Made by a program: the position numbers and the translations under genes. A DNA stretch of 64,000 nt, from the NCBI GenBank assembly GCA_964408735.1, contig CAYPAX010000007.1, forward strand, positions 1,450-65,449, written 5' to 3'. Position 1 is the first letter of the stretch. Every line of letters starts with the position of its first letter. Shown in pieces: positions 1 through 64,000 of the stretch. The DNA comes from an uncultured Rhodospirillaceae bacterium. Its GTDB lineage: Bacteria; Pseudomonadota; Alphaproteobacteria; UBA7887. The notes beneath the pieces were generated by a model. That model made no database searches. It was not told where the DNA came from and saw only the letters and a list, made by a program, of their open reading frames with translations.

Positions 1-1215
1 ATCGCCGCCGCGGCGACGGTGGTCGAGGCCGACTACAGCTACCCGTACCAGAACCACGCGACGATGGAGCCGATGAATGCAACGGCGCTCTGGACCCCCG
101 AAAAGTGCGAGGTCTGGTGCCCAACCCAGAACGGCGAAGCGGCGTTCGCCGCCACCGTCGAGGCAGCGGAACTGCCAGTCGAGCGTTGCGATGTGCACAA
201 GCTCCATCTCGGCGGCGGCTTCGGCCGACGCGGCGCCTTTCATGAATATGTGCGCCAGGCCGTGCTCATCGCCAAGCAAATGCCCGGGGTTCCGGTGAAG
301 CTGCTGTGGACGCGCGAAGAAGACATGACGCACGGCCACTACCATCCCATCACCAAGGCGCGGCTTGCGGGTGGATTGGACGAGAACGGCGAACTCGTCG
401 GTTTGCGTGTGCGCCTGTCAGGGCAATCGATCCTGGCCGCCGTGAGGCCGACGCGCATGCGCGAGGACGGTGCCGACCCGATCACCTTCCAGGGCCTGTT
501 ATCCGGAGGCGACCACGGCTTCATATACAGCGTGCCCAACCTGTTGGCAGACCACGCCATGCGCAATCCCCATGTGCCGCCAGGCTTCTGGCGTGGCGTC
601 AACATCAACCAGAATGCGATCTACCTCGAGTGCTTCCTGGACGAGCTGGCGCACGCGGCGGGCAAGGATGCGCTCGCCTTTCGGCAAAAGCTCCTGGCCG
701 ACGAACCGAAAGCGCTGGCGGTGCTGAATGCGGTGGCCGAACGCGCCGGCTGGGGCACGCCGGCGCCGGCCGGGGTGCATCGCGGGCTTGCCGTGTGCAA
801 GGCGTTCGCGAGCTACATCGCGTCCTGTGCCGAGGCTTCGGTCGCCGAAGACGGAACCCTTACCGTGCACCGTATCGTCGCCGCCACCGACAGCGGCCAT
901 GTGGTCAACCCGCAGCAAGTCGAGGCGCAGGTCGAAGGCTCTTTCGTCTACGGGCTTTCCGCCTTGCTCTATGGCGCCTGCACGGTCAAGGCCGGGCGCA
1001 TCGAGCAGGAGAACTTCGACACGTACAACTCGCTGCGTATCGCAGAAATGCCGGCGGTCGAGACCATCGTCATGCCGTCGGGAGGCTTCTGGGGCGGCGT
1101 CGGCGAGCCCACCATCGCGGTGGCGGCGCCGGCGGTGCTGAACGCCATTTTCCGCGCGACCGGCAAGCGCATCCGGCATTTCCCCCTCAGGAATGCCGAT
1201 TTGAGTGCCGCGTGA
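1..1215 (+). CDS. Xanthine dehydrogenase/aldehyde oxidase family molybdopterin-binding subunit (IorB-like), 3' portion; 5' end lies outside the window
   Basis: Frame is open from nt 1. The translation carries molybdopterin-binding large-subunit motifs (GGGFGRRG, C-terminal dimerisation region). Stop at 1213-1215. Confidence 0.75.
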   Translation: MAAAATVVEADYSYPYQNHATMEPMNATALWTPEKCEVWCPTQNGEAAFAATVEAAELPVERCDVHKLHLGGGFGRRGAFHEYVRQAVLIAKQMPGVPVKLLWTREEDMTHGHYHPITKARLAGGLDENGELVGLRVRLSGQSILAAVRPTRMREDGADPITFQGLLSGGDHGFIYSVPNLLADHAMRNPHVPPGFWRGVNINQNAIYLECFLDELAHAAGKDALAFRQKLLADEPKALAVLNAVAERAGWGTPAPAGVHRGLAVCKAFASYIASCAEASVAEDGTLTVHRIVAATDSGHVVNPQQVEAQVEGSFVYGLSALLYGACTVKAGRIEQENFDTYNSLRIAEMPAVETIVMPSGGFWGGVGEPTIAVAAPAVLNAIFRATGKRIRHFPLRNADLSAA

Positions 1216-1222
1216 TGGGGTG

Positions 1223-1681
1223 ATGGCAATGCCGGCGGCTCGGTGCGCTGCGTGGTGGCTGCCGATTGCGCTGCTGATGACAAACGGCGCTGCTGCGGAG
1301 CCGGTGGTCGGCGACACCATTCCGGAGGCCTTGAGCGATAGCCCCGGCGATGCCGCCAACGGTCAAACTGTCTTCGTCGATCGCGACCGCGGTCATTGCG
1401 TGTTGTGTCATCGCGTGGCTGGACTCGACGAGCCGTTTCAGGGAGACATCGGCCCTGACCTGTCGGCCGTCGGCGAGCGCTTGAGTCCGGCGCAGATGCG
1501 CCTTCGCCTGGTCGATCCGACACGGCTCAACCCGGACACGGCCATGCCCGCCTATCACCGAACGCACGATCTCCGCCAAGTCGCCGAAGCCTATGTCGGC
1601 GTGCCCGTGCTGACGGCGCAGGAGGTCGAGGATGTGGTGGCCTATCTCGCAACCCTGCGGCGCCAGGAGACGGTGGAGTGA
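1223..1681 (+). CDS. soxX: Monohaem c-type cytochrome SoxX
   Basis: About 150 aa with an N-terminal signal peptide and a single CVLCH haem motif. It sits immediately upstream of soxYZA. The ORF opens at GTG 1205; ATG 1223 or 1229 are more likely starts. Confidence 0.7.
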   Translation: MAMPAARCAAWWLPIALLMTNGAAAEPVVGDTIPEALSDSPGDAANGQTVFVDRDRGHCVLCHRVAGLDEPFQGDIGPDLSAVGERLSPAQMRLRLVDPTRLNPDTAMPAYHRTHDLRQVAEAYVGVPVLTAQEVEDVVAYLATLRRQETVE

Positions 1682-2133
1682 CCAAAGCATCAACCAGACG
1701 GGGCTTCATGATCGGTGCAGGGGCAGCCATCGTCACGCTGCGCGCCCTGCCTGTCCAAGCGACGCCGGAGAGCATGAAGGCCGCCATCAATGCGGCCTTC
1801 GGCGATGCCGCCATCCAAGAAGGAAAAGTCACCGTTACCCTGCCGCCGATCAGCGAGAACGGGAACTCGGTCGGTCTGACGGTCGAAGTCGATTGCGCCA
1901 TGACCGAGGCGGATCATGTGCGTTCGATCCATGTGTTCTCGGAGCAGAACCCGCTGCCTGACGTGGCACGCTACCATCTCAATGCGAGGTCGGGCCGGGC
2001 ACGGCTGACGACGCGAATTCGCCTCGCCGACTCCCAAGCCATCGTCGCCGTCGCGACCATGAGCGACGGCACGCTCTGGTCGGGCTCGGCCAAGAGCATC
2101 GTTGCGCTCTCGGCCTGCGTTGATCTGATATGA
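1678..2133 (+). CDS. soxY: SoxY-family sulfur carrier protein with a non-canonical C-terminus
   Basis: Twin-arginine signal (TRRGFMIGAGAA). The core aligns with SoxY (ADHV...NPxPxV...RIRLA..Q.IVAVA.MSDG). GTGA overlap with soxX. The C-terminus is ...ALSACVDLI rather than the usual GGCGG swinging arm. Confidence 0.7.
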   Translation: MTKASTRRGFMIGAGAAIVTLRALPVQATPESMKAAINAAFGDAAIQEGKVTVTLPPISENGNSVGLTVEVDCAMTEADHVRSIHVFSEQNPLPDVARYHLNARSGRARLTTRIRLADSQAIVAVATMSDGTLWSGSAKSIVALSACVDLI

Positions 2134-2143
2134 GGCAGGAGCA

Positions 2144-2464
2144 ATGACCAAGATCCGCCTTGCCGTGCCGGAGACCGCCAAAGCGGGCGAGGTCATCGAG
2201 ATCAAGACCCTGATCGCCCATCCGATGGAAACGGGGTTTCGTCGCGACGCTGTCGGCAAGGCAATCCCGCGCGACATCATCACCGATTTCGCTTGCCTCT
2301 ATAACGGCGAAGAGGTCTTCCGCGCCGCTTTCCAGCCGGCAGTGGCGGCCAATCCGTATCTGACGTTCTTCACCACAGCGATGGACAGCGGTGAGTTGGT
2401 GTTTGTCTGGACAGATCAGCACGGCAACACCTATACCGACACCGCCTCGATCACGGTCGAATGA
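2144..2464 (+). CDS. soxZ: Thiosulfate oxidation carrier complex protein SoxZ
   Basis: 106 aa of SoxZ-like sequence with an AGGAG RBS 6 nt upstream. It follows soxY. Confidence 0.75.
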   Translation: MTKIRLAVPETAKAGEVIEIKTLIAHPMETGFRRDAVGKAIPRDIITDFACLYNGEEVFRAAFQPAVAANPYLTFFTTAMDSGELVFVWTDQHGNTYTDTASITVE

Positions 2465-3222
2465 ACGCCGTCCGCTCCGTAATTTTCGCAGCTTTCCTCT
2501 GGGCAAGCGCCGCCGCAGCGGACGAATTGCTGTCCGGCTATGCCTTTCAGTCTCCGGATACGCAGGCGCTGCAGGACGATCCCTTTGCCAACCCCGGAAT
2601 GCTTTGGGTCGACGCCGGCAGGGATCTCTGGCAATACGCCGACGGCACCGCCGAAAAGGCATGTGCCGCATGCCATGGACCGGATGGCAATGAGATGGCA
2701 GGCGTCGCAGCACGCTATCCGGCTTATGACCGACAGGAACGACATCTGGTCAATCTGGAGCAGCGGATCAACCTGTGCCGCAGCCGCCATCAGGATGCGT
2801 CCCCGCTACCCTACGAATCGGAAGACCTGCTGTCGCTGACCGCTTTCGTTGCCCATCAATCGAATAGCATGTCCATCGATGTGAGCGTCGCTGGCGAGGC
2901 GCGGCCGTTTTTCGAGGCGGGCCGGGCCTACTACACGCAGCGACGGGGGCAGCTCAATCTCGCCTGCCGCCACTGTCATGAGGACAATGCGGGCAAGATG
3001 CTGCGCGGCGATCGCCTGAGCCAAGGCCACGCAAACGGCTACCCGACATATAGGCTGGAATGGCAGACGCTCGGGTCATTGCATCGCAGGCTGCGTTTTT
3101 GCGACCGCGGCGTCCGCGCGGAGCCGCATGCCTTCGGTTCCTCCGAATATGTCAATCTCGAGCTGTTCCTGGCTTGGCGCGCGACTGGATTGAGAATCGA
3201 ATCCCCGGCTGTCCGCCGCTAG
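2461..3222 (+). CDS. soxA: Dihaem cytochrome c SoxA
   Basis: 253 aa with a signal peptide and two haem motifs, CAACH and CRHCH. ATGA overlap with soxZ. Confidence 0.75.
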   Translation: MNAVRSVIFAAFLWASAAAADELLSGYAFQSPDTQALQDDPFANPGMLWVDAGRDLWQYADGTAEKACAACHGPDGNEMAGVAARYPAYDRQERHLVNLEQRINLCRSRHQDASPLPYESEDLLSLTAFVAHQSNSMSIDVSVAGEARPFFEAGRAYYTQRRGQLNLACRHCHEDNAGKMLRGDRLSQGHANGYPTYRLEWQTLGSLHRRLRFCDRGVRAEPHAFGSSEYVNLELFLAWRATGLRIESPAVRR

Positions 3223-3259
3223 AGCGCTTCATCATATAATCTCTCTGATGGATGAGGCG

Positions 3260-4066
3260 TCACGTCGGGAGACCGTCGACGAAATCGAGCATGGCCTGGG
3301 CGGCGGCGGTGCCGTGGCTCAGGACCACGCCGTGGCGGGCATTGGCGCAGAGGAGCAGCTTCGCCCCGGGCACCCGCGAATGGGTCTCGGCTAGGGTCGG
3401 CGGCGACAGGAAGGGGCTCGAATCGCCGGCGATCATCAGCGTCGGCACGCTGATGCGGCCGAGCTCGTCCGACAAATCGACATCGGCCAGCATGTCGCCC
3501 TGGCCGAGCACCACGCTCGCGTCGCAGGCCGATTGGCAGGCGTGGAACCAGTCCCATTCGGCTTGGGCAATGCCGTTCGCGAAGAAGCGCCGGTCCATCA
3601 TGGTCTCGGACCAGGCGGACATGCCGTCGCCCTCGATCTGCTCGCGCCAGGTACCGAGGCCCGAGACGGCGATGCCCTTATGCGGCGCGGTGCAGGAAAT
3701 CAGGCTGAGGAGGGACTCACCGTGATGAATGGCGAGGTAATAGCCAAGCGCACCGCCCATCGATTCGCCTACGTAATGAAAGCGCACGGCGCCCGCCGCC
3801 TCGGCCACCGCCAGGGCATCGGCGGCCAGGCCCGGTATCGACCAGTCGTAACCCATGCCGGCCTCCGCCGAGCGGCCATAGCCGCGCACGTCGAAGCGCA
3901 CCAGGCGAAAGCGCCGCGACAGGATCGGCCACCATTTGCACCAGATACGATGGTCGATGCCGACGCCGTGGTGGAACAGCACCGTCTCGGGCGCGCGCTC
4001 CCACGGCGGCGTGAGGTCGATGATGTCGTACCAGATATTGCCGTGGGCGGTTTGCAGCGTGGCCAT
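3260..4066 (-). CDS. Alpha/beta-fold hydrolase
   Basis: GESMGG nucleophile elbow and HHGVG oxyanion region. Start chosen at MATLQTAHG (ATG 4066..4064); the ORF's upstream extension looks spurious. Confidence 0.7.
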   Translation of the reverse strand: MATLQTAHGNIWYDIIDLTPPWERAPETVLFHHGVGIDHRIWCKWWPILSRRFRLVRFDVRGYGRSAEAGMGYDWSIPGLAADALAVAEAAGAVRFHYVGESMGGALGYYLAIHHGESLLSLISCTAPHKGIAVSGLGTWREQIEGDGMSAWSETMMDRRFFANGIAQAEWDWFHACQSACDASVVLGQGDMLADVDLSDELGRISVPTLMIAGDSSPFLSPPTLAETHSRVPGAKLLLCANARHGVVLSHGTAAAQAMLDFVDGLPT

Positions 4067-4173
4067 GCCATGTCTCTCCCTGAAAGCTGTCGGCGGAATT
4101 TGGTATAGGCGGAAGTGGCGTCCTTTGGCGAGCCCGCTATGATGGCGCTCCCCGCAACCCTGCCCGGACCGCC

Positions 4174-4848
4174 ATGCCCAGCTCGCCACGCCCCAAAGAT
4201 GCCGCCACGCTCATATTGCTGCGCCACAGCCACGGCGCGGCCGAGGTGTTGCTTGGACAGCGCCATGCTCGGCACGCCTTCATGCCCAACCGCTACGTCT
4301 TTCCCGGCGGCCGGGTCGATGCCTATGACCACCGGGTGCGGGTGGCGAGCGAGCTTCGCCCCGAGGTCCGCGACCGTCTCGAGCGTGCGGCCACGTCGGC
4401 CCGCGCCCATGCGCTGGCGGTGGCGGCGGTTCGCGAAACCTGGGAGGAGACCGGCCTGCTCCTGGCGCAACCGTTGCCTTACGGTATGCGCCCCACCACG
4501 CGGGCGCCTTGGGATGCGTTCAGCGAGCGCGGCCTGGCGCCGGCGTTGGATTGCCTGGACTATATCTATCGCGCGGTGACTCCACCGGGGCGACCGCGGC
4601 GTTTCAATGCGCGCTTCTTCCTGGCCGATGCGGCCAATGCCACGGGCGAGCTGGGCGGCGATGGCGAGCTGCTGGACCTACGCTGGGTGCCGCTTGACGA
4701 TGCGCTTTCGTTGCCGATTCCCCAGGTCACGCACCTGGTACTCGAGGAAGTGCGGCGCATCATGGAGACGCGCCCGGACATGCCCAAACACCGGCCGCTG
4801 CCGCGCTTTCAGACCGTCAACGGCCGCTTCGTCTTCGACCACGAATAG
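4174..4848 (+). CDS. NUDIX hydrolase
   Basis: Nudix box GGRVD...RETWEETG. Confidence 0.7.
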   Translation: MPSSPRPKDAATLILLRHSHGAAEVLLGQRHARHAFMPNRYVFPGGRVDAYDHRVRVASELRPEVRDRLERAATSARAHALAVAAVRETWEETGLLLAQPLPYGMRPTTRAPWDAFSERGLAPALDCLDYIYRAVTPPGRPRRFNARFFLADAANATGELGGDGELLDLRWVPLDDALSLPIPQVTHLVLEEVRRIMETRPDMPKHRPLPRFQTVNGRFVFDHE

Positions 4849-4851
4849 GCG

Positions 4852-5316
4852 CTATTCGTCCTCGATCCGCTCGACCTTGAGCACGGTGCCGTCGACGTCG
4901 ACGACCTTGACCTCGGTACCGACCGGCATGTCCTCGCCCGCCACCAGCCACAGGCTGTCGCCGACCCGCGCCCGGCCACGGCCGTTGCTGATGGGCTCAG
5001 CCAGAGTGTAGACACGGCCGATATGCTGGTCGCCGCGGCGGTTGAGGTCGGGCCTGTCCGTCTCGACCTGTCCCGGGCGCCAGAATTTGCGCCCGACATA
5101 GATGCTGGCGATCGAGAGTGCCGAGAACACCAGCAGTTGATAGCGCCAGTCGAACTCCGGCAAGGCCAGCAGCAGCAGGCCTGTGACGCCGGCCGAGACG
5201 CCGAGCCAGAGGAACAGGGTTCCCGGCAGCAGCACCTCGAGAATGATGAAGGCGACACCGGCGATCCACCAATGCCAGTATTGGACTTCGGTAAAGAAGG
5301 CAGGATCCATTTCCAT
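4852..5316 (-). CDS. NfeD-family membrane protein
   Basis: Two N-terminal TM helices and a C-terminal OB-like domain. It lies immediately downstream of an SPFH gene, the usual pairing. Confidence 0.7.
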   Translation of the reverse strand: MEMDPAFFTEVQYWHWWIAGVAFIILEVLLPGTLFLWLGVSAGVTGLLLLALPEFDWRYQLLVFSALSIASIYVGRKFWRPGQVETDRPDLNRRGDQHIGRVYTLAEPISNGRGRARVGDSLWLVAGEDMPVGTEVKVVDVDGTVLKVERIEDE

Positions 5317-5319
5317 GGC

Positions 5320-6273
5320 TCAGGCGTCCCGGTTCCAGGGGCCGTCGCCGCCACGCGCGACGCCGGCCTGTTTGGCCAGCTCGGCAACACCGGCCACGGC
5401 GCCGATCACGCCGGAGGCCTCGAGCGGCATCAGCACCACCTTCTCGTTGTCGGCGCTGGCGATCCCCTGCAAGGCCTCGATATAGCGCTGGGCGATGAAA
5501 TAGTTGATCGCCTGCACGTCGCCGGCGGCGATCGCCTCGGAGACCACTGTCGTCGCCTTGGCTTCGGCTTCGGCCGCGCGCTCGCGCGCCTCGGCCTCGC
5601 GGAAGGCGGCCTCGCGCTTGCCCTCGGCATCGAGCACCACGGCTGCCTTGGCGCCTTCGGCACGCAGGATTTGCGATTGCCGCTCACCCTCGGCCTCGAG
5701 GATCAAGGCCCGGCGCTCGCGCTCGGCCTTCATCTGCCGGGCCATGGAATCGACGAGGTCGCGCGGCGGCGAGATGTCCTTGATCTCGATGCGGGTGATC
5801 TTGACGCCCCAGGGATTGGTGGCCTCGTCGACCACGGTCAGGATGCGGCTGTTGATCTGCTCGCGCTGGGACAGCAGCTCGTCCAGATCCATCGAGCCCA
5901 TCACCGTTCTCAGATTGGTCATGGTCAGGTTGATCGTGGCCAGTTCGAGATTGTTGACCTCGTAGGCCGCCTTCGGCGCGTCGAGAATCTGGAAGAAGAC
6001 GACGCCGTCGACCGTCACCATGGCGTTGTCCTTGGTGATGATCTCCTGGCTCGGCACGTCGAGCACCTGCTCCATCATGTTGAGCTTGGCGCCGATGCCG
6101 TCGACGATCGGCACGATAAGGTTGAGGCCAGGCCGCAGGGTCTTGGTGTAGCGCCCGAAACGCTCGACCGTGTATTCGCGGCCCTGGGGGACGGACTTGA
6201 CCCCCATGAAAACCAGAATAACTGCCAGAACCAGGACCACGAGGACGAAAATCGTCAAGCCGGTGGGTTCCAT
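5320..6273 (-). CDS. SPFH/band-7 (stomatin-like) protein
   Basis: N-terminal TM helix, SPFH domain, Ala/Glu-rich coiled-coil tail. Start placed at MEPTGLTIF. Confidence 0.75.
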
Positions 6274-6402
6274 TATCCGTTCCCTGTATGCTGTGCCAAA
6301 GTGGCGACCGGTCGGGGAGGGCAATTGTTAAGCGCCCTCCTCACTGGACTTACGATAAAGTGGTACCGCGACAGACGAGTATCGGCAAGAGAGTGATAAC
6401 GG

Positions 6403-6981
6403 ATGGTGGATTCTGACAAGAGCACGGATAAGGCTGGATCGGGCTATCACATAGAGCAGGGGCGGATCGGGGACCTGGTCGGCGAGGTCATGACCCTGTT
6501 CGCCTCGATGCAGTCGTTTCGCCGGGGATTGGCGTCGATTCGCCATCCCAAGCAGGAAGAAGACCGCTTCGATACCATCGCCGACCAGCTCGACGCCATC
6601 ATCGCCGCCACTGAGGAAGCCACCAATGTCATCATGGATGCGGTCGAGCGCATCTCGGACATGATCATCGAGCGCCGTAGCGAGCTTGACGGTGCGGGCT
6701 TGAGCGAGTGGGCCGACGGCATCGACACCGAGTTCCAGAAGGTCTTCGAGGCCTGCTCGTTCCAGGACATCACCGGCCAGCGCATCGGCAAGGTGGTGGA
6801 AGAGCTCAAGTTCATGAACGACAAGCTCGCCTCCATGGTCGAGATCTGGGGTCCGGAGGCGCTGTCTGCGGAGCCTCTGGCAGACAAAAAGAAAGACGTG
6901 CCCGAGGGCGAGGTCCTGGAGGGCCCGGCCCTCGAAGGCAAGGGCGTCAGCCAGGGCGATATCGACAAGCTGTTCGACTGA
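6403..6981 (+). CDS. cheZ: CheZ-like protein phosphatase (orphan)
   Basis: The motif FQDITGQR matches the catalytic D..Q region of CheZ. The acidic helical architecture and the ~190 aa size are typical of alphaproteobacterial CheZ homologues. Confidence 0.55.
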   Translation: MVDSDKSTDKAGSGYHIEQGRIGDLVGEVMTLFASMQSFRRGLASIRHPKQEEDRFDTIADQLDAIIAATEEATNVIMDAVERISDMIIERRSELDGAGLSEWADGIDTEFQKVFEACSFQDITGQRIGKVVEELKFMNDKLASMVEIWGPEALSAEPLADKKKDVPEGEVLEGPALEGKGVSQGDIDKLFD

Positions 6982-6993
6982 CGGCGCACACAG

Positions 6994-7159
6994 ACGGTGA
7001 CAGTTACCTATTATTTCGGTATTTATCGTTTATTTTCAAAATATTGCGGAGACTTTGGCCTGAGCCTGTTGTGGCAAGGATCGACCGAGCTCGATCGAAA
7101 GACTCGTAACACATTGATATCAACCGAAAAGATTCTGAGTAATAGGTAACTGTCACCGT
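6994..7159. mobile_element. MITE-like element: perfect 20-bp terminal inverted repeats (ACGGTGACAGTTACCTATTA) around a 126-bp AT-rich core
   Basis: IR-L 6994-7013 and IR-R 7140-7159 are exact reverse complements. The core is about 40% GC in a roughly 68% GC background. The element lies between two convergent gene ends. Confidence 0.5.
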
Positions 7160-7162
7160 TTG

Positions 7163-8335
7163 TTAGGCGGTTTCGTCGAACAGTTCGCGGCCGATCAGCA
7201 TGCGCCGGATCTCGCTGGTGCCGGCGCCGATCTCGTAGAGCTTGGCGTCGCGCAGCAGCCGCCCGGTCGGGCTTTCGCTGATATAGCCGGTGCCACCCAG
7301 GGCCTGGATCGCCTCCAGCGCCATCCAGGTCGCCTTTTCCGCCGCATAGAGGATGACGCCAGCGGAATCCTTGCGCGTGGTCTCGCCGCGGTCGCAGGCC
7401 TTGGCGACAGAATAGGCGTAGGCCTTGCAGGCGTTCATGGTGGTGTACATGTCGGCGAGCTTGCCCTGCATGAGCTGGAAAGTGCCGATGGGCCGGCCGA
7501 ACTGCTCGCGCTGGTGCACATAGGGCACGACGATATCCATGCAGGCCTGCATGATGCCGAGCGGCCCGCCGGCCAGCACCGTGCGCTCGTGGTCGAGGCC
7601 GCTCATCAGCACCGCGACGCCGCCGCCGACCTCGCCGAGCACGTTCTCTTCCGGCACTTCGCAGTCCTCGAACACCAGCTCGCAGGTGTTGGAGCCGCGC
7701 ATGCCGAGCTTGTCGAGCTTCTGGGCGGTGGAAAACCCGGCGAAATCCTTCTCGATGAGGAACGCCGTGATGCCGCGGCTGCCGGCCTCCGGGTCGGTCT
7801 TGGCATAGACCACGAGGGTATCGGCGTTGGGCCCGTTGGTGATCCACATCTTGTTGCCGTTGAGGATGTAGCGCTCGCCACGTTTCTCGGCGCGCAGCTT
7901 CATGCCGACGACATCGGACCCGGCGCCGGGCTCGCTCATGGCCAGGGCGCCGACATGCTCGCCCGAGATCAGCTTCGGCAGGTAGCGCGCCTTTTGTTCG
8001 GGCGTGGCGTTGCGGTTGATCTGGTTGACGCAGAGATTGGCGTGGGCGCCGTAGGACAGCCCGACCGAGGCCGAGCCGCGGCTGATCTCCTCGATCGCCA
8101 CCACCTGCTCGATATAGCCCATGCCGGCGCCGCCATAGGCCTCGTCGGCGGTGATGCCGAGCAGTCCGAGATCGCCGAGCTTGCGCCAGAGGTCGCCGGG
8201 GAAATCGTTGCTCTCGTCGATGGCCTCGGCCCGCGGCGCGATCTCGTCGGCGGTGAAATTGGTCACCGACTCCCGCAACATGTCCACGGTCTCGCCGAGA
8301 TCGAAGTCGAGGGTCGGGTAGCGGTTGGGAATCAT
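7163..8335 (-). CDS. ivd: Isovaleryl-CoA dehydrogenase (acyl-CoA dehydrogenase family)
   Basis: 390 aa from [15 protein letters not shown], with strong ACAD motifs and an IVD-like sequence. The ORF's N-terminal extension is treated as spurious. Confidence 0.8.
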
Positions 8336-8425
8336 GGGGTCCTCAGAGGCTTTGCCAACGTTGCGCCATGCTACGGCTCGAATTGTCTTCGGTCGAGCCG
8401 ATTTCACATATGCTATCCTCGCGCC

Positions 8426-9394
8426 ATGAGCACGGCAGGCGAAGAGTTTCGCGATGACGGGCGCCGGCTGCGGGGGTTGGCGGCGGCTGACGTCAAGCGG
8501 CTGAGCACGCTCGATGGGGGCAGGGCGACGCTGGCGGTGGCGGAGACCTGGGCGGTGATTGGGCTGGCCGCGGCGGCGGCGATCGCCTGGTGGAACCCGC
8601 TGACGGTGATCCTGGCCATCCTGGTCATCGGCAGCCGCCAGCATGCGCTTTTCGTGCTGGCCCACGACGCGGCGCACTACCGGCTATATGGCGCCCGCTG
8701 GCTCAACGATCTGGTCGGCGGGCTGTGCGGCGCGGCGGGTGGCATATCGATGCGGACCTACCGGGTGATCCACCGCCTGCACCACAATCATCTCTACGGT
8801 GCTGAGGATCCGGACGTGGCGCTGGCCGGCGGCTATCCGCGCGGGCGGACCTATCTCGTTCGCAAGCTGCTCACCGACCTTTGTGGCCTGACGGCGCACA
8901 AGACCTACGCCTATTTCTTCGGCCATCCGGCGCTCAACGATGCCCGCGGCGAGGCCATCAAGCCCCTCGACGATACCGCGCCACGCCTGCGCCAAGCCGC
9001 CCGGCGCGACCGGGTGTTCGTCATAGTGCTGCAGGCCGGGCTGCTCGCGGCGGCGATCGCGACGGGCTGGTGGCTGGAATATCTGCTGCTCTGGCTGCTG
9101 CCTGCGGCGACGCTGCTACAAGCCTTGCTGCGCCTGCGGGCGGTCCTGGAGCACGGGGCGGTGCGCGATTTCGACTCGGCGCTGACCGCGGCGCGCACCA
9201 ATACCGCCTCAGCCGTGGTGCTCTGGCTGCTCTTTCCGCACCACGTCAACTACCACATCGAGCATCATCTCTACCCGGCCATCCCCCACTACCATCTGGC
9301 CGAGGCGCATGCCCTGCTGGGACAGAGCGGTGCACTCACGGATGCAGAGGTGTCGCCGGTCGGCCAAAGCCTCGTCCGTGTGTTAGGCGCGTAG
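8426..9394 (+). CDS. Membrane fatty acid desaturase
   Basis: His boxes HDAAH, HRLHH and HIEHH, with TM segments. This is the in-frame ATG within a longer antisense ORF. Confidence 0.7.
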
Positions 9395-10132
9395 GCCGCG
9401 ATCGAACAGGGCCAGCATGCGCTGCCAGTGACGCTCGCCGGCCGGCTTGTTGTAGACCGGGCGCTGGGGAAAGGCGAAGCCGTGCTCGGTGCCGGGATAG
9501 ACCTCGATGCGGTGGTTGGTCCCCGCCGCCTCGAAAATGCCCGGCATGCGGTCCAATAGCTCCTGGGGCACGTAGGGATCGTCGGCGGCGAAGCCGAGAT
9601 AGAGCTCGCCCTTGATGCGGTCGGCCTTGAGGTGGGGCGAATCCGCTTTGTCTGTGACGATACCGACGCCGTAGAACGAAGCGATGGCGGCGAAGTCGTC
9701 CGCATACGCTGCTGCGACCGAGACCACGTACTGCCCGCTCATGCAATAGCCGACGCAGCCGATACCGCCGGCCGCCGCGGCCTCGGCGCTGCGGATATGC
9801 GCCAGCATGGGCCTGGTATCGGCGACCACGCGGGCATTGCCGAGGGTGTTCATGACATCGAACATCTTCTGGCGCTCGTCGTCGTCGCTGCGGATGCGCG
9901 CCAGGTCGAAGCCATAGGCGCCCTCGCGGCCATTGCGGTAGTACATGTTCGGCAGCACCACGAAATAGCCCACCGTCGCGATGCGCCGCGCCATGTCGCG
10001 CAGCTCCTCGCGGATGCCGGGCGCATCCATGTACAGGATTACCGCCGGATGCGGCCCGTCCTCGTCGGGATGGCAGACGAAGCAATCCATGGTGCCGTCG
10101 GCGGTCTCCAGCTCGGTCTCGTATTCGTACAT
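9383..10132 (-). CDS. Dienelactone hydrolase family protein
   Basis: 249 aa with a DLH-like alpha/beta fold and a CMSGQ nucleophile motif. Confidence 0.7.
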   Translation of the reverse strand: MYEYETELETADGTMDCFVCHPDEDGPHPAVILYMDAPGIREELRDMARRIATVGYFVVLPNMYYRNGREGAYGFDLARIRSDDDERQKMFDVMNTLGNARVVADTRPMLAHIRSAEAAAAGGIGCVGYCMSGQYVVSVAAAYADDFAAIASFYGVGIVTDKADSPHLKADRIKGELYLGFAADDPYVPQELLDRMPGIFEAAGTNHRIEVYPGTEHGFAFPQRPVYNKPAGERHWQRMLALFDRGLRA

Positions 10133-10302
10133 GTCCCTCTCCTCCCTGATTGGTCTGCGATAGCATGTCCTGCGCGCGGGCTCCAGCCGGCGTGCGTGCG
10201 GCAGTTTCGTTTGCCCACGGCGTGGCGGTCCGCTATGTCAGATAGAGCCGGCGCCGTAAGAGCGGCCGCCTTGACAGAGAATTTCCGGGGAGGAAATCGA
10301 CT

Positions 10303-10965
10303 ATGACCAAGATCTTCGGGCCGCAACAGCGCGCCATGCAGGACAAGTTCGACACCCGCCGCGTTGCCGATTTCATCGCCGGCGGCTTTATCGTCGACGA
10401 GATCAGCGAGGCCGACCAGGCCTTCATCGAGAGCCGCGACATGTTCTGGATGGCGACGATCGGCGAGGACGGCGCGCCGACGGTCTCCTATAAGGGCGGC
10501 GACGCCGGATTCCTCAAAGTGCTCGACAACAAGACCATCGCCTTCCCGAGCTATGACGGCAACGGCATGTTCTATTCGATGGGCAATATCGCCACCAGCG
10601 CCAAGATCGGCATGCTGTTCATCGACTTCGAGAATCCCATTCGCCTGCGCGTCCAGGGCACGGCGACGGTGTCCGACAACGACCCCCTGCTGAGCGAGTT
10701 CAAGGAAGCGCAGATGGTGGTGCGGGTCACGGTCGACGGCATGTGGCCCAACTGCCCGCGCTATGTCCATCGCATGCAGAAAGTCACGCCGTCGCGCTAT
10801 GTGCCGCGCGAGGGTGCGGATACGCCGCTGGCCGGCTGGAAGCGCATCGACATCGCGCAGGAAGTCTTGCCCGCCGCCGACCAGGGCCGGGCCGAGGCCG
10901 AAGGCGGCCAAATCACCGTCGAGGATTGGTTCGGCAAGGTCGCGACCGGCGACCCCGAAGCCTGA
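10303..10965 (+). CDS. Pyridoxamine 5'-phosphate oxidase-family FMN-binding protein
   Basis: Split-barrel PNPOx-like pattern (FWMATIGEDGAPTVSYKGG). Confidence 0.6.
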   Translation: MTKIFGPQQRAMQDKFDTRRVADFIAGGFIVDEISEADQAFIESRDMFWMATIGEDGAPTVSYKGGDAGFLKVLDNKTIAFPSYDGNGMFYSMGNIATSAKIGMLFIDFENPIRLRVQGTATVSDNDPLLSEFKEAQMVVRVTVDGMWPNCPRYVHRMQKVTPSRYVPREGADTPLAGWKRIDIAQEVLPAADQGRAEAEGGQITVEDWFGKVATGDPEA

Positions 10966-10972
10966 CCGAGGT

Positions 10973-11005
10973 CCTGCCGTCCCCGCGTCTTGCGGGGACG
11001 GCAGG
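10973..11005 (+). terminator. GC-rich hairpin with a 14-bp stem (CCTGCCGTCCCCGC/GCGGGGACGGCAGG) between the PNPOx-like gene and panE
   Basis: Perfect inverted repeat with a 5-nt loop and no U-tract. It may act as a terminator or a stability element. Confidence 0.35.
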
Positions 11006-11018
11006 TCAAGGAGCTCAA

Positions 11019-11945
11019 ATGAAGATCGCAGTGGTAGGCGCCGGCGCCATGGGCTCGGTCTATGCGGCCCTGTTGGCCAAGGCCGGCAACGAGGTCTGGG
11101 CAGTCGACGTCTGGCAGGAGCATATCGAGGCGATTCGCGAGGGCGGCCTGCACATCGAAGGCGCCAGCGGCGACAACACGGTGGCGGTCAATGCCACCAC
11201 CGAGGCGGCCGAGGTCGGCACCTGCGATCTGGTGATCCTGGCCACCAAGGCGCGCCATGTCGCGAACGCCGCCGAGAGCATCAGGGCCATGCTGGCGCCG
11301 GAGGCCTCGGTGCTGACCATCCAGAACGGGCTAGGCAGTGGCGATGCGGCCGCCGCGGCGCTTGGGCCCGAGCGCGTGAGCATCGGTGTCGCCGGCGGCT
11401 TCGGCGCCAAGATGCTCGGCCCCGGCCATGCCCGCCACGAAGGCATGGAGCTGATCCGGCTCGGCGAGATGGAAGGCCCCGTGACGCCGCGCCTCGCAGC
11501 CATTGCCGCCGTTTGGAGCGAGGCCGGCTTCAAGGTCAAATGCTTCGACGACATCCACCAGCTGATCTGGGAGAAGCTGATCTGCAACGGCACTTTCAGC
11601 GCCGTCTGCACGCTGAGCGGCCTGACCGCGGGCGGCGTGCTCGACGACCCTGACGCCTGGGCCGTGGCCTCGGCCTGCGCGACGGAGGGCGCGGCGGTGG
11701 CACGGGCCAAGGGAATCACCCTCGATTTCGACGATCCGGTGGCCTACGTGCACGCTTTCGGAGCCAAGATCCGCGGCGGCAGACCGTCCATGTGGCAGGA
11801 CATGGATGCCGGGCGTCCGGGCGAGATCGACGCCATCAACGGCGCCATCGCCGCCGCCGGCAAGGCCGCGGGCGTGGCCACCCCGACCCACGATACGCTG
11901 ACCGCGCTGGTGCGCGCCGCCGAGGTTGCCCGCGGCATTCGGTAA
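11019..11945 (+). CDS. panE: 2-Dehydropantoate 2-reductase
   Basis: N-terminal Rossmann motif VVGAGAMGS and the ApbA/PanE fold. AAGGAG RBS 6 nt upstream of the ATG. Confidence 0.8.
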   Translation: MKIAVVGAGAMGSVYAALLAKAGNEVWAVDVWQEHIEAIREGGLHIEGASGDNTVAVNATTEAAEVGTCDLVILATKARHVANAAESIRAMLAPEASVLTIQNGLGSGDAAAAALGPERVSIGVAGGFGAKMLGPGHARHEGMELIRLGEMEGPVTPRLAAIAAVWSEAGFKVKCFDDIHQLIWEKLICNGTFSAVCTLSGLTAGGVLDDPDAWAVASACATEGAAVARAKGITLDFDDPVAYVHAFGAKIRGGRPSMWQDMDAGRPGEIDAINGAIAAAGKAAGVATPTHDTLTALVRAAEVARGIR

Positions 11946-12443
11946 GGCCGAGCCAGGCTCGGCACACGCCAAGTCCCGCGCCAGACGGCGCTGCCGTCGC
12001 CCGGCTGCAATGGCGAGGCCGTATCGATCTCGGCCTCGCCGGCAAGTCCCGCCAGGCGGCCCGTGCCGCCGAGCCAGACGGCCCTGCCGCGGCAGCGGTC
12101 GGCGACGGTGCGGCAGTGCCACTCGGCAACGGCGGTGTCGCGCTCCGGCGTAGCGAACAGGCAACGGCCGCGCATCGCCTCGCCGCGCCCTTCGAACTCG
12201 CAGACGACCTCCGCTTCGGCAAAGCGGGCGTCCGAGCCTTCGCTGACCAGGCCCGACCAGGTGCCATGGAACTGCGCCTCCTCGACGGTGACTTCCGGCG
12301 CGCCCGCGAAGGCGATGCGCAGCTCGTCGGCTGCCATGGCAGGGCAAGCGAGGAGCAGCCCTATCGCGCACAAAGACATCGTGCCGCATTGCGGCAACAG
12401 CGAAAATTTGGCATGAGGGGGCGTCGTCTCCGCCCTTCCTCCG

Positions 12444-14174
12444 GTGCACTCCGTCATGCTCATCCTCGGCGTTCATTCCGGCCACCACGATGCCGTGGCG
12501 GTCCTCTTCGAGGACTATGCCATGCGCGCGGCCATTCAGCTCGAACGCCTGACCCGGCGCAAGATCGATGGCGGGCGCATTCCCGACGAGGCGATCGATG
12601 CCTGCCTCGAATCGGTTGGTGCACGCCGCGCCGATGTTGATGCGGTGGTGCTCGGCCGGGCGGTCTTTCCCTGGCGCCATTTCCGCCACTTCAGCGGCGG
12701 CCGCTGGGTCGAGGGCAAAGTGCGCCAGGCGATTGGCAAGGAAAAGCACAAGAGCATGGAGCGCGAGCTGATCCGCGCTGGCACCTCGGATGCCTTGGCG
12801 CTGTTCGATGCCGGGCGCTTCAAGGCCGAGCAGGGCTTGCGCGCCGAAATCCCGCTCAGCTTCTACAATCACCATCTGGCGCATGCCTTGCCCTGCCTGT
12901 TCCACACCGAGTGGGACGAGGCCCTGCTCTGTACCGCCGACGGCGGCGGCGACAACGTGCAATACAGCCATCGCATCTTTCGTGACGGTGCCATCGAGAC
13001 CCTGCATGGCGGCGAGGACGGTCTTCTCGCACCGTTGCGGATCGATAGTTTAGGCCTAGCCTATGGCTATGCCACCCAGGCGCTCGGCTACCGCATGAAC
13101 CGGCACGAAGGCAAGCTGACCGGCCTTGCCGCCTTCGGCGAGCCGACGCTGTACAAGCCGTTAGCCGAGCACTTCTCTGTCGATGACCAAGGCCGTATCG
13201 ACAGCGATTTCGAGAGCTACACGGCGATGCGCAAATGCGTCTTCGCCCTGGCGGAGGGCGCCAAGCCGGCCGATGTCGCGGCCTCGGTGCAAACCTTGCT
13301 GGAAGAGTGCATGCTGACCTCGGTGCGGCGCCTGCTGGCGCGCCAACCTGTGCGCAATCTGGGTCTTGCCGGCGGCGTCTTCGGCAATGTGCGGCTCAAC
13401 CAACGCCTGGCCGAGGAGACCGGTGTCGACGAGGTCTTCGTCTACCCTGCCATGAGCGATGCCGGCCTGGCGGCGGGCGGCGTGCTCGATTTCCTGCTTG
13501 CCCGCGACGGGATGGCGCACTGGCTGGCCAGCCGCCGGCGCCTCGACGCCCTCTATCTCGGTACCGATTGGGGCGAGGGCGCCGACACTGTCTTTGCAGC
13601 GGACGCGCGCATCGAGGCCCTTCCCGGCGCGCCGGTCGAGACAGCGGCGCAACTGCTCGCCGAGGGTGCTGCCGTTGCCATCTTCACTCATGGCGGCGAA
13701 TACGGGCCGAGGGCGCTAGGCGCGCGCAGCATCCTGGCGGCGCCGACCGACAGCGCCATCAACGACGTTCTCAACGCGCGGCTCGGGCGCACGGAGTTCA
13801 TGCCTTTCGCGCCCGTGGTCGCGGCGGAGGATGCCAACGATATATTCGAGCTGGGCGACGGCCTCGCCTATGCCGCCCGCTTCATGACCATCACCTGCGC
13901 CGTGCGCCCCGACTGGCGCCAGCGCGTTCCCGCCGTGGTCCATGTCGATGGTACCGCCCGGCCGCAAGTGATCGAGCGCGCGCCCAACCCGCTCTATTAC
14001 GATATCCTCGCCGCCTATAAGCGCCTCAGCGGCATTCCGGTGCTGATCAACACCAGCTTCAACGCCCACGAAGAGCCGATCATCAACACGCCCGAGGAAT
14101 GTGCCCAGGCGCTGGCCGACGATCGCGTGGATTACGTCGTCAGCGAAGGCGCGGTGTATCGCCGGATACGCTAG
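12444..14174 (+). CDS. Carbamoyltransferase (NodU/CmcH family)
   Basis: 576 aa. The N-terminal ASKHA/Kae1-like domain and C-terminal carbamoyltransferase domain are colinear with NodU-type enzymes. Confidence 0.7.
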   Translation: MHSVMLILGVHSGHHDAVAVLFEDYAMRAAIQLERLTRRKIDGGRIPDEAIDACLESVGARRADVDAVVLGRAVFPWRHFRHFSGGRWVEGKVRQAIGKEKHKSMERELIRAGTSDALALFDAGRFKAEQGLRAEIPLSFYNHHLAHALPCLFHTEWDEALLCTADGGGDNVQYSHRIFRDGAIETLHGGEDGLLAPLRIDSLGLAYGYATQALGYRMNRHEGKLTGLAAFGEPTLYKPLAEHFSVDDQGRIDSDFESYTAMRKCVFALAEGAKPADVAASVQTLLEECMLTSVRRLLARQPVRNLGLAGGVFGNVRLNQRLAEETGVDEVFVYPAMSDAGLAAGGVLDFLLARDGMAHWLASRRRLDALYLGTDWGEGADTVFAADARIEALPGAPVETAAQLLAEGAAVAIFTHGGEYGPRALGARSILAAPTDSAINDVLNARLGRTEFMPFAPVVAAEDANDIFELGDGLAYAARFMTITCAVRPDWRQRVPAVVHVDGTARPQVIERAPNPLYYDILAAYKRLSGIPVLINTSFNAHEEPIINTPEECAQALADDRVDYVVSEGAVYRRIR

Positions 14175-15241
14175 CCGGCCGCCGTCACCAGCGCTGGCGC
14201 GGCGGCGACGCGGTTGCGGCCCTGGTTCTTGGCCTCGTAGAGCGCCTTGTCGGCAGCGGCCAGCAAGATAGCGGAGTCGATTGCCATGGTCGGCTCGGCA
14301 CTGGCAACGCCGACGCTCACCGTGACCACGCCGGCGCCGGTGCGCGACGTGCTGTGGCCGACGCCCTTGTCCTGCACGCTTTGCCGCATCGCTTCGGCCA
14401 CCTGCAAGGCACCCTCCATGGGCGTGTCGGGGAGGACCACGAGAAACTCCTCGCCGCCGTAGCGACCCACCATATCGGCGCCGCGGTTGAGGCAATCCTT
14501 GAGGCTGAGCGCGATCATCCAGAGACATTCGTCACCGGCCTGATGGCCCTGGCTGTCGTTGAAGTTCTTGAAATCGTCGACGTCGATCATGACCAGGGAC
14601 AGGCAGCCCTCCTCGCGCGCCGCGCGGCGCCATTCCATGTCGAAAAAATCGTTCAGCCCGCGCCGGTTGGCGACACCTGTCAGAGCGTCGCGCGTGGACA
14701 ACAGCTGCAAGCGCTCATTGGTCTGCTGCAAGACCTCGGTGACCTTGATCAGCTCCTTTTCGCGCTTTTCCAGCTCGTCTTCGCGCTCAACACGGATCAG
14801 CATCGAGCGCCGCCAGCCCAGCGCCGCGCTGATGCGGGCCTCGAGCTCGTAATCGGCGACTGGCTTGGTGATGAAGTCGGCGGCCCCGGCATCGAAGGCT
14901 TCCTTTAGGGTCGCGGCGTCGGAGAGCGAGGTGACGATGATAATGGGAACCAAGGCCAGGGCCGGCGAGGCGGCAAGGCGGCGGCAAAGATCGATGCCGT
15001 TGCTGTCCCCCAGGATCACGTCCATCAGGATCAGGTCGACGGCTTGCGTCTTCGGGCCCGGCTCGGGATAGCCGACGATGGCGAAGGCTTCCTCGGCCGA
15101 GGCGGCGGAACAAACGCCGCCGGCACCCATGCTTTCCAGCATGGCGGCCACGATATGCCGCTGCGTGGCATCGTCCTCGACCAACAGCACGTTGGCTTCG
15201 GAGATATTGCCCGACAGTCTGATGCCGTAACCAGGAGCCAT
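14171..15241 (-). CDS. Response regulator receiver + GGDEF diguanylate cyclase (PleD-like)
   Basis: REC domain (LLVEDD...DLILMD) followed by a GGDEF domain with an intact GGEEF motif. Start placed at MAPGYGI. Confidence 0.8.
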   Translation of the reverse strand: MAPGYGIRLSGNISEANVLLVEDDATQRHIVAAMLESMGAGGVCSAASAEEAFAIVGYPEPGPKTQAVDLILMDVILGDSNGIDLCRRLAASPALALVPIIIVTSLSDAATLKEAFDAGAADFITKPVADYELEARISAALGWRRSMLIRVEREDELEKREKELIKVTEVLQQTNERLQLLSTRDALTGVANRRGLNDFFDMEWRRAAREEGCLSLVMIDVDDFKNFNDSQGHQAGDECLWMIALSLKDCLNRGADMVGRYGGEEFLVVLPDTPMEGALQVAEAMRQSVQDKGVGHSTSRTGAGVVTVSVGVASAEPTMAIDSAILLAAADKALYEAKNQGRNRVAAAPALVTAAG

Positions 15242-15420
15242 GTTATCCAGTCTCCTTCCAGAGAGGCCCCCACCCCAATGCGGCAAGTCCTATAGCACCG
15301 AAGTCACTTCAAGGTCTTGCAAAAACCCCCATGATCGGCACCCCACATGGCGCGTAGCGGAGCCGGCGGTCCCATGATAACGTCGCCGCCTTGGGAAGGG
15401 TTCACCGGTGAGGAGCGGCC

Positions 15421-16593
15421 ATGCCAGTCGTCAATCGGATCGCGGCATTCCACGACGTCATGCGCGAATGGCGCCACGACATTCATCGCCATCCGGAGTT
15501 GGCCTACGAGGAGCAGCGCACTGCCTCTGTGGTGGCCGAGCGCCTGCGCGAATTCGGCTTGGACGAGGTAACCGAAGGCATTGGCAAGACCGGCGTCGTC
15601 GGGGTCATCCGCAATGGCGAAGGACCTTCCATCGGCCTGCGCGCCGACATGGACGCCTTGCCGATCACCGAGCTGACGGGACTGTCGTACCAGTCCACCA
15701 AGGAAGGGCTGATGCATGCCTGCGGCCATGACGGCCATACGGCGATGCTGCTCGGCGCGGCACGGTACCTGTCGGAGAACCGCAATTTCGACGGCACGGT
15801 GGTGTTCGTCTTCCAGCCCGCGGAAGAAGGCTTCGCCGGTGCCAAGGCGATGATCGATGACGGTCTGTTCGAGCGCTACCCGGTGGATTCGATCTACGGC
15901 GTCCACAACATGCCCGGCCTGCCGACAGGCACCATCGCTCTGTCGCCCGGCCCGGTCATGGCGGCGGCGGATTCGTTCAGCATCACGGTCCAGGGCAAGG
16001 GCGGCCACGGCGCCATGCCGCACATGGCTGTCGATCCGGTGCCTGCCGCCGCGGCAATGATCTCGGCGCTGCAGGGCATCGTCTCGCGCAATGCCGATCC
16101 CTCGGCGACCCTGGTGATCTCGGTGACCACGCTGCATGCGGGCGACGCCTTCAACGTGATCCCCGATACGGTCGAGTTCGGCGGCACGGTGCGCCACTTC
16201 GACAGCGCCGTCGGCGAAATGGCGGAGCGGCGCATGCGCGAGGTGGTCGAAGGCGTCGCCGCCGCGCACGGCGCGGGGATCGCCTTTTCCTACCGCAAGG
16301 GCTATCCGCCGACCGTCAACCACAGCGAGGAAACGGCCTTCGCGCGCGAGGTCGCGGCCGACGTGCTGGGCTCGGAATCGCCCGAGCAGCCCCGCGTCAT
16401 GGGCTCGGAGGATTTCTCCTTCTTCCTCGACGAAAAGCCGGGGGCCTATGCTTTTGTCGGCAATGGCGACGGCCCCGCCTGCGTCACGGTGCACAATCCC
16501 CATTACGACTTCAACGACGAGATCCTGCCGGTGGGTGCAAGCTTTTTCGCGCGCTTGGTGGAGACCGCACTGCCCCGCACTCCGGTGGCCTGA
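15421..16593 (+). CDS. M20-family amidohydrolase (hippurate hydrolase / N-acyl-amino-acid amidohydrolase type)
   Basis: Metal-binding motifs HACGHDGH and QPAEEG. 390 aa. GGAG RBS. Confidence 0.8.
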   Translation: MPVVNRIAAFHDVMREWRHDIHRHPELAYEEQRTASVVAERLREFGLDEVTEGIGKTGVVGVIRNGEGPSIGLRADMDALPITELTGLSYQSTKEGLMHACGHDGHTAMLLGAARYLSENRNFDGTVVFVFQPAEEGFAGAKAMIDDGLFERYPVDSIYGVHNMPGLPTGTIALSPGPVMAAADSFSITVQGKGGHGAMPHMAVDPVPAAAAMISALQGIVSRNADPSATLVISVTTLHAGDAFNVIPDTVEFGGTVRHFDSAVGEMAERRMREVVEGVAAAHGAGIAFSYRKGYPPTVNHSEETAFAREVAADVLGSESPEQPRVMGSEDFSFFLDEKPGAYAFVGNGDGPACVTVHNPHYDFNDEILPVGASFFARLVETALPRTPVA

Positions 16594-16609
16594 GCGGGCA
16601 TACGCAGCA

Positions 16610-17410
16610 ATGCCGAGATTCGCCGCCAACCTGTCCACCATGTTCACGGAGCTGGATTTTCTCGAACGCTTCCGGGCGGCGGCGAATTGCGGCTTCCCCG
16701 CTGTCGAGTTTCAGTTTCCCTATCAATGGCGGGTGGGAGAGATCGCCGAGCAGCTCTTCAACAACGGCTTGGAGCTGGTGCTGTTCAACGTGCCGCCAGG
16801 AGACCTGGCGGCGGGCGAGCGCGGGCTTGGCGCGGTGCCCGGGCGCGAGGCGGATTTTCGCGATGGCGTGCAGCGCTCGCTCGACTATGCCGAGAGCCTG
16901 CGGTGTTCGCGTCTGCACGTGATGGCGGGCATGGTCGGGGCGGATGGCGACGCCGCGGCGGCGCATGCCTGTTTTGTCGAAAACCTGCGCTGGGCGGCAG
17001 CGGAATGCGCCGGGCGCGGCGTGCGGGCGTTGCTCGAGCCGATCAATACCAAGCACGACATACCGGGCTATTTCCTCGACACGATAGACCAGGCGCGCGC
17101 CATCATGGACGAGGTCGCGAGCGACAATCTGTTCCTCCAGTTCGACTTCTATCACCGCCAGATCATGGGCGGCGATCTGGCAACGGCCTTCGAGGCGGCG
17201 CTGCCGACCATCGATCATATCCAGATCGCCGGGGTTCCCGGCCGCCACGAGCCGGACAATGGCGAGATCAACTACCCCTATTTGTTCAATCTGATCGACA
17301 GCCTCGGCTACCGCGGCTGGATCGGTTGCGAGTACAGCCCCGCCGGCGCCACCCGCGATGGTCTTGCCTGGGCCTTCGATTATGGCATTAGTGGTCACGG
17401 CGGCGGTTGA
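16610..17410 (+). CDS. hyi: Hydroxypyruvate isomerase-family sugar phosphate isomerase/epimerase (TIM barrel)
   Basis: 266 aa from MPRFAANLSTMFTE, a Hyi-like sequence. Confidence 0.7.
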   Translation: MPRFAANLSTMFTELDFLERFRAAANCGFPAVEFQFPYQWRVGEIAEQLFNNGLELVLFNVPPGDLAAGERGLGAVPGREADFRDGVQRSLDYAESLRCSRLHVMAGMVGADGDAAAAHACFVENLRWAAAECAGRGVRALLEPINTKHDIPGYFLDTIDQARAIMDEVASDNLFLQFDFYHRQIMGGDLATAFEAALPTIDHIQIAGVPGRHEPDNGEINYPYLFNLIDSLGYRGWIGCEYSPAGATRDGLAWAFDYGISGHGGG

Positions 17411-17433
17411 ACAGGGTAGAATGATGCCAAGGG

Positions 17434-18654
17434 GTGAGTGGCCGCGGTATCGGCAGAGAGGACTGTGACGTGGGCATTTCGAGCGACGACCTGCAAAGGC
17501 TGCGTGACGCTTCGACGCCTGAGCTGCGCGGCCGCATTGCCGGCCAGATCGGCGCCGAATTCTCGTCCGGCGACCTGACGCCACGGGCGCGTTCCGATGC
17601 GATCGCCATTTTCCGGGCCCTGCTTGAGGATGTCGAGGTGGAGGTCCGCCGCAGCATGTCGCAGGCCTTGGCGCGCACGCCCGATCTGCCGAGCGACATC
17701 GCCAAGCGCCTGGCGCGCGACGTGCTGGAGGTCTCCCAGCCTGTCATCGAGCTCTCGGACGCGCTCAGCGAGGACGATCTGGTCGAGATCGTCGAGAACC
17801 CTGTGCCCCAGGAGCTGCGGCAAAATTACGGGGTCGGCGAACGCTCGTCGCTGGTGGTCGAGATCGAGCGCCGGCTCAACTCCGTGGCCCGGCGCCAATC
17901 CATATCCGGGCGCTTGAGCGACAAGCTCGTCGATCACGGCAGTCCGAGCGTGGTGGCGACCCTGCTTTCTAATCCCGGCGCCACCATAGAAGAGCCGACC
18001 GCGCACAAGGCGATCGACCGCTTCGGCAACGACAACGCCGTGCAGGCCGCATTCGCGACCCGCGACAGCGTGCCGGTAGCGGTGGTAGAGCGCCTGCTCT
18101 TCGTGGTCTCGGTGGCGGTGCGGGACACGCTTTGCACCAAGCACCAGGTGCCGCCGGCAGTCGTCGCAAGCGTCTCGCAGCAGGTCAAGGAACGCGCCAC
18201 CATGGCCCTGCTCACGGACCGCTCCGTGGGCGGCGCGAGACGGCTCGTCGATACCTTGGCGAGCCAGGACCGGCTGACGGCGACGCTGATCCTGCGCGGC
18301 ATTTGCACCGGCTGCTTCGCCTTTGTCGAGCATGGTCTGGCCAGCATGGCCGGCAGCCCGGTCGAGGTGGTGCGCAGCAGCCTGCGCCACGGCGGCGAGC
18401 GCGACCTGGCAGCACTCTATCGCGACGCCCACGTGCCCGCCCAGGTCATCCCGGCCTTGGACCGCGCCATCGCCGTGGCCTATCGCGATGGCGTGCCGGC
18501 GGACCCGGACGACGTCGAAGCCTACAGCACGCACATGCTGGGCGCGCTCAGCCCCGTCGTCACCGAAGGCAAGGATGCCTTGCCGGCCGGCGCCATCGCC
18601 GACATCGACGCGGTGATCGCCCATGTCGGGCGTGGCCTCACAGCGCCGGAGTAA
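17434..18654 (+). CDS. DUF2336 domain-containing protein
   Basis: About 400 aa helical-repeat protein characteristic of alphaproteobacteria. The start is uncertain; ATG 17434 and GTG 17470 are both possible. Confidence 0.55.
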   Translation: MSGRGIGREDCDVGISSDDLQRLRDASTPELRGRIAGQIGAEFSSGDLTPRARSDAIAIFRALLEDVEVEVRRSMSQALARTPDLPSDIAKRLARDVLEVSQPVIELSDALSEDDLVEIVENPVPQELRQNYGVGERSSLVVEIERRLNSVARRQSISGRLSDKLVDHGSPSVVATLLSNPGATIEEPTAHKAIDRFGNDNAVQAAFATRDSVPVAVVERLLFVVSVAVRDTLCTKHQVPPAVVASVSQQVKERATMALLTDRSVGGARRLVDTLASQDRLTATLILRGICTGCFAFVEHGLASMAGSPVEVVRSSLRHGGERDLAALYRDAHVPAQVIPALDRAIAVAYRDGVPADPDDVEAYSTHMLGALSPVVTEGKDALPAGAIADIDAVIAHVGRGLTAPE

Positions 18655-18696
18655 CCGGCGGGGCGCGAAACGACCGGATTGACAGAGGTGGAAATC

Positions 18697-19392
18697 ATGT
18701 CTGCCGATACCGCTCCCGATGTGGGAGACACCGCACCCGCCTTCACACTGGCCGCTGTCAACCGGGACGGCGACATCAGCTTGGCCGACTACAAGGAGCG
18801 ACAGGCGCTTCTGCTGGGCCTGTTTCGCGGTCTGCATTGCCCCTTCTGCCGCCGCCAAGTCGCTCAGATGAACCGCCAAGCGGAGCAACTGGAGGGACTG
18901 GGTGTCGTGCCGCTCGCCGTTCTCAACACCGACCTCGCGCACGCCAAGGCCTATTACGGCAGGCTCGGATTTGGCTTGGCGCTCGCGGTCGATCCCGAGT
19001 GGGACACCCATCGCCGCTATGGCCTGACGGAGACCAAGATTGGCCTCGGCAAGACCGATTGGCCGAGAAAGGTCAATCCGCTGGATCTCATGCGTGTGAA
19101 GATCGGGCCGGAGGACGGCCCACCGAAATCGCTGACATTCATGCGCGCTTCCGCCGCCATGGACCGGGCCGAAGGCTATAAGCCGCGGCTGGCGGATAAG
19201 GCCGGGCAAATAAAGAACGGCCTCACCAATTCCGGTTACGTCCTCATGGATCGGATGGGAATCATCCGTTGGCGGTGGGTCGAGGGCAGCGAGAGCCAGA
19301 ACGAGATGTTCAAGTTCCCATCATCGGACACTGTCGTCGCCGCGATATCGCAAGCGCTAAGCGAGGCGCCGTCCGGATCCGCGACGCCATAG
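18697..19392 (+). CDS. Redoxin (AhpC/TSA-like thiol peroxidase) family protein
   Basis: CPFC motif. GAGGTGGA RBS ahead of ATG 18697. Confidence 0.6.
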   Translation: MSADTAPDVGDTAPAFTLAAVNRDGDISLADYKERQALLLGLFRGLHCPFCRRQVAQMNRQAEQLEGLGVVPLAVLNTDLAHAKAYYGRLGFGLALAVDPEWDTHRRYGLTETKIGLGKTDWPRKVNPLDLMRVKIGPEDGPPKSLTFMRASAAMDRAEGYKPRLADKAGQIKNGLTNSGYVLMDRMGIIRWRWVEGSESQNEMFKFPSSDTVVAAISQALSEAPSGSATP

Positions 19393-19399
19393 CCAGCTT

Positions 19400-20269
19400 G
19401 TGAGCAAACCCGTCGCCATCGTCACCGGCGCCAATGCGGGGCTTGGCAAGGAGACCGTGATCGGCCTGGCGAAGACGGGGCTGACGGTGGTCATGGCCTG
19501 TCGCGGCCTCGCGCGCGGGGAGGCCGCCAGGGCCGAGATTCTGGAACGCCTGCCCAGGGCCGATCTGGCGGTCATGGAACTGGATCTGGCGAGCCTGGCT
19601 TCGGTCAGGGCCTTTGCCGCGGCATTCCGCGAAGCCCAACCAAAGCTCGATCTGCTGATCAACAATGCCGGCATCATGGTGCCGCCGCCCGGCCGCAGCG
19701 AGGACGGCTTCGAGATCCAGATGGCGGCGAACTATTTCGGCCACTTTCTGCTCACGGCGCTGCTCATCGACAGCATGCCGGACAGCCGGCGAAGCCGCGT
19801 CGTCTCGCTGGCCAGCATCGCCCACAAGAGCGGGCGCATCCGTCTCGACGGCCTGGCGAGCGCGGGCGATTACGGCCAAAGCAAGCTCGCCTGCCTGATG
19901 TTCGCCTTCGAGCTCGACCGCAGGCTGAAGCGTGCCGGATGGAAGATCCTCTCTGTGGCCGCCCATCCCGGCGTTTCGCTGACACCGCTGGTGCGGCATA
20001 TGAACCCGGTGCTGATCGCGCTGCTCCGCGCCACCGTCGCGCCGGTGCTATTCCACTCGGCGGCGCGGGGGGCGGAATCGACCCTATTGGCGGCGCTCGG
20101 CCGCAAGGTAGAGGGCGGCCAGTATTACGGCCCGCAAGGGCTCATGGAGATGCGTGGGCGCCCCGGCCTCGCCCGCATCGCACCCCAGGCCAGGGACGAG
20201 GCCATAGCTGGCCGGCTCTGGGAGCAGTCCGAGGCGCTGACGGGAGCGGCCTTTCCGTTCGACGCTTAG
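19400..20269 (+). CDS. SDR-family oxidoreductase
   Basis: TGANAGLG Rossmann motif and NNAG. GTG start. Confidence 0.7.
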   Translation: MSKPVAIVTGANAGLGKETVIGLAKTGLTVVMACRGLARGEAARAEILERLPRADLAVMELDLASLASVRAFAAAFREAQPKLDLLINNAGIMVPPPGRSEDGFEIQMAANYFGHFLLTALLIDSMPDSRRSRVVSLASIAHKSGRIRLDGLASAGDYGQSKLACLMFAFELDRRLKRAGWKILSVAAHPGVSLTPLVRHMNPVLIALLRATVAPVLFHSAARGAESTLLAALGRKVEGGQYYGPQGLMEMRGRPGLARIAPQARDEAIAGRLWEQSEALTGAAFPFDA

Positions 20270-21945
20270 CTGTCGAACTCTCTCAGCACCGCGCCCGGCA
20301 GGGCACCGTTGGCGATCAGGCCGCTGGCATCGGCGATACGGCTGCCGTTGACCCAGACACCGTGCAAACCGTTGCCATCGCAGACCAGGCGGCTGGCGCC
20401 GGCCGGCAGGTCGTGGACGCGGCGGTTGGTCGAGCGCCCGACCGTGGCCGGGTCGAACAGCATCATGTCCGCCCAGGCGCCGGGGCGCAGCCGTCCGCGG
20501 TCGGGAATGCGATAGATGTCAGCCTGGCGGCCGGTCATCTCGTAGACCGCGCGCTCGAGCGGAAACAGGCCGCGCTCGCGCACCCAATTGCCGTAGAGGT
20601 GCAGGCCGAAGCCGGCATCGCAGAAGAAGGTCAGGTGTGCGCCCGCGTCCGATAGCGCGATGGTGCTGTGGGGATCGCTCAGCAGCTTGCCGACCGCCTC
20701 GGGCTGGGCATTGAGCAGCACCGAGGCGAAGGTCGTCTTCATGTCCTCGGCCAGGCCGAAGTCGAGGATCCAGTCGAGGGGATCGACTCCCGCCTCCGCC
20801 GCCAGGGAGGCGATGTCGCGGCCTTCCTTGTCGCGGTTGGCGGGGTCCGCCACCTCGGCGATCTTGATGCCGCTCCAGTCGCCGGTAAAGGCGGTCATCT
20901 TGCCGGGATCGGCGATCTCCGCCTTCACCGCCGCGCGCAGGGCGGGGTCGCGGTAGAGGGCCGGCAGCGCTTCCGGCGCGGCTTCCATGATGGGCTTCCA
21001 GGAGTCGAAGGCCTCCATCATGTACGGATTGTACAAGCTGAAATCCAAGGTCAGCGGGCAGCAGGAGACCTGGCCGTAGAGCTCATGGCCGCGGCCGTTG
21101 GCCTCGCCGATCTTCACCATGGCACCCAAGGTGGCGCGGTCGTTCAGGGGGTTGTGCAGCAGCGCGGCGACGATCACCGGCCGCCCCGAGGTCTCGGCCA
21201 GGGATTCCAGGAAGCCCAACTTCGAGCCCGAGCCGCGCGTCAGCATGAAGGCGCCGCGGCCGCCCTCGGCCATGGCGGCGACCAGCGCTTCGATCTCGCT
21301 CTGCTCGGCAAGGCGCGAGGGCATGGGCACGCCGCCGGCGCCGTTGTGGCCTTCGAAGGTCGACGTCGCGAAGCCGATGGCACCGGCCGCCATGCCCTCG
21401 CGCAGCAGGCCCGCCATGGCCGCGATCTCGTCAGCGCTGGCGGCGCGCTCGGTGGCGTCGTCGCCCATCACCCAGGTGCGCAGCGAGGAATGGCCGGCGA
21501 AGCAGGCGACATTGAGGCCGACGCCGCGGGCTGCAATGTGATCGAGATAGTCGCCGAAGCTTTCGAAATCCCAGCGCATGCCTTCGCCGAGCGCCTCCAG
21601 GGACATGCCTTCGACATTGCAAAGATTGCGTGCGGTGGCGGCGCGGTGCTCGGGCTTGCAAGGCGCTACGGTGAAACCGCAATTGCCCATCAGCACCGTG
21701 GTCACGCCGAGGCGCGAGGAAGGATCGAGCCAGGGGTCCCACGTGACCTGGGCGTCGTAATGGGTGTGGGTGTCGATAATGCCCGGCGCCAGCGCCAGGC
21801 CCTCGGCATCGACGACCTCGCGGCCTGTCCCGACATCGCTGCCGATCTCGGCAATACGGCCTTCGCTGACGGCAAGCGCGGCATGTTGCGGCGCTTCGCC
21901 GCTGCCGTCGTAGAGGACTGCGTTCTTGATCACCAGATCATGCAT
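20266..21945 (-). CDS. N-acyl-D-amino-acid deacylase-family amidohydrolase
   Basis: DTHTHYD metal motif and a D-aminoacylase-like architecture. 559 aa from MHDLVIKNAVLYDG. Confidence 0.75.
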   Translation of the reverse strand: MHDLVIKNAVLYDGSGEAPQHAALAVSEGRIAEIGSDVGTGREVVDAEGLALAPGIIDTHTHYDAQVTWDPWLDPSSRLGVTTVLMGNCGFTVAPCKPEHRAATARNLCNVEGMSLEALGEGMRWDFESFGDYLDHIAARGVGLNVACFAGHSSLRTWVMGDDATERAASADEIAAMAGLLREGMAAGAIGFATSTFEGHNGAGGVPMPSRLAEQSEIEALVAAMAEGGRGAFMLTRGSGSKLGFLESLAETSGRPVIVAALLHNPLNDRATLGAMVKIGEANGRGHELYGQVSCCPLTLDFSLYNPYMMEAFDSWKPIMEAAPEALPALYRDPALRAAVKAEIADPGKMTAFTGDWSGIKIAEVADPANRDKEGRDIASLAAEAGVDPLDWILDFGLAEDMKTTFASVLLNAQPEAVGKLLSDPHSTIALSDAGAHLTFFCDAGFGLHLYGNWVRERGLFPLERAVYEMTGRQADIYRIPDRGRLRPGAWADMMLFDPATVGRSTNRRVHDLPAGASRLVCDGNGLHGVWVNGSRIADASGLIANGALPGAVLREFDS

Positions 21946-21962
21946 GGCGCTGCCCTTTTCCG

Positions 21963-22583
21963 TCAGGTGAGCGGTATGCCGGCGACGCGGGCCTCGAAGG
22001 CGGGACGCGCGCGGGTGCGGGCATACCAGGCATTGAGCGCTGCCATAGCCGGTGGCGCCTTGGCCAGCGAGAACCAGCGCCACGCCAGGATGGCGAGCGG
22101 GATATCGGCGATGGTGAAGCTATCGCCCATGATCCAGTCGCGCCCCTCGAGGCGGGCATCGAGAATTTGCCAGATCGGCACTGCCGCCGCCTCGGCTTCC
22201 GCGATCTGCGCCTCCGTATAGGCCTCGGGCGTGCGCACGCGGCCCCAGAAGATGGTCGTCAGCGGCACCAGCACGGTGGTCTGCTGCCAGTCCATCCAAC
22301 GGTCCGCATCGGCGCGTGCCTGGATATCCGTCGGCCACATGGCACCGGACGCATATTTGGCTGCGAGATAGCGCAGGATGGCGTTGCTTTCCCAGAGCAC
22401 GAAGCCGTCATCCTCGATGGTCGGCACGCGGGCATTGGGATTGCGCGCCAGCATGTCGGCATCGGTGGTGCGGCCGAAATCGCCGCCGATCTCCTCGTGC
22501 TCGAAGCGCAGTGCCGCCTCGTCGCAAAACCATAAGACCTTCTGCACGTTCGACGAATTGCGCCGGCCCCAGACCTTGAGCAT
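21963..22583 (-). CDS. Glutathione S-transferase
   Basis: 206 aa with a GST N-terminal thioredoxin-like domain and a C-terminal helical domain. Confidence 0.7.
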   Translation of the reverse strand: MLKVWGRRNSSNVQKVLWFCDEAALRFEHEEIGGDFGRTTDADMLARNPNARVPTIEDDGFVLWESNAILRYLAAKYASGAMWPTDIQARADADRWMDWQQTTVLVPLTTIFWGRVRTPEAYTEAQIAEAEAAAVPIWQILDARLEGRDWIMGDSFTIADIPLAILAWRWFSLAKAPPAMAALNAWYARTRARPAFEARVAGIPLT

Positions 22584-22593
22584 GGCGGCGCCG

Positions 22594-23217
22594 CTATTCC
22601 GCAGCCTGTGCCGCTTGCGGCGACAAGGGCAGGCCGACCCCGATCATGCTGTCTCGGGTGACGAGCTTGGCGAGATCCTCCTCGCTCCAGCCCTCGGTGC
22701 CGTCGGGGCGCTTCGGCAGCACCATGTAACGCATGTCGGCGGTGGAATCGTGCACCCGCAGCTCGATGTCGTCGGCCATGCTGACGCCGAACTCAGCCAG
22801 CACCGTGCGTGGCTCGCGCACCACGCGCTTGCGGTATTCCTGCGCCTTGTACCAGTCCGGCGGCAGGCCGAGGACGGTGCGCGGATAACAGGAGCAGAGC
22901 GTGCAGACGAAAAGATTGTGCACATCGTCGGTGTTCTCGACCACCACCAGCAGGGTGCCGTCGAGAGTGAGGCCGAGTTCCTCCGCCGCGGCGCTGCCGT
23001 CAGCGAGCATGCGGGCGCGATAGGCCTCGTCGGTCCAGGCGCGGGCGACCATGCGGGCGCCGTCGGCCGGGCTGCGGGCGTCCATGCGTTCCATCTGGCG
23101 GGCGATGCGATCGTCGGTCAGCACGCCATGCTCGACCAGCAATTCGCGCACCGCGACCGCGAGGTGGCGGTAATAGGGGTCGTGCACACCGTGGCGGTGG
23201 TTGACTTCGTCGCTCAT
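22594..23217 (-). CDS. Nitrile hydratase-family alpha subunit, cobalt type
   Basis: The metal-binding motif VCTLCSCYP is followed by a region that aligns with NHase alpha (VVREPR, WSEE-L-LVTRDSMIGV). 207 aa from MSDEVNH. ATGA overlap with the upstream gene. Confidence 0.8.
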   Translation of the reverse strand: MSDEVNHRHGVHDPYYRHLAVAVRELLVEHGVLTDDRIARQMERMDARSPADGARMVARAWTDEAYRARMLADGSAAAEELGLTLDGTLLVVVENTDDVHNLFVCTLCSCYPRTVLGLPPDWYKAQEYRKRVVREPRTVLAEFGVSMADDIELRVHDSTADMRYMVLPKRPDGTEGWSEEDLAKLVTRDSMIGVGLPLSPQAAQAAE

Positions 23218-23513
23218 GACGCCTGCTCCAGCCAATGTTCGTAGATCTCGACCTCGACGCAGTCCTGGGCCGGGCCGGTATAGTCGGGCCACAGATGGGA
23301 TTGCGGAAAACGCACCCGGTAGAGGGTCTGCTTGGGCAGGCCTTCCTCGCCATAGGCGAGCGCTTCGGGATTGCGAAAGGTGCCGCAGATGCGTTCGATC
23401 TCGCCGCTCTTGCCGCGCACATACCAGGGCGTGCGCAAATGGGGTTTGCGCGGCTCGCTGGGCGGATCGCGGAAGGCGACATGCACCTTATCGCCGACAG
23501 CGAAGCGGCTCAT
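23214..23513 (-). CDS. Nitrile hydratase beta subunit, C-terminal half, as a separate polypeptide (ToyL/ScnA-like)
   Basis: 99 aa. FxVGDKVxV...PRYVRGKxG...LYxVRF matches the C-terminal SH3-like domain of NHase beta. ATGA overlaps at both ends. Confidence 0.7.
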   Translation of the reverse strand: MSRFAVGDKVHVAFRDPPSEPRKPHLRTPWYVRGKSGEIERICGTFRNPEALAYGEEGLPKQTLYRVRFPQSHLWPDYTGPAQDCVEVEIYEHWLEQAS

Positions 23514-23818
23514 GCCTCTCCCTCCCGCGCCGCCACCTCGGCCACCCGCGCCTGTACCTCGGTCTCGTCGAGCACGCCCTTCTCGATCAGAATGGCGGCG
23601 ATGGAAGCAATCCAGCGCTCGTAATAGCTCAAGGACGAGTAGGCATCCGGCGCCAACGCCTCGATGCCGCGGCGCAGCTCGTCGACGCGCATGATCTTCT
23701 CTTCCTGGATCAGCAACGACATCAGCGCATCGATACGCTTCTCCCAGACGTCGTAGTCGTGCTCGCCAAGCTCCACCGGCCCCGCTGGCTGGCCGCCCAT
23801 ATCATGATGACTGCGCAT
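23510..23818 (-). CDS. Nitrile hydratase beta subunit, N-terminal half, as a separate polypeptide (ToyK/ScnB-like)
   Basis: 103 aa from MRSHHDMGG, which matches the HDLGG start of NHase beta. Other matches are WEKRIDAL and YYERWI. GGGAGG RBS. Confidence 0.7.
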   Translation of the reverse strand: MRSHHDMGGQPAGPVELGEHDYDVWEKRIDALMSLLIQEEKIMRVDELRRGIEALAPDAYSSLSYYERWIASIAAILIEKGVLDETEVQARVAEVAAREGEA

Positions 23819-24064
23819 GTTCGTCCTCCCACGGGGCGCATTGTGGGCCGGGCCGCGGGGGCTTGGCAAGGGTCGGCCGCCACGTTCCTGTTCCGAGCTC
23901 AGCCACCGTATCCCGTGTCTCCAACTGCCAAGGTCACGCAGAGGAGAGGAATGGTCGAGACTGACAGTCGCCGATGTCGGCTGGCTTGCCTCGTCGGATT
24001 GCCCAGCGCAGCCCCTCCGCGCACTCCGCGGCTCCGCGTGCCCCTTCTTCTTTATCGTAGACTT

Positions 24065-24949
24065 TCAGCCCAGCCTTGCCACGAAGTCCGCCACCGCTTC
24101 GCCTATCTGGTCGGGGGAGTCTTCCTGGATGAAGTGGAGGCCGGGGACGGTGACCTCGGTCTGGTTGGGCCAGGCGCGGCAGAACTCGCGCTGCTCGCCG
24201 ACCAGAATGCTGCCGGGATCGGCGTTGATGAAGAGCTTGGGCAGGTCGCTTGACGCCAGCCATTGCGAATAGCCCTCGGCGATGGCGACCACGTCCGCCG
24301 GCTCGCCGTCGATGGGGATCTGGCGCGGCCAGGTCAGGGTCGGGCGGCGGGATTCGCCGGGCTCCGTGAAGCGCTTGCGGTAATGCGCCATCTCGGCGTC
24401 GCTCAAGCCCCGGGCCACGGCGCGGGGCAATAGCACCTCGACGAAAAGGTTCTTGGTCAGCACCATGTCGTCCCCCGCCGGCGAGCGCAGGGCCTGGAAG
24501 AACTCGCGCGCGCCGTCGGGCCAGTCGGCCCACGACACGGGTCGTACCAGCGCTTCCATATAGGCGATGCCGGCAACCCGGTCCTGGTTGCGGTGGGCCC
24601 AGTGGAAGCCGAGGGCGGAGCCCCAGTCGTGCACCACGAAGACCGCGTCGCGCAGATCCATGGCCGCGAGCCAGGCGTCGAGATAGCGGGCGTGGGTGGC
24701 GAAGGTGTAGTCGCCATCCGACGAGACGCCGGAGTCCCCCATGCCGATGAGGTCCGGTGCCAGGCAACGATTGCCCTCGGCCAAATGCGGGATGATATTG
24801 CGCCAGAGATAAGACGAGGTCGGGTTGCCGTGCAGGAACACCACGGGACGGCCATCGGCCTTGCCGGTGTCCACATAGGCGATCTCGGAATCGAGCACGG
24901 CGGCGCGCCGGCGCGGGTGGGGGTCGGCGGCGGATGGCGTGGCTGTCAT
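24065..24949 (-). CDS. Haloalkane dehalogenase-family alpha/beta hydrolase
   Basis: FLHGNPTSSYLWRNIIPHL and HDWGSALG are hallmarks of DhaA-type haloalkane dehalogenases. 294 aa from MTATPSAAD. Confidence 0.75.
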   Translation of the reverse strand: MTATPSAADPHPRRRAAVLDSEIAYVDTGKADGRPVVFLHGNPTSSYLWRNIIPHLAEGNRCLAPDLIGMGDSGVSSDGDYTFATHARYLDAWLAAMDLRDAVFVVHDWGSALGFHWAHRNQDRVAGIAYMEALVRPVSWADWPDGAREFFQALRSPAGDDMVLTKNLFVEVLLPRAVARGLSDAEMAHYRKRFTEPGESRRPTLTWPRQIPIDGEPADVVAIAEGYSQWLASSDLPKLFINADPGSILVGEQREFCRAWPNQTEVTVPGLHFIQEDSPDQIGEAVADFVARLG

Positions 24950-25050
24950 GGCGTCCCTCCTGTTCGGGCGCATTTGGGCGTGCGCTGCCGATTGAGTCAA
25001 GCCGCGCACCCGCGTATCTTGGCCGCCGCACGAAATACAGGGAGGCCGGC

Positions 25051-25827
25051 ATGGCACGGTTGGACGGCAAGGTCGCGTTGATTACGGGCGGGGCATCGGG
25101 CATCGGCAGGCGCTCGGCGGAGCGCATGGTGGGGGAAGGTGCGCGCGTGGTGATCACCGACATCCAGGCCGAAGTGGGCCACGCGGCGGCCGAGGAGATC
25201 GGCGGCGACACGCTGTTTCTCGAACACGACGTCACCCACGAGGCCGGCTGGCAGGCGGTTGTCGAGGTCGCGCTGACCCGCCACGGCCGCCTCGACGTGC
25301 TGGTCAACAGTGCCGGCATTGCCGAGATGGGCAATGTCGAGGAGACCGCGTTCGAGGACTGGAAGCGCACCCAGGCGGTCAATTCCGACGGCGTGTTCCT
25401 GGGCTGCAAATACGGCGTGGCGGCGATCAAGCAGACCTCGCGCGAGGAAGGCGCCGGCGGTTCGATCATCAACATCTCTTCCGTCTCAGGCCTTATCGGC
25501 GGCCACAACCTCGCCGCCTACAATGCCTCCAAGGGCGCGGTGCGACTGCTGACCAAGTCCGTCGCCCTCTATTGCGCCCGCCAGGGCTACAACATCCGCT
25601 GCAACTCGGTGCATCCCACCTTCATCGACACGCCCATGGTCAAGGCCATGTACGAAGGCGCCGCCGATCCCGCCAAGACCAAGGCCAAGCTGGAGCGCCA
25701 GATCCCCCTCGGCCATATGGGCGAGCCCGACGACATCGCCTGGGGGATTGTCTATCTGGCGTCGGAGGAATCGAAGTTCATGACCGGCACCGAGTTCGTG
25801 CTCGATGGCGGCATTACGGCCATGTAG
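25051..25827 (+). CDS. SDR-family oxidoreductase
   Basis: TGGASGIG and the N..S...YNASK catalytic tetrad. 258 aa. Confidence 0.8.
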   Translation: MARLDGKVALITGGASGIGRRSAERMVGEGARVVITDIQAEVGHAAAEEIGGDTLFLEHDVTHEAGWQAVVEVALTRHGRLDVLVNSAGIAEMGNVEETAFEDWKRTQAVNSDGVFLGCKYGVAAIKQTSREEGAGGSIINISSVSGLIGGHNLAAYNASKGAVRLLTKSVALYCARQGYNIRCNSVHPTFIDTPMVKAMYEGAADPAKTKAKLERQIPLGHMGEPDDIAWGIVYLASEESKFMTGTEFVLDGGITAM

Positions 25828-25834
25828 CACACTC

Positions 25835-27319
25835 ATGAATCTCGCCGAATGGCTGTACCGAACCGCGCGCACCCGTCCTGAGGCGCCGGCGCTTTTCACC
25901 AGCGAGCGGCAGGTCGCGGATTATCGCGAATTCGCCCGCCGCGCCTCCGCAATCGCCGGCGGCCTGGCGGCAAGCCACGGCATCGCACCCGGCGACCGGG
26001 TCGGCGTGTTCATGAAGAACCGGGTGGACTATCTCGAGGTGCTCTACGGCATCTGGTGGCTTGGCGCCGCCGCCGTGCCGATCAATGCCAAGCTGCATGC
26101 GCGCGAGGCCGAGTGGATTCTCGACAACGCCGGCTGCCCGGCCGTCTATTGCGACGGCGGCACGGCCGCAGCGCTGACGACAGAGGCCACGGTGCTTTCC
26201 GTCGACGACCCGGCCCATGCGGCGATGCGCGACGGCGAAGGGCCGGCGCGGCCGTTAGCGCGCGAAGAGAACGACCTCGCCTGGCTGTTCTATACCTCCG
26301 GCACCACGGGCCGGCCGAAGGGCGTGATGCTATCGCACGGCAATCTCGCGGTGCAGGCGTTGTGCTACGTCATGGATGTCGAGGCCATCGGACCCGAGGA
26401 CGCCATTCTCTACGCCGCGCCGATGTCCCACGGCGCCGGGGTCTACAATTTCCAGAACGTGCGTGCCGGCGCCCGCCACGTGGTGCCCGAGTCCGGCGGC
26501 TTCCATGCGAACGAGGTGCTCGACCTCGCGGCCGCTTTGCGCAATGTCTCCCTGTTCGCGGCACCGACCATGGTGCGCCGCCTGGTCGATGCGGCCAAGG
26601 CGCGCGGGCTCGACGGCGACGGCATCAAGTCCGTGATCTATGGCGGCGGGCCGATGTATCTCGCCGATATCGAGGATGCGCTCGACGTCATGGGCCAGCG
26701 CTTCATCCAGATCTACGCCCAAGCCGAATCGCCCATGACCATCACCGCGCTGGGGCGGCGCTGGCACGACTCGCGTAAGCATCTGTCATCGGTCGGCCTC
26801 GCCGAAAGCGCCGTCGAGCTGCGCATCACGGGCGAGGACGGCGCGGCGCTGGGGCCCGGCGAGGCGGGCGAGATCGAGGTCAAGGGGCCGGCGGTGATGC
26901 TTGGCTACTGGAACAATGCGCAAGCCACCGCCGAGACCGTGCGCGAGGGTTGGCTGCGCACGGGCGATGTCGGCGTGCTCGACGAAGACGGTTTTCTCAC
27001 GCTTCGCGACCGCTCCAAGGACATGATCGTCTCCGGCGGTAGCAACATCTATTCGCGGGAGGTCGAAGAGGTGCTGCTGCGCCATACGGACGTGCACGAA
27101 GCCGCCGTGGTCGGGCGTCCCCATGCGGAATGGGGCGAGGAGGTGGTGGCCTTCGTCGTCATGAAGGACGGTGCGGCTCTGGATCCGGCCTCGCTCGATG
27201 CCCTCTGCCTGGAGCACATCGCCCGCTTCAAGCGCCCCAAAGCCTACTTCGCCATCGACGAGCTGCCCAAGAACAATTACGGCAAAGTGGTCAAGACGGC
27301 CCTGCGCGAGCGGCTCTGA
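25835..27319 (+). CDS. AMP-dependent synthetase/ligase (acyl-CoA synthetase family)
   Basis: AMP-binding motif YTSGTTGRPKG and the C-terminal lysine motif. Start placed at MNLAEW. Confidence 0.8.
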   Translation: MNLAEWLYRTARTRPEAPALFTSERQVADYREFARRASAIAGGLAASHGIAPGDRVGVFMKNRVDYLEVLYGIWWLGAAAVPINAKLHAREAEWILDNAGCPAVYCDGGTAAALTTEATVLSVDDPAHAAMRDGEGPARPLAREENDLAWLFYTSGTTGRPKGVMLSHGNLAVQALCYVMDVEAIGPEDAILYAAPMSHGAGVYNFQNVRAGARHVVPESGGFHANEVLDLAAALRNVSLFAAPTMVRRLVDAAKARGLDGDGIKSVIYGGGPMYLADIEDALDVMGQRFIQIYAQAESPMTITALGRRWHDSRKHLSSVGLAESAVELRITGEDGAALGPGEAGEIEVKGPAVMLGYWNNAQATAETVREGWLRTGDVGVLDEDGFLTLRDRSKDMIVSGGSNIYSREVEEVLLRHTDVHEAAVVGRPHAEWGEEVVAFVVMKDGAALDPASLDALCLEHIARFKRPKAYFAIDELPKNNYGKVVKTALRERL

Positions 27320-27451
27320 CGCCGAATCTGCCGCGCTGTGACTGTTCCGAATTCGAAACTTCTCCATATCGGAGATGCTTGAGATGAATCGTCAACCTAT
27401 AACTGATGTGATACCGTAACGAATTCGCGTGGGCAAACGGGGGGCTCGGCG

Positions 27452-30439
27452 ATGAGGAAACTGCTCGACGAGCTTGACTTTCACTATGGCGAATCGGCAC
27501 TGACCGCTATGGCGTCCCGTTTGGCGGCCGCGCAAGAGCATAGGTTCCAAGCGGGCGACTCCAGGACGCAGGAGGTGACCCGAACGACCGCGCTCGTCGT
27601 GCTTGCCGAGATGGACGACAGGGTGGCCGAGGCCTTGGCCGCGGGGAAACTCTCTCTTGAGGCATTCCGCGAGGAGGTGGCGCTGAGCGGGGCGATCGCG
27701 TCGGTTTCGGCGACGGATGTCGACCTGCATGCGAATTTTGGCACTGCCATCAGGGGCTACGCCGCACGGTATCCGGACAAGCGTGACCTCACGCCGCACG
27801 CGCTAGCGCTCGCCATTGCCGAGATGGCCGAGGCGGACGCAGGCGGCTTGATCCCCGACCGGCTGCGCGAGGCAGGCGCGGACATCTCCGCGATCGTGAT
27901 GGCCCTGCGCGCGATTCATGTTGCCCCGACGACCCTGGATGTTCCGCGCCCGACGGTCTGGCTGCTGCACTACGATGTCACCGATCAACTGGTCGGCTTG
28001 ATCTTGGGCAACGATCTTGAAACTACGGTTGCTTGGATAAGCAAGAAAATCGTCGACGGGATCGAGCCTAGCGATCCGGTGATATATTGGCGCAACACGA
28101 GCGCTGACGAGAAGCGTAGCGGCGGCCTCGTGGGAACGGGCCGGTTCGTGAGCGGGCGGCACAGCGAAGCCGAGGAACCTCCGGATCCCGGCGAGGGCAG
28201 GTCTGCCCGGAAGGCCTATGCGACCGAGATCATCGAGCGGTTTCCGGATGACGTAATACCCGAGGATGACATTATCACCGAGACAGGGCTCGATATGCCC
28301 TGGCGCCTTGGCTCGATACTCGAAGTGCCGAACGACGTGGCCCTGAAGATCGACGACATGTTGACCTCACGGGGTCACGTCAGCCTGTTTCCCCGGCTGG
28401 CGACGGAGATCACGTTCGTCGATGATTCGCCGAAGGCCGACGAGGACTATCTGCAGCGCGCCGAGCATGCCTTCGTGTTGGCTGCGCGGCTCAATCGCAT
28501 CTGGGAGGAGGCCTGCGGCATTGGCGAGCCGCCGCCGCAGGAGCCGGGCACGGTAGCAAGCGCGAGCTGGACCGGCATCGGCGCGGAAGAGGCCACGCCG
28601 GCCGCGGAAAACAGCTTCGTGGTTCACATAGACGCGCCGTGGGGAGGCGGCAAGACGACCTTCGCCAACTACCTGACCCGCATACTCAATCCATTTCGCC
28701 ATGGCACCGGCGAGCCCAGTTGGCTCGGTCGGCTACACCTTGATGACGCTGAGGCCTGGCCGCGTGAGTTCCGCAAGCCCTGGTGCGTGGTCGAGTTCAA
28801 CGCCTGGGAGCACGAGCATATCGACCCGCCCTGGTGGGTGTTCTATCAGGCCGTCAGGCGGCAATGCTTCGAAGCGGTCAGGACCGAGCACTTCCGCAAC
28901 ACCGCCTTCGACTGGTCCGCGGAGAACGGCTGGCGCACGGCCGTGGTGCGTCATCTCGACTGGCTGGCATTGTGGCTCAGGGAACTCGGCTGGCGGATAT
29001 TCACGCCACGTGTTGGCCTTCTCGGCATGACCTTCGCCCTGACCGTGGTGCTGGCGATCATTCTCGCCCAGCATGACCTGTTCGACCCGGACAGCGTGCT
29101 GTCGGGAGAAGAGGCCGACATAGTCGCGGCAACGCCCGCGCCTGGGTTGGAAACACAAGGCGCAGGCGATACCGCAGATGCGGCGGTGGACGGTGCGGGA
29201 AAGCCGGTCGCCGATGAAGCGGGCAACGGGCAGTCGGAAGGCACGCTGTCGCAGATAATCGTCACCTCGGTGCTCGTGCTGCTCGGCGGCGCCACCGGGA
29301 TATGGTCGGTCGTGGCCGCCTTCACGCAGTCGCTGCTGCCCGGAACACCGAGCTCGGCGCGCAACTACTCGCTAGGCTCGGGCGATCCGCTCGACCGCTT
29401 TCGCATCCACTTCGATCGCATGATGCGACAGCTCGGGCGCCCGATCGTCGTCATTGTCGATGACATCGACCGCTGCAATCCGCAGTTCGTCGTGGAATTG
29501 TTGCGTGGCATGCAAATCATCCTCAAGAGCCCGCGCGTGGTATATCTGCTGCTCGGCGACAGGAACTGGATCGAGCAAAGCTTTTCCGAGGTGCACAAGG
29601 CCATGAAGGATCTGAGCGTTGGTCCCGAACACAGCCTGGGCGGCCGTTTCGTTGAAAAGTCGATCCAGCTGTCCTTGATACTGCCCGGCATATCGTTCGA
29701 AGATAAGTCGGAATATGTGCGGCGAATTCTCAACGTCGATGGCAATGGCGCTGCCGCGCCGGCCGGGACCGAGTCGGCGAATCGGCTGGCCGATATCCAT
29801 GAGGATCTGGAGGCCATCTCCGCGGTCAAGGATCCGGTGCGGCGCGACGCCGGCGCGAGCACGCTGCGCCGCTCGATAGAGAGCGATGCGGCGCTCGACG
29901 ACGATCAGAGGAAGGCCGCCCAAAGGGAGATCGACGTTACGCTTGCCATGCGCTCCGCCGTCGACGAATCCCTGCAGCAGGCGACGCAGCACCGCCTGGT
30001 ACCCATCGCCGGTGTGCTACCGGCGAACCCGCGGCAGATCAAGCGTATCATCAACGCCGTCGCCTTCCTGCAGGAGATCGCCCGCATCGCCGAAGGCATA
30101 CAGCCCGGCAGCAAGGAATGGTGCAACATGGCGCTTTGGGTGGTTGTGATGACCGAATGGCCGCGCAGCTGGGCAAAAATGTCGCATTATCCCCGGCTTA
30201 TCGATCGCCTGCGCAACCCGAGCCTCCAAGACACCGACGGCTTGCCGGAACAAAAGCTCATGGCAAGCTGGCTCAAGACGATCAGGGAGGATGTCGGCCT
30301 GGTAGCGCTGCTCGACTTCAGCTCGAAGAACCCGCAATGGACCGAAGCGCGGCTCGAGGCCGATGACATACGGCGCTTCCGCAATTTCATGCCGCCGCCG
30401 CCGGAGATCGACGAAACGCCACCGCCCGAGCAGAAGTAA
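27452..30439 (+). CDS. KAP-family P-loop NTPase with a ~390-aa uncharacterised N-terminal extension and TM helices inserted into the NTPase domain
   Basis: Walker A APWGGGKT is followed by the FNAW motif. Hydrophobic helices (VGLLGMTFALTVVLAIILA, IIVTSVLVLLGGATGIWSVVAAF) sit between Walker A and Walker B (IVVIVDDIDRC). The KAP signature NPRQIKRIINAVAF is present. 995 aa. Confidence 0.8.
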   Translation: MRKLLDELDFHYGESALTAMASRLAAAQEHRFQAGDSRTQEVTRTTALVVLAEMDDRVAEALAAGKLSLEAFREEVALSGAIASVSATDVDLHANFGTAIRGYAARYPDKRDLTPHALALAIAEMAEADAGGLIPDRLREAGADISAIVMALRAIHVAPTTLDVPRPTVWLLHYDVTDQLVGLILGNDLETTVAWISKKIVDGIEPSDPVIYWRNTSADEKRSGGLVGTGRFVSGRHSEAEEPPDPGEGRSARKAYATEIIERFPDDVIPEDDIITETGLDMPWRLGSILEVPNDVALKIDDMLTSRGHVSLFPRLATEITFVDDSPKADEDYLQRAEHAFVLAARLNRIWEEACGIGEPPPQEPGTVASASWTGIGAEEATPAAENSFVVHIDAPWGGGKTTFANYLTRILNPFRHGTGEPSWLGRLHLDDAEAWPREFRKPWCVVEFNAWEHEHIDPPWWVFYQAVRRQCFEAVRTEHFRNTAFDWSAENGWRTAVVRHLDWLALWLRELGWRIFTPRVGLLGMTFALTVVLAIILAQHDLFDPDSVLSGEEADIVAATPAPGLETQGAGDTADAAVDGAGKPVADEAGNGQSEGTLSQIIVTSVLVLLGGATGIWSVVAAFTQSLLPGTPSSARNYSLGSGDPLDRFRIHFDRMMRQLGRPIVVIVDDIDRCNPQFVVELLRGMQIILKSPRVVYLLLGDRNWIEQSFSEVHKAMKDLSVGPEHSLGGRFVEKSIQLSLILPGISFEDKSEYVRRILNVDGNGAAAPAGTESANRLADIHEDLEAISAVKDPVRRDAGASTLRRSIESDAALDDDQRKAAQREIDVTLAMRSAVDESLQQATQHRLVPIAGVLPANPRQIKRIINAVAFLQEIARIAEGIQPGSKEWCNMALWVVVMTEWPRSWAKMSHYPRLIDRLRNPSLQDTDGLPEQKLMASWLKTIREDVGLVALLDFSSKNPQWTEARLEADDIRRFRNFMPPPPEIDETPPPEQK

Positions 30440-30468
30440 CGCCGCCTCGCGGGCCACACTCTCCGCGC

Positions 30469-30933
30469 TCACACCCCCGAATAGGCCACGCTGATGGTCT
30501 CGGCAACGCAGGCGGGGCGCTCGGCGCCTTCGATCTCGACCGTGACTTCGCCGAACACCTTGAGGCCGTTGTTGGCCATGTCCTCGGTGCCCTTGAGGCG
30601 CAGGCGGGCGCGCACGCGGCTGCCCGAGGGCACCGGCGAGGTGAAGCGGATCTTGTTGGCGCCGTAGTTGAGGCCGTGGGTGACATTGGCGATCTTGTAG
30701 ATCTCGTACATCATCATCGGCACCAGCGAGAGCGTGAGATAGCCGTGGGCGATGGTCTTGCCGCCGGGCATCTCGTCCTTGGCGCGGGCCGGATCGACGT
30801 GGATCCATTGGAAGTCCCCCGTCGCCTCGGCGAACTTGTCGATGCGCTCCTGGGTCACGTCGACCCAGCTGCTCACCCCCATCTCCTCGCCCACCAGGGC
30901 ACGCATCTCGTCGAAATTGGCGATCTCTCTCAC
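30469..30933 (-). CDS. MaoC-family dehydratase (hot-dog fold)
   Basis: Hot-dog/MaoC sequence. GTG 30933 is preceded by GGGAGG with a 6-nt spacer, which I prefer over the upstream ATG 30987. Confidence 0.6.
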   Translation of the reverse strand: MREIANFDEMRALVGEEMGVSSWVDVTQERIDKFAEATGDFQWIHVDPARAKDEMPGGKTIAHGYLTLSLVPMMMYEIYKIANVTHGLNYGANKIRFTSPVPSGSRVRARLRLKGTEDMANNGLKVFGEVTVEIEGAERPACVAETISVAYSGV

Positions 30934-31006
30934 GGGCTTCCTCCCATCGTTGCGGCCCGCTAAGCTGGCACGGTCTGAACCAAGCATGCAAGTGAGGAGC
31001 GACAGG

Positions 31007-31864
31007 ATGCGCTACGCCTTTATCGGGCTCGGGCAGATGGGGGCACGCATGGCAGCGCGGCTGGCAGGCGCCGGGCACGCCTTGGTGGGCTTCGACGCCG
31101 CAGGCACCGCCGAGCGGCTGCCGGATGGCGCGGCAGCCGCCGACTCCGTGGCGGATGCGCTTGCCCAGGCCGATACGGCGCTGCTGTCCCTGCCCGACGG
31201 CCCCGTGGTCGAGGCGGTGGCAGGCGAGATCGCCGCGAGCGGCTGGAAAGGCTGCGTCTTCGACCACTCGACCATCGGCCCGGAGGCGGCGGTGCGCGTG
31301 CACGGGCGCCTGGCAGGCGAGGGCGTCACGTATCTGGATGCGCCCGTCTCGGGCGGCACCCGCGGCGCGGCCCAGGGCACGCTGGCGATGATGGTCTCGG
31401 GGGAGCGCGGCCTGTATGACCAGGCCGAGCCGGCGCTTAATGTCATGGCCAAGAACCTCTTCTACATCGGCCCGGCGCCGGGCCAGGGCCAGACCATGAA
31501 GCTGCTCAACAACCTGCTCTCGGGCGTTGCCATGGTGGCGACCAGCGAGGCCGTGCTGTTCGGCGAGGCGCACGGGCTCGACCCCGAAGTCATGGTCTCC
31601 GTCCTCAACGTCTCCAGCGGCCAGAACACGGCCACCTCCGACAAGTTCCCCACCCGCATACTGAACGGCCGCTACGACGCCGGCTTCACCATCGACCTCT
31701 TGAGCAAGGACGTATCGCTGTACCTGGCGGAAGCCGACCGTATCGGTGCCCGCGAAAAGGTAGCCCGGCAAGTGGGCGAGACCCTCGCCGCCATGCGCGA
31801 GGCCATGCCGGGCGCGGATTTCACGAGACTCTATCCGTATCTGAAGGAGCTGGGCGAGGAGTAG
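31007..31864 (+). CDS. NAD(P)-dependent 3-hydroxyisobutyrate dehydrogenase-family oxidoreductase
   Basis: FIGLGQMG Rossmann motif and the beta-hydroxyacid dehydrogenase fold. GAGGAG RBS. Confidence 0.8.
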   Translation: MRYAFIGLGQMGARMAARLAGAGHALVGFDAAGTAERLPDGAAAADSVADALAQADTALLSLPDGPVVEAVAGEIAASGWKGCVFDHSTIGPEAAVRVHGRLAGEGVTYLDAPVSGGTRGAAQGTLAMMVSGERGLYDQAEPALNVMAKNLFYIGPAPGQGQTMKLLNNLLSGVAMVATSEAVLFGEAHGLDPEVMVSVLNVSSGQNTATSDKFPTRILNGRYDAGFTIDLLSKDVSLYLAEADRIGAREKVARQVGETLAAMREAMPGADFTRLYPYLKELGEE

Positions 31865-32033
31865 ATTGCTGCGCCACCGCCTGCCGCCGGCATCGCACTT
31901 GACGAACAAGGCAAATTGCCCTGTTCTTACCGTCATCGAAACGGCCGCATGGCCCGCCCTACCCAACCCAGGGAGATGACCATGATTCCTTTGCGGGCCT
32001 GCGCCAAGGGCCACATCCGCGGGCCCTGTTGCC

Positions 32034-32315
32034 ATGTCTGACATCAAGGTCGAGATCGACTTCGACGCGCTCGACGAGGCGGCGGTGCGCGCCGCCTTGT
32101 CGAGCTCCGATCCCAACCATCCGGTGGCTGTCGAGATCGCGAAGCGCATCACCCGCATCACCCAGAGCATCGCCCTCCAGGCCAGGGGCGGCCGTGTCTG
32201 GACCCTGCGTCTGGCGGCGCCGAGAAGTGTCGTCGACCGGGCCGCCACAGACATCGCGCTCGAAGCGGTGAGGACCGAGACCGGCGCCGAGCTCCAAGTC
32301 AGATACCGAGCATGA
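32034..32315 (+). CDS. Hypothetical protein (93 aa)
   Basis: No family recognised. Intergenic ORF with a good codon-usage appearance. Confidence 0.3.
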   Translation: MSDIKVEIDFDALDEAAVRAALSSSDPNHPVAVEIAKRITRITQSIALQARGGRVWTLRLAAPRSVVDRAATDIALEAVRTETGAELQVRYRA

Positions 32316-32360
32316 CTCCGCACCAAATCATCAAATGACCGTGTATGGTCGAAATATGCT

Positions 32361-32628
32361 CTAGTGGTCCAAATCTGACATATGGTACCCATAGGATCGC
32401 CTCTGACGCCGCCTCGCTAGAAAGGTGCGCGCCGGTGATGCCAGCCCATCGGCAAGCGCGCCTGACGACGCGAGGCGGCGTCAGAGGCGACCTATGGGCG
32501 GCCGTCCGCGCCCACCGGCGTCGTTGCGCGGTCCTTGCGATGGACCCGCATCGCGGCGCACCGCGCGCCTAACCGGTGGGCGCGGACGACCGTCCTATGG
32601 GTACCATATGTCAGATTTGGACCACTAG
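32361..32628. mobile_element. MITE-like element: perfect 36-bp terminal inverted repeats with nested internal hairpins
   Basis: IR-L 32361-32396 (CTAGTGGTCCAAATCTGACATATGGTACCCATAGGA) is the exact reverse complement of IR-R 32593-32628. Nested IRs of 19 bp (32398-32416 / 32468-32486) and 16 bp lie inside. IR-R abuts the stop codon of the cyclase gene. Confidence 0.55.
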
Positions 32629-35600
32629 CTATTGCGCGAACGCCTCCGGCCCCGGATCGGGCGGGATATCCCAGCCACACGCCGTGAGGCCGGACGTGAG
32701 GGCATCGATCATCGGGCGGGTGCCCGCTTTCTGCCAGAAATATACCTCCTGCCAATAGGCATCACGGAATCCTGGATATGCCGACAGCGCCGTATCCAGG
32801 GCAATCTTTCCGCGTTCCAGATCATCGCTGGCGCAGTGGGCCGCGGCCAGAAACACGTGGGTCAGGAAGTACCAGTTCATCTGGTTCGCCTCCAACCGGG
32901 AGATCGCCGCACCAAATTCGCCGCGTGCCATGTGAACCTTGGCCATGTTCCAGTTCATCCAGCCCGGGTATTTCGGGTTCAGGATCGTGAGCCTGTCCAT
33001 GATCTCGACGGTTCGCTCATAGGCCCCGACGTTGGAAAACACTTCCGCCGCCCAGCCGATGATATCCGAGTTGTTCGGCTCCAGGCGCAAGGCCTCCTCG
33101 GCCTCGCGAATGGCGCGTTGCGGGTCGTCTGTCAGGTAGAGGGCTTGGGCGTATATGACGTGACCAATGCCGCTGTTCGGATCTAGGAAGACGGCTCTTT
33201 CAAGTGTCGAAAGCGCTCTGTCGAGGGAGGAGTCCGGCAGGGGGTTGAGCCCGACGGCGATCTCCAGGAGGTAGAGATTGCCGAGATAGGCCAGCGCCTC
33301 AGCATAATCCGGTTCGCTCTCTATGACGCCTTCCAGACAATCCCGTGCCACACTATGCGTTTCCGGCCCGACCTGGCGGACGAACTCATGAGCGCGCAGA
33401 ATGCAGTCGTAGGAAGAAAAATATTTCGGTGCCTGCCTATCGCCTCGCGCGGACTGGGCGAGGGAGATCGCGCCGTGCACGTCGCCGATTCGGCCCGCCA
33501 CGGTTTCCGTAATCTCGTCCTGAATCGAGAATATGTTCGCCGCATCGAGTGCGCGGTCAAAGGTCTCGGCCCATAGGTGCGTGCCCTCTTCAGCCGCCAG
33601 CAGCTGCGCCGTCACCCGCACCGTGTCGCCGCTGCGGCGGATGCTGCCCTCGACCACGTAGTCGGCGCCGAGCTTCTCGGAGATGGCCGGGATATCCACG
33701 GCTTCTCCCTTGAACTGGAACGTGGTATTGCGGCCCAGCACGAGGATGTCCGGATACTGCGCCAGCCGCGTAATAATGTCCTCGGTGATGCCGTCGGCGA
33801 AGTATTCCTGGCTAGGGTCCCCCGAAAGATTGTCGAAGGGGAGGACAGCAATGACGGGCCGTCGAGCCTCGGCATCAGGCGAATGTTCGGGCACGCCGAG
33901 GTCGCGTAACGTCGCCAGATAGCCTGCAACGATCGCTCGGTCCTTATAGGCCCAAATGCGCTCCGTGTCGTTTCGCACTACCTCGATGGACAAGGCAGGA
34001 TCCTTGTTGCGGAGACGCGCAATGGCAGCCATGGCGTCGGCCTCGCGACTAGCTCTGGCGAGTGCGATGGGCAGGATATACTGGACTTCGGGATCGTCAG
34101 GCACGAGCGAGCTGTAACGCTCCAGCCAATGTGCGCCCTCGACGGGGTGTCCCGAGTTGAGAAGGATTGTCCCCTTGTCCAGGAGATACCAATGGGGATG
34201 CACCGGGCTGAGGCGAATGGCCTCATCAAGCTCTGTCATGGCGAGCTCGTAGCTGCCCGACGTATACAGCATCAGGGCATAGTGCGCGTGTGCGAGCGAG
34301 CCGCCGGGATCAAGCTCGACGCCCCGGCGCGCGGCGGCGATCGCAGCCTCGTGCTCATGCAAGTCGCGGTGAATCATTACCTGCAGGCCGTAAGCGGCGG
34401 CCAGGGTATCGTCCGCCGCGAGCGCCTTTTCGACATGCGCTTTGGCCTGCAACAGGCCGTCCGCATGATCTTCCCAGCGGTAGCGGTAAGTATATTCCAA
34501 CGCCCATCCCAGATACGCCCAACCCAAGGCAAATCCGGGGTCGTCGGCTACGGCGGAGGCGAATAACGACTGTGCACGCGCATTGTCAGCCTGGTTGGCC
34601 TTTCGCAGCAGCGCGACACCTTGCTGCCATTTTTCCCAAGCTTCGATGTTGTTCGTGCCACCACGCCAGCGCAGCGCTTGTGGCCCTTCGGTAAGCTCGA
34701 CTTGCAGCGCACTCACCACTTCCAGGGTAATATCGTCCTGCAGCGCGAATATGTCGTCGAGCGGGCGGTCGTAGCGCTCGGCCCAGACATGGCCGCCGCT
34801 CGCCACCTCGATCAGTTGCATGACAATGCGAATCTGATCTCCGGCAACCTGCACGCTGCCCTCCAGCACATGTTCGACACCGAGCTGGCGGGCGACCTCG
34901 CTCATGTCCGCTTCCGCGTCTCGGTACTGCAGCGTCGAATAGCGCGCCGGCACGAACAGCCGCCGGGCCTGCGACAGACTGGCTATGATGTTTTCGTGCA
35001 GACCGTCGGCGAGAAAAGCGTATTCGTCGGAACCGCTCAAGTCGGCGAACGGCAGCACCGCCACGGACGCCGTGTCGGGATCGACAAGCACCGGGTCGCC
35101 GGAGGGCGTGGCCATCTCCGATGGCTCCGGAATGCCGACCAGCCACCAGATCGTCGCGCCGGCAATGATGACGGCCGTGAGTGCAGCCGCGATGCCAATG
35201 ACAGGGCGGCGCTTGCGGCGTAGGGGTGCCGGCTCGGACGCCTCCGCCGTCACCCGATAGGCCGGTACCGGCCGCGGGATATTCTTCACCTCGTGCTCGC
35301 CAATGAAGGCGAAGCCGAGTGCCAGCCGATCACGCACTTCTTCATAGACCTTGCCGGAGACATTGGCCGTGCCCGGCTCGGCCAGCCCCTCCAGCCGCGC
35401 CGCGACATTCACGCCATCGCCATAGATCGTCCCGTCCTCTTCCTCGATAACGTCGCCCTGGTTGACGCCGATGCGGAACAGCATGCGCCGCGCCTCGGCC
35501 ACCGGCGCGTTGATTTCCGCCAGCTTCTCCTGCACTTCCACGGCGCATTGCACGGCCTCGACGACGCTGCGGAACTCGGCCAGCACGCTGTCTCCGGCGG

Positions 35601-35787
35601 TATCGATGAGCCGGCCCGAATGTGCCTCGATGCTCTCGCGGAAAACCGCTCGCGCCTGCTGCAGCGCCGTCACGGTGGCCTGATCGTCGTCGGCCATCAG
35701 CCGCGAGTAGCCCGCCACGTCGGCCGCGAGGATGGCCGCCAGCTTGCGGCTGCCGGTGGGCGGGGGCTCATGCGTGTCGGAGGGCAT
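32629..35787 (-). CDS. Class III adenylate/guanylate cyclase (CHD), then a TM helix, then two copies of a periplasmic-type domain plus TPR repeats
   Basis: N-terminal CHD motifs (LAAILAADVAGYSRLM, TAGDSVLAEF, GVNVAARLE). TM helix IGIAAALTAVIIAGATIWWLV. Repeated LPFxxLSGD...YFADG modules and TPR-like helices. 1052 aa. Confidence 0.8.
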   Translation of the reverse strand: MPSDTHEPPPTGSRKLAAILAADVAGYSRLMADDDQATVTALQQARAVFRESIEAHSGRLIDTAGDSVLAEFRSVVEAVQCAVEVQEKLAEINAPVAEARRMLFRIGVNQGDVIEEEDGTIYGDGVNVAARLEGLAEPGTANVSGKVYEEVRDRLALGFAFIGEHEVKNIPRPVPAYRVTAEASEPAPLRRKRRPVIGIAAALTAVIIAGATIWWLVGIPEPSEMATPSGDPVLVDPDTASVAVLPFADLSGSDEYAFLADGLHENIIASLSQARRLFVPARYSTLQYRDAEADMSEVARQLGVEHVLEGSVQVAGDQIRIVMQLIEVASGGHVWAERYDRPLDDIFALQDDITLEVVSALQVELTEGPQALRWRGGTNNIEAWEKWQQGVALLRKANQADNARAQSLFASAVADDPGFALGWAYLGWALEYTYRYRWEDHADGLLQAKAHVEKALAADDTLAAAYGLQVMIHRDLHEHEAAIAAARRGVELDPGGSLAHAHYALMLYTSGSYELAMTELDEAIRLSPVHPHWYLLDKGTILLNSGHPVEGAHWLERYSSLVPDDPEVQYILPIALARASREADAMAAIARLRNKDPALSIEVVRNDTERIWAYKDRAIVAGYLATLRDLGVPEHSPDAEARRPVIAVLPFDNLSGDPSQEYFADGITEDIITRLAQYPDILVLGRNTTFQFKGEAVDIPAISEKLGADYVVEGSIRRSGDTVRVTAQLLAAEEGTHLWAETFDRALDAANIFSIQDEITETVAGRIGDVHGAISLAQSARGDRQAPKYFSSYDCILRAHEFVRQVGPETHSVARDCLEGVIESEPDYAEALAYLGNLYLLEIAVGLNPLPDSSLDRALSTLERAVFLDPNSGIGHVIYAQALYLTDDPQRAIREAEEALRLEPNNSDIIGWAAEVFSNVGAYERTVEIMDRLTILNPKYPGWMNWNMAKVHMARGEFGAAISRLEANQMNWYFLTHVFLAAAHCASDDLERGKIALDTALSAYPGFRDAYWQEVYFWQKAGTRPMIDALTSGLTACGWDIPPDPGPEAFAQ

Positions 35788-37589
35788 TATTCGGTCTGCT
35801 CAGGGATATTAAGGCCGGCTTTGCGCAGGCCGTCAATCCACGCCTTGTATCGGGGCCGTAGCGCTTCGGGGTTCAGCGGGGAAAGCGCCGCCAAGGCCAC
35901 CTCAGGGGTGAAGTCCGGTTTAACTTCTAACAGCCCTTTGAGCGCAATCTTGGCTTCTGCGGGTTTACCAAGGTGTGCCAACGCCGATGCCAAATGCGCG
36001 TGAGGCCAAAATGGGGTTGCTGGGAATCGGACCGCGCGCCGCGCATCCTCCACTGTCGATTCGTAGTCTCCTAATAAAAAATGAGCAAGAGCGCGTAAGG
36101 TATAGAATGCCCATGCAAATGGGTCGCGCGGGCTTAAGCGGATGGCGGTGCTATACTCGGCGATGGCATCGTCATAACGCTCACTTCGCGCAAGCGCCAT
36201 GCCGAGCCCATTATGCGCAAATGCCGAGCTGGGATTAAGGTCAATGGCCGTACGTAGCTCTGCGATCGCCGCATCGTATTCGCCTCGTGAGACGTGCACC
36301 CTACCAAGCGCGAGATGAGCCATTGCGTCTTTGTCGTCCAGCGCCACGGCCCTGTTCGCGAACCGCTGTGCATCGTCCACATCCTCAAGAGGTGTATCTG
36401 AGTAGGCGTGCAGAACCTGGAGGAACAGCGTGAACCCAAGCGCCGCGAATGCTTGGGCAAAATTCGGATCTTGGTCGCTGGCAAGTTGGAAAAATCGACG
36501 CGCCTCCGCCATGTCCTCGGCATTGATTTGCCAAAGATGCCACATACCGCGCTGGTAGCACTCCCACGCATCGAGATTTTCCGGCCGCTTGCGACGGGCG
36601 CGTTCGCTTTCGAATTCGCCGACTTCCACTTGCAGGGCTGCGACCAGAGTTTCAGTGATCTCGTCCTGCAACGCGAAGATATCCGACAGGTCGCGGTCGT
36701 ATCGCTCAGCCCATATATGGTTGCCTGTGAGAGCATCGATCAATTGCGCCGTGATGCGCACCCGTTCGCCACCTCTACGGACGCTGCCCTCGACAACGTA
36801 TCGAACCTTGAGGTCATGGCCGACCTGTTTCACATCGACAGCTGTGTTCTTGTAGGTGAAGGAAGAATTGCGGGCCGAAACCTGGAGCCAGCGCAGGCGC
36901 GACAGCTCTGTGATCAGGTCTTCCGCTATGCCATCGGCAAAGTACTCTTGGTCGGCATCGCCGCTTAGGTTATTAAACGCTAACACAGCTATTGATGGCT
37001 TCTCAGCTAGCGACTGTGCAGCGTTCGGCGCAGGCGACATATCACGCGTGTTCAAAATGATCTGATAGGCACGCACCGAGCGGGCAATGTTCTTGAACTC
37101 GTGTTCACCCACATCGGCGAACGCAATATTCAGGCGCCCACTCACAGCACCGTGTATCATGTCCGATACGGTGATCCCGCCCGGCTCGCTCAGGCCTTCC
37201 AGCCGGGCCGCGACATTTACGCCATCGCCATAAACCGTCCCGTCGGCCTTCTCGTGGATGTCGCCAAGGTGGATGCCAATACGGAAGTGCATCTGGCGGG
37301 CCTCGGGAACATCCGCATTGAGCGCCGCCAAGCCTTCCTGGATCGCCAGAGAAGCCCGCAACGCCCCATTCGTGGTCTCGAAGACGGCCAGCACGCTGTC
37401 GCCCGCCGTGTCCACCACCCGGCCGTGGTTGCCCTCGACGTGTTTCGTGAAGACCGCCCGCGCGCGGTCCAGCGCCGCGATGGTCCCCTTCTCGTCGTCG
37501 GCCATCAGCCGCGAATAGCCGACCGCATCCGCCGCCAGGATCGCCGCGACGCGCTCGGTTATGCCGTCCTGTCCGTCGTCCTCAGCCAC
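35787..37589 (-). CDS. Class III adenylate/guanylate cyclase (CHD) with TPR repeats, paralogue of the downstream gene
   Basis: The same CHD motifs plus a single LAFNNLSGD module and TPRs. Its stop overlaps the next gene's start by 1 nt (TAATG). Confidence 0.8.
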   Translation of the reverse strand: MAEDDGQDGITERVAAILAADAVGYSRLMADDEKGTIAALDRARAVFTKHVEGNHGRVVDTAGDSVLAVFETTNGALRASLAIQEGLAALNADVPEARQMHFRIGIHLGDIHEKADGTVYGDGVNVAARLEGLSEPGGITVSDMIHGAVSGRLNIAFADVGEHEFKNIARSVRAYQIILNTRDMSPAPNAAQSLAEKPSIAVLAFNNLSGDADQEYFADGIAEDLITELSRLRWLQVSARNSSFTYKNTAVDVKQVGHDLKVRYVVEGSVRRGGERVRITAQLIDALTGNHIWAERYDRDLSDIFALQDEITETLVAALQVEVGEFESERARRKRPENLDAWECYQRGMWHLWQINAEDMAEARRFFQLASDQDPNFAQAFAALGFTLFLQVLHAYSDTPLEDVDDAQRFANRAVALDDKDAMAHLALGRVHVSRGEYDAAIAELRTAIDLNPSSAFAHNGLGMALARSERYDDAIAEYSTAIRLSPRDPFAWAFYTLRALAHFLLGDYESTVEDARRAVRFPATPFWPHAHLASALAHLGKPAEAKIALKGLLEVKPDFTPEVALAALSPLNPEALRPRYKAWIDGLRKAGLNIPEQTE

Positions 37590-37716
37590 GCCTCGTCCCT
37601 TCCCATGGCGCCTGAAGCCTTAGGCGCGAATGGTACGGCTTGCTCGGGCCTTGCGCAATGCAACCGCGCGGGCCGCGCCATGGCATGGCGGTGTCAGGGA
37701 AGCCGCGCCGCAATAC

Positions 37717-37765
37717 CCGCCCCCGGCGCCCGGGCGGAGTTCGCCGTTCGGCGGGCCGCCGGGGA
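37717..37765 (+). repeat. GC-rich ~45-bp hairpin-forming repeat, copy 1
   Basis: It reads CCCCCGGCGCCCGGGCGGAGTTCGCCGTTCGGCGGGCCGCCGGGG. Copy 2 at 38315-38360 differs at 2-3 positions, and the differences preserve the inner stem (GGCGGA/TTCGCC versus GGCGAA/TTCGCC). Confidence 0.55.
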
Positions 37766-37838
37766 GTGGGAGGCAAGTTATTCGTTGCAGCAATATCGCA
37801 TTCTACGATGGTCATGCAATGAGTTGCACCACCATTGC

Positions 37839-38085
37839 GATGCTAAAATGAAAGACTTGACCCCCAAGACCTGGGAGGTGCGGATTGCACCCGCGTTGCG
37901 TTGCGTTGGCGCAAACCGTACCATCGCCGGGCGCCAGGAAATCCGGGGTCAAGTCTTTCATTTCAGGAAATCCGGGGTCAAGTCTTTCATTTTAGCATTT
38001 GCTCGAGACTGGCAGTGGCACGCTCTCGCCGCCTGATAACGAAACGCCTGCGGGAGATGCTAAAATGAAAGACTTGACCCCAAAT
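37839..38085. repeat. Four copies of a ~24-bp motif (GATGCTAAAATGAAAGACTTGACCCC) in forward, reverse, reverse, forward order; the middle pair is a 29-bp tandem duplication
   Basis: Forward copies at 37839-37865 and 38057-38082. Reverse-complement copies at 37938-37966 and 37967-37997. Confidence 0.6.
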
Positions 38086-38314
38086 TTTCAGGTGCCGGCG
38101 GCGGCGATATCGGGGGCCGCAGGAAGCGCCATGGTCCGATGGTGAGCGGGTGACATATCGGCCACGGGAGTCAAGGGCCTGCGGTCCGCTTCGCGGATGG
38201 CCTACGGGGCCACCCTTGACTCCCCTGGCCGATATGCAAAATGGCAACCATCGGACCATGGCGCGGGCCGCGCATTGGGTGGCAGCGTCGCGGAAGTCGC
38301 GCCCCAACGAACGC

Positions 38315-38360
38315 CCCCGGCGCCCGGGCGAATTTCGCCGTTCGGCGGGCCGCCGGGGTC
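38315..38360 (+). promoter_or_regulatory. GC-rich hairpin repeat, copy 2, ending 19 nt upstream of the cobA start; a candidate 5'-UTR regulatory structure
   Basis: Same sequence family as 37717-37765. Its position suggests an RBS-proximal regulatory hairpin. Confidence 0.35.
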
Positions 38361-38378
38361 TGCTATAAGACGCCGGTG

Positions 38379-39191
38379 ATGGTGGACTTTCCTTTCGATA
38401 TGCCGCGCCTGGAGGCGGGCTGGGTGTGGCTGGTGGGCACCGGGCCGGGGGATCCGGGCCTGCTCACCCTGCATGCCTGGAACGCCATGCAACAGGCGGA
38501 CGTGGTGGTCTATGACGCGCTGGTCGGCGATCAGGTGATGGCCATGATCGGGCCCGGAGCCGAGGTCGAGTTCGCCGGCAAGCGCGGCGGCAAGCCCTCG
38601 GCGCGGCAGCCGGATATCTCGCGCCGGCTCGTGGAACTCGCCAAGGCGGGCAAGCGCGTGGTGCGGCTGAAGGGCGGCGATCCTTTCGTTTTCGGGCGTG
38701 GCGGCGAGGAAGCCCTGGCGCTGGTCGCGGCGGGCGTGCCGTTCCGTGTCGTGCCGGGTATCTCGGCGGGCATCGGCGCCTTGGCCTATGCGGGCATTCC
38801 GCTCACCCACCGCAGCACCAATGCGGCGGTCACCTTCGTCACCGGCCACGCGGCGGACGGGGAGGTGCCGGGGGCGCTGGACTGGGATGCCATCGCCCGC
38901 GGCTCGCCGGTCATCGTGCTCTACATGGCCATGGGCCATCTCGCCGCCATTGCCGCGCGCCTGCAGGCGGGCGGCCGTGCGGCGGACGAGCCGGTGGCAG
39001 TGATCTCGGCGGCGACCACCCCGGCCCAGGTGGTGCTGGAGACCACGCTGGGGGCCTGTGCGGCGGAGGCCGAGGCCGCCGCTGTCGGGCCGCCGGCGAT
39101 CGTCGTGGTCGGCGATGTGGTGCGGCTGCGCGCGGGCCTCGACTGGCTGGGGGCGGCTGCCGGCAAGACGCTTAACGCCGAGCCGCTGTGA
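38379..39191 (+). CDS. cobA: Uroporphyrinogen-III C-methyltransferase
   Basis: Methylase motifs GTGPGDPGLLT and GGDPFVFGRGGEE. 270 aa. Confidence 0.85.
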   Translation: MVDFPFDMPRLEAGWVWLVGTGPGDPGLLTLHAWNAMQQADVVVYDALVGDQVMAMIGPGAEVEFAGKRGGKPSARQPDISRRLVELAKAGKRVVRLKGGDPFVFGRGGEEALALVAAGVPFRVVPGISAGIGALAYAGIPLTHRSTNAAVTFVTGHAADGEVPGALDWDAIARGSPVIVLYMAMGHLAAIAARLQAGGRAADEPVAVISAATTPAQVVLETTLGACAAEAEAAAVGPPAIVVVGDVVRLRAGLDWLGAAAGKTLNAEPL

Positions 39192-40486
39192 GCGCGCCGG
39201 CGCTGATCCTGGCCGCGCCCGCGTCCGCCAGCGGCAAGACCACGCTGACCCTGGCGCTGCTGAGGGCGTTTCGAAACCGTGGTGTGCGGGTGGCCTCCTT
39301 CAAGGTCGGGCCGGACTATATCGATCCCGCCTTCCATGCCGCGGCATCCGGGCACCCCTGCCCCAATCTCGACACCTGGGCCATGCGCCCCGGCACCGTC
39401 GCGGCCATCGTTAGCGAGCTATGTGCCGATGCGGAGCTGGTCATCGGCGAGGGCGTCATGGGCCTCTTCGACGGTGCCGCCGGCGGCGGCGGCTCGACCG
39501 CCGACGTCGCCGCCGCGCTGGGTCTGCCGGCGGTGCTGGTGCACGATGTCAAGGGCCAGTGGGCGAGCGCCGCCGCCGTCGTCGAGGGCTTCGCCAACCA
39601 TCGCGCCGACGTGGCCGTGGCCGGGGTGATCTTCAACTATGTCGGCAGCCCCCGCCACGCCGCCCTGCTGGAGAAGGCTTGCGCCGATGTCGCGCCGGCC
39701 CGCCTCGGTGCCGTGCCCCGCGACGATCGTCTGGCTCTGCCCGACCGCCATCTCGGCCTGGTGCAGGCGGGCGAGCATGCGGGCCTCGAAGACTTTCTCG
39801 ACGGTGCCGCCGCGCTTGTCGCCGCCCATGTCGACCTCGACCGCCTCGCCGCTCTCGCCCGGGTTCCGACCGCCAGCGCCGAGGCCTGCCCGCCGCTGCC
39901 GCCGCTCGGCCAGCGCATTGCCATCGCCAACGATACCGCCTTCGCTTTTGCCTACCGTCACCTATGCCTAACCTTGCACGACCAGGGGGCCGAGCTGTTG
40001 CCGTTTTCGCCCCTTGCAGATGAGCCGCCGGGCGACGCGGACGCCATCTATCTGCCAGGCGGCTACCCGGAATTGCACGCCGGGCGCCTGGCCGCCAACG
40101 CCCGCTTCCTAGACGGCCTAAGGGCAGCCGCCGCCGGCGGCGTCACGGTCTATGGCGAATGCGGCGGCTATATGGTTCTAGGCGATGGGCTCATCGATGG
40201 CGACAGCGCGCGCCACGCCATGGCCGGGCTGTTGCCGCTCGAGACGTCGTTCGCGAAACCGCGCCTGCATCTCGGCTATCGCCAGCTGGCGCTGGCGGCC
40301 GATACGCCGCTGGGGGCCAAGGGCGCCCGCTTTCGCGCCCACGAGTTCCACTATGCGGAGGGCATGCCCGGCAGGGCGGCGGCCCTATTCGAGGCCAGCG
40401 ATTCCGAAGGCCGGCCGCTGGGACCCGCGGGACTGTGCGCGGGCTCGGTGATGGGCTCGTTCATGCACCTCGTCGACGCAGCGTGA
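39188..40486 (+). CDS. cobB: Cobyrinate a,c-diamide synthase
   Basis: The N-terminal ATP-binding motif SGKT and a C-terminal glutamine amidotransferase domain are colinear with CobB/CbiA. GTG start with a 4-nt overlap onto cobA. Confidence 0.8.
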   Translation: MSAPALILAAPASASGKTTLTLALLRAFRNRGVRVASFKVGPDYIDPAFHAAASGHPCPNLDTWAMRPGTVAAIVSELCADAELVIGEGVMGLFDGAAGGGGSTADVAAALGLPAVLVHDVKGQWASAAAVVEGFANHRADVAVAGVIFNYVGSPRHAALLEKACADVAPARLGAVPRDDRLALPDRHLGLVQAGEHAGLEDFLDGAAALVAAHVDLDRLAALARVPTASAEACPPLPPLGQRIAIANDTAFAFAYRHLCLTLHDQGAELLPFSPLADEPPGDADAIYLPGGYPELHAGRLAANARFLDGLRAAAAGGVTVYGECGGYMVLGDGLIDGDSARHAMAGLLPLETSFAKPRLHLGYRQLALAADTPLGAKGARFRAHEFHYAEGMPGRAAALFEASDSEGRPLGPAGLCAGSVMGSFMHLVDAA

Positions 40487-40622
40487 GCGTGCGCAGCGCC
40501 AGACCGCCGGCGAGCAGCAACAGAATCGCGGCCAGCAGACCGGGCTGGGCTTCGTGGCCGGGATGGGCGAAAGCGGTGCCCGGCACGAGGGCGAGCACGA
40601 AGGTCAGGGCAAGGTTACGCAT
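40461..40622 (-). CDS. Small hypothetical membrane/periplasmic protein (53 aa): signal peptide, HPGHE, then a TM anchor
   Basis: ORF MRNLALTFVLALVPGTAFAHPGHEAQPGLLAAILLLLAGGLALRTL... lies immediately downstream of cbtA and overlaps the cobB 3' end by 26 nt. Confidence 0.3.
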   Translation of the reverse strand: MRNLALTFVLALVPGTAFAHPGHEAQPGLLAAILLLLAGGLALRTLTLRRRGA

Positions 40623-40639
40623 CGTCGATAGTCCTTTCG

Positions 40640-41320
40640 TCAGGCGGGATGGCTGTCGCTGTGACCCAGCCGTGCCATTGCAGTGGCGGCAAGCGCGCCA
40701 AGCGCCAGCCAGAAGACGAGATTGGCGACCATGGTCGCGCTTACGAAAGCCGCTGCCATCTCGGGCGGCACGCTGCCGGCGATGGCCGGCACCTCGGGTG
40801 CGCCGACCGCATGGGGCAGAACGATGAGCACCACGCCGATGGTCTTCAGCCAGGTCGCCGGCACCAGCAGCAGCGCCCACAGGCCGATGCCCGTGGCGAC
40901 CACCGTACCGAGCCACCAGGCCTGACGCTCGGCCAGCTCGCCACCGACCATGCCGGGCAATTCGGGCGGCATCCCGAGGGCCGGCGCAAGGGAGAACACG
41001 GCAAAGCCGGCCAGACCCCATAACGCGCCCTGGCGCCAGTCCAGCCGGCGCCCGGTCAGCGCCAGCGCAGCACTCAACAGCAAGGCGAAACCGACGCCGA
41101 CCAGCACATTGGTGCCGAGGCGCAGAACCACGCGCCCGCCTTCGCTTTCGGGGATTGCGGCAGCATCGCCATGGCCATGATCGTGGCCGTCCGCCGCCTG
41201 CACCTCATAGGTCTCGGCAGCGAGGATCAGCGGCTGCACCTTGTGCGCCTGCAGCGCCGTCAGCAAAAGGCCAGACAGCACACCGGCGATGATTGCCGAT
41301 AGGGCAATTCTCAGAAACAT
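40640..41320 (-). CDS. cbtA: Cobalt transporter subunit CbtA
   Basis: Multi-TM protein with a His-rich loop (DGHDHGHGD) and CbtA-like topology. Start placed at MFLRIALS. Confidence 0.7.
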   Translation of the reverse strand: MFLRIALSAIIAGVLSGLLLTALQAHKVQPLILAAETYEVQAADGHDHGHGDAAAIPESEGGRVVLRLGTNVLVGVGFALLLSAALALTGRRLDWRQGALWGLAGFAVFSLAPALGMPPELPGMVGGELAERQAWWLGTVVATGIGLWALLLVPATWLKTIGVVLIVLPHAVGAPEVPAIAGSVPPEMAAAFVSATMVANLVFWLALGALAATAMARLGHSDSHPA

Positions 41321-41324
41321 GCGC

Positions 41325-41513
41325 TCAGTGGCAGGGGAACGCCATGCCGTGCCGCCCGTCATGAGCGGCATTGTGCAGGACTGACGGCTGGGCGAAGCCT
41401 ACGCCATAAAGGATAAAGGCGCCAAGCAGGACCGCAGCCACGGCAGCCGCCAAAGTCCCGAGCCCTTGTTCAGCCTGGGTGCCGCTCTCGACACGTGCGC
41501 CAATTGCCGTCAT
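41325..41513 (-). CDS. cbtB: Cobalt transporter subunit CbtB
   Basis: 62 aa, one TM helix, C-terminal HNAAHDGRHGMAFPCH (the CbtB signature). Located directly upstream of cbtA. Confidence 0.65.
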   Translation of the reverse strand: MTAIGARVESGTQAEQGLGTLAAAVAAVLLGAFILYGVGFAQPSVLHNAAHDGRHGMAFPCH

Positions 41514-41587
41514 CGTCTTCTCCCTGCGCTCAAGTTTTCGGTGCCGACCATAGAGCGCGACGGCAGAGATGGGAAGGGCAAACAGGG

Positions 41588-42124
41588 ATGGCAGACCCGT
41601 TCGTAGCGCTGACCTTGGTGTTGGGCGGCGCCCGTTCCGGCAAGAGCCATTTTGCCGAGGCCCTCGTCGAATCGAGCGGGCTCGATGCGGTCTATGTCGC
41701 CACCGCACAAGCCGGCGATGAGGAGATGGCGGCGCGTATCGCCCATCATCAGGCGCGCCGGGGTGCGGTCTGGCGCACTGTGGAGGCGCCTTTGCAGTTG
41801 GCCGCCGCCCTGGCCCGCGAAGCCGCGCCCGGGCGCGCCGTGCTGGTCGACTGCCTGACGCTGTGGCTCGCCAACATCATGGCCGACGGCTGTGATGTCG
41901 AGGCTGAAGCGGAGCGCCTTGTCGCAGCGCTTGGTGAGCTCGCCGGCCCGGTGGTGCTGGTCAGCAACGAGGTCGGCCAGGGCATCGTGCCGGACAACGC
42001 CCTCGCCCGCGCCTTTCGCGACCACGCCGGGCGCCTGCACCAGGACATCGCGGCGGCAGCGGACACTGTGTACTTCGTCACCGCCGGCCTGGCGCAGACC
42101 TTGAAGAGCCCTAACCCTCGCTGA
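41588..42124 (+). CDS. cobU: Adenosylcobinamide kinase / adenosylcobinamide-phosphate guanylyltransferase
   Basis: P-loop GGARSGKS and a CobU/CobP-like sequence. 178 aa from MADPFVAL. Confidence 0.8.
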   Translation: MADPFVALTLVLGGARSGKSHFAEALVESSGLDAVYVATAQAGDEEMAARIAHHQARRGAVWRTVEAPLQLAAALAREAAPGRAVLVDCLTLWLANIMADGCDVEAEAERLVAALGELAGPVVLVSNEVGQGIVPDNALARAFRDHAGRLHQDIAAAADTVYFVTAGLAQTLKSPNPR

Positions 42125-43130
42125 CACCCGCGTCCGCGAAGGTGGCCATGCCGGCGTGGGTCGTAACCGCGGCCTTGACCAGGTGTGCGGCGAGCGCGGC
42201 GCCGGAGGCTTCGCCGAGGCGCATGCCGAGGTCGAGCAGTGGTGTCAGGCCGAGCGCCTTGAGAAGGCGGTCGTGGCCGGCTTCGGCCGAGCGATGGCTG
42301 GCCAGGCAGTGGTCGAGCGCGCCGGGCGCGGCACGCTGGAGCACGGCGGCGGCGGCGCAGCAGATGAAGCCGTCCAGCATCACCGGCACGCGGGCGCGCC
42401 GGGCGCCGAGAATGGCACCGGCGATGGCGGCAAGCTCATAGCCGCCGAGCCGCCGCAAGACCTCGAGGGGATCGCCGAGTGCCGCGCCGTGAAAGGCCAT
42501 GGCGGCGGCGATCGTCTCGCGCTTGCGGGCGAGGCCGGCATCGTCGACGCCTGTGCCGCGGCCCACCCAGTCGGCCGGCTCGCCGCCGAACAGCGCCGTC
42601 GCCAAAGCCGCTGCCGAGGTGGTGTTGGCAATGCCCATCTCGCCGAGGCAAAGCAGATCCGTCCCTGCCTCGACGCGCGCCATGCCGGTGGCGAAGGCGG
42701 CGGCGCAGGCGGCCTCGCTCATTGCCGCGTCAGCGGTGAAGTCGGCGGTCGGAGACTCGAGATCGAAGGCATCGACGCTGAGCTCGGCGCCGAGGCTACG
42801 GCAAAGCTGATTGATGGCGGCACCGCCGGCCTCGAAATTCGCCACCATCTGCACGGTCACTTCGGCGGGAAAGGCGGATACGCCGCGCGCAGCGACGCCG
42901 TGATTGCCGGCGAAGACGAGCGTGCGCAGGGCCTCGGCGCGGGCCGGGTGGCGGCCCTGCCAGGCGGCCATCCAGGCGGCGATATCCTCGAGCCTGCCAA
43001 GCGAGCCGGAGGGCTTGGTGAGTTGCGCGTCGCGGGCGCGCGCTTCCGCCGCGGCAGCGTCGTCCGCGGATGCCAAATCGCTCAGCATTTGGCGTATGGT
43101 GGCAAAATCCAAAGTAAGGGCTCCGTTCAT
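42111..43130 (-). CDS. cobT: Nicotinate-nucleotide--dimethylbenzimidazole phosphoribosyltransferase
   Basis: 339 aa CobT-like sequence (GEMGIANTTSAAAL). Confidence 0.8.
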   Translation of the reverse strand: MNGALTLDFATIRQMLSDLASADDAAAAEARARDAQLTKPSGSLGRLEDIAAWMAAWQGRHPARAEALRTLVFAGNHGVAARGVSAFPAEVTVQMVANFEAGGAAINQLCRSLGAELSVDAFDLESPTADFTADAAMSEAACAAAFATGMARVEAGTDLLCLGEMGIANTTSAAALATALFGGEPADWVGRGTGVDDAGLARKRETIAAAMAFHGAALGDPLEVLRRLGGYELAAIAGAILGARRARVPVMLDGFICCAAAAVLQRAAPGALDHCLASHRSAEAGHDRLLKALGLTPLLDLGMRLGEASGAALAAHLVKAAVTTHAGMATFADAGVSEG

Positions 43131-43132
43131 TC

Positions 43133-43897
43133 ATGGTTGCTAGGCAGGTCATAACACGGCTGGACGATCTGCGTGTGGCTGCTGCGTTCCTCACGCGCCT
43201 GCCGGTGCCCGCGCCGGAAGGCAGAGGCATGGAAGCGGTGGCCGGGGCTTGCCGCGCCTACCCGCTTGTCGGCGCCGGCATCGGCTTCGCCGCGGGCGGG
43301 ATATGCCTTGCCTCCCAGGCCATCGGGCTCGGGGTCTGGCTGGCGGCCATATTGGCAGTCATTTGCCAGGTGGTGCTGAGCGGTGCCCTGCACGAAGACG
43401 GCCTGGCGGATGTGGCCGACGGCCTCGGCGGCTATGACAAGGAAAGACGCCTCGAGATCATGCGCGACAGCCGCATCGGCGCCTATGGCGTGCTGGCGCT
43501 GATCCTTGCCACCCTGTTGCGTGTCGCCGCCATCGCCAGCCTGGCGGGTGACGCGCTGGCAGCTTTGGTGGTGGCAGCGGCGCTGTCGCGCGCGGCCATG
43601 GCCTGGCCGATGGCGATGTTGCCGCCGGCTCGCGATGATGGTCTCGCCGCCGGGGCCGGCAGACCTGCCACGGCTCGTGTGGTCGAGGGCGCGTTGATCG
43701 CGTTGGCACTGGCAGTCGCGATTTCCGGTCTTGCCGGATTGCTCGCCGCGGCGATTGCGGCATTTGCAGCGCTATCGGTCGCCCGGCTCGCAGAGCGCAG
43801 TCTCGGCGGCACAACGGGCGATATTATCGGCACCACCCAGATGGTTGCCGAGATCGCCGTGTTGCTGGCGCTGGTTACGCTGACAGCAGCGTATTAG
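43133..43897 (+). CDS. cobS: Adenosylcobinamide-GDP ribazoletransferase (cobalamin synthase)
   Basis: Polytopic membrane protein of about 250 aa with CobS-like motifs. Diverges from cobT. Confidence 0.7.
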   Translation: MVARQVITRLDDLRVAAAFLTRLPVPAPEGRGMEAVAGACRAYPLVGAGIGFAAGGICLASQAIGLGVWLAAILAVICQVVLSGALHEDGLADVADGLGGYDKERRLEIMRDSRIGAYGVLALILATLLRVAAIASLAGDALAALVVAAALSRAAMAWPMAMLPPARDDGLAAGAGRPATARVVEGALIALALAVAISGLAGLLAAAIAAFAALSVARLAERSLGGTTGDIIGTTQMVAEIAVLLALVTLTAAY

Positions 43898-44807
43898 CGC
43901 CGTCTTCCTCTTGCTGCAGGGAGAAGATCGAGGTGTAGCCTGCCGACCAGTCCGGCGGGATGAGGCAGGGCTCGGGATCGAAGCGCATCCACTTGGCAGG
44001 CTGGCCGCGCACGATGGCGCCGGAATGCGTGGTGCTGTCGAGCAGGTTCGTCACCGGCATGGAGTCGGCGGCGGAAAAGGCGTTGAGCAGCAGCGGGCGC
44101 ATGCGCGGTGAGCGGTTCTCAGTCGAGCCATGCACCAGGCGGCAATTGTGCACCGTCACCGAGCCGCGCTTGCCGGTCAGCCAGACCGCCTTGTCGAGGG
44201 CCACGCGCGACATGTCCGCATCGCGAACGGCGCCGGTCCACTGCTCGTTTTCGTCATAGAGATCGAACAGCTCGCCACGGTGGCTGCCGGGGATCACCCC
44301 GAGCGGCCCCATCTCGTCGTCCACATCGTGCAGGTAGAGGCCGATGGCCAAATGCGAATAGTTGGTATGGGGATAGAACTGGATGTCCTGGTGCCACTTC
44401 ACTTCCTCGCCGCCGCCGGCCCATTTCAAGTTGAGCTTGGAGTGGTGGAACTTGACATCGGCACCAAGCAGGTCTTCGGCGATATCGACGATCGGCCCGT
44501 TGAGCGCGAACTCGCGGTAGACGGGATGGTTCTCGACTGGGTGGTTGATGCGCCGCAGTCGCGGGTTCGTCGCGTTGTGGTCGGGCTCGATATCGAAGAA
44601 TTCGTCCGGGGCCGCGACGGCGCGGCTCTTCTCGATAAAATCGTTGGTGACCTGCCAGAGCCGATCGAGCCATTCCTCGGAAATGAAATCCTCGACGCAG
44701 ACATAGCCGTCGCGGAAGTAGCCTTGCCGCTGTTCCTGGCTCAGCACTTTGGCCGGCCGCGCCAGCACTTCTTCGCTCAACATCGCCTTCTCCACCTCTA
44801 CTTCCAT
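43875..44807 (-). CDS. Phytanoyl-CoA dioxygenase (PhyH)-family Fe(II)/2-oxoglutarate oxygenase
   Basis: The HxD...H facial triad (HQD, HGSTE) in a PhyH-like context. It sits inside the cob cluster and overlaps the cobS 3' end by 23 nt. Confidence 0.65.
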   Translation of the reverse strand: MEVEVEKAMLSEEVLARPAKVLSQEQRQGYFRDGYVCVEDFISEEWLDRLWQVTNDFIEKSRAVAAPDEFFDIEPDHNATNPRLRRINHPVENHPVYREFALNGPIVDIAEDLLGADVKFHHSKLNLKWAGGGEEVKWHQDIQFYPHTNYSHLAIGLYLHDVDDEMGPLGVIPGSHRGELFDLYDENEQWTGAVRDADMSRVALDKAVWLTGKRGSVTVHNCRLVHGSTENRSPRMRPLLLNAFSAADSMPVTNLLDSTTHSGAIVRGQPAKWMRFDPEPCLIPPDWSAGYTSIFSLQQEEDGANTLLSA

Positions 44808-44833
44808 GGCGTCAGCTTAGCACCTTCGCCCGC

Positions 44834-45379
44834 TCAGAGGCGATTGACGAAATCGACAGACCAGCCATGGCCTTGGCGCACCAGGCAGGTGAGCGACAGT
44901 GGCTGCACCTGGACTGCCAGGGCTCGCTCGGGTGTCAGATCCAGCGCTTTCGCGACCGCGGCGCGGATCGGGCCGGCATGGGCAACGACAAGAAGCTCGG
45001 GCGCATCGATGCGGTCGATGGCCGCGTGCACCCGTGTCACGACGTCCGTGAAGCTTTCGCCGCCGGGCGGGCGCAAGGTGGCCGGTGACGACCAGTCCGT
45101 ATCGATATGCTCGTAAAGTAACCCTTCCCAGGCGCCGAAATCCTGCTCGGCAAAGGCAGGTTCGGTGTCCGCCTGGGCAAAGCCGGGCAACGCCGCGAAG
45201 GTGCGCCGGGCGCGCAGGCGTGGGCTGGTCAGGCAGATGGCAGCATTGGGAATTTGCGCCGAGATCCGCGCCACGGTGGCCGGGTCCGGCTCGAGACAAT
45301 CCACGTCGCTCGATCCGACACAAACACCGGCGCCAACGGCACTCGGTGCATGGCGCAGCCACCACCAGCGGCCGGTCAC
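44834..45379 (-). CDS. cobC: Alpha-ribazole phosphatase (histidine phosphatase family)
   Basis: N-terminal RHA motif (WLRHAPS) and a phosphoglycerate-mutase-like fold. Adjacent to cobD. Confidence 0.65.
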   Translation of the reverse strand: MTGRWWWLRHAPSAVGAGVCVGSSDVDCLEPDPATVARISAQIPNAAICLTSPRLRARRTFAALPGFAQADTEPAFAEQDFGAWEGLLYEHIDTDWSSPATLRPPGGESFTDVVTRVHAAIDRIDAPELLVVAHAGPIRAAVAKALDLTPERALAVQVQPLSLTCLVRQGHGWSVDFVNRL

Positions 45380-46365
45380 GTCAGCGCATCCGCCAGGCGC
45401 TCGGCCGCCGCTTCGTTGCCGGGCAGGCCGAAACGCAGACGACCGGGCTGGTCGGCGAAGCGCCGCACCAGGATGCCGTGTTCGCCCAAGCGTTCGAACA
45501 CAGCGTCCGCCTGTGGCGTTTCGACCAGGCGGAACAAGGTGGTGCCGCCGGCCACCGCCAGACCGGCCTTGGCGAGTACGCCGTCGAGGACCGCCGCCTC
45601 GCCTGCCAGGCGTTGGCGCATGGCAGAGGCCCAGGCGGAATTCGCCAAGGCCTCGCGCCCCACCGCCACGGCCGGGCCGCTTACCGGCCAGGGGCCGAAG
45701 GCGTCGCGGATCCGTGCCGCCAAGGCGGGCGCGGCGATGGCAAAGCCGAGGCGCAGGCCGGGCAGTCCGTAGAACTTGCCGAAGGAGCGCATGACGACCG
45801 TCTGCCCGCCGGCTTGCGCTGCAAAGCTGATCCCGGGGGCCACGTCAGCATAGGACTCGTCGATCACCAGGCGGCCATCAAGCGTCGCGAGCGCGTCCGG
45901 CTCATGCCGGGCGCCGTCCGGGTTGTTGGGATTGGTGACAACAATGGTGTCGAAGCCAGCCGCCGGGCTCGGCAGGCCGCTGACGATCTCGACCACGTGT
46001 CCGGCCGCGGCCCAGGCGCGCGCGTGTTCCGCATAGGTCGGCCCGACCACGGCCACGCGTCCAAAATCGCACAAGCGCGGCAGCAGTTGAATGAGCGCTT
46101 GGACGCCCGGCACGGGTACGAGATTTTCTGTGCTCGCCGCGCCGTAACAGGCCGAGGCGGCCGCGCTCAGCGCAGCGAGCTCGGCGGCTTCTGGTAGACG
46201 CGTCCACGCCGCCTGGGCCGGGGGCGAGAAGGGGTAGGCGTGGGGGTTTATGCCCGTGCTGAGGTCGAGCCAGTCGTCTCCCGCCTGGGGGAAGCGGCGC
46301 TTGGCCCAGGCCAGCTCGCCGCCATGGTCCGGGTCGTCAGCGGCCGGCGCGGCGGTTGATGTCAT
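45376..46365 (-). CDS. cobD: L-threonine-O-3-phosphate decarboxylase (class I/II aminotransferase fold)
   Basis: PLP lysine region SFGKFYGLPGLRLG. 329 aa from MTSTAAP. 4-nt overlap with cobC. Confidence 0.75.
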   Translation of the reverse strand: MTSTAAPAADDPDHGGELAWAKRRFPQAGDDWLDLSTGINPHAYPFSPPAQAAWTRLPEAAELAALSAAASACYGAASTENLVPVPGVQALIQLLPRLCDFGRVAVVGPTYAEHARAWAAAGHVVEIVSGLPSPAAGFDTIVVTNPNNPDGARHEPDALATLDGRLVIDESYADVAPGISFAAQAGGQTVVMRSFGKFYGLPGLRLGFAIAAPALAARIRDAFGPWPVSGPAVAVGREALANSAWASAMRQRLAGEAAVLDGVLAKAGLAVAGGTTLFRLVETPQADAVFERLGEHGILVRRFADQPGRLRFGLPGNEAAAERLADALT

Positions 46366-46834
46366 CGTGACGCTCACGGATCTCCCGGGGCCAACTGGCC
46401 TTGATGAAAGAGAGCACGGCAACGATATCGCCGTCGCTCAATATCGTGCCGTAACCCGGCATGTCGCTCTGATAGCCGCCGCCGACCAAAGCCGCCGTGC
46501 CCTGTTTGGTGATGGCGAATAGGTCCGCGTCCGGATGGTGCCAGGTATGCCCGGTTCCGTCGTGAGGCGGCGCGGGCATGCGGCCGTTGGGCAGCTTCTC
46601 GCGCCAGTTCGGCTGGCCTTGCAGGGCGTCGCCATGGCAGCTGGCGCAGGCTTCGGCATAGATCTCGCCGCCGCGTGCGGTAACCGCCGCATCGTCGGGC
46701 ATCAGCAAGGTGCCGCCACCCCGCAGCAACCAGTATGCGGCGCCGGCGGCCACGAGGACGCCCAGGGAAATGACGACCCGGCGCCTCAATGGCCGGGGCC
46801 GCTCTCGCCCGCCAGGTCGTCGAGGATCGGGCAA
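46337..46834 (-). CDS. Membrane-anchored monohaem c-type cytochrome
   Basis: TM anchor and a single CASCH motif. The start is uncertain because the ORF overlaps the merR-like gene by 49 nt. Confidence 0.5.
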   Translation of the reverse strand: MPDPRRPGGRERPRPLRRRVVISLGVLVAAGAAYWLLRGGGTLLMPDDAAVTARGGEIYAEACASCHGDALQGQPNWREKLPNGRMPAPPHDGTGHTWHHPDADLFAITKQGTAALVGGGYQSDMPGYGTILSDGDIVAVLSFIKASWPREIRERHDDINRRAGR

Positions 46835-47187
46835 TCGGGCCGCTCGTCGCCATGGCAGGCATGGATCAGATGGGCAAGCGCGCCGCGCAAGCTTTGCAGG
46901 GCGGCGATCTTGTCGTCGATCTCGGCGAGATGCGCCTCCGCAATGCCTTTGACGTCGGCGGAAGCGCGCTCCTGATCGTCGTAGAGCGAGAGCAGGGCGC
47001 GGCAGTCGCCGATGGAAAAGCCGAGATTGCGGGCACGCTGCAGAAAACGCAGCTTGTGCACGTCGCGGGGCACGTAAGCGCGGTAGCCATTGGCCTTGCG
47101 CTCGGGCGAGATCAGCCCGACCTCTTCGTAGTAGCGGATGGTCTTGGCGCTGAGGCCCGCTTGCCGTCCCGCCTGGCCGATGTTCAT
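46786..47187 (-). CDS. cueR: MerR-family Cu(I)-responsive regulator (CueR/HmrR-like)
   Basis: N-terminal HTH and a C-terminal metal-binding loop [10 protein letters not shown]. It lies directly upstream of copA with a 4-nt overlap. Confidence 0.75.
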
Positions 47188-49571
47188 AGGCGCGTCCTCC
47201 TCAGCCGCAACGCATTGCCGATGACCGAGACCGAGCTCAGGCTCATGGCCGCCGCGGCGATCATCGGGCTCAGCAACAGCCCGATGACAGGATAGAGCGC
47301 GCCGGCCGCGATGGGTACCCCGAGGGCGTTGTAGAAGAAGGCGAAGAACAGGTTCTGGCGGATATTGCTCATGGTCGCCTGGCTCAGGCGGCGGGCGCGC
47401 ACGATACCGATCAGATCGCCCTTGACCAGGGTCACGCCGGCGCTCTCGATGGCAACATCGGTGCCGCTGCCCATGGCGATGCCGACATCGGCCTGGGCCA
47501 GCGCCGGGGCGTCGTTGACGCCGTCGCCGGCCATGGCCACGACGCGGCCCTCGGCCTGCAGGCGGCGGACGACCTCGCTCTTGCGCTCGGGCAGCACCTC
47601 GGCCTCGACTTCGCTGATGCCGAGTTCAGCCGCCACGGCTTCGGCGGCGCCGCGATTGTCACCGCTCAGCATGACCACGCGCAAGCCGGCCTGGCGCAAG
47701 GCTTCGAGTGCTGCCGGCGTTGTCGCCTTGACAGGATCGGCAACGGCAATGAACCCCGCGGCGGTGCCGTCGATGGCCATGAACATGACCGTCGCACCAG
47801 AGGGAGCCACGAGGTCGGCCAGGTCGATCCCGAGATCGGCCATCAATGCCGCGTTACCGAGGGCGCAGGCCAGACCCTCGACAGTACCGCTCACGCCCTT
47901 GCCGGTGGTGGCGGCAAAATCCGCGGGCTCGGACAGTGCCAGGCCGCGCGCTTCGGCGGCGGCGACGATGGCGGCGGCAAGGGGGTGCTCGCTGGCGCGC
48001 TCGAGGCTGGCGGCTAAGCGCAGCAGCCGGTCATCGTCGCCATCGAGGGCGAGGATCTGACGCAGCTGGGGCGCACCTTCGGTCAAGGTGCCGGTCTTGT
48101 CGACCACCAGGGTGTCCACGGCCTCAAGGCGCTCCAAGGCTTCGGCGTCGCGAATCAAGACGCCCATGCTTGCGCCGCGTCCGGTGCCGACCATGATCGA
48201 CATCGGCGTGGCGAGGCCGAGCGCGCAGGGACAGGCGATGATCAGTACGGAGACTGCGGCGAGCAGCGCATGCGCCAGTGCCGGCGGCGGGCCCCAGATG
48301 GCCCAGGCCGCGAAGGCGAGCACGGCGCAGGCGATCACGGCCGGCACAAAATAGCCGGCTACCGTATCGGCCAAGCGCTGGATCGGCGCGCGGCTGCGCT
48401 GGGCTTCGCCGACCATGCGCACGATGCGCGCCAGCAGCGTGGCGTCGCCCACGGCTTGCGCCCGCATGACCAGGCCGCCGGCGCCGTTGAGGGTGCCGCC
48501 GACAAGCGCATCGCCGGCGCCTTTTTCGACCGGGATCGATTCGCCGGTGACCATGGATTCGTCGACCGCGCTCGACCCTTCGAGCACGATGCCATCGACG
48601 GGCACGCTTTCACCGGGGCGCACGCGCAGGCGGTCGCCCTGTTCGACAAGGGCGAGGGCCACCGTCTCTTCGGTGCCGTCGCGCAGGCGCAGCGCGGTCT
48701 TGGGCGCGAGGTCGAGCAGGGCGCGCACGGCATCGCCCGTGCGTTCGCGGGCGCGCAGCTCCAGCACCTGGCCGAGCAGCACAAGCGTTGTGATCACCGC
48801 TGCGGCTTCGAAATAAAGCCCGATATGGCCGCCTTCTCGAAAGCCTTCCGGGAACACCCCGGGCGCGACCACGGCGACCAGGCTGTAGAGATAGGCAGTG
48901 CCCGTGCCGATGGCGATCAGGGTGAACATGTTGAGATTGCCGCTGACCACCGAACGCCAGCCGCGCACAAAGAACGGCCAGCCGGCCCAAAGCGCCACCG
49001 GTGTCGCCAGAGCGAGCTGTGTCCAGGCGTTCCAGGCGCCGCGCAGCACCTCGCCAACGACCATCTCGCCCATGGCGATGGCGAACAACGGCACGGTCAG
49101 CGCCGCCGCCAGCCAGAAGCGCCGCGTCATGTCGATGAGCTCGGGGTTCGGCGGGCGCTCAGCCGCCACCATCACCGCTTCCAGCGCCATGCCGCACTTG
49201 GGGCAGTCGCCGGGCGCGTCGGCGACGACCTCGGGGTGCATGGGGCAGGTGTATTTGAGCGTTGCCGCGGCCGCCGGTTCCGCAGCTTCCAGCGCCATGC
49301 CGCATTTCGGGCACGGCGCGGGAACCTCGCTGTGGACCTCCGGGCACATGGGGCAGAGATAACCGCTCGGCGCCGGCGCGGCGTCCTCGTCGCGCGGCTC
49401 AGGGTTCAGAAAGCCTTCCGGATCGGCGGCGAAGCGCTCGGCGCAGCGGCCACAGCAGAAATGATATACCGTGCCCTCATGGTCGCGACGGGGCTTGCCG
49501 GCGTCGGGGTCGACCGACATGCCGCAGACGGGATCGGTCTCGCTTCGGGGCGTCTCGAGATGCGTGTTCAC
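47184..49571 (-). CDS. copA: Copper-translocating P1B-type ATPase
   Basis: CPC motif (IIACPCALG), DKTGTLT, the HP motif and GDGVNDAP. The N-terminus carries a CGM...HFCCGRC TRASH-like domain followed by two CPM(C/H)PE...CPKCGMAL metal-binding repeats. Confidence 0.85.
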
Positions 49572-49593
49572 AGCCCGGATATAAAGCTTCCCG

Positions 49594-50586
49594 TTACGGG
49601 AAGGTCAAGGGGGAAACCCTGATATCAGACCATTCGATGGCGCTGCCCGAGTGCTGGAACAGGCCGAACGAGGCGGCGCGGTGGCGAATGCGGTCGCCTG
49701 CCAGCGCGGCATCGTTTTCCTGGCACAGCCAAGCCTCGGGCTCGGCCTCGCCGACGGGCCAGATGCGAAAGCGGCAGCGGTCGACGCCGTCGGCGAAAAT
49801 CAGCTGGTGGCGCACGGCGTAATCGATGCCAGGGGAAATCTCTACCGGGTTGGGCGGGTCGGTGACCACCACCCATTCGGCGTCGGTCTCGGAATGGTCG
49901 CCCCAGGCGATGAAGCAGCGCGCCTCGCCTTTGGGATTGAGCGCCATCATACCGGCGCTAGACCAGCCGGTCTTGATGGCGATGGCCGGCACCTTGTCCT
50001 CGAAGCCAACGAAGAAATCGCTGGGCCCGAGCCACTTGACGCCTGCGAAATCCGTGAAACGCACCTGATAGGTGGCCTCCTGGCTGCCATGCTCGGAGCC
50101 CAGCAGAAGCAGGGAATCGGGCACCTGGGGGGCGACGGAACGGATGCAGTTGCGCGCCCTATCGATCTCGAAGCGCCCGGCCACCACCTGGCCGATCTCC
50201 TGGATGTCATCGACGCCGCCGAGGTCCGAAAGGTCGAGCGCCGCCGGCAAAGGCGCCGGGTCCCAGGTGAAGGCCAGTTCCGCCTGCTCGCCGTCGATGT
50301 CCAGAGCCAGGCGATTCTCGCCCGCGTGAAGATCGCCATGCGTGGCCGGAAACTCGACAACGAAATCGCCGCGCTCCTTGCAGCGCAGCTCGGCAGGCGA
50401 CTCCTTGTAGCCGTTGACCCAGTCGACGCCTTCGTCGGAGATCGCCTCGACATAGAGCGCCACCGGCTCGCCGTCATTGAGGCGCCATTGTGCATGCCTG
50501 GCCGGCGAGGCGTGGCCGGCAAAGGTGAGGTCGCGGGTGCGCCGGCGCAGACGCTGGCGGGGTCCGCAGGTGAAAGTGACAGGCAT
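49594..50586 (-). CDS. Hypothetical protein, possibly with a C-terminal beta-sandwich (concanavalin-like) domain
   Basis: No confident family. The C-terminal [17 protein letters not shown] resembles DUF1080-type jelly-roll ends. Start uncertain. Confidence 0.4.
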
Positions 50587-50684
50587 GACATCTCCCGCTT
50601 GCAGGCAGTCGTTACGGCGGCACGCCGATATGCTACGGTACGCGGGGACATCGAAATGGGACAACGGAAATCTGGGGGAATGCC

Positions 50685-51269
50685 ATGCTTATGCTCGGTC
50701 TCGGAGTCATTCTGTTCGGGCTCGTTCATCTCATACCCAGCGCCTTGCCGGGGCTGCGGGCGGGTCTTGCCGGCAGCATCGGCGAGATGGGCTTCAAGGG
50801 CCTCATCGCGGTCGCCAGCATCGTCGGCATCGTGCTCATGGTGCTCGGCTGGCAGCAGGTCGAGCCGGCGCTGGTTTACCAGTTGCCGCTGTCGGTGACA
50901 CGCGCCACCAAGGGCTTGATGATCTTTGCGCTAATCCTCTTTTTCGCGCCCTACATCCCGACCAACATCCGCCGTGCCGTGCGCCATCCGCAGCTCACCG
51001 GCGTGCTGGTCTGGGGCATCGCGCATATGCTGGCGAACGGCGACAACCGCTCGGTGGTGCTGTTCGGCGGCATGGCCATGTGGTCGGTGGTGGCGATGGC
51101 CCTGATCAGCGGCCGCGATGGCGACTGGGTACCCCCGGAGCCGAAATCGCCGATCGGCGACGCGGTGGCGGTGATCGTCGGCGTGGTCGCCTTCATCGGC
51201 CTCGTGCTGATGCACCAGTCGCTGTTCGGCGGCGCCTCGATCATGGCCGGCTTCGCGTCCGGCGTCTGA
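50685..51269 (+). CDS. NnrU-family membrane protein
   Basis: Four or five TM helices and NnrU-like sequence. Confidence 0.6.
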   Translation: MLMLGLGVILFGLVHLIPSALPGLRAGLAGSIGEMGFKGLIAVASIVGIVLMVLGWQQVEPALVYQLPLSVTRATKGLMIFALILFFAPYIPTNIRRAVRHPQLTGVLVWGIAHMLANGDNRSVVLFGGMAMWSVVAMALISGRDGDWVPPEPKSPIGDAVAVIVGVVAFIGLVLMHQSLFGGASIMAGFASGV

Positions 51270-51285
51270 GCAACTGACGCCGCGC

Positions 51286-52965
51286 CTACACCGCCACCAG
51301 CGGCGCTCCGAAGCCGAGCTCTTGGCGCAGGCAGGCGACGATTTCGCCGTGGGTGATGCCGGCCTCGGCGGCTTCGACGACGCGGGCGAAGACGTTCTCG
51401 TTGTCGCTGTTGGCGGCCCGCGCCAGGCGGTCGAGGGCGGCAGCGACGGAGCCCTGGTCGCGGCCCGCCTTGAAGCGCGCGAAATCCTCCAGCAGCGCCG
51501 CGATGGCGGCCGGGTCGGGGCGGTAGGGCGGGGGCGCGTCGCTCTCGCCCTCTACCGTGTGGCAATTGACGCCGATGAGCTTTTCCTCGCCACTCTCGAT
51601 GCGCTCCTGGTGGGCGTTCGCGGACTTGCCGATCATGCGTTGCACCAGGCCCTTCTCCACCGCCGCATACATGCCGCCGGCGGCATCGATGGTTGCGATC
51701 ACCGCCTCGATCTTCTCTTCCATGTCGTTTGTCAGCGTCTCGACGTAATAGGAGCCGCCGAGGGGATCGATGACGTCGCAGAGATGCGCTTCCTCGCGCA
51801 GGATGTTCTGGGTGGCGATGGCGACGCGCGCCGGGCCTTCGGTCGGCGTGCCGATGGCCTCGTCATAGGCGTCCGTGTGCATGGATTGCAGGCCGCCGAA
51901 GATCCCCGCCATGGCCTGCGCCGTGACCCGGGCGATATTGTTCAGCGGCTGCTGGCGGGTGAGGTCGGCGCCCGAGGTCTGGCCATGGAACTTGAAGCGC
52001 CAGGCGCGCGGGTCCGTGGCGCCCAAGCGGTCCCGGGCGATGCGGGCCCAGATGCGCCTGCCGGCGCGGAACTTGGCAACCTCCTCGAAGACGCTGACGG
52101 AAATGTCGAAGAAGAAGGTGAAGCGGCGCAGCAGCGCGTCCATGTCCATGCCGCGGGCGCGGCAGTCCTCGGCATATTGGATGGCGGTCGACAGCGTGAA
52201 GCCCATGGCCTCGGCCGGTGTCGCGCCCGCCTGCTGCGTGTGCTGGCCGACCACCGAGATCGGGTTCCAGTTGGGCACGTGATCGCGGCAGAATTCCACT
52301 TGGTCGAGGAAGACCCGCCGCGAGCCCGGCAGCGAAAGCCGGTAGAACATGTGGTTGGCAACGAAGTGCGAGATATAATCGCTCTGGTTGGCGGTGCCGG
52401 TAATCCTGTCCCAGCCGACGCCACGGCGCCTGGCGACACCCAGCAGGAAGGCGAAGAGGGTGAACGGCGAGGGATCGTTCATGGCCGTCGAGATGTCGCC
52501 GAGCGCCACGCCGTCGAGCGCCTGGTCCATATGCTCGATGGTATCGACGACACTGCCGCAGGTGCCGAGCAGCGCGGCCGGCACCTCGTCGCAATCGACG
52601 CCGCGGAACACCGAATTGCAGGGGATCAGGCTGATGGCGGTGGTGCCGGCGTCGATCATTGTCTTGACCCGGCTGTTGTAGTCGGCCGGCGTGCCGAGGC
52701 CGACCAGCTGGCGCTGCGACCAGGTCCGCCCGCGATGCATGGAGGCATAGATGCCGCGGGCATAGGGCAGGCGCCCGGGCACGCCGAGGTCCTCCAGATA
52801 GCGGTCGTCCGACCAGTCCTTGGCCGTATAGAGCGGTTGCACCTCGATGCCCGAGCGATTGCGGATGGTCCGTTCCTCGCCGACCTGGGCGCGGTATTCG
52901 CGCCGCCACTCCGCCAGCTCGCTGTCGAGATAGGGCAGCTCCAGCTGCTCTGCCGCGTCACTCAT
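51286..52965 (-). CDS. Acyl-CoA mutase large (catalytic TIM-barrel) subunit, methylmalonyl-CoA mutase family (IcmA/HcmA-like split mutase)
   Basis: 559 aa MCM N-terminal domain with no fused B12 domain. The B12-binding subunit is encoded immediately upstream. Confidence 0.75.
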
Positions 52966-52975
52966 GAGTGTCTCC

Positions 52976-53383
52976 CTATGCTTCGGCGCGGGCTTCGGTG
53001 GCCAGGCGCTCGGTCGCGGCAACGATCTCGGCACGATCCGCGCCCGGCCCGAAGATCATGCTCACCCCCGCCTCGTGCAGCATGGGCTGCTCCGGCTCGG
53101 GCACGATGCCGCCGACCAGCACCCTTATGTGGCCGAGGCCCGCGTCGCGCAGTGCCGCCATCAGGTCCGGCACGATGAGATGGTCGGTGGCCAGCGAGCT
53201 GACGCCGATGACATCCACGTCCTCCTGCATCGCCGTCGTTACCACGGTCTCGATCTCCTGCCAGGGCGGCGTGTAGATCACCTCCATGCCGGCATCGCGC
53301 AAGGCCGACGCCACCACGCGACTGCCGCGGTCGTGGCCGTCTAGACCGATCTTGGTGACAAGCACCTTGGCCGGGCGGGTCAT
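52976..53383 (-). CDS. Cobalamin-binding small subunit of the split acyl-CoA mutase
   Basis: 135 aa with the DxHxxG motif (LDGHDRG) and a Rossmann-like B12-binding domain. Confidence 0.8.
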
Positions 53384-53973
53384 GGCGCCACCCCGCGTTT
53401 CAGGGCGCGCACGAAGGTGCTGGCGATCTCAGCCGGGGTCTCGCCGCCGGGGCGGTACCAGACCTGGGCACCGTTGAGGGCGCCCAGCAGCATCAGGCGC
53501 AGGCTTCCCGGCGAGGCGGCGGGCGCCAGGTCGAGGGCTGCGAATAGGCTGCGGAAGCGCGCCTCGTAGCCATCGCGCGCGGCGGTAAGCGCCGCCGCGG
53601 CGTCATCCGCATCCTCGGGCAGAACCCGCACCATCACCTTGGCGTAGGCGCTGGTGTCGAGCACCGTCTCCATATGCGCCACCGCGGCGGCTTCGAGACG
53701 GGCCCAGGGGTCGTGTTCGGCCGCAATCGCGGTATCGACCCGGCTTGCGATCGCCGTCACCGCCTCGTCATAGACCGCCAGCAGCAGCGCCTCCTTGGAG
53801 GGAAAGTGGTAGTAGACCGAGCCCGGCAGCATGCCCACGGCGCCGGCAATATCGCGGATCGTCGTTGCGCGATAGCCTTGCGCCGCGAAGGCCGCCGCCG
53901 CGGCATCCATCAGCGCGCGCTTGCGATTGTCCTGGCGCGGCACGCGCTCGATCACAGCTTCCGTCGTCATCCG
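53380..53973 (-). CDS. TetR/AcrR-family transcriptional regulator
   Basis: N-terminal HTH (RKRALMDAAAAAFAAQGYRATTIRDIAGAVG). 4-nt overlap with the mutase small-subunit gene. Confidence 0.75.
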   Translation of the reverse strand, partial: RMTTEAVIERVPRQDNRKRALMDAAAAAFAAQGYRATTIRDIAGAVGMLPGSVYYHFPSKEALLLAVYDEAVTAIASRVDTAIAAEHDPWARLEAAAVAHMETVLDTSAYAKVMVRVLPEDADDAAAALTAARDGYEARFRSLFAALDLAPAASPGSLRLMLLGALNGAQVWYRPGGETPAEIASTFVRALKRGVAP

Positions 53974-54044
53974 TCGCCCAATTAAAAACAAACAGTTGTT
54001 TGGTAATAGGCCGACGATCAAGGCGTGTCAATGGCGTCGCGCCC

Positions 54045-54866
54045 TCAGTGCGGCACGACGCCTTGGGTGATGACGAACTCGCCCGGGATCTCGTAATGGC
54101 CGTTGACCCGGTGCGCAGCGATGGAGTCGAGATATTCCGCCCGCGCTGCGTCCCGCGTGGCCTCGTCGAAGCGGGCATAGGCGAGCGCCACCGGGCCGCC
54201 GACGAGCGCCGCGCCACAGGCCTGTTTGGGCCCCTCGAAGCGCAGCGCGTAAGACAGGCGCTCGGAGCGGATTTGGCTGAAGCCGGCCTCGCGGAACACC
54301 GTTTCCAGCGCCTCGCCGGTGCCGAGATTGAAAAACATCGGGCAGACGTCCGAGGCGACGCGGGCATCGACGATCGGGAACACGCCGGCCCAGCCGCAGG
54401 CCTTGCGCCGGCCCCAGACCGCGGCGACTGCGCGCCCGCCCGGCCGCAGCGCCTCGCGCGTCACTTCCATGGCACGAACCGGGTTCGGCATATACATCAG
54501 GCCGAGAGCGCAGAGTGCGGCGTCGAAGGCCTCTCCGCCCTCGACCGGTGCCTCCCCGTCGCGGCGCACGAAGCGCATGTTGCCCAGGCCGCGCTCCCGG
54601 CGCAAGGCCTCGGCGCGCTCCACCATGTGCTCGGAGATGTCGTCGCCGACCACCAGGCCGTCGCGGCCGACCTGTTCGCCGGCCCGGAACGAGACCAGGC
54701 CGTCGCCGCAAGCCACGTCCAGGACGCGCTCGCCGGGTTGCAGGTCGGCGGTTTCGAGAAGCTGCGACTGCACCGGGTGGAGCTGCGTCTGCCAGTAATA
54801 GGCGTATTCGTCGCTGGCACGATTCCAGCCGTAGCGCTGTACGCGCTTTTGCAGGCGGGCATCCAT
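54045..54866 (-). CDS. Class I SAM-dependent methyltransferase
   Basis: Motif I VLDVACGDG. 273 aa from MDARLQKR; the upstream ORF extension looks spurious. Confidence 0.7.
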   Translation of the reverse strand: MDARLQKRVQRYGWNRASDEYAYYWQTQLHPVQSQLLETADLQPGERVLDVACGDGLVSFRAGEQVGRDGLVVGDDISEHMVERAEALRRERGLGNMRFVRRDGEAPVEGGEAFDAALCALGLMYMPNPVRAMEVTREALRPGGRAVAAVWGRRKACGWAGVFPIVDARVASDVCPMFFNLGTGEALETVFREAGFSQIRSERLSYALRFEGPKQACGAALVGGPVALAYARFDEATRDAARAEYLDSIAAHRVNGHYEIPGEFVITQGVVPH

Positions 54867-54870
54867 GGCC

Positions 54871-55389
54871 TTAGGCCGCCACAGTGGCGTTGCGCACGGT
54901 GCGCTCGACCGCGACAGGCGTGCGGATATTGGCAAGCCAGGGGCTGTGCGCATCCGACGTGTCCAGCACCTGCATGACGTCGGCTTCCGATGCCGGGCTG
55001 TCGATGCTGACGGAAAAGCGGATCGCCGAATAGGCAGGGCTCGCTTGCGAGATCCCGAGCACGGCGCCGTAATCGAAGTCGGCCTCCAGCTCCACTTCGA
55101 TGGTGTTGACCGGCACGTCGAGGCGCGCGAACCAATGAGCATATCCGATAGCCAGGCAACTGCTGACCGCTGCGCGACCGTAGACGCCCGGATCGGGGCC
55201 GGTATCGCTGCCGCCGAGGGCCTTCTTCATGTCGGCGGCGAGCGTCCAGTCGCCGTCCTCGATCTTGCAGCTGAGGCCGTCGTGAACGCTGGCCTTGCAC
55301 GATTTGCTCAACAGTCCGAGAGCCGGGCGTCTGCGGACCTTGTCCTCGACCCGTATCGCCGCGGCCTTGATGTCTTGTTCCGTGCCCAT
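54871..55389 (-). CDS. OsmC/Ohr-family peroxiredoxin-like protein
   Basis: 172 aa with an OsmC fold and two conserved cysteines. Confidence 0.65.
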   Translation of the reverse strand: MGTEQDIKAAAIRVEDKVRRRPALGLLSKSCKASVHDGLSCKIEDGDWTLAADMKKALGGSDTGPDPGVYGRAAVSSCLAIGYAHWFARLDVPVNTIEVELEADFDYGAVLGISQASPAYSAIRFSVSIDSPASEADVMQVLDTSDAHSPWLANIRTPVAVERTVRNATVAA

Positions 55390-55407
55390 GGCTATCCTCC
55401 GATCGCC

Positions 55408-56675
55408 TCAGCGCATTGCCGCTGCCTGGAGCGGCGCGGATTGGTGGTCAAGATAGGCTTCCAAATGCCCGCTCAACTGCTGTGCATCGTCGGCAGCACC
55501 GTCGATCAGCGCAGATTTGCGCCGCCGCAGGAATTGCAGGCCCATGACGTAGAGACCCGGCGCCTCGGTCACGCCGCCGTCGTGGCGGATGCGGCCCTTG
55601 CGGTCGAAAACCGGCACGTCGAGCCAAGAATGGTCGGGCCGGTAGCCCGTGGCCCACAGCACGGTGCGGATCTCGCCGCCGGTCAGGTCGAGGCCGAGAG
55701 GCGGCTTGGCCTCGAGACGCGTCGCCTCGAAGCTGTCGCGTGCGCCCGGCTCGCTGCCATGGCCGTTTTCGTTCGCCCACTCATCGATGGTGTCGAGCAG
55801 GCGGCCCATCTTGAGGTCGGCAAGCTGGCATTTGTTGGCCAGCGAGCCCGAGAATTGCGCCTTGCCGTCGCGTATGCCGGCAAGTTTGCCGACCAGACGC
55901 ACGCCGTCGTCCGTCAGCGCATTCAAGTCCAGGCTGCTGCGCGCGGCCGAGCCGGCGAGCTGCGAGGATGGCACCCGACGGGCGCGGGTGATGTCGTCGA
56001 CTTCGTCATAGCGCTCGCCGAGCACGCCGGCGGCATCCATCCACCACATGATGTCGCGACCGCGATAGAGGCGGGGCAGGCGAACATGCTCGCCGACCGC
56101 CAGTGTCACGGGACGGCCGGAAGCGTGGATCTCCTTGGCCAGCTGGGTGCCCGTGGCCGAGGCGCCGACGACCAGCACGCCGCCTTCGGCGAGCTGGCTC
56201 GGATTGCGGTATAGTCCATCGCCGTAACCGTATCGACGCTCTCGGGCACGCCGACCGCCAGGGCCGGCACATTGGCGATGTTGCAGGCACCGCTCGCCAC
56301 CACGACAGCGCGGCATCGCCATTCGCCCTGATCGGTCTGCACGTGGTAGCCGGCGTCGTTGGCGCGCACGGACAAGACCGTGGTGTTGGTCTCGACCGGC
56401 GCCTTTATCTTTCGCGCGAAGCCTGCAATGAATTCGATCGTCTCAGGCATGTCGCGATAGCCGTCCGGGTCATCGCCCTGATAGCCATAGCAAGGCAAAC
56501 GGCTGAGCCAGTTCGGTGTCAGAAGTGTGAGGGAGTCCCAGCGCTCCTTGCGCCAAGTGTTCGCCACCTCGCCACGCTCCAATAAGACGTGGTCGATTCC
56601 GCGCACGGCGAGGTAGCGGCTCATGGCCAGGCCGGCGTGTCCAGCACCGATAACGACCGCGGTTATGTTGCGCAT
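55408..56675 (-). pseudogene. FAD-dependent flavin monooxygenase/oxidoreductase, frameshifted near nt 56205-56215
   Basis: The N-terminal ORF (56106-56675, GAGHAGL FAD motif) and the C-terminal ORF (55408-56322, VVGASATG second Rossmann motif) encode consecutive parts of one protein in different frames. The junction reads ...VTAMDY | LYRNPSQLAEGG.... Confidence 0.6.
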
Positions 56676-56705
56676 GGCTTGGACTCCCCCGGTGTCGCTA
56701 GTGTC

Positions 56706-57266
56706 TTACTTGACCTCGACCGTGATATTGGTCGGGTTGGTAATTGCATCGAAAACGGCAGAGCGTTTTTGCGACTGAGCGACGACCGCTTCGATTTCGT
56801 CCTGGGTGGCATTCGCGTCGATGTCGAAAGACACCTTGATGTCGCCGAAGCCGTTACGCACGTCGGAGTCGATACCGAGGATGCCCTGGATATCCATGTC
56901 GCCTTCGAGCGTCGCCTTGACGGATTTGAGCTGGATATCCCGGTTCTGGGCGACGGCGGCGACGCCGGCGGTCAGGCAGCTTGCCAATGCGACCAGGAGA
57001 TGCTCCGCAGGTGTCGAGCCGTGATCTTCCGATGCGAAGACCTCCGGGTGGTCGTTGTCATATTCGAACGTGGTCTTGTGGTGCTGCTCCTCGCCGAGGC
57101 CGAAGAAGCCGTCGACCTTGGAATGGCTGTGCGTGCCGTTCACCCAGTCACAGGTCGCGCGCCACTTGAACTGCGCGCCTGCCGGCTGCTCGGTCAGCGC
57201 TTCGCGCGCCCCCAACAATGCCTCGACATTGACGCCGTTGTTCACTGCACTCGTTGAATCTGCCAT
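56706..57266 (-). CDS. OsmC-family protein, second paralogue
   Basis: OsmC-like sequence. Start placed at MADSTSAV with a GGAGGG RBS; ATG 57278 is an alternative. Confidence 0.6.
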   Translation of the reverse strand: MADSTSAVNNGVNVEALLGAREALTEQPAGAQFKWRATCDWVNGTHSHSKVDGFFGLGEEQHHKTTFEYDNDHPEVFASEDHGSTPAEHLLVALASCLTAGVAAVAQNRDIQLKSVKATLEGDMDIQGILGIDSDVRNGFGDIKVSFDIDANATQDEIEAVVAQSQKRSAVFDAITNPTNITVEVK

Positions 57267-57299
57267 TGATCCCTCCATCTGTTTGCCCCCATCCGGGCA

Positions 57300-57360
57300 T
57301 TGTGTATTGCGACACAAGCATAGTTGCCTTGCGTCACACGCATGACAGTTAACTATGTCA
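57300..57360. promoter_or_regulatory. Two palindromic operator-like sites upstream of the second OsmC gene
   Basis: TTGTGT-N6-ACACAA at 57300-57317 and TGACAGTTAACTATGTCA at 57343-57360, in a lower-GC promoter region 35-95 nt upstream of the start. Confidence 0.35.
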
Positions 57361-57389
57361 CACCGCCAGGATAACAGGCGGGGCGCAGA

Positions 57390-58385
57390 TCAGGGAATGA
57401 GTGTCTCGGCTGCCGCCAGCAGCTCGGCACCGAAACCGCCGGCCTCGGCGAGATAGGCGTCTCGCAGGGGCAGCGTCGCCTGCTGCCAGGCCGCGAGCTC
57501 CGTGTCGCTCAAGGTATGCGCCGCCATGCCATTGGCGATCGCGGTCTCCAGCGCCGCCGCTTCGATGACCGGAAAGCTGTCGCGCAGCTCCTGCTCTACC
57601 GCCAGCGCCGCGTCTTGCAGGATCGCCCGCTGGCTGTCGTCGAGGCGTTGCCAAAAGCGCTCATTGACCAGCACGATGAATTCGATCGCCGAATGGTTGG
57701 TGAGCGTCAATGAGCCGAGCACCTGATAGAGCTTGCGGTCGGCCACCGTGAGCAGGCCGGTCATGCCGCCGTCGACGGTGCCCCTCTCATAGGCCAGGTA
57801 TTGCCGCGAGCCGGAAACATTGGTGGCGGCGCCGCCAAGGGTGTTGACGAAGGCCTCCAGCGCCTTGCCGAAGGTGCGGATCTTGAGCCCGCGCAAGTCG
57901 CCGGGCAGTCGCGCCGGCTGGTCCTGGCGCAACATCATGATCGACATGCCATAGGGCTGCCACCACAAGGGCCTGGCGCCCTTGGCGGTCATGGCCGCAT
58001 CGAGGGGGCTGCGCACCGGCGAGCCGGGTGCGGTGGCGGCGCGCACCAGCTCCGGCGTGTTGAACAGGAACGGCACGGTAAAGATGTCGACTGCCGGAAT
58101 GCTGCCGGCAAAGCGTGCCAGCGAAGACACGCCCATCTCGATCTGGCCCGAGGCTACCGCCGTCGGCACCTCACGGTCGGTGAAAAGCTGGGCGTTGGGA
58201 TAGATCTCGACGCGCAATTCGCCGCCGCTCGCCGTCTCGACACGATCCTTGAAGGCGACCAGGTTCTGACCGAGCGGCGTCGTGATCGGCAGCTGCAGGG
58301 TAATGCGCAGGGTCTCTGCCGCCTGGGCCGTGCCCGCCGCCAGCACCCCGGCCAGCAGCGCCAGGCTCAGGATGCGGAGGATCAC
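57390..58385 (-). CDS. TRAP transporter substrate-binding protein (DctP family)
   Basis: Signal peptide and a DctP-like periplasmic binding fold. 331 aa. Confidence 0.7.
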   Translation of the reverse strand: MILRILSLALLAGVLAAGTAQAAETLRITLQLPITTPLGQNLVAFKDRVETASGGELRVEIYPNAQLFTDREVPTAVASGQIEMGVSSLARFAGSIPAVDIFTVPFLFNTPELVRAATAPGSPVRSPLDAAMTAKGARPLWWQPYGMSIMMLRQDQPARLPGDLRGLKIRTFGKALEAFVNTLGGAATNVSGSRQYLAYERGTVDGGMTGLLTVADRKLYQVLGSLTLTNHSAIEFIVLVNERFWQRLDDSQRAILQDAALAVEQELRDSFPVIEAAALETAIANGMAAHTLSDTELAAWQQATLPLRDAYLAEAGGFGAELLAAAETLIP

Positions 58386-59086
58386 TCGCGCTCCGCCTCG
58401 GCCTCGGCGTGGAAGTCGCCATCCCTGACCGAGAAGCCGCTGTCGACGATGTCCTTCTTGTAGGTGGCGAGCCAGACGGCGCGGATCTCGTCGAAGGGCA
58501 CGTCGACATAGTGGCCGCGCTGGCAGACATATTCCATATGCTTGCGCCCAGAGACATCGAAGGGGTGGAAAAGGGAATCCTCATGCCCGTTGAATTCGAG
58601 GGTCTTGACGCCGAAGCGCTCGCAGAGCGTCTTATTGAAGGCCGGCGTCGCCTTGACCCAGCGCCCGTCGATATAGAGGTCGGTGTAGCCATGGTAGACG
58701 AAAAGGTCGCTGCCCATGGTGTCCAGCAGCTTGCGCGTGGCGAGATGATTGCGCACGTCGCCATAACCGACCCGGGCCGGCAGCCCCATGGCGCGCGCGC
58801 AGGCCGCGAGCAGCGCCGCCTTGGTGATGCAAAAGCCCTTGCGCGCTGCCAGGCAGGCACTGGCGCGAAAGCCCTCCGGCGTGGTGGGAACGCCATAGGG
58901 GTCGTAGAGCAGATCGTCGCGCACGGCATAATAGAGCCGGCAGGCGAGGTCCACATCGCTCGCCGCGTCGCCCGCCGCTTGCGCCGCATAGGCCTTGATG
59001 GTCGCGTGGTCGCTATCGATGAAATGGCCCGGCGCCAGATAGGGCGCGAGGTCCTCGCTGTCGGCCACTGCCGTGCTTGTTGTCAT
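58382..59086 (-). CDS. Transglutaminase-like domain protein
   Basis: The Cys-His-Asp transglutaminase-like core (GFCITKA...H..YTD). 4-nt overlap with the TRAP gene. Confidence 0.55.
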   Translation of the reverse strand: MTTSTAVADSEDLAPYLAPGHFIDSDHATIKAYAAQAAGDAASDVDLACRLYYAVRDDLLYDPYGVPTTPEGFRASACLAARKGFCITKAALLAACARAMGLPARVGYGDVRNHLATRKLLDTMGSDLFVYHGYTDLYIDGRWVKATPAFNKTLCERFGVKTLEFNGHEDSLFHPFDVSGRKHMEYVCQRGHYVDVPFDEIRAVWLATYKKDIVDSGFSVRDGDFHAEAEAERE

Positions 59087-59172
59087 GGATCCCGCGATTT
59101 CTTGTTAGTATTCCAGAGCCGCCAAACCTGACCCCAGCGGCGCGCCACGTCAAGCGATCCCGGGAGTAAGCC

Positions 59173-60276
59173 ATGCCATCGAACCGCCTGCCTTTCCGCG
59201 CCGAGCATATCGGCAGTCTGCTGCGCCCCGCGGCATTGAAGCGTGCGCATAAGGTGCGCGAGGACGACCCCGTGGCCTACGAGGCAGCGTTGGAGGCTGC
59301 GACGGCGGCGGCCATCCGCATGCAGGAGGAGGTCGGCTTGCGCTGCATCAGCGATGGCGAGTTCCGCCGCGCCTCCTGGTTTTCCGCCTTCTTCCAGGCT
59401 ATGCCCGCCTCTTTTGGTGCGACACCGTCGCGCTTTCGCTTCCACGACGGCGAAGGCGGCGAGCATGGTTGGCCTACCTGCTGCGCCACGGCGCCGATCC
59501 GCCGCCGAGGCGGCATCACGCTCGGCGAATACGACGCCATCCGCAGCCATACGGACCGCCTGCCCAAGGTCACCATGCCGACGCCGTCGGCCTTTCACTT
59601 CTTCGCCGGGGATGGCTGCGCCGACAGCTTCGTCTATCCCGACCTGGAGGAGTTCTGGGAGGACCTGGTGCGCGTCTATCAAGAGGAGATCGCGGCGCTG
59701 CACGAAGCCGGCGCGCAGTATGTCCAGATGGACGAGGTGCCGCTGGCGATGCTTTGCGACCCCGCCATTCGCGAACAGCTCGAGGGCTTCGGCGAGGACC
59801 CCGAGGCGCTGACCTCGCTTTACGTGACTGCGGTCAACAGGGCTATTGCCGAGCGCCCGGCCGGCATGCATGTGGGCATCCATCTCTGTCGCGGCAATTT
59901 CCGTGGCCGCTGGATGGCGTCGGGCGGCTACGGCCCCATCGCGCAGGAGCTGTTCAATATCCTCGACGTGGATTCCTTCTTTCTCGAATATGACAGCGAG
60001 CGCGCCGGCGACTTCTCGCCGCTTGCCGAGGTGCCCGACGACAAGACCGTCGTGCTCGGCCTGATCGCCACCAAGACGCCGGCGCTCGAGGAGACCGAGG
60101 CGCTGGCCCGGCGCATCGACGAGGCGACGCGATACGTGCCCTTGGACCGCCTCTGCCTCAGCCCCCAATGCGGCTTCGCCAGCGTCGCCGGCGGCAACCC
60201 CATCAGCGAAGACGACCAGCGCGCCAAGCTGGCGCGCGTGGTGGAGACGGCGGAGCTGGTCTGGGGCGAGGCTTAG
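59173..60276 (+). CDS. Cobalamin-independent methionine synthase (MetE) C-terminal-domain family protein
   Basis: 367 aa resembling the UroD/MetE-like catalytic barrel (HLCRGN, zinc ligands His/Cys/Glu/Cys). Confidence 0.65.
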   Translation: MPSNRLPFRAEHIGSLLRPAALKRAHKVREDDPVAYEAALEAATAAAIRMQEEVGLRCISDGEFRRASWFSAFFQAMPASFGATPSRFRFHDGEGGEHGWPTCCATAPIRRRGGITLGEYDAIRSHTDRLPKVTMPTPSAFHFFAGDGCADSFVYPDLEEFWEDLVRVYQEEIAALHEAGAQYVQMDEVPLAMLCDPAIREQLEGFGEDPEALTSLYVTAVNRAIAERPAGMHVGIHLCRGNFRGRWMASGGYGPIAQELFNILDVDSFFLEYDSERAGDFSPLAEVPDDKTVVLGLIATKTPALEETEALARRIDEATRYVPLDRLCLSPQCGFASVAGGNPISEDDQRAKLARVVETAELVWGEA

Positions 60277-61271
60277 CCGGGTATCAGCACCGCGGCGCCT
60301 TGCAGGCGGCCGTCGCGGAGGTCGGCGAGGGCGCTGTTGGCCTCGGCCAGGGGGTAGCGGCTGACGCTGGTCTTGACCGGGATAGTGGGTGCCAGGCAGA
60401 GAAAATCCGTGCCGTCCTGGCGCGTCAGGTTGGCCACCGAGACCAGCTCGCGCTCGCGCCAGAGCAGCGCGTAGGGAAAGCTCGGGATGTCGCTCATGTG
60501 GATGCCGGCACAGACCACGCGACCGCCCGGGCGCACGGCCGCCAGTGCCGCCGGCACCAGGGCGCCGACGGGGGCGAAGATGATGGCGGCGTCGAGCGGC
60601 CAGGGCGGCGCGGCTTCCGAGGGGCCGGCCCAAACCGCACCGAGATCGCGGGCGAAGGCCTGCGCGGCATCGTCGCCGGTGCGGGTGAAGGCGGCAACCT
60701 CGCGGCCCTGGTGGCGAGCGACCTGGATGACGATATGGGCCGCGGCACCGAAGCCATAGAGGCCGAGGCGCGCGCCATCGCCCGCCTTGACCAGGGAGCG
60801 GTAGCCGATCAGCCCGGCGCAGAGCAGCGGGGCTGCGTCCGCATCGTCGCCCTCGCCCGGCATGGGGAAGCAATAGCGCGCATCGGCCAGGGTGTGCGTG
60901 GCGTAGCCGCCGTCGAGGGTGTAGCCGGTAAAGCGTGCCGCCTCGCAGAGGTTCTCGCGCCCGGCCCGGCAGTGCCCGCAAGCGCCGCAGGTAAAGCCGA
61001 GCCAGGGGATGCCCACGCGCTTGCCGATGCCGGGGCTCGAGACCCCCTCGCCGAGCGCCAGCACATGCCCGACCACCTCGTGGCCCGGCACGATCGGCAG
61101 CGCCGCCTCCTCGAGCTCGCCATCGACCACATGCAGATCGGTGCGGCAGACCCCGCAAGCCCCGACGCGCACCAGCACCTGGCCCGGCCCGGGCAGCGGC
61201 AGCGGCCGCTCGCGCAGCACCAACGGCGTGCCCGGCCGCTCCAGCACCATCGCCTGCATGGTCTCAGCCAT
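60273..61271 (-). CDS. Zinc-dependent alcohol dehydrogenase family protein
   Basis: GHEVVG and CGVCRTDLH zinc motifs and a Rossmann fold. 332 aa. Confidence 0.8.
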   Translation of the reverse strand: MAETMQAMVLERPGTPLVLRERPLPLPGPGQVLVRVGACGVCRTDLHVVDGELEEAALPIVPGHEVVGHVLALGEGVSSPGIGKRVGIPWLGFTCGACGHCRAGRENLCEAARFTGYTLDGGYATHTLADARYCFPMPGEGDDADAAPLLCAGLIGYRSLVKAGDGARLGLYGFGAAAHIVIQVARHQGREVAAFTRTGDDAAQAFARDLGAVWAGPSEAAPPWPLDAAIIFAPVGALVPAALAAVRPGGRVVCAGIHMSDIPSFPYALLWRERELVSVANLTRQDGTDFLCLAPTIPVKTSVSRYPLAEANSALADLRDGRLQGAAVLIPG

Positions 61272-61371
61272 AGGGCAATATTAGAGCAAGTTGCGGCCAT
61301 GCGAGGTGGTCAAATGGCTCCGCATGATCCTGATTTGAAAACACCGCCGCTAACCCTGCCGGCGCCTTATA

Positions 61372-61630
61372 CCAAGGCTCAGTGATAAAGACCCATTTGA
61401 TGGCTCGAGGCGCCTTTCCGGGTAGGAGCGGCGCGCCGGGCGATGTCAGCCATCATCCCAGCGTCGCGACGCATCCGGGGAGCCGCCTCGGGCCACCGCA
61501 GGCCGCGCGCTTTTCGCCGCTGGCGTCGTCGCGGGCCGCTTGACGTGGGGAAACACGACGGCGCGACCCGCTCCTAGCCAGCGACGAAAATCGTGCGGTC
61601 AAATGGGTCTTTATCGCTGAGTCTTGGTAT
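61372..61630. mobile_element. MITE-like element with ~32-bp imperfect terminal inverted repeats and an internally palindromic GC-rich core
   Basis: IR-L at 61372-61402 (TACCAAGGCTCAGTGATAAAGACCCATTTGA) against IR-R at 61600-61630, with 2 mismatches. The 10-bp direct repeat GGTCAAATGG occurs at 61305-61314 and 61597-61606. Confidence 0.5.
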
Positions 61631-62010
61631 TACGCTCCCTCGCCGAAGCCTATCGCACCGGTCGCGCGCGTGGCACAGGCGACAGCGGCGACGGCAAGTC
61701 AGAGGGACGCGAAAGTGCCCTCGCGACATTCCGGTTTCTCTTTTCGAAAGTTCCGACGGATAGGATCGAACAGACCGTCGCTGCACTGACAAGTGAGCTT
61801 TCGGACACGGCCCCATTGTGGCTGGTGGCCGAACGACGGGACTGAGCCGACATACCTCGGATGGGTTCGAATTTTCTCACCTATGGCAGCGGAAATGGCT
61901 CCTTATCCCCATGTGTCGCCGGGCCCGGAGTCTTGGTCACGTCCCGCAAATTTCAAACCGCCCGGCAACGACTTGGTAAGGCTGGCAAAGGCTGTGCTGC
62001 GGTCTCCGTC

Positions 62011-62709
62011 TCAATAATCCTGCCCCAACGCCTTGGTGAGAAACTTCATCAGCGGCGTCGCCAGACGGAAAGTCTCCGTCACCTCATCCAAAAAGCCGGG
62101 CGTCAGCGCCGCCTTTCTGTCAATGCGCTTCATGGCGAAGAAGGTCTTGCGCTTGAGGTCCTCGATGTGGCGGTGGTCGGGATCGTAGCCGCGGGGCGGA
62201 CGGGTGAGGCCGTCGCCGCCAATACCGCCGAAGGTGTCTTTCAGGCGCTTGTTCGCTATCACCCGCTTCCAGCCGGCGCTGTCGGCGACGATGGCGTCGC
62301 GGATCATCGCCAAGGGCTCCTTGGGCGGCAGCCAGATGCCGCCGCCGATGCGCACGTCGTCGGGCGCGAGATGCACGTAATAGCCCGGCGTGTGGGCGTC
62401 GCGGGTGCGCGCCTCGTGGCGGAAATGGCACGAGGCGTGTTCCTTGTAGGGCCGCTTGTCCTTGGCGAAGCGCACGTCGCGATAGATGCGGAACATGGAG
62501 CCGCCATTGGCCCGCGGGTCGGCGACAAAATGGGCTGAGATCTTGCGCAGGCGCGGCGCCATGGCGGCGATGAAGGCGACCATGGGGCTGACCACCTCTT
62601 GCTGGTAGCGCGGCTTGTTGTCGGCGAACCAGTCGCGCGCGTTGTTGGCGGCCAGCTCCTCGAAAAAAGCGAAGAAATCGGGCGAGAAATGGCTGAAATC
62701 GTCGGCCAT
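62011..62709 (-). CDS. DUF2461 (TIGR02453) family protein
   Basis: 232 aa matching the conserved hypothetical family (FFEELAANNARDWF...YRDVRF). Confidence 0.6.
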   Translation of the reverse strand: MADDFSHFSPDFFAFFEELAANNARDWFADNKPRYQQEVVSPMVAFIAAMAPRLRKISAHFVADPRANGGSMFRIYRDVRFAKDKRPYKEHASCHFRHEARTRDAHTPGYYVHLAPDDVRIGGGIWLPPKEPLAMIRDAIVADSAGWKRVIANKRLKDTFGGIGGDGLTRPPRGYDPDHRHIEDLKRKTFFAMKRIDRKAALTPGFLDEVTETFRLATPLMKFLTKALGQDY

Positions 62710-62724
62710 GGGAACAGGCTCCGT

Positions 62725-63489
62725 CTAGTGCTCGAATTGACGGTTGAGGCGTTGCATGCCGCGAATCCAGCGGTCGTAGTCGCCGGTCTTGCGGCGCATG
62801 TATTCCAGCACCTGCTCGTGCGGCAGCACCAGGAACCGCTCGGCTTCGATGGCGGCAAGGCAGGCGTCCGCCACGGGCTCGGGCTCCATCATGCCGTCGA
62901 TGCTGGCGACCGCGTCCTCGTGGCCGGCGGTCATGGCGGTGCGCACGGCCTGGGGGCAGAGCACCGAGACCTTGATGCCCTGGTCGCCATAGGTGATGGC
63001 GAGCCATTCGGCCAAGCCCACCGCGGCATGCTTGGTCACGGCATAGGGTGCCGAGCCGATTTGCGACAACAGCCCGGCGGCGGATGCGGTGTTGAGCAGG
63101 TAGCCGCCGCCGCGCGTGGCCATGCGCGGCACCATGTGGCGCGCGGCGTAGACATGGGCCATGAGGTTGATGTCCCAGATGCGCTGCCAGTCGTCGTTGC
63201 CCACCTCCGGGCCGCCGGCCACGGAGATGCCGGCGTTGGAGCAGAACAGGTCGATCGGCCCCTGCTCGCGCTCGACGCTTTCGATCAGCGCCCGTACCTC
63301 GTCTTCGACGCCCACATTGACCTTGCAGGCGATGCCGCCGACCTCCTCCGCGACAGCCGAAACCCCGTCGCCGTCAAGATCGGCGCAGACCACGCTCACG
63401 GCACCGGCCGCGTGGAAGCGGCGGGCCAGGGCCCGGCCGATGCCACTGGCAGCGCCGGTTACGACAACGATACGATCAGATACATCCAT
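62725..63489 (-). CDS. SDR-family oxidoreductase
   Basis: TGAASGIG and the YAVTKHA catalytic motif. 254 aa from MDVSDRIVVVTG; the upstream ORF extension looks spurious. Confidence 0.75.
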   Translation of the reverse strand: MDVSDRIVVVTGAASGIGRALARRFHAAGAVSVVCADLDGDGVSAVAEEVGGIACKVNVGVEDEVRALIESVEREQGPIDLFCSNAGISVAGGPEVGNDDWQRIWDINLMAHVYAARHMVPRMATRGGGYLLNTASAAGLLSQIGSAPYAVTKHAAVGLAEWLAITYGDQGIKVSVLCPQAVRTAMTAGHEDAVASIDGMMEPEPVADACLAAIEAERFLVLPHEQVLEYMRRKTGDYDRWIRGMQRLNRQFEH

Positions 63490-63530
63490 GGCGGCTCCCT
63501 CCCTCTGGCGGCAGGGTAGCCTATATACTG

Positions 63531-64000
63531 CTACTCCGCAGCGATGCGCTGGGCGAGCCTTTCGGCGTCGGGCGCCTTGTGGAAGCTGCCGTCCTTCATG
63601 ATTGCCAGCAGCCGGTCCGCATCCTGCAGAATGGAGACGTCCTTGCTCGGGTCGCCATCGACCAGAATGAGGTCGGCGAGCCAGCCCTCGCTGACCGTGC
63701 CCAGCTCGTCGCCCATCATCATGATCTGGCCGCCGAGCTTGGTGGCGGCGACGAGCGCCTCCATCGGCGTGTAGCCGAACAAATTGACGAAATGCTCGAG
63801 GTCGCGGGCATTGGCGCCGATGGGGTTCCAGGCGAAGCCGTAATCGCCGCCCGGCAGCACGCGCACGCCGCGCTTCTTGAGATCCTTCATCACCTCGCAA
63901 GCAACCTCGAGCTCACGCACCACGCCCATGCCGGCGGCGACCTCGGCCGTCACGCCCCAGTCGCCTGCCGCCTTGGCGGTGGTATAGGTGATGCCGATGG
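63531..64000 (-). CDS. Metal-dependent amidohydrolase family protein, C-terminal part; the 5' end lies beyond the window
   Basis: Amidohydrolase C-terminal region (DGDPSKDV, GSFHKAP). The frame stays open to the window edge. Confidence 0.55.
   Translation of the reverse strand, partial: IGITYTTAKAAGDWGVTAEVAAGMGVVRELEVACEVMKDLKKRGVRVLPGGDYGFAWNPIGANARDLEHFVNLFGYTPMEALVAATKLGGQIMMMGDELGTVSEGWLADLILVDGDPSKDVSILQDADRLLAIMKDGSFHKAPDAERLAQRIAAE

Follow-up and report, generated by a model that had tools for sequence, protein, structure and literature searches.

Probable orphan ends of a TIRtron-type transposable unit upstream of cobA in an uncultured Rhodospirillaceae bacterium

The 64-kb stretch of Rhodospirillaceae DNA analyzed here (the window) carries, between a cyclase gene and the divergently transcribed cobA, four copies of a 25-bp repeat and two copies of a GC-rich 45-bp hairpin. 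The reading that best fits them, to which we give a probability of about 0.78, is that the 25-mers are terminal inverted repeats (TIRs) left behind as orphans by a TIRtron, with no dedicated role as operators of cobA or the cyclase gene, and that the hairpin is duplicated cobA-proximal DNA. A TIRtron is a mobile unit of ~0.93 to 0.97 kb in which a single gene, for the tyrosine (HUH/Y1) transposase associated with the TIRs (TIRYT), lies between two inverted ends; the enzyme is RAYT-like and has a helix-turn-helix (HTH) at its C-terminus. The window would hold only non-autonomous remains of such a unit (a 108-bp miniature, a solitary right end, and a 29-nt duplication of a tip plus its flank), which would have arrived by transposition or rearrangement, mobilized in trans by a TIRYT that is encoded elsewhere or has since been lost. 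For mobile-element biology, the locus would be a clean example of the almost unstudied TIRYT/TIRtron class. Coordinates of all features are collected in Table 1.

Table 1. Features of the cobA-upstream region and its surroundings (window coordinates)
Feature	Position	Strand	Remarks
Adenylate/guanylate cyclase-TPR gene, divergent	35787-37589	-	600 aa; first gene of leftward operon
DR1	37666-37764	+	Holds hairpin copy 1; ends exactly at GGGG; left of the L124 synteny break
AT-richer tract left of solitary end A	37765-37839	+	GC 0.46 (measured with copy A)
TIR copy A	37840-37864	+	Exact ATGCTAAAATGAAAGACTTGACCCC; solitary; of right-end type with tip ...GACCCC at 37864
29-nt tandem duplication	37935-37963 / 37964-37992	-	Perfect; unit of 19 nt TIR plus 10 nt outer flank
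TIR copy B	37945-37969	-	3 mismatches to ATGCTAAAATGAAAGACTTGACCCC; inside the 29-nt tandem duplication
Putative miniature TIRtron	37974-38081	+	108 bp; copy C, 58-nt spacer, copy D; outward tips; gene-less
TIR copy C	37974-37998	-	Exact ATGCTAAAATGAAAGACTTGACCCC; left end of the 108-bp miniature
TIR copy D	38057-38081	+	Exact ATGCTAAAATGAAAGACTTGACCCC; right end of the 108-bp miniature
Left limit of synteny with L124	38108-38110		L124 is the closest relative (CobA 92%)
Near-perfect palindrome	38126-38264		139 nt, 52-nt arms; largest structure in the region
DR2	38261-38358	+	Holds hairpin copy 2; orthologous sequence in L124, L125, and L126; right half only in L127
TCTGCTATAAGACGCCGGTG	38359-38378	+	-10-like TATAAG at 38364-38369, 9 nt before ATG; no Shine-Dalgarno
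cobA (uroporphyrinogen-III C-methyltransferase)	38379-39191	+	PF00590, 7.6e-48; followed by cobB

The initial annotation had reported a four-copy motif in forward, reverse, reverse, forward order, and this was borne out, the repeat being a 25-mer with three exact copies and one with three mismatches where shuffled sequences give an expectation of zero. An nhmmer profile built on 125 TIRs of other genomes recovered exactly these four copies and no further TIR in the 64-kb window (E = 2e-6 to 1.5e-5; copy A, E = 2.8e-6). The reverse copies do form a perfect 29-nt tandem duplicate, but at 37935-37992 and not at 37938-37997 as first described. Counted as orphan ends, the window has a dimer, a single copy, and a tandem duplicate. 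As to the hallmarks of a classical MITE, at 37974-38081 the TIRs are present and the flanks read ...AAATCC and AAATTT..., with no direct duplication of a target site; in place of target duplication, one-sided tandem duplications of tip plus flank are found at the TIR ends.

The tract to the left of copy A is probably the interior of a decayed element; tblastn found no TIRYT remnant in it, the profile search no second TIR, and no left end was recognizable there. A degenerate left TIR at 37768-37792 was considered by eye as the partner of copy A (18/25, one gap) and received no support from the TIR profile. The TIRYT gene itself is absent from the entire 64-kb window by tblastn. A simple sigma-70 scan returned no full promoter upstream of cobA and no promoter-like site; hence, it lends no support to outward promoters arising from the TTGACC within the TIR.

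The identity of the 25-mers comes from other genomes. Their 19-nt core, AAATGAAAGACTTGACCCC, is present as an exact match in 66 metagenome contigs with GC contents from 0.31 to 0.66, and at 50 loci of 31 named genomes belonging to Psychromonas, Vibrio, Nitrospirae, SAR324, Alpha- and Betaproteobacteria, Elusimicrobia, and Bacteroidales, whereas chance would give only a handful of such matches. The end sequence is identical over ~21 nt across several phyla, in genomes ranging from 31% to 70% GC, and its occurrence in unrelated phyla suggests horizontal spread. Searches of the region and of the 19-mer against plasmid sequences (blastn) and viral sequences gave no match. Each of the 31 genomes has one to seven exact 19-mers, a count that underestimates diverged copies. 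According to the initial annotation, hundreds of copies per genome would mark the repeats as generic REP or MITE debris; nothing of the kind was seen in these other organisms, but the question behind that test, a dispersed element or a local operator, is still settled in favor of the dispersed mobile element.

At many of the loci with the 19-nt core, a 288- to 300-aa open reading frame that ends in ...HYST(I/V)SRL...SK has its stop codon within the motif, and in 10 loci the unit is complete, with an inverted copy of the motif 923 to 968 bp away. This protein matches the Pfam model Y1_Tnp (4e-11) together with HTH models, the HTH being C-terminal, and scores 90.2 bits against NCBIfam NF047646 (REP-associated tyrosine transposase), above the cut-off of 80. 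The left end of the unit is GGGGTCAAGTCTTT..., or GGGGTCAC in some other genomes, and the right end is ...CAAAATGAAAGACTTGACCCC, which overlaps the TGA stop of the gene. A finished plasmid of Legionella adelaidensis carries a 46%-identical homologue of the transposase that is arranged in the same way and has a variant TIR. Once the flanking gene had been recognized as a Y1 transposase, candidates such as a CRISPR repeat, an iteron, an integrase arm site, or a Tn3- or Tn7-type end were dropped for the 25-mer. Orphan TIRs are also found in other genomes, as nine mini-elements (36 to 212 bp), several tandem arrays, and many singles; in a Rhodospirillaceae metagenome-assembled genome (L094), a 66-bp mini-element has TIRs identical to those of the window over 25 to 26 nt. 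The initial annotation had left two possibilities for the repeats, a palindromic array of protein-binding sites or a pair of miniature elements, and it is the latter that agrees with their being the TIRs of a transposase unit elsewhere, while the regulatory array found no such backing.

All these traits match the TIRtrons described by Di Nocera, De Gregorio & Rocco 2013 (PMC3733652), who give GGGGWSAS as the consensus of TIRYT TIRs and report orphan TIRs as single copies, dimers, or groups. Shared features are a RAYT-like Y1 HUH gene with a C-terminal HTH, inverted repeats starting with GGGG, a downstream repeat that overlaps the 3' end of the gene, low to moderate copy numbers, patchy distribution across phyla, and the same forms of orphan TIRs. 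Quentin et al. 2018 (PMC6006769) place most TIRYTs in TnpA_REP subclass 2.1, with HTH C-termini. The window differs from the published TIRtrons in holding only gene-less orphan ends, and its TIRs start with GGGGTCAA, which agrees with the consensus at 7 of 8 positions, the last being A and not S. Neither the cross-phylum identity of the ~21-nt core nor the frequent tip-plus-flank duplications were found in the searched passages of these two papers.

The relationship to other small mobile elements is more distant. Like the REPIN-RAYT system (Bertels & Rainey 2011, PMC3116915; Nunvar 2010, PMC2817692), the miniature is a non-autonomous doublet that pairs, in inverted orientation, the flanking sequence of a single-copy Y1 transposase gene; it is able to form a long hairpin and is presumably mobilized in trans. 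However, a REP is a short, imperfect palindrome headed by GTAG (or CGTC), its copies number in the tens to hundreds, and its inheritance is mostly vertical, whereas the 25-mer lacks self-complementarity as well as any GTAG or CGTC head and occurs in the one to seven exact copies per genome given above; membership in the REP/REPIN class was rejected, as neither the headed palindrome nor the high copy number was found in the 31 genomes and the 64-kb window. Similarly, IS200/IS605 elements and their miniature derivatives (PATEs) belong to the same superfamily of HUH enzymes with a single catalytic tyrosine and include small gene-less derivatives, but they end in subterminal hairpins and have no terminal inverted repeats, in contrast to the true TIRs and the extra HTH of the TIRtrons described here.

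The largest structure in the region, the 139-nt palindrome, is native to the locus and distinct from the repeats above, and it has been maintained as a hairpin. It has a dG of -104 kcal/mol (z = -11 on either strand) and is conserved in two relatives, L124 and L125, with 18 differences in 147 positions; the version in L124 has a dG of -112 (z = -12.5), directly follows a gene, and precedes cobA. Changes on both sides of the stem were found at the pairs 38134/38256, 38164/38226, and 38165/38225, and none of the differences breaks the long stem. Such a palindrome, kept by compensatory substitutions beside a B12 gene, is a small but real finding; it had not been mentioned in the initial annotation. 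Its core, GGGAGTCAAGGG, was considered as a diverged TIR, but the profile was negative and, among the fetched loci, the core is present only at the window locus and its orthologues. There is one copy of the palindrome in the 64 kb. Other long intergenic palindromes are located at 32380-32611, 6990-7163, and 61361-61638, with no sequence shared among the different palindromes of the window.

On a rival reading, the whole region would be a REP- or BIME-like cluster of palindromes (the GC hairpins, the 139-nt palindrome, and the TIR doublets) that the host maintains between operons as a transcriptional insulator, terminator, or nucleoid-protein site, the link to a transposase being incidental. 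REPs are known to act in such ways (PMC3733652), and both the compensatory changes of the 139-nt palindrome, with its position between a gene and cobA in L124, and the long palindromes in other intergenic regions would fit. We nevertheless regard this reading as unlikely: the palindromes differ in sequence, lack both a GTAG or CGTC tag and a U-tract, and number only two GC hairpins and one big palindrome in 64 kb, and the 25-mers are demonstrably transposon ends in other genomes.

Comparison with the closest relative supports the TIRtron reading from another side. The window is syntenic with L124 from position 38110 to 42155 (L124:1776-5804, 85% identity by blastn), whereas the segment from 37590 to ~38107 is missing from L124 and is specific to the lineage of the window. 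No TIRs were found in L124, and the TIR-bearing segments of the window have a GC content of 0.46 to 0.51 versus 0.664 for the window as a whole. We infer insertion from this break in synteny and from composition, since no orthologous empty site was found: the genes upstream of cobA in the closest CobA relatives differ from that of the window, and the cyclase gene has no close ortholog, its nearest non-identical homologue being only 69% identical.

The same comparison bears on the proposal that the 25-mers form a local operator array, bound by a TIRYT-derived HTH protein or by an unrelated regulator, that controls the divergent cyclase and cobA promoters. Three identical copies between two divergent transcription units are what such an array might look like, the HTH of TIRYT presumably recognizes the 25-mer, and transposon ends have on occasion been domesticated as regulatory sites. 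However, L124 shares the cobA promoter region but has none of these sites, which in the window are 300 to 540 bp away from the cobA start with the 139-nt palindrome in between, and no regulator gene adjoins them. As dozens of unrelated genomes carry the same sequence, next to unrelated genes and at the ends of transposase units, we consider an operator function very unlikely. Sigma-54 control was also considered, on account of a TGGCAC at 38018, and was set aside because by eye it has no correctly spaced TTGC.

The GC-rich 45-mers are located on the same strand at 37720-37764 and 38314-38358 (1 to 3 nt from the positions originally reported), with copy 2 ending 20 nt before the cobA ATG, at 38379. 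They are identical at 43 of 45 positions, where none would be expected by chance, and represent the 3' part of the longer direct repeat DR1/DR2 (99 versus 98 nt, one indel). In the 86-nt core of this repeat, the first 41 nt match at only 28 positions, compared with 43 of the last 45 nt (Fisher p = 0.0012), and the better preservation of the hairpin half could be due to constraint instead of conversion. Copy 2 is native cobA-proximal sequence and copy 1 the end of the DR1 duplicate, which was made in the window lineage and borders on the inserted DNA; that the copies are nearly identical would then be due to recent duplication or perhaps gene conversion, and not to selection on an RNA fold. An exact 40-mer of the hairpin had 0 matches in a collection of 185,579 species genomes that excludes the source species. 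No T-run follows either copy on either strand, so neither has the makings of an intrinsic terminator, and a terminator scan gave one weak site only, inside the start of cobA and within chance expectation.

The initial annotation had taken the substitutions between the two hairpins as compensatory and as a sign of selection on RNA structure. This does not hold, since one of the two differences is a one-sided change (G.U versus A-U) in a possible inner stem and the other falls in a loop, with no double substitution between what appear to be recent duplicates; with ViennaRNA, the inner stems of the two copies are slightly different. The folds are only modestly stable: copy 1 does fold better than its shuffles (z = -3.0), but the copy adjoining cobA reaches only z = -1.5, with 20 of 200 shuffles folding equally well. 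Moreover, the homologue in L124 has z = +0.3 and has lost three to four outer-stem pairs without compensation, that of L127 (the 88% relative) has no left arm (z = -0.1), and the identity between species (38/45) is no better than the regional average of 85%.

What is kept in both L124 and L127 is the right half of the hairpin together with TCTGCTATAAG, 9 nt before the ATG, which resembles a core promoter with virtually no leader. We infer that 38359-38378 contains the core promoter of cobA and that the gene is leaderless or nearly so. A -10-like box so close to the ATG leaves no room for a riboswitch leader and, being downstream of the hairpin, indicates that the latter is probably not transcribed with cobA. 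In agreement with the initial annotation, which had recognized no canonical B12 box, no cobalamin riboswitch (RF00174, RF01482, or RF01689) was detected at the gathering threshold or at E <= 1 in the whole 64-kb window, nor at E <= 10 within 37500-38500; the only matches to any other Rfam family were microRNA-like hits to generic hairpins, which were dismissed. The region resembles a cobalamin riboswitch (RF00174 and variants) in its position upstream of cobalamin-biosynthesis genes, but it has neither a covariance-model match nor a B12 box, and apparently no leader to hold one. The divergent riboswitch or other structured cobA leader proposed at first found no support, with no cobalamin riboswitch, canonical or weak, in the region or the 64-kb window and a hairpin fold that is not conserved.

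A functional RNA in the cobA leader (a divergent riboswitch, attenuator, or stabilizer) that was duplicated once would account for the near-identity of the copies, the better-kept half of the direct repeat, and the lack of a canonical B12 riboswitch for the job, but a 45-nt stem with no ligand-pocket architecture, no similarity to Rfam families, and the weak or lost folds described above makes it highly improbable. The outcome for cobalamin biology is mostly negative: no B12 riboswitch is present in the cob cluster, the repeats do not appear to regulate it, and they should not be annotated as regulatory.

The tip-plus-flank duplication of the window is not an isolated case. In other genomes, 28 of 129 TIR ends (22%) show one, among them short GACCCC+X stutters, with periods of 21 to 44 nt in at least 10 loci, and the pattern is also present on the finished Legionella plasmid. 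This recurrent stuttering at the ends may point to the site and manner of cutting by the enzyme. A bolder and rather doubtful proposal is that these duplications are the footprint of TIRYT activity at element ends, which would result from successive rounds of cutting and rejoining or from a switch of template at the GACCCC tip, and that DR1 was made by the same process. Were it true, TIRtron elements would actively remodel promoter regions, and the locus would provide a sequence-level handle on the mechanism of an uncharacterized class of transposases. The detail that suggests it is that DR1 stops exactly at GGGG while its parent, DR2, continues as GGGGTC, identical to a TIR tip, so that this native GGGGTC would have served as a pseudo-end.

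The repeat region lies in the genome of an uncultured marine alphaproteobacterium, between a cyclase-TPR gene and cobA, which is followed by cobB. At least 24 metagenome contigs also carry the sequence of this locus, and of six that were compared, five have an identical intergenic region. The flanking genes and all the repeats reported in the initial annotation were recovered: a 25-mer, ATGCTAAAATGAAAGACTTGACCCC, with three exact copies and a fourth with three mismatches (shuffled sequence yields none); a perfect 29-nt tandem duplication in which both reverse copies sit; and a GC-rich 45-nt sequence present twice on the same strand (43 of 45 positions identical) and lying within a longer direct repeat (DR1 and DR2), of which it makes up the 3' part. 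The largest structure, a 139-nt near-perfect palindrome, had been missed. Neither the 25-mer, the 45-nt sequence, nor the palindrome has further copies across the 64-kb window.

Coordinates of genes, repeats and palindromic units in the window (left ends have the tip GGGG at the left; right ends have the tip CCCC at the right)
Feature	Position	Strand	Remarks
AT-rich inverted repeat	6990-7163		174 bp, in an intergenic gap
Nested palindromic module	32380-32611		between two same-strand genes
First hairpin of module	32397-32490		21-nt arms, 100% complementary
Second hairpin of module	32496-32595		23-nt arms
Cyclase-TPR gene	5' side ends at 37589	-	flanks the repeat region
14-nt inverted pair	37630-37643 / 37911-37924		brackets DR1 and TIR copy A
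DR1	37666-37764		contains GC hairpin copy 1
45-nt sequence	37720 and 38314		
TIR copy A	37840-37864	+	exact; right end, solitary
29-nt tandem duplication	37935-37963 and 37964-37992		
TIR copy B	37945	-	three mismatches; left end
TIR copy C	37974	-	exact; left end
TIR copy D	38057-38081	+	exact; right end
139-nt palindrome	38126-38264 (L124:1792-1930)		52-nt arms
DR2	38261-38358		contains GC hairpin copy 2
cobA	starts at 38379	+	
53-aa ORF	~40461-40622 (L001:5083-5244)	-	between cobB and cbtA
MITE-like unit	61361-61638		~280 bp

The best explanation of the array is that it consists of orphan ends of a TIRtron, a mobile unit in which the gene of a tyrosine transposase (TIRYT) lies between two terminal inverted repeats (TIRs); it contains one miniature copy, one solitary end, and an end-stutter. 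It belongs to a known, poorly studied class of elements, and the miniature elements entertained as one alternative in the initial annotation were the correct one, since the 25-mer forms the inverted ends of transposase units elsewhere. Exact matches to the 19-nt core of the 25-mer, AAATGAAAGACTTGACCCC, occur in 66 stretches of metagenome sequence (contig GC, 31% to 66%) and, among named genomes, at 50 loci in 31 genomes, with one to seven such copies in each; the carriers include Psychromonas, Vibrio, Endozoicomonas, Thauera, Nitrospirae/Thermodesulfovibrionia, SAR324, Elusimicrobia, Bacteroidales, Spirochaetaceae, and several alphaproteobacterial MAGs. No match was found among viral contigs or the plasmids searched. 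At many of the loci, an ORF of 288 to 300 aa that ends in ...GYSQKEVADYLGLHYSTISRLVNE..SK* has its stop codon overlapped by the motif; its product matches Pfam Y1_Tnp (IS200-like HUH transposase) and, at the C terminus, several HTH models, and with 90.2 bits it exceeds the curated cutoff (80 bits) for "REP-associated tyrosine transposase" (NCBIfam NF047646). The complete unit, present in ten loci, consists of GGGGTCAAGTCTTT..., about 45 nt, the gene, and ...AAATGAAAGACTTGACCCC (923 to 968 bp in total). A 46%-identical homolog, annotated as "transposase" on a finished plasmid of Legionella adelaidensis, is arranged in the same way and has a variant TIR (GGGTCAGGCCTTGCC). This is the arrangement published as the TIRtron encoding a TIRYT, for which the TIRs have GGGGWSAS in common and orphan TIRs occur single, as dimers, or grouped (PMC3733652). 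Quentin et al. assign most TIRYTs to TnpA_REP subclass 2.1, whose defining feature is a C-terminal HTH or DnaA_C-like domain (PMC6006769). With a profile of 125 distinct TIRs from other genomes, copies A to D (E = 2e-6 to 1.5e-5) were the only matches in the 64-kb window, from which the TIRYT gene is absent.

Copies C and D, with outward tips and a 58-nt spacer, make up a 108-bp miniature element without a gene. Nine comparable elements of 36 to 212 bp were found among the other loci, and the TIRs of a 66-bp one in L094 (a Rhodospirillaceae MAG with 70% GC) are those of the window over 25 to 26 nt, ATGCTA variant included. Rather than being a separate site, copy B is the product of the tandem duplication, which comprises 19 nt of TIR and 10 nt of outer flank. 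Such tip-plus-flank duplication is a trait of the TIR family, seen often among loci L008 to L123 and in L131: 28 of 129 distinct TIR ends carry, in their outer flank, one to three added tandem copies of the tip (GACCCC) and the next 7 to 12 nt, and at least ten loci show same-strand tandem periods of 21 to 44 nt (examples of the duplication are L094:4733-4898, L090:2100-2260, L070:200-420, L066:6459-6541, and L131:262-300). The finished Legionella plasmid also has it (cactctggaGGGTC twice), and therefore, it is no assembly artifact. No description of it was found in the passages searched of PMC3733652 and PMC6006769. The residual interest lies in these unexplained duplications, in an end sequence identical across phyla, and in the compensated palindrome.

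The closest relatives (L124, L125, and L126; CobA identity, 92%) align rightward from 38110 at 85% identity, across cobA, cobB, cbtAB, and cobU. Left of this limit, L124 has an opposite-strand TPR gene only 54% identical to a window paralog; it has no 25-mers, and the GC of TIR-bearing tracts is 0.46 to 0.51 versus 0.664 for the window. The synteny break at about 38110, the lack of 25-mers in L124, and the low GC therefore mark 37590 to about 38107 as a rearranged or inserted segment. The TIR cluster thus lies in lineage-specific DNA adjoining the native cobA promoter region. The cyclase lacks a close ortholog (best, 69%), so that a true empty site was unavailable. The 53-aa ORF called farther downstream has no Pfam match and is kept in L124 and L125.

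The reading of the region as a structured RNA or divergent riboswitch is unsupported. Rfam 15 gave no match of any family at gathering thresholds in the whole 64-kb window and, at E ≤ 10 in 37500-38500, only irrelevant matches of microRNA models to generic hairpins. The window carries cobA, cobB, cbtAB, cobU, and cobT-like genes, yet no cobalamin-family riboswitch was detected anywhere in it even at E ≤ 1. The repeat array is not a cobalamin regulator, and B12 control, if present in this lineage, must use another route.

The hairpin does not rescue that reading. Copy 2 is native, with orthologous sequence at equal distance from cobA in L124, L125, and L126, and its fold is not conserved among relatives. 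In L124, the 3' arm is TGCCGCTC, not CGCCGGGG, with no compensating change, and shuffled sequences fold as well as the segment does (z = +0.3); in L127 (CobA, 88%), the 5' arm is missing entirely (z = -0.1). Window copy 2 is itself unremarkable (z = -1.5; 20 of 200 shuffles equally good). The compensatory substitutions claimed between the copies amount to a one-sided G.U/A-U change and a loop change, without covariation. The conserved part is ATTTC.CCGTTCGGC.GGC.GC, then TCTGCTATAAG/C, 9 nt before the ATG, and there is no Shine-Dalgarno sequence ahead of it; we infer that this is a core promoter and that cobA is leaderless or nearly so. A simple consensus scan found no promoter.

Relative to L124, both window copies have derived states and a ~20-nt insertion in common, and copy 1 is the end of DR1, a duplicate that arose after the split from L124. 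The hairpin halves of DR1 and DR2 are much more alike (43/45) than the other halves (28/41; Fisher P = 0.0012), as selective constraint might produce; we favor gene conversion or later recopying because between species, the hairpin (38/45) is no better conserved than its surroundings. DR1 ends exactly at GGGG and DR2 runs on as GGGGTC, the TIR-tip sequence, and speculatively, the end-processing behind the tip-plus-flank stutters may also have made DR1. Chance may account for the 14-nt inverted pair (ATGGTACGGCTTGC / GCAAACCGTACCAT, one mismatch), whose significance is borderline.

The 139-nt palindrome (dG of about -104 kcal/mol; z = -11 on either strand) is native, being present in L124 and L125, and is absent from L127 to L129 (CobA identity of 88% or below). 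It lies upstream of the inferred cobA promoter and, in L124, directly 3' of the preceding gene. L124 and the window differ at 18 positions, including three pairs on opposite long-stem partners: 38134/38256 (G-C to A-T), 38164/38226 (A-T to G-C), and 38165/38225 (C.C to A-T). Another two differences produce G.T wobbles, and no difference disrupts the long stem. Two or three of the both-sided changes are probably compensatory, their placement being far from random, though two sequences provide no statistical proof. The palindrome has no significant similarity to the TIRs, by TIR profile or in the fetched loci; it may act as an insulator, a terminator, or a protein site, or be a selfish palindromic element.

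Other palindromic units occur in the window. The nested module has outer arms ATATGGTACCCATAGG / CCTATGGGTACCATAT that enclose two separate hairpins, with CCTATGG between them. The MITE-like unit has 76-nt inverted arms, 75% complementary, and termini TACCAAGGCTCAGTGATAAAGACCCATTTGA / TCAAATGGGTCTTTATCGCTGAGTCTTGGTA, while the AT-rich inverted repeat has 59-nt arms, 71% complementary, and ends GACGGTGACAGTTACCTATTA / TAATAGGTAACTGTCACCGT.
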